A DNA stretch of 33,966 bases. It comes from Thelocarpon superellum. Lineage: Eukaryota. Positions within the stretch are counted from its first letter, which is position 1. Each line of letters starts with the position of its first letter. The position numbers and the translations under genes are program-made. Under the pieces are notes generated by a model. It was given only the letters and a program-made list of their open reading frames with translations. It was not told where the DNA came from and did not search any database. The stretch is taken from positions 1-33,966 of the forward strand of contig JAPEUG010000174.1 in NCBI GenBank assembly GCA_026025795.1, in the 5' to 3' direction. Positions 1 through 33,966 of the stretch are shown here, one piece after another.

Positions 1-2448
1 GGAGGAGCCCGGCCGCTGTAGAGGCGGCCTCGCGAAGGTGCGCACGAACGTCTAGGCACGGCGGGAAAGATAAGACCCGTGCGTCGGCCGCCCAACGACT
101 AGGTGCTGGAAAACGGTTGAACTTATTATTGCAGAGGGGACAAGGTATGGCCTCCGCTCGTGGAGCGAGCTTCACATCGTGACGGGAGCGGCGGGTCGAT
201 TTCGATTCGAAGGGCCCGAAAAACGTGGGAACTGTGGGCCGTGAGCCGGGAAGCCGAGTGGCCATCGATCGGGCGACCAGAATGATCCGTCTGCCGCTTA
301 GGGTATAGGTACGAATGCATCTCATAGACCTCACTTAACCGATGCTGGCCCAGCCGGACGCATCAGTAGTCGCAAGATTAAAACGCACGAGGACGGATCA
401 GATCGCTCGCAGTCTTCCCTGCGAGGTATGGTGGTTATGAACGAATTATGCGGCGCGGCTGGTCGACTAATACCACCCGTAAGTCCCCGAGTCCCAGCGA
501 GGAGGGTAGATCTGATCCCCCTCTGATACTTGGCCATTTGCTGGAGCAAAGCCGCTAGTGCATTCCGGCCGCCCTGGGAAAGTTAAAAGCGTCCTGAGCC
601 CGCCAAGCCTTGCCTCTTCTATTCAAGCCTGGGACGGTTTGATTAGTCCTATCGACCTTTGCTGGCACGGTGTCGAGTCGTCGTGCGCATGGCAAGTACC
701 GTACGAGTACGAGTACTGGTAGAGCCGTAACTATCGCTATGGGGCGCCATCTTCCCGAGCGCTCCGAGACGCATGCATCGAAGTCGCCTCGGCCCAGCTA
801 ATATGAGCACAGGCCGCTCTGATTAGTGTCGGACGGTTCCACGAATGCGACGCAACATCAGGCAAGACTACGAGCACTGTACATTGTAAAGGCGAGCATG
901 TATGCGAGAATTCGGACGCACTTCCTGCAGAGCCGACCGGAGGCCGGAGGGGAGAAGGAGCGGGTGTCCTGGCAGCGGGCATTGCGGGAAGTCTCTCGCC
1001 TCTGGACGAGGTAACATTGCAAGCAGATGAGCCTGCACCCTCCGTCGAGTCTCGGTTGAGTACTCATACCTCACCCGTACCTTCGTCGGACGCTATGAGT
1101 AGGCCTCGCCAACCCACGCCTGCTATAGGTACTCGTTCTCATACCCACCGTCACTCGTTAATTAGATCCGTCCGCACGATTAGCCTCGTGGCCGGCAGCG
1201 GTTGGCACGAAGCTTGATAAGGTCGTTCGGCTGAGGGCCCGAGCCATGGACGAGAGACTATCATTGGCGGATGGCGAGACATGAGCTGCCATGCTAGCCA
1301 CGGGCCGGAGTTTTTGAGCTTTGGCCCTTCCCGCCCGGCGCTCGGCTTGGCCTGTAGCCCTCCATTCCGCCGTCGTACGCTTACCTTGGCTAGTCCGCAG
1401 CCCCGGACCCACCAACCACCACTCCTCGTCTCCCATGCTCGCATTAGCTCCGCAACCAAACGATGGGACTTCTCGCGTGCACCATCCCCGCTCCTGGATG
1501 GAATCATCCGCCCCTCGTCAAATGCCATCTATACGGAGCAGTACTCATGCAAGAGAAAGAAAAAACGTGTCGTCTCGAAATCTAACGCCCCATCTACCCG
1601 GAGGATGTCGTACTCGTGCTCATACTCGTCCCTCGTGGCTTTCCCCAAGCGTAAAAGTACAATGTTGCGTCTGTTGCTGCTCTACGCTCACGAAGAGGCT
1701 GTCAGTCCGGAACAAGTGTGGCCCCGAGAGCGGGCCCTGGCGGATGAGGGAAGGTTGACGGGCGATGGGGCTTGACGACCAGCAATTGCCGACTAGCCCC
1801 CGATCATGCCTGGTCAATAACCTGTCCGTCTCAGTTCGACGGTAGCGGTGCTCGTGGAAGGATTGGTGTGAGCATGCGGACGCGGACGAGGACGAGGACG
1901 AGGACTCCGGCTAAACGTTGCCTCCGCCGCCCCCATGAAAATTAAAGCCCGAGTAGACGGAGCCCAATCCGGTGCCTGCAGGCGAGCCGAACCCTCCACG
2001 ATCGGGCATTATTCGCCCCTGGCCACGCACTCGCCCGCATCGCTTGCCCGTCGCTGCAGGCCTTGGCGCTATGGACCGAGCCAAGTAACCCCTGGCCCGC
2101 TCTGTCGAAGTCGTTGGCCAGGGCCCTTGGCGATAGCGGACCCGCCAGCAGCATCCGCGTGCCATGTGTCGTGGGCCGGTCGCGCTCCCGCAAACTTACT
2201 GACAGGAGCACGGGCGCGGTCCAGAGCCTGCGCACGCCGGCCCAGTCCAAGACCCACTCACAACCCGCTCGCACGCCTGCTCACCCGCATGGCGCCTGGC
2301 ATAAGAGTCCTGGAGCGACCTGCCAGTCATCGTTGGAGTTTTGACTGCTGTCATTCGCCTTCGCCATTGCCGTGAACGTCGGCGACGTCCAGGGCGCTGT
2401 CCACCTTTTCCTCACAATCCCCCGGACTCCGTTGCCACCACATTCGCC

Positions 2449-4294
2449 ATGGCTGCGACCAAGACGTTCGTGCTCGATATCATCGATGGCTTTCGTCGTG
2501 ATCCCAACGCCCGTGCCCTGCCCCCGGGCATGTTACCGAACAACAACAAGCCTTGGGATATCGAGGACGCCTATGAGGCCACGGCCCGATCACCATTGGC
2601 GAGGCAGCTCAAAGCCCGTCATTTGCAGATGATCGCCATCGGCGGTGTCATTGGTACGTCGCACAATTGGCTCGGTCGCCCCGGATGCTGGTCTGACCTC
2701 TAACCTGTCGTGCGCAGGTGCTGGTCTCTTCATCAATACCGGTCGCGCTCTGGCTCTGGCGGGTCCTGGGTCGCTGGTGCTGGCCTTCGCCATCGTCGGC
2801 TCGGCCGTCTTTTGCACCGTCCATGCCCTGGGTGAGCTTGCGGTGTTGTTCCCCGTTGCCGGCTCCTTCTCCGCCTACTCGACACGATTCCTCGATCCGG
2901 CCTGGGGCTTTGCGATGGGCTGGAATTACGTCTTCCAGTGGTTGGCCGTGATTCCATTCGAGATCGTCGGCGCGTCCATCGCCGCCGATTACTGGGACCA
3001 CGGCGGCATCTCCAACGCCGTCTGGATCACCATCTATCTCGTTCTGCTCTGCATCGTCAATTGTCTCGACGTGCGTGCCTATGGTGAGGCCGAGTTCGTC
3101 TTCACCATGATCAAGGTGACGGCCATCGTCGGCTTCATCATCTTCGCGCTGGTGATCGATCTGGGCGGTGGTCCGAACGGTCACTATATTGGAGGCGAGT
3201 TCTGGCGCAACCCTGGCGCCTTCCTGAATGGATTCAAGGGGTTTGCCAGTGTTCTCTCCGTCGCAGCATTTGCATACGAGGGTGCCGAACTGGTCGGGCT
3301 CTGCGCGGCCGAGACCAAGTACCCGCGCCAGTCCATCCCGCCGGCCATCCGCAAGACCTTCTGGCGGATCACCTTCTGCTATGTCATCTCGATGCTCATG
3401 GTCGGACTGGTGGTCAGCAGCTCGGACCCGCAACTGGTGGCGCCGGCGTCGGCCATCGGCGACCCCACCGTTTCGCCCTTCATCATCGCCATTCGCAACG
3501 CCGGCGTCAAGGGACTTGATTCGGTGTTCAACGCCGTCATCCTCCTCGCCACATTCGAGGTGGCCAACTCGTCGCTGTACGCTACCACGCGCACCATGGC
3601 TGCGTTGGCCGAGCAGCGTCAGGCGCCAGCCTACTTGGCCTACATCGATCGACACGGTCGGCCCATAGCCGCGACCGGCACCTGTCTCCTAATCTCTCTG
3701 ATCGCCTATCTCGGTGCGACCTCGTCGAATTCGCAGACCAACGCGCTCGTCTGGATCACGTCCATTTCCAGTCTCGCCGGTATCTTCACTTGGGCCTCCA
3801 TCTGCCTCGTTCACATCCGCTTCCGCCAAGGCTGGGAATACCAGGGTCACTCCCTCGATGAGCTCGCCTTCCGTTCCGTCGTGGGGGTGATCGGGTCCTA
3901 CTACGCTTTCGTCGTCTACGTCCTCTTCCTCATCCTTGAACTATGGGTCGCCATTGTGCCCATCGGTTGGGAGGAACTCGGCCCCTCCGACCGGGCCACC
4001 AACTTCTTCCAGGCCTACCTGACGGTGCCTGTCATCATCGTCTTCTACGTTGGCTACAAGCTCTTCTTCCGCACGGACATGGTCCGCAACGACACGATGA
4101 ATCTTTCCATCGGCACGTTGAAGCTCACGCTGGAGCAGATCCGTGAGGAGGAGCGGGCGAAGCGCATGGAGCGTTCATCGTGGCGAAAGATCTACGAAGC
4201 CATCCAGTCGCGTCGACGCGGGCTGTTCTTGCGCAGCCAGGATGACACGGAGATGGACTGGGGTTTCCGGACGGCCAGCGCAGCCGATTTATAA
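2449..4294 (+). CDS. Amino acid permease, APC/YAT family, Gap1-like (exons 2449-2653, 2718-4294; 593 aa)
   Basis: ATG at 2449 in GCCATGG context. Intron 2654-2717 is GTACGT...CTAAC...CAG. The spliced protein reads LARQLKARHLQMIAIGGVIGAGLF, GELAVLFPVAGSF..YSTRFLDPAWGFAMGWNY, YGEAEF and GAELVGL, with about 12 hydrophobic segments. Confidence 0.93.
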
Positions 4295-4455
4295 ACAAGG
4301 CGTGCGCCGCCGATATTACTGTGTTTCGTCACCAGTCCTGTTGAGGAAGATTTGGGTTGGGTTTGTCTTTTCGTACGCCTGTCTTTTGGCCCAGCGGTCG
4401 AAGACGGCAATTGGCGCTTGGGGATCGGCGCGGATCGGCGAATCAGCCGAGTACT

Positions 4456-4509
4456 TCTCTCCCTCTCTCCCTCTCTCCCTCTGCGCTTCGTCCCTCTTCC
4501 TCTCTCTCT
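4456..4509. repeat. CT-rich pyrimidine tract / degenerate (CT)n microsatellite
   Basis: ttctctccctctctccctctctccctctgcgcttcgtccctcttcctctctctct downstream of the permease stop. Confidence 0.7.
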
Positions 4510-4972
4510 GATGAAAGTGAGCCTGCTGTAATCGCATTCGTTGTAGATATTCGCGTATACTCATCCGCGCAACGGCAACGCCAGCAAATTTCCTTGTATA
4601 CCAAAATATATATCCGCAATCCTGACCTCCGCCATCGTATCCGTCTTGCACACCCGTACCACACTCATTTCGGACGTAAGCCCGTGAAGAAGTCCACGCG
4701 AGCCAAGTACCGATTTGAAGCTGGTGTGCTACGGATGGATAGATAAGGCGGGACGCAAAGCATTGAAAGGCGTAGTAGTGGAAGGAGGCGAACGGAGCTG
4801 GGCGGCGTGGTGTTAGTGAAGTCTTATCGTTTTTTCATTTTTCTGCGGCTTTGCAAGGCTTGGACTCAGAGGTGCACAGAAGGTGTCAATGTCTCTGAAC
4901 CCCTTGGCCCGTGCCTTATTCGGACGATGCTGCTCTGCATGGGTGTGCTGGGGACTTGAGAGGCGCGATGCT

Positions 4973-5028
4973 CTGGGGTGCTGGGGTGCTGGGGTGCTGA
5001 GGTGCTGAGGTGCTGAAGTGCTGGGGTG
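4973..5028. repeat. 8-nt tandem repeat CTGRRGTG x7
   Basis: ctggggtg x3, ctgaggtg x2, ctgaagtg, ctggggtg read directly. Confidence 0.9.
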
Positions 5029-5059
5029 CTCCACCGCGCTATGTGCACAACGCCCTCGA

Positions 5060-6556
5060 CTAAGTGCGCGTGAGGACCGCCTGACATGTTTCCCAGACGG
5101 CGCACGCATCAGGTCGTTGACGGGATGACGCCCATGGATACTGAGTGCCTTGGCCCCACGTTGGGTCCAGCATCGGCTCGACCCTTTGGCCTCCGCTGCT
5201 TGAGCCCGCGTCGGGCGGGACGGTGGCGGCCTCTTCGGGTCCGTTGCCCGCAGTTTGGGTGCGGCCCGAGCTCACCGTGGCTGATCCGTCTCTTCTCGTC
5301 CCTTGATCGACGGAGCCTTGACTGCCAGAGCCCTGACCATCCGAGTCTTCCTCGCTCGGGTCCTCTCCGTTGGTGTCAGGGCGTAGACGCTGGCCCGTGG
5401 ATGTGTTGTAGTAATTCACTCCAAAACAGCCGACCCCCCTTGCTCTCGATAGCAGGTCAACAAATCCCATTGGTTGCTCACCGGGCCGGAGCTCGTGCAT
5501 GACGGACGTCAAAGTCCCGGCAAAAGCCAAGCCTTGGACCGGAGTCATCTGCGCGTATCCATCGCCGCCCGGCCCGTTCCAGAACTCGACGTAGAACTCG
5601 ACCGCGATTCCTCTGACGACGACCCATTGCGAATACATGGTTTGGGCAAGAATCGGTGCCGAGCGAGAGGCAACATCGGTGTTCATGGCTACTTGAAGTG
5701 AAAGCCTCAAAGAACTCATCGCTACCATCAAGGCTTCATGTAGCTCGTTTTCCGGCAGGCTGGTCACTGCCGCCTGCACCGGCTGTGGTTGATTGATCAA
5801 TAGCAGGCGAGCAAATGGGAAAACATTGTACCGGCTGTCTTCGGATGCTGATGCCTTCGCTTTTCCCTTCCCTTTGCCCGATGATGTGAGACGGCGGCTT
5901 GGTGAAAGGAGAGGAGTCGATTGTGTTGGTATTGAGTCGTTGAGTGCATTGACAAGCACCTCATCCATTTGGACGACATGCAGCGGAGCCATGATACCGA
6001 GACATGCGTAAACGACTCCGTCCTGGTCCTTGATTAAGGCCGAATACAGCGTCTGATATCTGGGGTTTTGCTCGGTGTCTTTCAGAAGGACTTGGAGCAC
6101 CGTGGTATAATCGGCCGAGGTCAAGAGCAATGGCGTCGGATTGGAAGGCGAAGGCCAGACCGCGATCTCCAGCTCGTTGAATGTAGTACTGAAGGAAGCA
6201 TCCGGCGCCTGGGTCGATGGCCCACTAGAGGCCGCATCGATCGCTGCCCGAAGGGCTGGCTGGAGCTTTTCGGCCCCAACATGTAATGCTGGCACAGTGT
6301 AATTGCCATCCACCAGGTCACCGTGGCTGAACGTTAGACTGAATCGTTTTCCTAGGATCTCCAGCGACCCTGAGGCGCCAAGTGGAAAGGTCTTGGGCAG
6401 AAGAGCCGTCAGGCCATGAGCGGCGCGTTTAGTCACCGTGTCGATGGCTCGAGGTAGAGAGGTAGAGTCATGGTGCATGCCGGTGGCGGTGGTGACAGCA
6501 CCGGCATGGGCACAGAGAGCAGAAGACGAGGCAATGAGAAGGACTGACCAGTGCAT
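5060..6556 (-). CDS. Intronless hypothetical secreted protein (498 aa), no recognised family
   Basis: Long single ORF with AAA-ATG start context and a signal-peptide-like N-terminus (MHWSVLLIASSSALCAHAG). Dibasic KR sites occur early, followed by two globular-looking regions and a G/S/D/E-rich low-complexity tail. Confidence 0.75.
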   Translation of the reverse strand: MHWSVLLIASSSALCAHAGAVTTATGMHHDSTSLPRAIDTVTKRAAHGLTALLPKTFPLGASGSLEILGKRFSLTFSHGDLVDGNYTVPALHVGAEKLQPALRAAIDAASSGPSTQAPDASFSTTFNELEIAVWPSPSNPTPLLLTSADYTTVLQVLLKDTEQNPRYQTLYSALIKDQDGVVYACLGIMAPLHVVQMDEVLVNALNDSIPTQSTPLLSPSRRLTSSGKGKGKAKASASEDSRYNVFPFARLLLINQPQPVQAAVTSLPENELHEALMVAMSSLRLSLQVAMNTDVASRSAPILAQTMYSQWVVVRGIAVEFYVEFWNGPGGDGYAQMTPVQGLAFAGTLTSVMHELRPGEQPMGFVDLLSRARGVGCFGVNYYNTSTGQRLRPDTNGEDPSEEDSDGQGSGSQGSVDQGTRRDGSATVSSGRTQTAGNGPEEAATVPPDAGSSSGGQRVEPMLDPTWGQGTQYPWASSRQRPDACAVWETCQAVLTRT

Positions 6557-7921
6557 TTTGGGCTGACAAAGAGTGGGTGGGATGTGATGCCACGGGTCTT
6601 GACCTTCATATTTCTCTCTGCAAGAAATGCCGCTCGTGCCTTGGCCGCACTACTTGTATATGTTGGCGCATCGCTGTGACCGGCAAACGGAAATCGAGCA
6701 AGCATTGAACATAGAGCCAGCAAGACGCCCACGACGGTTCGGATAAAGATCTTGTGTGCACGATTTCCTGACATGAGGAGGGACTTTATGTTATGAGGGA
6801 TATGGTTATTGGCTCGGATGAGAGAGATCACTTACGGTAACGATAGGGAGAGAGAGGTTACGAGAACTCCACCCGACTTTATGGCACAGACGAATGTTTA
6901 TACTTGCACACGTACCAATGCACAGATTTTTGTGCAGGACGAAGTGTGGTAATCGCTGACGGAATAAGCTTGTTTGTGGAAGAGCGCGCCACCGGTCGAC
7001 GATGGGATCGATGGTGGGATCGATGATGCGGGCGATGACCCGGATTGGTCCGCCAGTCGATGGAGAATGTTGGAGCTGACATGCTCGTAGGGATAAACAG
7101 TTGCGCATGATACGGTTGGCCTTGAACCACGACCTACATTGTCGGGATGCACGCCACGTGCCTTCGGACCAATCCAAAAGGTTAGTGGCCCCAAACCAAT
7201 GCCGCAGCTGCTCACATCGCTCCCTAGAACACCCCAGCACAGCCCCAGTGTTCCCTGGGTCACGCGACGGGCCAACTAGGTTGTGTGAGCAAGGGGCGGC
7301 TTCGCGTACGCCGTAGATTGGGATGAGTAACGAATGTGTTGCAACGTTCGCACGTTTGGGTAGGAAGGCCAGCAGCGATAGGCCCACTGATTGACTGTAG
7401 AGGTCGGAGTCAAGGCCCGTGCCGCCTCGCTACTACGCTAGGTCACGTGCCGGGGTTGCGCAGCTATCGTCCCTATCAAAGTGGTCCATAGACGTTTAAC
7501 TATACTACTGCAATCCATAGGGGCCAACTGACAGTCACGTAACTTACAGCGTGACATGTTCAACCATCCCGCGATTAGCACGCGAACCGAAACCGCACGC
7601 TGATCGTTAACCCCACGTCCACTCCTCAACCTCTATTTGCCTTCTCTCTTCCCACCGATATCTGGAACCCGTGGTCTCGTGATCAGCTTCACGGCTGGCT
7701 CGTTTTCCTCGGAACCCGCACGTCAAGCCACCGTGAGACATCACCAGCGGCTGCCACAGCCTTCGCCTCGGTCTTCTTCGCCTTCACTCTCCACCTCGTC
7801 CCCTACCTGACCGACAAGCGGGCTACCCCACCCACCACACGCCGGCCTCACGCAGTGGACGTGCCCAACCCAGACTTGAGACCACCTGTGTTGGGAGATC
7901 CTACGCTCGTCGCTCGGCACG

Positions 7922-9004
7922 ATGAGTAGTCCACGGAGGAGGATCGAGACAGATGTGAGTCGCTTCACCCGGCTGAGGTCGACCGATGAGATAGAGAGCT
8001 GATCGTGCCGGTTCGTCCGGGACTGTAGGTGATGAAGTAGGTGTCCATGTCACGAACATCTGCGACCACTCTAATCGGCTGGTAGGATGTAGGGCCACCC
8101 TGCTGAGACGTCCTCACGACTGGAGCCGGGCAACGCGCGGTGACGACGTGACGCGATGTGCCGGCTGACGTGTGAGATAGGTTGATGAGCGACTACGAGG
8201 TGACACTGGTGAACGACAACAGTAAGTCCTGTGGCTCTGCACCCTGATGGAGCAGTCGCGACCAGCTGGCATCGCTTTGACTGACTTGACTACAGTGTAT
8301 GTGGTCCCCTTTCTCGCTGGCTCGCTCGACGGCCACCAGACTCCTCACACACCTCGATCCGATCCAGGCAAGAATTCTACGTTCGATTCAAGGGCCCGGA
8401 AGAGAGTAAGTGAGCCTGCAGCGAGCATCATTTCGGGACCTAGGGATTGATCAAACGCAGCGCCCTTTGCGGGTGGCCTCTGGAAGGTGCATGTGGAATT
8501 ACCGGATCAGTATCCCTACAAGAGCCCGAGCATCGGCTTCGTGAATCGAATCTTCCACCCCAACATCGACGAGCTGTTCGTGTCTCCATGACGGGCAAGC
8601 GGGGAGCGCCTCGAGCTGACGAGACGGGCTAGGTCTGGATCCGTGTGCCTCGATGTCATCAACCAAACGTGGTCGCCCATGTTTGACATGATCAACATCT
8701 TCGAGGTCTTTCTGCCCCAGCTCCTGCGGTACCCCAATCCTACCGACCCACTTAACGGCGAAGCGGCGGCGTTGTTGATGCGGGAACCCAAGGGCTACGA
8801 GGTCAAAGTGAAAGGTGAGGATGCCTGGGCCGCCGTCTCGAGCCGTACCTGACTCGACTTGTGAGCCAAGAGTACGTGTCCAAGTACGCCACCAAGGATG
8901 CCGCGGACGAGGCCGGCGCCGACAGCGAAGAGGAAGACGAGATGAGCTCGGTGGGATCCTTCGAATCGGGCGATGAGGAGCCAGCGGGGACGATGGAAGT
9001 GTAA
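7922..9004 (+). CDS. UBC8: Ubiquitin-conjugating enzyme E2, Ubc8/UBE2H. 9 exons: 7922-7954, 8029-8036, 8086-8088, 8181-8221, 8296, 8368-8405, 8461-8575, 8633-8814, 8871-9004; 184 aa
   Basis: Spliced product is [125 protein letters not shown]...[10 protein letters not shown] plus an acidic tail. It has the HPN motif and catalytic Cys in GSVCLD. Exon lengths sum to 555 nt. Confidence 0.95.
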
Positions 9005-12000
9005 GGAGATTTATCTGCGGACGTCGGGAGCACGGAGTTTGGTGGAGCTGCGATATTATCATGTGCAGCTGAACTTTCTGGATTTTCTCATTTGCTCTCT
9101 CTGCTCTCTTTGTGAGGCGCGGTAAGGATCATACAGATTGACTCGACATGGAGCAGCCGGAGAGATGAAGCGCGTGACATCCTTTTCTCTTGTTTCCTTC
9201 CCCGTCATCCATAATAGACATGTCTATCTCTCACGCGGGATTCAGCATCTCGAGATATCCGCCCTCCTTGCACCATGTATCTTTCACCCAGACGCGGGCT
9301 CGCCGCACATCAGAAAGGCACCCTTGAGGGGGCCACTCCCCCTTAGCTTGATCTTCCACACCCTTCGCCTCCCTACTCCTGCAAAGCCGCCACATGCGAA
9401 AGACCCTGCCGCCGATTCGCCGAAGGCGACGGAGCTCTCCACGTCTCAACGCCGATCCCATCAACCTAGATGTCCCGTAAGCATGGCACGGCGTGCCCGT
9501 CACCCGTGGGGTGGCTATCACGGCACGACCGGCAGGTGCGCGCATCATGCCAAAAGCAGCATCCTGACGGCGTGGCGAAACAGGACAGGGCAGGTAAAGA
9601 CAGGGCAGAGCAGCTGTCGACATGTCTGCGAGGCGGCGGCAGACCTCATGCGGCGCCACAAGCTCCCTCCCAGTCATTTGCCCGGGATGGACACCAATCC
9701 AGACATACCAATCTTGGTATGTCTGGGTTGCTATCCGTCCTCGTAGGTATCAGCACGTATGCCACGTAGAGGGTCAACGAGGCAAAAGAAGGGCCGGTGC
9801 CGGTGTTGGATGAGGCGGGGTGCCGGGTTCCGGGCGACGACTTCCACCGGCTTGCAGCGCCGAGGTTTTCCACACTGCATCTACTGAAAGTGCCATTCAC
9901 ATTCACATTTCAAGGTAGTTCCTTGCTCAGGTACAAGAACCATGTACAAATACATGTATGGCACGAAAGCAGGACATCTAGCTCCGCGTGTTGCATGTCA
10001 GCCGCGGTGGGTGGGACAACCCTGCCAGATGCATCGCTGCATGCACAGTGTGCTGCAGGGTGCATCGACACACCCACGTGCAGAGCATCTCATTTCGTTT
10101 CATAAAGGTCGCCGCACCTGATGGTATTTGAGGATATCGTAGTAGGTCGTACGGTAGAGGATGGGCTGTTGGGAGATTGAGACATACGCGCCTAGCATGG
10201 CCATGTCATTCCGCTGACGGTGGGAGGTCGGGCTGTTCGTCCGTCCTCTTCGTCTCTACTTGTGCTGCTGGAAGAAATGGTGGGCTAGAGGCCTGCGTAC
10301 GCCTTCGAACCACACCACTTCTGAGTATCTAGCTGCATACTCTGTGTACGAGCAGCATTCACTTGGATGGAAGCTTAAAGGCGTTGTGCGCCACGCACTG
10401 GAACTTAGGACATGAGAAGCTCGTCATTCATATGAGGCTGGAGTATTTGAGATCCCGTCATGCCGGTTGCTGGCCTGTGTATCGGGGTCCGGAAGTGCCA
10501 TCCGCATACTGTGCAAACGGCAGATTCCGGACCCACCGCGACAAAAGCACGGCAAAGGTAAGGCAACCAGGAGGCTCCCTCCACGGTTCGGTGCTCGTAG
10601 GTGGACCAATCGCCCGTCCCTTAGCGGGAGAAGGGGAGGAAATGGTGCATTCCACCGGACCCTGTCAGGCCACCGCCATCAGGCTCGCCTGGCCGCCCGT
10701 CGGGTTTCTCTCGGGTGTTTAAACACCTCTCCTGCACGATATCGGCCCGCGTGATTGGGCGGAAGAAGCATGCCCCATTTGATGAGCCCGCTCTGGAACC
10801 ATGAGCCGAAAGCCGGGAACCGAATCGAGTAGGGAATGACTCAGCCCCGCAGCGGCTTGGGTCGATCTGCTGCTGCTCGTCCCAGCGGCATGGTAGGTGT
10901 GGTGCGAGGACCGATACGTTCGACGATATTTGATCTTTAATTGTGCTCCACCCGCTGGACCCCAACTCTGACTCAACCCTTACCCGCCGGCAGCAAACCG
11001 GCTCCGCGTTGGGACGTAAGAGAAGGGGTTCTAATGCTGCGAATGTGCCGTCTGTTCTCGACCATACCAGGGGGGTGACGGTGGGCCTCGATCGCTCCGC
11101 CGGCTACATCCACGCCCCTGAGTGAACCGGCTAGTCTTTCGGAGTTTAAAACGATGGATGCTGAATCGGGTCGCCGAGTGGGCGCCGGCTCCGGTCCGGC
11201 CAGTGCCCTCCAGGACGCTTCGACCGTCGAACGGCTCAGAATTTCCATCGCTTGCACCCCCCAACCCCATCATCCAGGGATGTGGCCCCCCTTGCGCAGG
11301 TCATGTGGAAGCCCACTAAACTTAAGGCCTGTAGCCACCAATCTACCGACGGGCCCCTTCACGATCAATCATCTCTTGCACCTTGAAACCGCCACTGGTG
11401 TGACCGTCGATCTGTTTCCATGCGAGCGTGGCCAGGACCCAATCATGATGACCGGAGAGCGAGATTCGACGGGGTGCGACACGTTCCACAGCCTCCGCCA
11501 CCGCTTCTCCCGTGAGAAGTCACTTGCGCCGACGCTCCCACCCCCGGTCGACCCTCATTTTCGCCTGCGCATCTTCTAGCGCCAAAGCTGTCCGCGCGTG
11601 AGAATTCCCGTAGGTGCAGACGAGACGGATTCTTCGTGCATCAGTAGCCGCCCGTGCGCGACGTAGCCCACCCTCTCCGCGCCTTCGTCGCCGTGACTAA
11701 GGCCTCTAGGGCTCTTTAGCAGAGACCTAGACATGCTCCCTTCGGCTTCGGGCAGCTTCGAGAAGCCGTCGATCTCGCCAAAACACGAAGGCTTCGGGCC
11801 CACTTACTCCCCCGGGTGCCGGGTGGCAAGTTCGGGAAGGGCTCCGAAGGGCTAAGGCCGGATGCACGCGCTCTGCTCAAAGACCCACCGGCCTGCACGC
11901 GGGCCCACAAAGCTTCTGCCCATCCATGGGGTATGAGCAGCCTGTTGGCAGATCCGAACCCACCTACACCGCGTCGCCACTGCTTCTGCACCGACCGGCG

Positions 12001-12868
12001 CCGCTGCTTGCCTTGCCCTGATCCTGGCACGCTGGCCCCGCCGAGCTCACCGATAAGGATAAGGCGACGCCGGCGCTGCAGGCCTGCCGAATGTCTACAA
12101 TTACCATTCGGCGCGAAGGGCCTTCGTGAGCGCGATGAAGACGCGCCTGGTCAATCACAGTGATACTATATCAGACCCAACGCGCGCCTCCGACGACGTC
12201 GTTCGCTGGACGTGGCGTCGCTTAAGCTGCCGTGGCTCCCCAGCCCTGCGCCATCCGTACCGGCGGTGGCACCGTGGCACGATGGGGGGTACCGTCCATC
12301 GGGTAGGGATCCGAGTGAGACAAACGCGTGGCGACCACGCCGTAGAGCAGCATGCCATCGTCGATGTGATGCCTCATATCCCACCGGTAGACACGTGGAG
12401 AGCAGGGATCTAGACGGTCCTTGGGTGGAAGAAGGGGGGGAAAGGGGGGGAGTCCCGGTGGGTCAGCCGGGTGAGGACAGTGGTGCGTGGCCCTCTGGGT
12501 AGCGGCACCAATTAAGTTTCACCCCACGAGAGAGCGCGGAGGTGAGATGCTTCTACCTTAGGTCCGCCGTAAGACAGGCAAGACAGCGTGCGCGGGAGCG
12601 CGGGTGCGCGCGACAGACATCAAGGCGGCGACAAGGCCTTCGGAGCAGTATGGGAACTATTGCTCCTTAGGTCTAAGCTGGAGTGGTAGTATTGGTTCGG
12701 GCGACGGGTGAAGTGACAGGGAGAGAGCCACCACGCAGCTCCGGCGGGAGCGTCGCGACCGCAGAATTTAGAGCTCCTCGTGGACTGACGGGGTCGGCTT
12801 CGTCCCGCCAAACTCCTGGTTCGTCGTTCATAACTCCCTTCACCGTGCTCCGACGTCCGCTTCTTTCG

Positions 12869-12944
12869 CACCACGCCCCACGCACCACGCACCACGCACC
12901 ACACACCACACACCACACACCACACACACCACGCATCACACACC
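12869..12944. repeat. CACCAC(G/A) heptamer / CA-rich tandem repeat upstream of the kinase gene
   Basis: caccacgcaccacgcaccacacaccacacaccacacaccacacacacc read directly. Confidence 0.85.
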
Positions 12945-13246
12945 TCGCTCCGCGCACCTCTCCCCGTGCACCTCTCCCCGTGCACCACCACGACCCTTCC
13001 ACCTCATCCTCCCCTCATCTGTCCTTCGCCGGCTCCAATTGATCGTGCTTCTTGACCGGGTCACTTGCCCCACACGCGTCCAGGCTGTCGCTATCGTACG
13101 CCTACCGACTCCTGTCTCGTCGAACGCCACCACGGTGGTGCTCGCTTAAAGCATCCAATCCCTAGGGATGCATCGCCCGCAATCGCTTTAAGTCCAACAT
13201 CGTTGCATGCCCTCTGGAGTGCTCACTCTCGAGGCTCGTGCCACAG

Positions 13247-15332
13247 ATGGGCAATTCGCAGGGCAAGCCCGTGGTCTTTACCGACGAAGGTAAGCCTCTC
13301 GCCGCCCGTCCTTCCGATGCCATCCAAGGTCCTGGTGATGCGCCGAGGCCGGCGTCGTAGGACGGTTGGAACGGGCACCCACCGGGCCTTTCGTCCGCTA
13401 TTGACAATGGCCTTGGGCTGACTCGAGTTTCCTCTTGTCGACAGTCAACCTCAACCACTTTCGCCTGCTCCGGGTCGTCGGCAAGGGAGCGTTCGGCAAG
13501 GTGCGCATCGTGGAGCGGAAGGACACCGGATTGACCTTTGCACTCAAGTACATTCGCAAAGATGAAGGTACGTGTGGTGCCAATGACTCTCGGGTGTGAG
13601 GCGTCTGGGCGGTGCTCATGCTCCACAGTCGTTCGGTCGGAGAGTGTGCGGAATATCATCCGGGAGCGGCGCATGCTCGAGCATTTGAATCATCCTTTCC
13701 TCTGCAATCTGCGATACAGCTTCCAGGACATTGAGTATCTGTACGTTTCCACGCGGCCCCCGTCTCCCTGCCCGCCGCTGACGCCAACAGGTACATTGTC
13801 GTCGATCTTATGAACGGTGGCGACCTGCGCTTCCACATCTCCCGCAAGGCCTTCACCGAGGACACTGTGCGCTTCTGGATCGCTGAGCTCGGCTGCGCAT
13901 TACGATACATTCACAAGCAGGGCATCGTACACCGAGATGTGAAGCCGGACAATGTGCTCTTGGATGAAGGAGGTCATGTTCATCTGGCGGACTTTGTACG
14001 TCGCCGCCCACCTGCCGCCCACCTGACCGAACTGACGGCCCTAGAATGTCGCCTCGGACTTCACGCCGGGGAAACCACTGACGAGCAAATCGGGAACGTT
14101 GGCGTATCTTGCACCCGAGGTGTACGCCGGGCGAGGATACACCAGCGACGTGGACTGGTGGTCACTCGGTGTGTTGTTCTTCGAGTGCATTTACAACAAG
14201 GTGCGTTTCCCCGCACGGCTCTTCGCCGAGCAATGGCCCGATGCCCGGTCAGGAGCACATGTCTGACAAGAAACGTGACAGCGACCGTTCAAGGGCCATT
14301 CGCACGATAAGCTGGCCAAGGAGATCATGGAAGCTCCCATCCACTTTCCGAACACACAACCGCCGGTGACGCCTTTATGTTTGCAGGCGATGGGCGCCTT
14401 ACTCGAGCGCGACGTTCGTAAACGCATCGGGACTCGGGACTTCAGCACCTTCACCAGCCACCCTTTCTTCGCCGTGTTGGATTTCGAGGCGTTGGAAAAC
14501 AAGCAAATTGAACCCATCTTCATCCCGTCGAGCGAGAAGACGAATTTCGACGCCACCTACGACTTGGAAGAGCTCCTGCTTGAGGAGGCGCCGTTGGAAG
14601 CACGCGCTCGGCGACAGCGGCCGCGCGAGCAACTCAAGGAAGACGCGACGGACAAGGAGATCCGTGCCGACGAGCTTCATCGGATGATCGAATCGCTATT
14701 CGAGCCCTTTGATTACACCGCGGTAACGTATGTGCCCCGGGTCCGCTCGTGCAGACGCCCCACGCTTACCCTGCCCGTGCCGTAGCTACACCAACCCCAT
14801 CGTCTCGACGGAAGCGCACAATTCGTCGGGCTCGCCGCCGGATTGGGCGCGGCCCACGTCCACGTCCAAGTCTAGCACGGAGGATTCGGGGTCGCCCGGC
14901 ATCGCCATCGATTCCCCAACCCGGGTGCCAATCCCCAAGTCGACGAACGGATCACCGCCCCCGGCGCTCAAAGACGGGCGGGAGGGTGGCGACGCGGCGG
15001 CGTCGAGGACGACGACGCAAGACTCACAGCAACGGTCTGTGTCTGCGACGGCCGGGGCGCCTCGGGCTGTGACGCGCCTGCGCGAGAAGACGAATCGAGG
15101 CAACCGCAGTATCTCCCTTGGGGGCGCGGGCCAGGGCGGGATGGGCGAGAACAAGCCGGGAGTCGACCTGGCCGATCCCTCTAGCACCATCCCGACCGAG
15201 GGAAAGCCCGAGGCCAAAGGGAAGCCGAGCATGCTGGGTTTCCTCACGCGCAAGCATGGTCGCGGAGCGAGCCCGCGACCGCAAGAGCGAGGCGTGCTGG
15301 GCCGCGAGGGCGCGCGACATATCGTGAACTAA
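13247..15332 (+). CDS. Ser/Thr protein kinase, AGC group, YANK/STK32-like. 7 exons: 13247-13289, 13445-13567, 13629-13740, 13791-13995, 14045-14200, 14282-14727, 14786-15332; 543 aa
   Basis: Motifs [28 protein letters not shown] (DFN instead of DFG, typical of YANK), GTLAYLAPE and DWWSLG, plus the tail [19 protein letters not shown]-terminal MGNSQG is myristoylation-like. All introns are GT-AG and exons sum to 1632 nt. Confidence 0.93.
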
Positions 15333-16076
15333 GGATGGGGAAGTCGTTTTCGGAGCGACCGCGTCCCCGGCCACGGCTCACCAGATTGACACGGATCGAT
15401 TCTCTTCCCTCTCTCCATTACGGCCATCTCGGACGGCCATCACGTTCGGATGCACGGCACCTCATGCAAATGCTTGTGGTGAGTGCGTCATGCCATCCGC
15501 CGTCCCATCGTCATGTCCGAAGATTTTCTGCCAGAACGTTATGATGGCATCGACAAGAGCATCGCTCTCCTGCGTGCCGCTACTTGCCGGAGTTGGGGGG
15601 CAGCATCGGGACATCCGTCGGCGTTTGCAGCTTGCGCGGGCACTTAGGTCCGCCCATCAGGGGGGCCGCGTACTGTCGGCCCGGCATGCATGATTGTATC
15701 TATAGAGCTTCTACTCTGCGTCTCCTCTGCGCACTTGACCTATGGATGATGGATGATGCTTAAGATGACTGTCCATGGCGACGTGATGACGTGATGCATT
15801 GTAGCCAGGACCGTAACCTGTTGCCGTGGGCTTCAGGGAGGAAAAAGTGCAGCGCGCACTCCTCGCCAAAACCTGCCAGAGGCGATTTTGTTCACGAGAC
15901 TCCTGCTCGGCGAGAGGAGCGGACGGATTCGATCTGGGGTGTAAGTGTCTTTGCTACAGGAGGGCACAGCCCACATTGTCTCTGCGTCTCTGAGACACCA
16001 AGTCGGCAGTGATGAGCGGAGCAGACCGTGGATGATTGGTCGCTAGAGCTGCCTGGAGTGCGATGAAGATAATGAT

Positions 16077-16118
16077 GCCCGTCGCCCGTCGCCCGTCGCC
16101 CGTCGCCCGTCGCCCGTC
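16077..16118. repeat. Perfect heptamer tandem repeat (GCCCGTC)x6
   Basis: Read directly, in the kinase-glucanase intergenic region. Confidence 0.95.
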
Positions 16119-16739
16119 GCTGTGGGTGAAGCGGTGTTTGCCGTCTCGGGATTCCGGTACCCTCACCTCTTCCCGAGTGGCGTGTTTGCCCCGACGTCAT
16201 CTGCACGTTGTCCCCCGGAAGCGATGCCGGGGGGGACTCGTGTTCCTAGTATTAGTATGTTAGGAGCACGAGTCAGATGATTGGGCCCAGGGGCCAGGGC
16301 GTCTGGACTCCTGTCGCTCGCTGCACCCCTCGTAACCGAGGCGGGTGGGTCCAACCGGAAGACGGGATGCTTGGCGAGCCCGTTGCTATTTACCCGACTT
16401 TTGTTGCTCGGCCGCTGGGGGCCGTCGTAGAGGCGACCCGTTTTACGCCTACTCGTACGGCTTGCGCTACCTGCCATACCACCATGGCGGAGCTACGGCG
16501 TCCACCAGGCCGTCGGACCGTCGTGAGGTGCTCCAGAGCTCGATTGTGATCGTCGCCGCGAAATTGCTGGCTCCAGCACTTGCACCTGCACTTTTACTCG
16601 CGCCGGCACGCTCGATAGCGAAACTCCTACGGGAGATACATGAAGCAGTTACCGTGCAGACGCTGCAGACGCTGCGACTTGCACATCTTGGTCAGCGGTC
16701 CATGATCTTCGCCGTGCCTCAGCTTGGACGACCAGTTTC

Positions 16740-18839
16740 ATGGCCCGGCCGCGGCGGGAGTCGCGCGATGAGGCCCGGCGCTCCAAGCCAGCCGGCCACC
16801 GGACCGCCGGCCGCGGCGAGCGTGAGCGTGCGCATCGATCCTCGCGGTCTCCGGAGAAATCCAGCGCCGGTACAGGCTCGTCACATACCAGTCTGTCCAT
16901 CGACGCGCTCGCGAAGCTGGACGCCGAGAATGCGAGGGCGGCCTTGATCGAGAAGGAGAAGACCACGCGCGGGGCGGCACATGGCACCAGAGCGAAACGA
17001 CATCAGCAACACAAGAAGAAACGGAGAGTGGTCTCCGGTCCCGCGCTGGAGGAGGGACGAGTCTCGCGGCGGTTGCGGGGGGGAGACCGGAGGAATAAAC
17101 GGTGTTGTTGTACGACTCCGGCCCCGTGTGTCCGCACGAGGAGCGAGGCTAATCCTGCGCATCCTAGGGTTGCTGGTCGGCGTCGTCATTTTGTTGCTGG
17201 TGATTTTGGTGCCGGTCGGCGTGCTGGTGATTGGGAAGCAGAATCAGGATTCGGGAGGGTCCAGCCCGAGCGCGACCGACACACCTCCGCCCTCCAACGC
17301 GAATCTGAATTCCATCTCACCGACGAGCATCCCGGAGTCGGCCAAAGGCTCCATCCTGGACCCGTTTGTGTGGTACGACACGACGGACTTCAACGTGACC
17401 TACACCGATGTCAAAGTGGGCGGCTTGCCCATCATGGGCCTCAACTCGACGTGGGACGACACGACGAGCGCCAACAACAACACGCCGCCCCTCAACAAGG
17501 ACTGGAGCTACGGCACCTTGCCCATCCGCGGCGTCAACATCGGCGGCTGGCTCTCGATCGAGCCGTTTATCACGCCGTCGCTGTTTAGCTCGTATGATTC
17601 GAAGCTGGAGATCGTCGACGAATACACGCTCTGCCAACACCTCGGCCCATCGGCGGCGGCGACGACGCTGGAGAAGCACTACGCCACCTTTGTCAATGAG
17701 CAGACGTTTATCGACGTCGCCGCGGCGGGGCTGGACCATGTGCGGATTCCTTATTCCTACTGGGCCGTCGTGACGTACCCGGGCGATCCGTACGTGCCGC
17801 AGATCTCCTGGCGATACCTGCTGCGGGGCATCGAGTGGGCACGCAAGCACGGACTGCGCGTCAACCTCGATCTTCACGCGCTGCCGGGCAGCCAGAACGG
17901 ATGGAACCACAGCGGTCGGCAGGGGGTCATCGGATGGCTGAACGGCACGGACGGAGACCTGAACGCGCAGCGATCGGCCGATATCCACGGGCAGCTGTCG
18001 CAATTCTTCGCGCAGCCGCGGTACAAGAACGTGGTGACCATCTACGGGCTGGTCAACGAGCCGAAGATGACGGTGCTGCCGGTCGACGCGGTGGAAGCGT
18101 GGTACGAGAAGGTGGTGCCGCTGGTGCAGAAGAACGGCGTGACGGCCAAGATTGCCTTTGGCGATGGCTTCCTGGGTCTGCCCAAGTGGAAGGGCCAGCT
18201 CAGCGACCTGCAGAACCTGGTGCTGGACGCGCATCAATACGTCATCTTCAACACGGACCAGCTCGCGTTCACGCATCAGACCAAGGTGCAGTTCTCGTGC
18301 ACGGGCTGGGCGTCGCAGATGTCCGCCAGCGTGGACACGTCGACGGGGTATGTACCCTGTTGCGTCTACGACGAACGACCTTCCCGGGCCGCGGTGGGCT
18401 AACCTCATGCTCTAGCTTCGGCCCAACGCTATGTGGCGAATGGTCGCAGGCCGACACGGACTGCGCGCAATATCTGAACAACGTGAACGTCGGCGCGCGA
18501 TGGACGGGGACGCTGAACGTGGACGACCCAACGCAGCAGGTGCTGACGCCGAGCTGCCCGCCCAACAGCGGCACGTGCGAATGCGACGACGCCAACGCCG
18601 ACCCGTCCAAGTACTCCAGCATCTACAAGCAGTGGCTGATGCAGTTTGCCGAGGCGCAGATGCTCAGCTTCGAGATCGGCTGGGGCTGGTTCTACTGGAC
18701 CTGGGACACCGAGGCCGCCGTGCAGTGGAGCTACAAGAAGGGTCTGGCCGCCGGCATCCTTCCCCCCTTGGCCTACCAGCGCAACTTCAACTGCTCTTCG
18801 GATGTCTCGACTTATGCCGGTCTGCCTGAGAACTATTGA
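16740..18839 (+). CDS. exgD: Membrane-anchored GH5 glucan 1,3-beta-glucosidase, ExgD-like (exons 16740-17109, 17168-18347, 18416-18839; 657 aa)
   Basis: Basic cytosolic N-terminus (KKKRRVVSGPALEEG) then a single TM helix (WLLVGVVILLLVILVPVGVLVI). Catalytic region has IRGVNIGGWLSIEPFITPS, DHVRIP, DLHALPGSQNGWNHSG, NEP (acid/base), CGEWS (nucleophile) and GWFYWTW. Introns are GTACGA..GCTAAT..TAG and GTATGT..GCTAAC..TAG. The exact start codon is less certain. Confidence 0.9.
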
Positions 18840-19308
18840 CGACGCTTCCGACCAGGCTGTTGCGCTTTGGCGACGGCTTCTCTATCGCCCTCGTGGTCTG
18901 CCTCCCCACCCATTCCTCCTCCCCCGCTACCCCCCATATGCATATACGTGGATGGATCGTGAAGTGATGAGTCGATGCGACGGATGGATCGATGGATGGT
19001 TGGGCGGGCGGGTGGATGAAATACGGGCGTACTCTTTCCCGCACCGCATCTCTCTGGCGTTTGAATCCTCTTCTGAACTTCCTTTACATATGATCATGTC
19101 TTGTCAAGTTATGGACGGGCGTAGGTAGTCTACTACTAGCGTAGGCAGGAGAAGGAGAAGGAGAAGGAGAATGGGAAACACGGGAGGTGTGCTCATCGAG
19201 AACGCGCAAGGGGTTTAATTTACGGGAGCTGGCAGGGACGAGACAGCTTTGCGCGTACGGTCACGTGATGTACCCTTCCCCGTCCGTCATGACATGACGC
19301 CGCCCCCA

Positions 19309-19512
19309 TCACATAATAACGCAAGGAATAGGAAGACAGCAGCACTCATATCCATCACATTCGATACACTTGGTCTTGCCAGGCTCGACCCCGCCAGGTT
19401 TCACAATCGACGACACGGTCGAGCTGGCCGACGAAGCGCCCGACCCTGTCCCCGACGTCGGCATGACCTCGTTCTTGGGACTGTGCGTGTGTGGTGCCGA
19501 AGAGTGGGTCAT
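19309..19512 (-). CDS. Small (67 aa) Cys-rich protein ending in a CaaX box (CVIM)
   Basis: CAAC-ATG start context with an in-frame upstream stop. S/T/G-rich N-terminus, then KCIECDGYECCCLPIPCVIM-stop. It has its own ~1.2 kb upstream space before the GH16 gene's stop. Confidence 0.7.
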   Translation of the reverse strand: MTHSSAPHTHSPKNEVMPTSGTGSGASSASSTVSSIVKPGGVEPGKTKCIECDGYECCCLPIPCVIM

Positions 19513-20709
19513 GTTGCCAGCGAAGAATGCGTCGATTGATCCCAGATCTTGCTAGATTGACCGGATCGACTATTGGGAGATCGGTCACGGTACGTGGAAG
19601 CCGGACTGTATTGGTCGATGGCCTGGACGTGTGCGGGGTGAGAGAGACCGACAGACCGAGATCTAGAAATTGGCCATGTCAACGATGCTCCTTCCACATC
19701 GTACTCGTGTGCGGCGCAGCACGCGTAACGAGCGACAAGGAAGAAGAGAGAAGAGAGAAGAGAGGTAGTCCGAGACGACGGCTGAGCGGGGAATTTGATG
19801 ATAACGTACCCGTTCCGAACCCGTACCGTACCCGTACCCGTGAGCGGGTCTTGAATTGGCCCGTGTTGAGGGGCACAGTAAGCAGAGTGCAGGAGGGTAG
19901 AGTGGTGGATTTGAGTCGAGTGCAAGTGGTGAGGCGTGGAGCAGAGCAAGTTGAACTTCGCACAAAGCGGCCGTGGTAGAGTTCTTCCTTCGAGACTCAG
20001 GCGGGATGTGGGGTAACTCGTTAGCTGGTAACTATGTGACTCGTACGGCGAACAGGTTCTCGGATGCGCCCTGGCTGATATCTGTTAGTGAGGGCTCACT
20101 AGTGGTATCCCGGCTAGCACTTATTGCTGCGCCGTGGACCAAAGGACGCGCGAGGGTAGCTGGACAATGTTTGGACGGACGGGTGGTCGCCGACACGTTG
20201 ACTCCGGAAGGGCTGGACTAAACTTGTGCGGGAAGTAAGCCTCCTGAGGCTATTGCACGGGAGCATCTGACGTCATCTTTCCGTCATTGCAAGTGCCTAC
20301 TATTCAGCTGCACCCCCCCCAACAGGAAGGTTGTATCTTTGTTCGAGGCCTGATGAGATGAGAGAGCTTGTTACATAAGTCACCCCGAAGTAACAACATG
20401 AATGAATGGGTAGGTTTATGGTCACGCCTCTACCTAGTCTTTATTTCTATCCACGGTACGCTCCACAGATGTGGAAAAGTAAGAGGGAAAGGGTCTACAG
20501 ACATCTCCGCTCCTCTTGGCGGGCTGTGCGGAGCGTAACATGTTGGAAGATTGCTTACATTGATTTGTTCATCGCATAATGGATGGTTGGAAATAAAAGT
20601 CATCCATCTTCACAGGTGTACGGAGGGGAGATGGAGGCGAAAATGAATGACGGACAAGTACCATGATTAAGTATATACTCAAGAAATAAATGAATTATGC
20701 CGGTCCATA

Positions 20710-21793
20710 TTAGGACGTTTGAAACACCTGCAATGAGAGAATCTCCCAGTACGCCTCCGTGAAAGCCGACGGATTGTTCGCTACAAAATCCGTACACGAC
20801 GCTGCCGAGGACGCGCAGCTCGACGACGACCAGGTGTTGCCCGCCCAATCGCCGCAAAAGGTGGTGTCAAAGACCTGGATGACCATCTCACGTTAACCTC
20901 GTCCGAAACTCCGACACTCGGGACGTGAAAAGACATACAATTTGGTGCGATTGGAAATTGGCGTCAATGTTACAGCCGTCCTGATAGGAGGCGACGGGCG
21001 TACCCCACGTGGTCGGATCGGGATTTTGACTGAGCACGTTGGGCGGCACGCTCATTCGGCTGAAGAAATAGATGTTGATCGCCTGCGACGTCCACTCCAT
21101 CGCGTACACGCCGCCTTTCTGGTCGTTGAACCCCGTGCCGTATGACTGCGTGTCGGAGTCGACCACGCCACAGCCTTGGTTGCCGGCGGCGTAGGCGTAG
21201 CAGTTCGTGCTGATCCGGTTGCCCGTCTCGCTGCCGCCCGTCATGGAGCATCCGTCGTTTGAATGAAGCGTCATCTGATTCGTGTTGGCCGAGTTCACTC
21301 CCTCGATGATGTCGATTTCTCCATCGTTGGGCCAATTCGGGCCGACGGTCCAGCTACCACGCGGTCAGATCGGACGGCAACACCGAGGGGCAGAACATAC
21401 AACGCAGGCCAGGTCCCGCACTCGCCACCCGGCATATGTGAAATGTCCGCCACGACCAAGCCATGCGTGTAGCTCTTCTGGCTAGTGACACGCACGCTGG
21501 CCCGGCCACTCGACGACACCGTGCTGTGGTCGACCCCCATGTACACGAGGCTGTCGTTGGTCGAGGCCAACCCCGTGCTCTCCGCCGTAGCCTGGTCCAC
21601 GTATTGGACGAAGCCGTTAGTGGGGTCAGGTCCCTGCACGTGTCAGCGTCCCGCATCCAGCGTGCCTTGTCCGACTCACCGTGAAGAAGTCAAACTCGGA
21701 GAAGAAGTTGGACGCCTCGTAGGTATCCACCAGGGAGTATCCTGCGTGCGTCGCAGCTACCAGCAGCGACAAGGCGAGATAGAAGAACAACAT
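20710..21793 (-). CDS. Secreted GH16 endo-1,3(4)-beta-glucanase, fungal Lam16A-type (exons 21793-21680, 21633-21401, 21353-20939, 20874-20710; 308 aa)
   Basis: Signal peptide MLFFYLALSLLVAATHA. Motifs FDFFTGPDPTNGFVQYVD, GRASVRV, HMPGGECGTWPAFW, catalytic GEIDIIEG, GGVYAMEW, DTTFCGDWAG and AYWEI. Three canonical introns, exons sum to 927 nt. Confidence 0.93.
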
Positions 21794-23252
21794 CTTGCAC
21801 GTCACGTTATGAGGTCGCGGGAATCAAAGGAGTGACAGGCGACCACGCGGACGGCAGGCAAAGGAAGGGGATGTCGAGGCAAGATCGATGATCAGGTCGT
21901 GGCCCATCCCGATGGGCATCACGAATGTTATAAGCTCGACCACGGCGGGCGATGGCGATTAGAAGAGTAGAGGGCCAATCAAAGGAACGACGCCGTATCC
22001 CTGCCCGTCAACGGGTCTAGAGGGCAGATTGGTTGCAAAGGAGACAAATAGGCATCGCGAACCCCGTTTAAGTCCGAGTCGGAGGCCGAGCCCCACTCGA
22101 CCGAGGCCATTCGATGAGCATCGTTCATCGAGGAGAGAAAGGAGACACGACGAGGCAGAGCTATGAGAACCCCTTGGTTAAATGAACCCCACGCGCGGCG
22201 GCCAGTTGCGTGGCCTGGTGCGTCGTCAGCCACACGAGACATCCCGGACAAAGGGGATGCAGCGCGGACGAGGGACGTCGAATGGAACGAATTCTTTGAC
22301 GCCGCACGCCTGACTAGAGCCACTGGAAGATCGTTAGTCTGGCTGGAACGATTCGAATCCGAGGTCTGGGTGGTGGGGCGGAGATGAAACCGCTGGAGCG
22401 ACGGTTCAGGAACACATCCGGACGAGGCGAGGGGCTTTAGGCGTCGCTGATTTGTCGAGCGCCAACGGTCCATCCGCCACTCACGATCGACACAGCGGGT
22501 GGCACACAGTTGGCCGAAAAGCCTAACCGGAAGTCAACCTGACCTGCTTCGGCCTGCCCGTGACCCTTGCACAGGTACTCCGTACAGCGAGGGAATCAAA
22601 CTGAATGAACACTTTGTGCTTTCGGAGCGCTCCGCTGTCACAAGACCTCCTAGAACAGCGAATACTCCTGTAGCAGCGTGCTCCTAGAATCTGGGTTTCA
22701 GAGGAAATCTCGACCACCATTTAGCCACGTCTAGCCCCAGCGTGTAGATCTATTCAGAGCACAAGAAGAACTGGGGGAGCCATCTGGTCTGGCGTGGCCC
22801 CTGGTACTCTTGTACAAGTGGACCGTGGCGTCCCTCCTCAGGCTGCACCGAGGTCAACGAGGACTTGGCCTTTCCTTGTCCGCTCTCCTGTCGAAAACTC
22901 GCAATCTCAGACGAAGCGGACACGCGCCAATCACTGGCCTCCCAACGCTCCGCCAAATTCCTCAATTTCCATCACCCTCCATCAGACTCCTTGTTCTACG
23001 TCGACGCCCGATGGGTGCCTATGGATCCCTACGGGTGGGGTGACCGCGATGGCGCCCGTCGAAACTTGTTTCTCTGATTCACCAAGCACGATTCAGCCTG
23101 GCCTCAATGTTTCAGCACCTAAGACTGGCCTGGATTTTCAGCCGTTCATCTCGTTTATTCATGCGACCATGCTGGCAACCATTACGCCGGCTGGTTCAGG
23201 GCACAATACAAAATCGCTAGGATAATGGCCTCGATGCCGAGCCTCCCCTCCG

Positions 23253-24768
23253 TTATTGATTGTCCATGGCCCACGGCGCTTTCGTTCCGGGCTCGCCCGT
23301 TTGAGAGCGAACGGTCGTCGACAACCAGGGCGCTCTGGCTGCAGCCGAGCCTTCTGTGCGTGGTGCAGGCATGGCGGTAGGTGCTGCACCTGCCCACGGT
23401 GCTGCTGTTCCTGCTTGCGACGCGATGCGCGAGCTGGCCGCGCTCATTTGTGAGGTGCCTGCCTTTGCTCTCGGTGGCTGCGATGACGTGTGGATGGACG
23501 TCGACGCAAGTGGGGCGGGAGCGTCGGGATCAGCTTCCCAGCGGAACAGAGACCCGAACGGAAAGTGCTGCACGACGGGGAACTTGGACAAGACCTCGGC
23601 GTTGTACATCTTGATCATCCCCTGTGAAAGTTGGCCGTCTGGTTAGAGCCGTTCATCCGTCCCACGCGCTCCACATACCTTGTTGATCTTGGCCCACCCC
23701 GCCCGAACGCCCGAGATGTCGTACAGGATGGGACTATGCTCCCAGAATGGTCCTTTCTTGACGTCGTAGATGAAGCCGATGGCGGCGAAATACATGTTCC
23801 GCCCTCGCTCTCGCTCCACCACGCCGGCCGTTGCCACGTCGCCGGCGTTGGCGGCACCGGGGAGGGAGCCCTCGGCGGGGATGTGATCGAGGCTCGTGAT
23901 GGCCGGGCAGAGCTGGGCCGAGCCAAAGATGTACGGCAGAAAGGAATGGTCGTCTAGACCCCAGACCCCGTGGGAGCCCGCGGGTTCGAGGTTGTACGTC
24001 CTGATCAAGCGACGGACCAGGTGGAGGTATCTACGCACGCGGGGGACACGTCAGGCACAGGGCTTCTGCATGGTGCTTGACACCGATGGCTAGGTACAGT
24101 ACGTACGGCTCGATGACGCCGAGAACGATGCCTCTCTCCTCGCTACCGGCCTCCGCCGCGGCAAAGCCACCCAGCATCCACACTGATCCCAAGAACGCAA
24201 GAAAGCTGAGCTCGTGTCCCGTTCCGTAATCCAGACGCTGCGCGCTCCCGAAGCTACCGAGGAGATAGGACGAGAGTTCCGCTTGTGCGTCCACGCCCTC
24301 GTCTCCTTCAGATCGAAAAGAGAGGACCACGGGCGGAAGATGGGTCGAGAGCAACTCTGCCACTCTTGCTTCCAGCGTCTCGCACCATCGCCGGAAGCTG
24401 ACATTACCGAAGCGGCGAGGCCCGGGATCTGGTGGCGCTTCCTCGACGAGATCTTCCAGCTTTTGCAAGAGGCCCCGCAGCCGTGTCACGGTGTCGGAGA
24501 AGACCACCTTGGAAGATCCAATCTCCCATGGTTGGATCCGATCGTGACCATCTTGCTCGGTGACAAGACGAGGGTACATGGCTCCATTGAGCTGGAAGAC
24601 GAAGGTCATGATGTCATGATACGCTCGTGACGACAGAAAATGCGTCACGTCTCCTCCATCGTGGATCTTCTTGGCCGGGACGGCGAACGAGCGAGGCGTT
24701 TGCCGGTCCAGAACCTGTAGTTGTGGAAAGGTGGCGGGACTCTGCTGACTTGCATGGCTCGCCGCCAT
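23253..24768 (-). CDS. RRD1: Phosphotyrosyl phosphatase activator (PTPA) / PP2A activator 1 (exons 24768-24107, 24030-23679, 23621-23253; 460 aa)
   Basis: Motifs [65 protein letters not shown] and [26 protein letters not shown]. Rrd1 versus Rrd2 is called from the [16 protein letters not shown] and SKFPVVQH variants, from memory. Confidence 0.9.
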
Positions 24769-24897
24769 TGGGTTCCTGCCTTGGATTAGTGCTCAGCCGT
24801 GGACTGGGTTTCATGGAAGTTCTATCACCCGTTCCTGTTCGCGTTTCCGAGAGAGATTAATCGTAAAGACAGTGGGGAGGTATAGACCAGCTGGCCG

Positions 24898-24915
24898 TCA
24901 CGTGCGTATCACGTG
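24898..24915. promoter_or_regulatory. Two TCACGTG E-box (bHLH/Cbf1-type) motifs in a short divergent promoter
   Basis: TCACGTG at 24898-24904 and 24909-24915, between the start codons at 24768 (-) and 25092 (+). Confidence 0.45.
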
Positions 24916-25091
24916 GCTCGTGTTGTGAGCAGCGCCTCTCGCTCGGTCATTGTTGGTCGGCCTTGTCCGCGAATGACTGGACGCTGGGGACGAGAAGTGA
25001 TCGAAGACCACGATCAGACCATCAAGCCAGTGAATGGCGATACGGTTGGAGCTCGTGCGCCCGTCATTTGAATCACTCCACCACAGGAAAT

Positions 25092-27599
25092 ATGGCTCCC
25101 CGACGAGCCAAAGCACCACGGCCTTGGAAGCCCACGAAGAAACGCCAGAACCGATCAACACCTGCCGAGCACGGCGAGAAGGATGCGCAAGGACGAGATG
25201 AACTGGGCCGAGATGACGGAGTAGATGCTGCGCCAGAAGGTGGCGCGCACGAGGAGGACGACGAGGCAGGCGAGGATGAGGCGATGGAAGGTAGGGATTC
25301 TAGAAGAAAGCTCGGACATATCTAATTCTAACTTGCCATGTGCTCTTAGTCCAACCTGGAATTACCACCCGTGCAAGCCCCAGCCACCGAGAAGAGACCT
25401 CTTCCCTCGAAGAAGAGCGGCTGCTTTCGACACAGCTCCGGTCCGAGACCGCGACAGTTCCAGCTCCCCGGGGATCTGAAGTGCCTCCTGCCGTCTCGAG
25501 TGAAGCAGATGGCGTCCAGCCGGGTCGTGAAGCAGATGGCGTCGCCGCGGCCGATCGGTTAAATAGGGCGTTGAGGCCCACCACGAGGGAAAGTCGACGA
25601 AATCAGCCTCTATCCTCGGCCGAGCAGCTTCTGGGTGGCCCGAAGCTGGGGAAGCGCAAGCGTCCCACAGTATATGGAGCCAAAACACAAGACGCTCCCA
25701 GCTCACCGCCAAGGATAACACGACGATCTGGTCGCAAATCTGGCCCGGTGACGGCTCAAGACGCTGTTGCCTCGACAATGTCTGTGCCTTCTCAAACCGG
25801 GAAATTCAGGGGGGAGGCACGCGTGGGTGCCCATCCTGCACCACAGTTGGAACCACCCGCGGAGATTGAGTCCAGATGGCCTGCGTCTGAAAATGTTCCA
25901 TCAAGGAGCCGACGAGGAAAGAAGAAAAGGACCGCCCCTCGCGAGACACCGGCGCAAGCCGTCCGACAGACTCGTCAGACTGGCAACGTCCGTAATGGCT
26001 CAACAGAGGAGGGAGATGCACATAGCGCTTCGAGACTTGAGACTGGGGTCAGCGAATCGAATCCACGTGAGAGAAGATCCAAAGCACGCTCGACGAGAGC
26101 GACACATCCTATGGTCGACGAGACAGCGGTCGTGAACTCCGGTGCGACCCCTGGGAATCGTGAAGATGGCAAAGGGCAAGCAATGGCCAACCGAGAGCCC
26201 GGAAACGGGCCTGAAGACGGGAGTGAAGAATCCCAGTCTGGAGAGGAGGGTGGGTCTGGGCTTTTCATGCAACGGCAGCCGTTCCGCAGGGCTGTGCGAG
26301 AACTTCGCCGGAAGATGCGGAGAGTTGTGGGAGACTACGATCTTTCCATCCAAAGCAAAAAGATGAAGTCATTGCGCAAGCAGATATCCAAGGCCCGCGA
26401 TCTTGCAATCCAAGCAAAAGTGGACGGCTCGCCGCACGTACAACTGGCCGACAAATGTCGCGCCACCGTGAAGAAGATTGCAGGGGTGATCAGAAATCTT
26501 GGAGAGGATACAGACAACGAGAAGACCGGTGAAGTGGGGCAAGATCTCTACGTCTTTGTCCTCCCCGAAATGTTCGGACTACTCGACATGATCATCACCT
26601 ACCTCGATCAAGACGACCACGTCAGCAGTCCTGCAATTGCCGAGATCCTCGAATTCATCCGCCTTATCCAGACACTTTGCGAGACAGCAGAAGGCTGGAA
26701 ACGTGAGGTGATCAACTCAATCCCAGTGTACCGGGCGATCAAGAGCGCAGCCATGCAGCTGGGGGCGATGGAGGAAGTGCTCTCTCGAGAGCTGGCGCGG
26801 ATTATTAAGGGGGTACGAGACCGCAAGCAACAGAAATGGCTGGAGGAGCGCCGCGAGAAGTTCGAAGAAGAGCAGGCCAGGAGAACCGCGGAGCACCAGC
26901 AACGGGTCTTCGAGCGGCGACTTCGCATCAACGAGCAACTACAGAAGACGACGCACCCGCGCTTTGCCACCTACATCCGCGTAGACGATGATCTCTGGAC
27001 GCCACCGCGCTCAAGCACTGGCATCCTGTTACCCCTCAGCGACCATCAGCGACCCGGCGCGGGGCAGGTACCAACGGTGGGGGTTGCAGGCGAGCAGGAA
27101 GACAACGAGATGGTGGAACGCGTACACATGTTCGATCGGAGGACGGACCCTCCCGTGGACAGATCCCTGTGGACGCTTCTGGAGACGGAAGCGCTGATTG
27201 AAGGGCTCGAGCGGTTCACGGGTACGTCACAGGCCCCCTTGCCCGGGTGTCCGTTTCTTCCTTTCCACCTTTGTTTCATGCGCAACATGACGACCTGTCC
27301 TTTCATTCCCGATCCGCCAACCTACTTTCTCATTTAAAACATGACTACCTACTCTCTCACAACAGCGACTGACTGCCTGACTACCGGACCGGCTGACTGA
27401 TTACGCGACACCAGGACCCGATCGCTATTTGCAGATCTTGGAAGAGTACAGCAACAGAGGCGACGCCCTGTGTGAGCGTGACATTGACCAGCTGCATGCG
27501 AAAGCAAAGGAAATCCGGTCGGACTTGTTGACGGATATGGCCATGCATCCTGAGTCAAGCGAGCAGCCGGCGCCGGACTGGCTTCTTAGTATCAGGTAA
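25092..27599 (+). CDS. Hypothetical probably nuclear protein with a helical mid-domain and a degenerate C-terminal Myb/telobox-like domain (exons 25092-25290, 25350-27221, 27415-27599; 751 aa)
   Basis: Introns GTAGGG..CTAAC..TAG and GTACGT..CTGAC..CAG join the ORFs in frame. NLS-like GKRKRP and RRGKKKR. The spliced C-terminus reads WTLLETEALIEGLERFTGPDRYLQILEEY...LCERDIDQLHAKAKEIR. Confidence 0.75.
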
Positions 27600-27755
27600 T
27601 GGCACGTTGTGCACTGTTATCTGTTATGGAATAGAAGATGGAGGAATGGATGGAGGGATGATGGATGGGCGTGTTGATTGCATGTCTGAATGCTTAACTG
27701 ACCAGAGGGTATGATGTCCTCTTGCGCGACTCTAATTCATGCGATGCGATCTAAT

Positions 27756-29344
27756 CTAGACAGACAGCTTGACCGTCTCGGCATGGTCCAAAGCGGCCCG
27801 ATAGGGCGCCATGGCCCTCGCGACCTCACCAGCAGGCCCCACAAACTTCTCGACCTGCTGTGGCGCGCGGCCGATGAAGGTGGCTGGGTCCTGGAGTCGA
27901 GGCAGATCGGCCGCGATGGGGGCAAAGAAGGCGTCGTGCTGGATGCGCGCGATCAGGTCGTTGTCGCGCCCTTCTTTCTTCACGACGTCGCTTGCTTCGT
28001 GCGAAAGTACGCGGATGTGCTCGTGCGCTTCTTGTCGTGAGATGCCTTTGGCTACTAGCGCCATGATGATGCTTTCTCTGTGGAACGAGTCAGATGATGT
28101 GTGAGCGAATGAGGGGTTGGGTGGGGTGAGGGAGAAGAGGGAAAGGGAACGGACGTGGCCATAAAAGGGAGTTCCTGCGCGATGCGTCGCTGGATGACGG
28201 CTGGATAGACGACGAGGCCCGACACGACGTTGTTGAGCGTCGACATGAGTCCGTCGGCGCAAAGATACATCTCCGGGAGCGTGATGCGACGGATGGCGCT
28301 ATCGTCCAGAGTCCGCTCGAACCACTGCGCCGCGTAGGTATCGGCGGCGTCTTTGTTCAAGTTGGCCAGCTTGCGACCCAGGGAGCAGATGCGCTCGGAC
28401 CGCATGGGATTGCGTTTGTACGCCATGGCGGAGGAGCCGATCTGGTCTTTCTCAAAGGGCTCTTCCAGCTCCTTCATCATGGCCAGATGCCGGATGTCGC
28501 CGCCGATGCGCTGGCAGGTGGCGCCAAAGGAGGAAAAGGCATTGCCAATGTCCACGTCCACTTTCCGCGTGTACGTCTGGCTGGACACCGCGTAGTCCGA
28601 CGAAAAGCCCGCCTTGGCAGTCACCAATTCATCCAGCCGCTCGACCTTGTCGTGGTCACCGCCAAAGATGGCCAGGAAGCTTGCTTGCGTGCCTGTCGTG
28701 CCCTTTGCCCCGCGGAAACGAATATCACGACGCGCGCGCTCCAGGTTTCTCAGATCCATCAGCAGATCCTGAACCCAGAGACACGCCCGCTTCCCCACCG
28801 TGACCAGCTGGGCGGGCTGACCGTGAGTGTAGCCGAGACATGGAAGATCTTTATACTCCGCGGCAAATCCCCGGAGCTTGTGGATGATGACGGCCAGCTT
28901 GGGCAGCAGGAGGTCCAACCCATCGCGGAGAAACATGAGGTCCGCGTTGTCAGTGCAATAGCATGACGTCGCTCCCCAATGGATGATGCCAGCGGCGGCG
29001 GGGGCAACCTGGCCATACGTGTGCACGTGGGCCATTACGTCGTGTCGCCTCCGTTTCTCCTCGGCCGCGGCCACGACGAAGTCATCGTCCGACATGGTCA
29101 GATGCTCCTTCATCTGGGCCAGGGCTTCATCCGTGATACCAGGCAGGCCAAGCTCCTTCTGCGCTTCAGCCAGCCAGAGCCACAACTGACGCCATGTCGA
29201 GGCTCGTTTGCGCGAGGAGAACAGGTGTGTCATCTCCTTGCCTATGTGCCCCGTCAGGATCTGGCAGGCTCATGGTGGGGTAGTGGGGTCATTACTGGCA
29301 TAGCGCTCACTCAGCGGGGTCTGGTATGTGTCGTGTTCCGACAT
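27756..29344 (-). CDS. ADE13: Adenylosuccinate lyase (exons 29344-29296, 29241-28155, 28077-27756; 485 aa)
   Basis: Motifs [52 protein letters not shown], the fumarate-lyase signature [16 protein letters not shown], and [11 protein letters not shown]. Exons sum to 1458 nt. Confidence 0.97.
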
Positions 29345-30172
29345 CTTTCGTAAGGAACGTAATGTGTGATCAGGTGCAGAGAGATCCAGGCATGGGAAAA
29401 TGGCCAATGGTACGATTCGATGACTCGAAATCTTCCGTGGAGCCTCCTCTTGCACCCGCTGTACAGGTGCAAGCGGTCAAACATCCGAGAATTTCTGTTA
29501 CCCGAAGAGCGACGCGACCGTGCGCGTGTGCGGGCGTTTGAGCATTAAGCGCCTGCCGCCGTTCCAGGGCAGGAATGCCAACACCTCTCCCGGTCGGTGG
29601 TCCGTGGCTCTGGACAAAGTCCAGCCACTTCTGCTCCACAGCTGACCTCTTCGCATGAGGCCGGAATTTGAGTCGGTCCTAGCAGCGCCACCGTCACGGG
29701 ATGGGCCCATCTGGGTGCTCGGTCGGCCTGCAGGCGCGCACCGTACTCGTACCTGTACGAGGGTGCAAGATGCCGCCCGAAGAACTTGACAGGGTCTCGC
29801 GTGCACGGGCCAATGAGACCCCGGCACATTCTCGTCTACCACGCTCTCGTTTACCTAGCGATGGCTAGCCGTCACGTCCTTTGGTTCGCCCATCCAGACT
29901 TGGTGGGGAGTGCCATAGGTTGACAAGCTGCAGTCCAGTCCAAGGGCAAATTGCATGCCGCACCGGCGGATACCCTCTCGCTGTTCTCGGCACCCCTCCT
30001 CTAGGGGGCGTAGTGCAACTCGGACTCGCACTGGCATAAATGCACGTGGCGCCTGTCTCGGTGTACGCACCCTATTACCCCCAATGAGCCTCGTAGCGAG
30101 GAGTGCTCGCGGCCGAGCCCAGCACGTCGGACGGCCCGCGGTACTCGCACTCCGTATTTTTTGGAGCCATTG

Positions 30173-30200
30173 GGAGCCAGGAGCCAGGAGCCAGGAGCCA
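30173..30200. repeat. Heptamer tandem repeat (GGAGCCA)x4
   Basis: Read directly, in the ADE13/coiled-coil gene divergent intergenic region. Confidence 0.9.
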
Positions 30201-30755
30201 GGGTCAACTGCATGGACCCTGTAGATACCCTCGCCCGATCACCCGGTCATCAATACATCTGTTCCTGCACCAACGTCGACTCCGCTTGCTTTCCCATCAC
30301 CTGATCCCACAGCACTAACAGATACAAGACTACGGTCCGGCCGAGGTCTTCTGTAGCTCATCCTCCCTCTGACTCGTCGGTCTGGGGCCGACGCATGAGC
30401 TGGCCCTGATTGGCTTCGCCAAATCATCTCCACTCTCCGTTCAGACCGACTCTCTGCCATCAAGCTTGGTGAGTTGTCCCTCTATGCGCATGCTGTCGCA
30501 CGACAGACCCCGCCTTTTTGTCTAGCACACTTGCACACGGCATCTGCACCCACATGTACCTTCTCCGATCGAAATCGCATGCATCCCTTTCGCACATTGC
30601 CCCACGATGATCGGCGCCGATCGTCGTCTCTTCGTCTTGTAACCGGCGCGACGCCCACCAATTTCGATCGTATCACATTGAGGCAGACGTTGACGCTGGA
30701 GTGATTGTTAGGACCGGTTCCGTTCTGTGGTGAATCATTCATCTCCAACTACACA

Positions 30756-33700
30756 ATGGCCGAAGTCGAGCAACCCCCAAGTGAGGTCACGACCGACTCA
30801 CAGCCACCAGCCCCGGCAGAACCTACCAACGGCACGACGACAGCCGCGGAGAGCAACGGCGATGCGGCCAAAACGCAGTCGTCCAAGGTCGAGGCGAAAG
30901 CGGGCAAGAAAGATGCGGTCCCCCCGAAGCGCCCCTTGACCACCACGAAGCGGCCGTCGACCACCACGACCCCATCGACGACGAAACCCACCTCATCCAC
31001 CTCGGCGCGCACCACAGCGACTACCACTAGCAGCGGCCTCAATAAGCCTCCGACGCGCCCGCTCCCGGGCACGGCCACACGGCGGCCGGCGGGCAGCGCT
31101 ACCGGCGCACCGAGCGCCAGTGCCAGTCACAAGTCGCAGCCCTCCACCAGCTCCACCGATGAGGCCCGTGCCGTGTCGAAGCGTTCCTCCTTGGCTCCCT
31201 CCACGTCTACTCGCTCCCCCATGACCAAGTCCGTGGCCTCGACCTCAGACCGGCGCTCGACCATCACGCCGGGCACTGGCGCAGGTCGTAAGACCGAGGC
31301 CACGGCTACTCCTCCCACCACCACCACCACCTCCTCCTCCACAACTGTCAAGCCCAGAGCTTCTGTGGGTCCTACATCGCCCACCAAGACGGCCGCCACC
31401 AAGTCGACATCCCAGCCATCCAAGCCGACATCCCAACCAACCAAGCTCGCAACCCAGCCGACCAAGCCTACATCCCACCCGACCAAGCCTGCAGTAAGCG
31501 GCATCGTATCGGACGCAAAGAAGCGGCTCAGCTCGATCGTGGGAACGCCGGCGGTCCCAGCGCGTGGTCTCACCCGACCGGAGCGTGATTCTAGTGCTCC
31601 CACCAAGGAGGAGACAGCAAGCCTGAAGGAGCGGATTAAGGATCTTGAGGCCGAGGTGGGTACGCTACGGGAGAAGAGCCAAGAAGGAGAAGACGCCGCC
31701 ACCCCTGAAGAAGTCGCCGCCCTCAAGGCGCAAGCGCAGGCGAGCGAGGAGAAGGTAAGGAGCATCCGCAACGGTCGTGATGATAGCACGCCGCACGACG
31801 GACGCGAGGCTGATATCGTATAGGCAACTGCCCTCGAGGAAGAACTGCGCGGTGCGCAGCATAAACTCCTCGAGCTGGGTGAGGCGGTGGGTCAACAATC
31901 GGAGATTGTCGGAAACGCCGAGAAGAGGATTCGCGCTGAGCACGCGGCCATCATCGAGGAGCTCAAGACCTCCCACCAAGCTCACATCGAAGAGCTTCAA
32001 GCAAAATCGCGCGAGCAAGAGGCCGCCCATAAGGATGCCCTCACCACCAAGGACGGCGAGATCAAGTCGGCGCACGAGAGCACGTCCACGATCCAGACCC
32101 AGCTGGAGACACAACTCTTATCGATACAAGCGGCGCATAGCGAGCTGCAATCCAAACACGAGAAGACGATCCAGGATCTCCAGTCCCAGCATGAGACGGC
32201 CATCAAGTCGCTGACGGATCAACACGCGGCTGCCTTGAGCCAGGGTAACGGGCAGGCGGAAAGTGTCAAAGCCAGCAAAGACAAGGAATTGGACGACGTG
32301 CGCCAGCAGCACCAAGCATCTCAGAAAGCGCTACAAGACCAGCTCACCCAGATCCAGGCGGCACATGCCACGGCGCTCGAGGTGGAGACGAGCAAGTCCG
32401 AGAAGGCGCATCTCGAGCTGTCGAGCCTGAAGAAGGCCCTGGAAACCTTGGATGAAGACAGCAAAGCCAAGGATGGGCAGCATAGCGCCGCGCTGGCTCG
32501 TCTGCAGGCCGAGGCTGACTCCTCGTCCAAGGCTGCGGAGGAGCGAAGCAAAGAGATTGCCTCGATCAAGGAGAAGCATCGGAACGAGTTGAAGAGCCTG
32601 GGGGACGATCACGCCGCCGAATTCGAGGCGCTCGAGACCAACTTGGAATCGAAACAGAAGGAGCGGATCGCGGAGCTACAGGCCGAGCATGCCACACTAT
32701 CCAAGGCCAAGGAGGACGCCGCCAAAGTCCACGAGGAGTCGTTGAAGTCGCTCAAGACCGAGCACGCCACGGCGCTCGCGAAAGAAGCGACACAGTTGAA
32801 GAAAGGATTCGAGAAGCAGCTGGCTGGTCTAAAGGCCGCGCACGCCGAACTCATGTCCAAGGTCAAGAAGGAGCACGCGGAGTCCTTGGCGAAGAAGAAT
32901 GCCGAGCTGAAGACCCATAAGGAGGAGGCGGCGCAATCAGCGAGCGCATTCGAAACGCTCAAGAATACCCCGCCGGATGATTCAGAGGCCAAGAAGTACA
33001 AGGGTCAGCTCGAGAGCCTGAACGCTGAATTGGCAAAGGAGCAGATGTCTGCCGCCCGGATTCGCGAGGAGCTCGAGGCGGTGAAGAAAGCCAAGCCCGA
33101 CACGTCGGAAGCCGACCAGCTGAAGAAGGACCTTCAGGAGTTGACGATGCGCCACGCCGACGAGATCACCAAACTGAGCGACTCCGCCGGAAGCGAATCG
33201 GCCAAATCGAAGAAAGCGCTGCAAGAGCATGAGAAGACGAAGGGCGAGCTGGGAAAGGCGCTGGCGGAGGCGAAGACGCACCAGGCAAACCACGCCAAGG
33301 CTTTGCATGAGCTTGACCTCCAACAATCAAATGCGGCCAAGGCGCAAGGCGAGGCGAAGGAATCCAAGGGCAAGATCGAAGCGCTCGAAAAGGGTATCAG
33401 TGCGGCCAAGGAACAGCATGAAGGACTGGCAGCTGAGCTCAAGACGGCGCAAGGGAACGCGGCGACCAGTGCCAGCAAGGTCAAGGAGATCGAGGCCGAG
33501 CTGAAGACGACGCTGGCCGACATGAAGCGGCTGACCTCCCAAGACGGTGGGGCGGCCGGAGCGAAGCCGGGACTGGGCGTGAGCAAATGGGCAGCGGAGG
33601 GGGGAGATGAGAGTCACGACAAGGCGGCAGGTGAGGGCGAGGATCCCTCCGTCCCCGCAATTGTCAGGCTGCCTGCCCTCTTCTCAGATCAATGCTAATG

Positions 33701-33909
33701 CACCTGGTGTTGCAGCTAGCGGGGATGCAGACGCAGTTGACGCAGCTTGAAGAAGTCAATGAAGAGCTACAGCACGAGGCCTCCCGGTGGGTGTCATCTC
33801 TTCTCCTCTCGATCCGACATCATCTGGGCTCACACAGCATTACCCTTCTAGGATGGTCAAGATCATGTCGGGCGTCTCCGATCCAGGACAGCCGCACGTC
33901 GTAGTCTGA
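30756..33909 (+). CDS. Large protein with a disordered S/T/P/K-rich N-terminus and a long coiled coil (exons 30756-31754, 31824-33662, 33716-33786, 33852-33909; ~988 aa)
   Basis: ACA-ATGG start. Introns are GTAAGG..GCTGAT..TAG, GTCAGG..GCTAAT..CAG and GTGGGT..TAG. About 600 aa of E/K/A/Q/L-rich helical repeats. The last intron is less certain; read-through would stop at 33904. Confidence 0.8.
31407..31490 (+). repeat. In-frame 21-nt tandem repeat x4 encoding TSQPSKP/TSQPTKL/ATQPTKP/TSHPTKP
   Basis: Read directly in DNA and protein. Confidence 0.85.
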
Positions 33910-33966
33910 GGAGAGCGATGAGACGAGCCTATACCAGCCGTCACCTGCGTCATCACGAATGCCTCA

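Follow-up and report, generated by a model that had tools for sequence, protein, structure and literature searches.

Between positions 7,922 and 9,004 of the window, the 33,966-nucleotide stretch of Thelocarpon superellum DNA that was analysed, lies a predicted gene of nine exons, one of which would be a single nucleotide (Table 1). Joined by their coordinates, the nine exons give an open frame of 555 nt that encodes a protein of 184 amino acids, and all eight introns (8/8) have GT..AG ends. Toward its 5' end the gene is highly fragmented, with exons of 33, 8, 3, 41, 1 and 38 nt; apart from the two introns that flank the single nucleotide, the remaining six introns of the gene measure 49-92 nt. 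The 8-nt and 3-nt micro-exons recur in relatives: across 31 distinct loci and the window the 3-nt exon reads GAT, ATT or GCT, and in 7 loci the two micro-exons are fused into one 11-nt exon.

The predicted product is a ubiquitin-conjugating enzyme of the Ubc8/UBE2H type, the identity that had been proposed in an earlier note made from the letters of this DNA. Exons 7 and 8 score 47.4 and 50.8 bits against the Pfam UQ_con model (PF00179), both above the cut-off of 27. Fungal proteins named ubiquitin-conjugating enzyme E2 8 or E2 H share 93-98% identity with exon 8, and the acidic C-terminal tail is 98% identical to the E2 8 of Thelocarpon impressellum, a lichen-related ascomycete. Two proteins of relatives, P0118 (from Logan contigs of about 1 kb) and P0008, can be aligned gaplessly with all 184 residues of the product, at 89% identity; a third, P0071, aligns with one gap at 92% identity. 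Yeast Ubc8 has catalytic activity and is a partner of the GID/CTLH ligase.

Table 1. Exons, introns and a rival splice acceptor of the predicted UBC8 gene, in window positions.
Feature	Position	Strand	Evidence
Exon 1 (ATG...GAT, 33 nt)	7922..7954	+	Part of the 184-aa model; peptide start like that of relatives
Intron 1 (GTGAGT..TGTAG, 74 nt)	7955..8028	+	Gene model
Exon 2, 8-nt micro-exon (GTGATGAA)	8029..8036	+	Same 8-nt exon in 31 distinct loci and the window
Intron 2 (GTAGGT..CTAAT..GGTAG, 49 nt)	8037..8085	+	Gene model
Exon 3, 3-nt micro-exon (GAT)	8086..8088	+	Conserved in 31 distinct loci and the window
Intron 3 (GTAGGG..GCTGAC..GATAG, 92 nt)	8089..8180	+	Gene model
Exon 4 (41 nt), last base the A of the predicted Met codon	8181..8221	+	Reading and gene model
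Intron 4 (GTAAGT..ACTGAC..CTACAG, 74 nt)	8222..8295	+	CTRAY near the 3' end in 39/42 distinct orthologous upstream introns
Exon 5, a single T, middle base of the predicted Met codon	8296..8296	+	T in 48/48 two-intron loci; spliced L012 against L023; L001
Intron 5 (GTATGT..CTCAC..TCCAG, 71 nt)	8297..8367	+	G at +5 in 40/42 distinct sequences
Exon 6 (38 nt), first base the G of the predicted Met codon	8368..8405	+	Reading and gene model
Intron 6 (55 nt)	8406..8460	+	Gene model
Exon 7 (UBC core, HPN motif)	8461..8575	+	Pfam UQ_con, E 1.9e-12
Intron 7 (57 nt)	8576..8632	+	Gene model
Exon 8 (UBC core, cysteine in SGSVCLDV)	8633..8814	+	Pfam UQ_con, E 1.7e-13; 98% identity to fungal Ubc8
Intron 8 (56 nt)	8815..8870	+	Gene model
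Exon 9 (acidic tail, stop TAA at 9002-9004)	8871..9004	+	Tail 98% identical to the Thelocarpon impressellum protein
Rival in-frame acceptor AG within intron 5	8338..8339	+	Would add 10 residues; not conserved in relatives

The single nucleotide at position 8296

Direct reading of positions 7300-9200 gives the following arrangement. Exon 4 ends with ...AAC GAC AAC A, the last A at 8221. Intron 4 has a GTAAGT donor at 8222, an ACTGAC branch motif at 8280-8285, whose branch A (8284) is 11 nt from the 3' end, and a CTACAG acceptor ending at 8295. The T at 8296 is the sole base between this intron and the next. Intron 5 has a GTATGT donor at 8297, the motif CTCAC, a variant of the branch consensus, at 8344-8348 (its A, 8347, is 20 nt from the 3' end), and a TCCAG acceptor ending at 8367, after which exon 6 opens at 8368 with G CAA GAA TTC TAC. 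One base stands between AG and GT, in CAG/T/GTATGT at 8293-8302, and it is flanked by two introns with complete signals and normal lengths of 74 and 71 nt. Within 8221-8368, no AG-N-GT apart from AG-T-GT at 8294-8298 splits the stretch into halves of at least 40 nt each. The letters, exon ends, two introns and single T are all as the earlier note had described them, and its name for the preceding exon, exon 4, fits the nine-exon model.

Spliced in this way, the A at 8221, the T at 8296 and the G at 8368 would form the Met codon of a conserved NDN-M-QEF segment. Of the readings tried, only the model that includes the T gives the open 555-nt coding sequence: with the T the 184 amino acids align without gaps, and without it the frame shifts into stops. 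No single GT..AG intron can yield A-T-G, because there is no T beside either exon edge; given a Met in the mRNA, the T must therefore derive from inside the 8222-8367 stretch.

Several other readings of the stretch were tried and rejected. A single intron from 8222 to 8367 shifts the frame into stop codons. Removal of intron 4 with retention of intron 5 also shifts the frame, and the result resembles frame-shifted stretches in two proteins of relatives, P0083 and P0160. A single intron ending at 8339 stays in frame but is not conserved. A stwintron was rejected on the grounds that both introns are complete in the primary sequence and that no nested GT..AG pair leads to an in-frame product, and a recursive site with a zero-length exon on the grounds that AG and GT are separated by a T that would be required in the mRNA.

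Conservation among orthologous loci and proteins

When metagenome contigs were scanned with exon 8, 364 stretches were confirmed, and the best 80 of these were analysed using peptide anchors on both sides. The layout A/GT..AG/T/GT..AG/G was found in 48 of these 80 loci. In all of the two-intron loci (48/48) the middle base is T, each allows one possible split, and the halves range from 46 to 95 nt. Another 25 of the best 80 loci carry a contiguous ATG, and one, L001 (a 10.9-kb contig), has just the upstream intron, after which TG runs directly into the next exon. The other 6 of the 80 were left unclassified: L066 has the AG/T/GT core but is truncated on its upstream side, whereas the remaining 5 lack coverage of the region. 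Genomic loci with the contiguous ATG include L025 (147-kb contig), L060 (229 kb), L069 (70 kb), L048, L062, L043 and L047. These genomic loci and L001 show that the T stayed in the coding sequence where introns appear to have been lost.

The arrangement at the T is conserved to a degree that exceeds chance. Forty-two distinct intron-bearing sequences were compared, 41 from the metagenome loci and one from the window, and the AG/T/GT split is present in 42 of 42, against a mean of 2.9% in shuffled sequences and a maximum of 7.3% for any locus (2000 shuffles per sequence). The consensus at the T is YAG/T/GTNNG, in which AG, T and GT are invariant among the 42 distinct sequences and a pyrimidine occupies position -3 in 41 of them (for position +5, see Table 1). 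The core has been kept while the introns drifted: in the same sequences the intron interiors (2 x 20 nt) are 28% alike, which is near random. The earlier note had suggested looking for an AG-T-GT core across orthologous UBC8 loci, and in the two-intron loci that core turned out to be invariant. Between 5 and 45 nt from the 3' end, 39 of 42 upstream introns contain the motif CTRAY, as against 20 of 42 downstream introns; relaxing the motif to CTNAY raises these figures to 40 and 35 of 42. Gap lengths among the orthologous loci occupy all three classes modulo 3, which argues that the stretch between the flanking exons is not under coding constraint.

Proteins were examined at the same site. Exon 8 was searched against longer proteins and the best 120 matches were examined; after a second search the set comprised 193 proteins in all. 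Those derived from contigs of about 1 kb (P0071, P0051, P0118, P0024, P0054 and P0079) are uninterrupted at the site, and P0071 has 239 member sequences, with a longest contig of 928 nt. Both flanking motifs were found in 62 of the 193 proteins. In 38 of the 62 they are joined directly by M, and the other 24, counted from all sources together, carry unrelated insertions. Four of these insertions (P0044, P0061, P0081 and P0083) begin with MYV, MFV or MYM, which is the product of removing the upstream intron and then reading through the T and the following GTATGT or GTTYGT.

Gene predictors had been expected, in the earlier note, to miss an exon of this size, and many public annotations of Pezizomycotina are indeed garbled exactly at the site. 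In long genomic contigs from named members of this group, the interval from NDN to QEF is disturbed in the annotations, which there show inserted unrelated sequence, deletions or shifts of frame. The affected taxa are Rutstroemia, Lachnellula, Hyaloscypha, Coniochaeta, Thozetella, Cladorrhinum, Zymoseptoria, Teratosphaeria, Coniosporium, Vermiconidia, Lasallia, Lignoscripta, Geoglossum, Sclerophora, Thelocarpon and Tuber indicum and, from the second search, Venturia, Hymenoscyphus, Tricladium, Imshaugia and others. The M is annotated without disturbance in Taphrina, Lipomyces, Dipodascopsis and two chytrids. The false insertions, deletions and frame shifts in the UBC8 models of Zymoseptoria, Venturia, Hymenoscyphus, Lachnellula, Tuber and Lasallia, among others, could be corrected by a simple rule.

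By best protein match, the two-intron loci are related to Tuber and Wilcoxina/Trichophaea (Pezizomycetes), Hyaloscypha/Lachnellula (Leotiomycetes), Thozetella (Sordariomycetes), Coniosporium, Zymoseptoria/Teratosphaeria (Dothideomycetes) and lichen-forming lineages; these labels reflect the best fungal protein match only, and are firm for Tuber (100%) and the Hyaloscypha-like loci and rough for the others. Taken with the disturbed annotations in named genomes, this spread suggests that the layout arose before the Pezizomycotina radiated and has since been lost several times.

Transcript-level evidence and alternative readings

Among the 25 loci with a contiguous ATG, fully spliced contigs (1.0-1.6 kb, open in frame throughout) were found at L010, L012, L013, L014, L035, L037, L049, L051, L053, L054, L057 and L063. 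L012 is a 1199-nt contig without any of the eight introns, and its protein is 98% identical to that of Hyaloscypha. Its genomic counterpart, L023, is a 14-kb contig in which the site reads A/GTAAGT...TTCAG/T/GTATGT...AATAG/G. The two agree at 98.1% over 154 nt, at 100% over the 41-nt exon 4, at 97.7%, 97.4% and 98.9% in the next exons, and at 99.2% over 655 nt comprising the last exon and 3' sequence. Segments that adjoin in L012 are separated by introns in L023, and at the joint L012 has the end of exon 4, exactly one T and the start of exon 6, which together read A-T-G. This pair is transcript-level evidence in the same or a sister species. A second pair is formed by L014 (spliced) and L017 (genomic, with the two introns, 38 kb), each of which matches Tuber proteins at 123 of 123 residues; their exons are 93-100% identical. 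In both pairs the mature mRNA of a relative contains the T. As for the strains sampled, L012 and L023 are 97-100% identical, not 100%, and may represent different ones.

Contigs were also sought from a metatranscriptome run that contains 6% of the sampled words of the window. Seven contig pieces of this run fall on positions 7650-9250; they include no joint, and none extends across 8244-8621. One contig of 209 nt is unspliced on 8001-8209, differs from the window at five positions and ends before the T site. Its source may be a close relative, as either DNA or pre-mRNA.

We conclude that the T at 8296 is very probably a genuine one-nucleotide exon of a nine-exon UBC8 in the window. Inclusion of the T is observed directly in relatives, and homology supports it for the window's own organism. 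The claim that the Met codon is assembled from three exons is borne out by the reading frame, by the gapless alignment, by an AG-T-GT core in 48 of 48 two-intron loci and by the A-T-G of the spliced relative L012.

It is conceivable, though we think it unlikely, that the T exon is real and its inclusion partial or regulated, such that a sizeable share of transcripts would join 8221 to 8368, shift frame and be degraded, which would act as a brake on Ubc8 output. Skipping of the T leads to early stop codons, the intron 4 donor and the intron 5 acceptor are each of good quality and would delimit a 146-nt intron, a length within the fungal range, and the downstream branch sites are weaker. However, no skipped joint was seen among the 25 loci with a contiguous ATG, the spliced contigs or the proteins, which is weak evidence given that assemblies drop rare forms.

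A second alternative is that there is only one intron, 8222-8339, in which case ten extra residues would replace the Met and the T at 8296 would be plain intron. The acceptor AG at 8338-8339, to which the earlier note had drawn attention, is present in the sequence and the path through it is in frame and free of stops; gene predictors often pick paths of this sort in relatives, and the site falls in a turn between two strands of the UBC fold, where an insertion could be tolerated. Nevertheless, this reading is very improbable. In-frame, stop-free single-intron paths are absent from 22 of the 42 distinct orthologous sequences, and elsewhere they would add 2-33 residues whose sequence is unrelated from locus to locus, and for this reason the acceptor at 8339 is best regarded as a chance feature of the window. 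Neither the spliced contigs nor the six uninterrupted proteins named above have an insertion at the site. Thelocarpon impressellum, the closest named relative, with 98% identity in the tail, is annotated there with a 26-residue stretch (25 extra) that is quite unlike the window's alternative. Finally, the first AG downstream of the ACTGAC branch site is 8294-8295, not 8338-8339.

That the locus is a decaying or non-functional copy, with the AG-T-GT core a misspliced leftover, is scarcely credible: the metatranscriptome contigs leave 8244-8621 uncrossed, but all eight introns have intact GT..AG ends, the coding sequence is open over 184 codons with 87-92% full-length identity to relatives, and both UBC-core exons exceed the Pfam cut-off.

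Splicing of the two introns and comparison with known systems

The one-nucleotide exon would be produced from two ordinary short introns of the U2 type, each with its own donor, branch site and YAG acceptor, and removal of both would join A, T and G into a Met codon at a turn of the UBC fold. Short introns of fungi are recognized across the intron. From the branch point of intron 4 (A 8284) to the intron 5 donor (8297) there are only 12 nt, and a U2 complex on one intron would overlap with a U1 complex on the other. Because two spliceosomes would hardly fit side by side, consecutive removal by intron definition seems most likely. Either order would leave intact signals for the second reaction: with intron 4 out first the donor context would be ...ACAT/GTATGT, and with intron 5 out first the acceptor context would be ...CTACAG/TGCAAG. 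The upstream intron is probably removed first, since it is transcribed earlier and since its branch sites are nearer to consensus (39 versus 20 of 42). If the T were skipped through direct use of the 8222 donor with the 8367 acceptor, the frame shift and early stops would be expected to lead to degradation.

Ubc8 is the E2 enzyme of glucose-controlled protein degradation. A broader proposal, which we regard as speculative and, taken as a whole, improbable, is that the T has been a constitutive one-base exon since the Pezizomycotina ancestor, that it sits in the densest cluster of micro-exons known (8, 3, 41 and 1 nt), that its inclusion would require the two splicing reactions to follow a fixed order, there being no room for two spliceosomes one base apart, and that the site, since skipped transcripts would be substrates for decay, would act as a conserved control, dependent on splicing, over how much Ubc8 is made.

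In the literature searched, outside of which most subscription journals lie, no one-base exon in UBC8 was found, and the only published nuclear one-base exons were those of Arabidopsis APC11 and Fusarium CYP621A. The report on APC11 of Arabidopsis thaliana (Guo and Liu 2015, PMC4674806) describes a one-base exon, A, that is constitutive, essential for the frame and missed by public annotation, and mentions that the two rice paralogues are without the intron. The UBC8 base likewise lies between two complete spliceosomal introns, would be needed for the frame and is missed by annotation. It differs from the A of the plant gene in being a T within a Met codon that is found in 48 of 48 two-intron loci across several fungal classes.

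The report on the P450 gene CYP621A of Fusarium (Nelson and Syed 2026, PMC12940212) describes a one-nucleotide exon G (AGGGT) in a Gly codon, in 20 orthologues of one genus, and presents it as the second one-base exon overall and the first in a fungal gene. On that description the two cases share their occurrence in Pezizomycotina, an AG-N-GT core, intervening sequence that totals about two normal intron lengths, conservation among orthologues, supporting reads from relatives, and a history of being missed by predictors. Whereas CYP621A is portrayed there as a rarely expressed accessory P450, UBC8 encodes a housekeeping E2, its base is a T, its spread is far wider, and micro-exons of 8 and 3 nt occur in the same gene. 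UBC8 thus appears to be a new case of a known rarity, with all the structural features of the APC11 and CYP621A kind and with the T predicted in its own mRNA.

An exon of one base is at the physical lower limit of exon size. UBC8 would be the third case of the published type and by far the most widely conserved, extending from Tuber-like to lichen-like loci, and it concerns a housekeeping gene that is expressed enough to show up in metatranscriptomes. The loci also provide a natural series, with many independent backgrounds and with variants that have one intron fewer (L001) or neither, and they offer the prospect of genetically tractable species in which to study how the spliceosome copes with an acceptor only one base away from a donor. 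The value of the case lies in the depth of its conservation, in this variant series and in the systematic error that it causes in public gene models.

The site can also be set beside two other arrangements in which splice sites crowd together. Recursive splice sites of very long animal introns consist of AG/GT, leave nothing in the mRNA and go with stepwise intron removal from 5' to 3'. The UBC8 acceptor similarly all but touches the next donor, and its introns would probably be removed stepwise too; unlike a recursive site, AG/T/GT would keep one coding base, and its introns are about 70 nt long.

The stwintrons of Pezizomycotina, as characterized for example in two reports (PMC5639578, PMC9024468), consist of an internal intron placed inside a donor, branch or acceptor element of an external one. 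The external intron can be spliced only once the internal one has been excised, and nothing of the pair stays in the mRNA. UBC8 resembles them in having two U2-type introns within a short stretch that would be removed in consecutive reactions. It departs from that description in that each UBC8 intron has a full set of signals and one base would stay in the mRNA. The initial description of the site as related to stwintrons but distinct from them holds, both introns having complete signals of their own.

Absence of one or both introns around the T at 8296

We define a locus as having a contiguous ATG when both introns flanking the very probable single-nucleotide exon of UBC8 (T at 8296) are absent, so that the methionine codon is uninterrupted. 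Among the orthologous metagenome loci examined (the best 80 of 364 stretches), the ATG is contiguous in genomic contigs that include L025, L060, L069, L048, L062, L043 and L047, the longest measuring 229 kb; these retain further introns beyond this site. One group of contiguous-ATG loci encodes the peptide QEFYVIF and has zero 5' introns. Because the uninterrupted codon occurs in genomic contigs that still carry other introns further on, comparison of these sequences suggests that both introns were lost precisely, several times independently.

One orthologous locus lacks the downstream intron: on a 10.9-kb contig (L001, 2163-2215), the upstream intron (47 nt) is present, and TG with the following exon comes immediately after it. 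This locus is a natural variant of the two-intron layout in which one intron is deleted.

Branch motifs of the paired introns

A strict CTRAY branch motif was found in 39 of 42 upstream introns versus 20 of 42 downstream introns, counting 41 distinct sequences from two-intron metagenome loci plus the window, whose own downstream intron (8297-8367) has CTCAC. The scarcity of the strict motif in downstream introns may have a bearing on splicing order.

Micro-exons in the 5' part of the gene

Two further micro-exons are required for the peptide ...VMKML.... Their arrangement recurs in 31 distinct orthologous metagenome loci; the two are merged into a single 11-nt exon in seven loci and with exon 1 in four. 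Public gene annotations of this region are also garbled in many cases, as judged from database proteins of relatives.

Micro-exons of UBC8 required for the peptide ...VMKML...
Feature	Sequence	Position	Strand
8-nt micro-exon	GTGATGAA	8029-8036	+
3-nt micro-exon	GAT	8086-8088	+

A 209-nt contig from an RNA-library run of a wood-decay sample matches 8001-8209 unspliced, with five differences; it covers introns 2 and 3 with the 3-nt exon between them and reaches into exon 4. It may come from carried-over DNA or from the pre-mRNA of a close relative.

The 3' end of UBC8

The acidic tail (8873-9001) is 98% identical to that of Thelocarpon impressellum Ubc8 and 88-93% identical to Ubc8 of other lichen-associated fungi, which makes a Thelocarpon-like ascomycete the probable source of the window; none of the proteins in the collection searched with this tail matched the Ubc8 of the window exactly. 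Antisense to the 3' half of the gene lies an open frame of 209 codons (8499-9128, minus strand); in G+C-rich DNA such as this we regard it as probably a chance frame.

What the first reader, a model, noticed from the sequence alone, without database searches (positions are those of the whole stretch)
7955..8180. Tandem 8-nt and 3-nt micro-exons in the UBC8 N-terminus
Seen in sequence: intron 7955-8028 (GTGAGT..GCTGAT..TAG), exon GTGATGAA (8029-8036), intron 8037-8085 (GTAGGT..CTAAT..TAG), exon GAT (8086-8088), intron 8089-8180 (GTAGGG..CTGAC..TAG). Joined they read GAT|GTG ATG AA|G AT|G TTG ATG = DVMKMLMSD, which matches the family spacing (yeast DVMKLLMSD). With the 1-nt exon, five introns fall within the first 29 codons. 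Inference: skipping the 3-nt exon is frame-neutral and deletes one Met from helix 1, the E1/E3-binding surface of E2s, so a one-residue isoform is possible.
Basis: partly seen in the sequence, partly recalled or inferred. Interest (0 to 1): 0.72.

Follow-up and report, generated by a model that had tools for sequence, protein, structure and literature searches.

The report
Conserved 3-base exon in fungal UBC8
A housekeeping ubiquitin-conjugating enzyme gene of this fungus really is built with exons only 8, 3 and 1 bases long, a layout shared by many filamentous fungi and often mis-predicted in databases, but the 3-base exon looks routinely included rather than a switch for a second protein form.

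Summary
Observation confirmed base for base: introns 7955-8028, 8037-8085, 8089-8180 flank an 8-nt and a 3-nt exon; with the 1-nt exon at 8296 the gene gives a 184-aa Ubc8/UBE2H, ungapped against yeast-length relatives. The 3-nt exon is conserved in 48 of 109 parsable metagenome loci (32 independent groups with the window; shuffles 0.1-4%); the other 61 lack intron 2 precisely and keep the same 15 coding bases. An mRNA-like contig matches a spliced orthologue at 98.8% without gaps, exon included. The skipped form turned up only in named genome annotations (30 of 108), never in 40 unnamed transcript-like proteins, so the one-residue isoform is unsupported, though minor skipping is not excluded (no spliced reads for this species). 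New: introns upstream of the 3-nt and 1-nt exons carry stronger branch points than the downstream ones (26:1 and 24:2), intron 2 is short, and intron 2 never survives loss of intron 1 or 3, suggesting intron-2-first splicing. The window is the exception to the branch-point rule. Exons of 3 nt or less are already known in fungi. This scan noted the 1-nt exon before in other genomes.

The parts
7922..7954 (+). UBC8 coding exon 1 (codons 1-11)
7955..8028 (+). Intron 1, 74 nt, phase 0; branch A at 8002, 26 nt from the end (long distance is conserved: median 23 vs 11-13 in other introns)
8029..8036 (+). 8-nt micro-exon (Val12, Met13, first two bases of Lys14); skipping shifts the frame
8037..8085 (+). 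Intron 2, 49 nt, phase 2; branch A at 8074 (TCTAAT, weaker than the RCTRAC found in 29 of 32 independent loci)
8086..8088 (+). 3-nt micro-exon GAT (last base of Lys14, first two of Met15); skipping is frame-neutral
8089..8180 (+). Intron 3, 92 nt, phase 2; branch A at 8168 (GCTGAC); probably the oldest of the three (present alone in loci that look non-Pezizomycotina)
8181..8221 (+). Exon 4, 41 nt
8222..8295 (+). Intron 4, 74 nt, strong branch motif ACTGAC at 8280
8296..8296 (+). 1-nt exon (middle base of Met29)
8297..8367 (+). Intron 5, 71 nt, no CTRAY branch motif
8368..9005 (+). Exons 6-9 (8368-8405, 8461-8575, 8633-8814, 8871-about 9005) with introns 6-8; catalytic Cys85 and acidic Ser-rich tail

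Best explanation
These are constitutive coding micro-exons of the single-copy UBC8 (UBE2H-type E2) gene. SHOWN: the exons exist, are conserved across Pezizomycotina-like loci, and are included in an orthologue's mRNA-like contig. INFERRED (history): intron 3 is older; introns 1 and 2 were gained 11 and 3 bases upstream of it before the Pezizomycotina radiated, cutting the coding sequence into 8- and 3-nt pieces; several lineages later lost intron 2 precisely. INFERRED (mechanism): splice sites pair across each short intron (intron definition), so the exon need not be recognised as such; the introns are removed one after the other. Intron 2 is short and usually carries a near-perfect branch point, while intron 3 is longer with a weaker one, so the intron-2 donor pairs with its own acceptor, probably first, and skipping (a 103-179-nt excision) is disfavoured. 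The product is one 184-aa protein. In this species the branch-point hierarchy is absent and distance alone (49 vs 144 nt) would guard against skipping.
For: 48 of 109 parsable loci have introns 2+3 around a 3-nt exon; 32 independent groups, all passing the strictest test vs 8 of 6400 shuffles. The other 61 keep 15 coding bases at this place. L038 (intronless) equals in-silico-spliced L068 at 98.8% over 826 nt, 0 gaps. L081 corrects the Tuber annotation at both micro-exons. 40 of 40 unnamed proteins have five residues between Asp11 and Met17. Branch point intron 2 > intron 3 in 26, < in 1, tie 5 of 32 (p 4e-7); intron 4 > intron 5 in 24, < in 2 (p 1e-5); second scoring 25:2 and 25:1, control pairs 6/7 and 7/8 are 8:8 and 8:9. 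Perfect RCTRAC in intron 2 29/32 vs 27/75 in introns 6-8. Intron 2 shorter than 3 in 24 of 32; only 1.7% of 235 introns reach 110 nt, merged length median 133. Intron states seen: 111, 101, 001, 100, 000; never intron 2 without 1 or 3. Intron definition in ascomycetes: PMC6616335 (passages).
Against: No spliced read or contig from this species: the one RNA run gave a single unspliced 209-nt contig over the micro-exons. The window is the only one of 32 with intron-2 branch score below intron 3 under the first scoring; under the second it ties only because a doubtful site was picked, and two other loci invert. Two named models (P0128, P0141) have the skip with a correct 1-nt junction. Intron 3's branch point is not significantly weaker than control introns (6/32 vs 27/75, p 0.11) and is no stronger in loci without an upstream micro-exon. 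Loci are related, so p-values are optimistic. In plants the downstream intron tends to go first (PMC8831610 passages). The tree is a quick, poorly resolved one (9 of 116 branches starred). L075 keeps intron 4 and lacks intron 5, against upstream-first for that pair.
Confidence: 0.83

Rival explanations
1. The 3-nt exon is an alternative cassette giving a functional Ubc8 lacking Met15, at least in this species, where the branch-point hierarchy is lost.
For: Skipping is frame-neutral. The window has a weaker branch motif in intron 2 than in intron 3. 30 named annotations show the exact skipped form, two of them otherwise correct at the 1-nt exon. In-frame skipping of a 15-nt exon occurs in A. 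niger rtnA (PMC6616335 passages), and alternative 3-nt exons are known in animals (PMC7392893, search listing).
Against: No skipped junction in 12 intronless contigs, 40 unnamed proteins or the skip-baited short-protein search. 28 of the 30 skip annotations are also wrong at the 1-nt exon, and one is directly contradicted by a contig. No locus has lost the three bases, although 61 have lost intron 2. Segment length is fixed from fungi to human and Plasmodium; Met13 and Met17 are invariant, so a deletion shifts their register.
Confidence: 0.09
2. The micro-exon cluster is kept as a slow-splicing checkpoint: retention of introns 1-4 gives early stops, so UBC8 output could be tuned by retention and nonsense-mediated decay (E2 level regulates GID/CTLH activity in other organisms).
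For: Retaining intron 2 or 3 stops translation after 14 or 15 residues in the window. All 48 loci with intron 2 keep all five 5' introns. Plant micro-exons have detained flanking introns (PMC8831610 passages). UBE2H/Ubc8 levels are regulated (PMC9180843 passages).
Against: An immediate stop is a by-product of phase-2 GTRAGT donors and holds in only 21 of 32 (intron 2) and 8 of 32 (intron 3) loci. 32 loci lack introns 1-3, and 19 of them still have other introns, so lineages live without the cluster. No conserved intronic sequence beyond splice signals (mean pairwise identity 0.55); no unusual fold (z 0.78).
Confidence: 0.06
3. The AG-GAT-GT element is a chance match inside one 144-nt intron and the protein always lacks Met15.
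For: Many automatic gene models splice it this way.
Against: Conserved in 32 of 32 independent loci vs 0.13-3.7% in shuffles; included in L038; family spacing needs it.
Confidence: 0.02

Closest known systems
Exons of 3 nt or less in Coprinopsis cinerea (PMC12230235; passages read)
   Same: Fungal internal coding exons of 1, 2 and 3 nt exist in numbers (89 gene models; 27 three-base exons in 26 genes) and break annotations.
   Different: A basidiomycete catalogue; the passages seen give no conservation, splice-signal hierarchy or UBC8 case.
One-nucleotide exon of Fusarium CYP621A (PMC12940212; part 1 of 3 of the text read)
   Same: Pezizomycotina micro-exon proved by orthologue alignment, an intronless length marker and transcript reads; constitutive.
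   Different: One exon in one genus; UBC8 has 8-, 3- and 1-nt exons in 29 codons over several classes, and the 3-nt exon is frame-neutral.
Conserved plant micro-exons, incl. APC11 and VPS55 1-nt exons (PMC8831610 passages; PMC4674806 listing only)
   Same: Old, mostly included, widely mis-annotated; flanking introns removed consecutively.
   Different: In plants the downstream intron tends to be removed first; the UBC8 signals point to upstream-first (inferred).
Stwintrons of Pezizomycotina (PMC6616335 passages)
   Same: Consecutive intron-defined splicing reactions a few bases apart.
   Different: Here bases between the introns stay in the mRNA and no splice signal is interrupted by another intron; not a stwintron.
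Vertebrate neural micro-exons with extended branch-to-acceptor distance (PMC12871342; abstract only)
   Same: Intron 1, upstream of the 8-nt exon, has a doubled branch-to-acceptor distance.
   Different: Not seen upstream of the 3-nt or 1-nt exon; no sign of regulation; no pyrimidine enrichment (0.57).
Yeast Ubc8 / human UBE2H, E2 of the GID/CTLH ligase (PDB 8pmq, 8pjn; PMC9180843 passages)
   Same: Best structural-database matches of the closest full-length relative; same helix-1 spacing, catalytic Cys, acidic tail.
   Different: Partner complex not tested in this genome.

Membership tests
Ubc8/UBE2H class III E2 | UBC domain with His-Pro-Asn and catalytic Cys | tested here: met
   PF00179 above cut-off on the window exon; HPN 74-76, Cys85
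Ubc8/UBE2H class III E2 | Closest solved relatives are Ubc8 and UBE2H | tested here: met
   P0071 (170/186 identical to the window protein): 8pmq E 7e-72, 8pjn 6e-67
Ubc8/UBE2H class III E2 | Acidic C-terminal extension | tested here: met
   13 Asp/Glu and 6 Ser/Thr in the last 32 residues
Ubc8/UBE2H class III E2 | Works with the GID/CTLH E3 | not tested
   known for yeast and human; not examined here
Constitutive coding micro-exon | Flanked by two complete introns (donor, branch, acceptor) | tested here: met
Constitutive coding micro-exon | Conserved in orthologues above chance | tested here: met
   32 of 32 independent loci vs 8 of 6400 shuffles
Constitutive coding micro-exon | Included in mature mRNA | tested here: met
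   for an orthologue, L038 vs L068; not shown for this species
Constitutive coding micro-exon | Inclusion near 100% in all conditions | not testable with these tools
   only assembled contigs and cluster representatives were available
Alternatively spliced (cassette) micro-exon | Skipped junction present in mRNA | tested here: inconclusive
   absent from all transcript-like sequences seen, but these hide minor isoforms
Stwintron | A donor, branch or acceptor interrupted by an internal intron, no exon bases between | tested here: not met
   8 and 3 coding bases are retained in mRNA; each intron has its own complete signals

The most novel reading that the evidence does not exclude
Filamentous ascomycetes splice exons of 3 nt or less by a simple encoded order: a short upstream intron with a perfect branch point is removed first, before a weaker downstream intron, the opposite of plants. 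The order is fossilised in evolution, because the partial intron-loss states seen (101, 001, 100, never 110, 011, 010) are exactly the intermediates of intron-2-first splicing, as expected if partly spliced RNA templated the losses. This species, having lost the hierarchy, would be a natural test case that leaks a Met15-less Ubc8.
Probability: 0.25. Interest if true: 0.65.

Novelty: new member of a known kind. Interest (0 to 1): 0.42.

Why it matters
Practically, UBC8 is mis-modelled in most public fungal annotations examined (18 of 108 named models right at both micro-exons, in a set enriched for errors by the bait), including a plausible-looking one-residue deletion that could be taken for an isoform. 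Mechanistically, one small housekeeping gene with 8-, 3- and 1-nt exons, natural intron-loss variants and a measurable branch-point polarity makes the question of how intron-defined spliceosomes keep exons shorter than a U1 footprint directly testable in a laboratory mould. It does not, on present evidence, add a regulated E2 isoform.

Tried and rejected
RNA evidence for this species: one run held 5% of the words; laying it gave 7 contigs, one of them an unspliced 209-nt piece over 8001-8209 with 5 differences (three listed, all intronic), no joints: uninformative for inclusion or skipping. Cluster members could not be listed, so isoforms hidden inside 90% clusters were not seen. Structure prediction was low confidence (pLDDT 57): used only for the approximate end of helix 1; no skipped form was folded. 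RNA folding of 8020-8200: not unusual (z 0.78), so no hairpin that loops out the exon. Careful tree did not finish; quick tree only, so gain and loss counts are rough. Stwintron reading rejected. Immediate stop codons on intron retention rejected as a selected feature. Second branch score picked doubtful sites in some introns, including the window's intron 2. The 68 of 68 ATG count at the 1-nt exon is partly built into my parser, which favoured T. Six of 115 loci were cut off 5' and left out of the intron 1-3 counts; L029 (24-nt intron 3) was parsed by hand. Literature searches found no paper on UBC8 micro-exons; the library lacks most subscription journals; no supplements were read.

Full report
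1. Observation. Nine exons (7922-7954, 8029-8036, 8086-8088, 8181-8221, 8296, 8368-8405, 8461-8575, 8633-8814, 8871-stop) give a 184-residue protein, with eight GT-AG introns of 49-92 nt. Of the eight combinations of the three micro-exons, only full inclusion and loss of the 3-nt exon alone keep the frame from start through exon 6; retention of introns 1-4 stops translation within 36 residues (that script had one downstream boundary off by one, corrected). The gene is single-copy in the 19-Mb assembly at DNA-search sensitivity. It is Ubc8/UBE2H: PF00179, Cys85, an acidic tail, and its relative P0071 matches yeast Ubc8 and human UBE2H best in the PDB with no gap across residues 11-20. By protein it groups loosely with Thelocarpon, Sclerophora, Peltula and Watsoniomyces (support 84).

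2. Conservation. Six were cut off upstream. Of 109 parsed, 48 have introns 1, 2 and 3 with the 8-nt and 3-nt exons, 15 lack intron 2 only (an 11-nt exon), 13 have intron 3 only, 1 has intron 1 only, and 32 have none. The 48 plus the window collapse to 32 groups under 70% intron identity (mean 0.55). The 3-nt exon is GAT in 26, GCT in 3, and ACT, ATT, GTT in one each: always last base of Lys/Arg plus two bases of Met/Leu. All 32 pass a test (acceptor, compatible triplet, donor, upstream branch motif) that 8 of 6400 shuffles pass. In the 61 loci without intron 2 the same 15 coding bases are present; none has 12. Loci with the full layout sit next to Pezizomycetes, Leotiomycetes, Sordariomycetes, Eurotiomycetes, Dothideomycetes and Lecanoromycetes proteins (class names recalled from the genus names), and loci lacking intron 2 appear in at least two, on the tree five, separate places. 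Loci that resemble Taphrina, chytrid or basidiomycete proteins have intron 3 without 1 and 2. I infer that intron 3 is older and introns 1 and 2 were gained in the Pezizomycotina stem. From memory, not from a call, human UBE2H has introns at the positions of introns 3, 6, 7 and 8, which would fit.

3. Inclusion versus skipping. Twelve loci have no intron at seven or more assessed positions; all carry the three bases. One, L038, matches the in-silico-spliced genomic locus L068 (all eight introns) at 98.8% over 826 nt with no gap: direct evidence that 8-, 3- and 1-nt exons are all included in an orthologue's mRNA-like contig. Of 223 proteins had a readable Asp11-to-Met17 segment. All 40 from unnamed metagenome or transcriptome sources (sorted by hand from the source columns) have five residues. 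Of 108 named annotations 51 have five, 34 four (30 the exact skip), 23 other lengths; 28 of the 30 are also wrong at the 1-nt exon, two (P0128, P0141) are not. One search was baited with a skipped model, so these shares overstate the error rate. The Tuber model P0053 is identical to the translation of intronless L081 except at the two micro-exon places, where L081 has the full form. A third search, baited with a skipped model against short proteins, listed 120 of 202 hits: 96 five-residue, one four-residue (an NCBI model), two longer, 21 unparsed, none of which shows the skip on inspection; many of these come from genes that lost the 5' introns, so they mark length rather than test splicing. 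Limits: contigs and 90% cluster representatives hide minor isoforms, cluster members could not be listed, and the only RNA run for this species gave an unspliced contig.

4. Protein consequence. In 34 clean orthologues position 15 is Met or Leu (17 each) between invariant Met13 and Met17, Ser18, Asp19. A low-confidence model ends helix 1 at residue 16. Helix 1 of E2s contacts E1 and RING E3s, mostly by its first half (recalled). Deleting residue 15 would shorten the helix end and shift the invariant residues' register; no gene seen has tolerated it.

5. Mechanism. Ascomycete splice sites pair across short introns (PMC6616335, passages). In the 32 independent loci intron 2 is short (median 54 nt) and has a perfect RCTRAC in 29, against 6 for intron 3 and 27 of 75 for introns 6-8; intron 4, upstream of the 1-nt exon, has it in 22, intron 5 in 5. 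Paired within loci: 26:1 and 24:2; with a second score 25:2 and 25:1, controls 8:8 and 8:9. Skipping would need a 103-179-nt excision where 1.7% of 235 introns reach 110 nt. Intron 2 is never kept when intron 1 or 3 is absent, the pattern expected if intron 2 is removed first and partly spliced RNA templated losses; the number of independent events is small and other routes of precise loss exist. Intron 1 has a branch-to-acceptor distance of median 23 nt against 11-13 elsewhere, also in loci with the 11-nt exon; unexplained. Against the model: the window itself has the weaker motif in intron 2; intron 3 is not significantly weaker than controls; plants favour downstream-first (PMC8831610, passages); relatedness inflates the p-values.

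6. Known context and novelty. Exons of 1-3 nt are catalogued in Coprinopsis (89 gene models; PMC12230235 and its preprint, passages); a Fusarium 1-nt exon is published (PMC12940212, part 1 of 3); a 20-nt regulated micro-exon is reported in Trichoderma (PMC11121469, passages). Searches found no paper on UBC8 micro-exons or on this branch-point polarity, within a library that lacks most subscription journals. Five earlier notes of this scan describe the 1-nt exon in other genomes; their lines do not mention the 3-nt or 8-nt exon. Verdict: a real, old, probably constitutive micro-exon cluster; new member of a known kind; the proposed isoform is unsupported; the splice-order signature is the part worth following. 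Interest 0.42.

Noticed in passing
window 7998-8028 and intron 1 of 32 independent loci: Branch-to-acceptor distance of intron 1 is conserved at about twice the usual length (median 23 vs 11-13 nt), also when intron 2 is absent; no shared motif or pyrimidine excess.
   Followed up: partly
window 8296: 1-nt exon; 68 other loci have both flanking introns; its upstream intron also has the stronger branch point (24:2).
   Followed up: yes
L075; L006, L020: L075 keeps only the intron upstream of the 1-nt position, Taphrina-like L006 and L020 only the downstream one, showing how the 1-nt exon can arise or vanish.
   Followed up: partly
L029, intron 3 position: A 24-nt intron with donor, branch motif and acceptor, and other very short introns in the same gene; organism not identified.
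   Followed up: no
L029, L062, after codon 30: An intron at a position not used in the Pezizomycotina loci (just after Gln30).
   Followed up: no
L003, L009, L036, L047: Genes or contigs with odd partial intron sets (for example only introns 1 and 8, or only 7); could be lineage losses or partly spliced RNA.
   Followed up: no
window 8868-8870: Intron 8 uses an AAG acceptor; other loci use AAG here too (2 of 23).
   Followed up: no
window 5063-6649 (-): 529-codon open frame with no Pfam match, just upstream of and divergent from UBC8.
   Followed up: no
window 2633-4294, 16948-18839, 23253-24792, 27756-29269: Ordinary neighbours by Pfam: amino-acid permease, GH5 glycosidase, PTPA phosphatase activator, lyase (adenylosuccinate lyase-like, name recalled).
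   Followed up: partly
window 25304-27337 and 30705-33698 (+): Long open frames without Pfam match; the second is Thr/Pro-rich then coiled-coil-like.
   Followed up: no
PMC12940212 vs PMC12230235: The Fusarium paper calls its 1-nt exon the first in a fungal gene, but the earlier Coprinopsis annotation lists 13.
   Followed up: no
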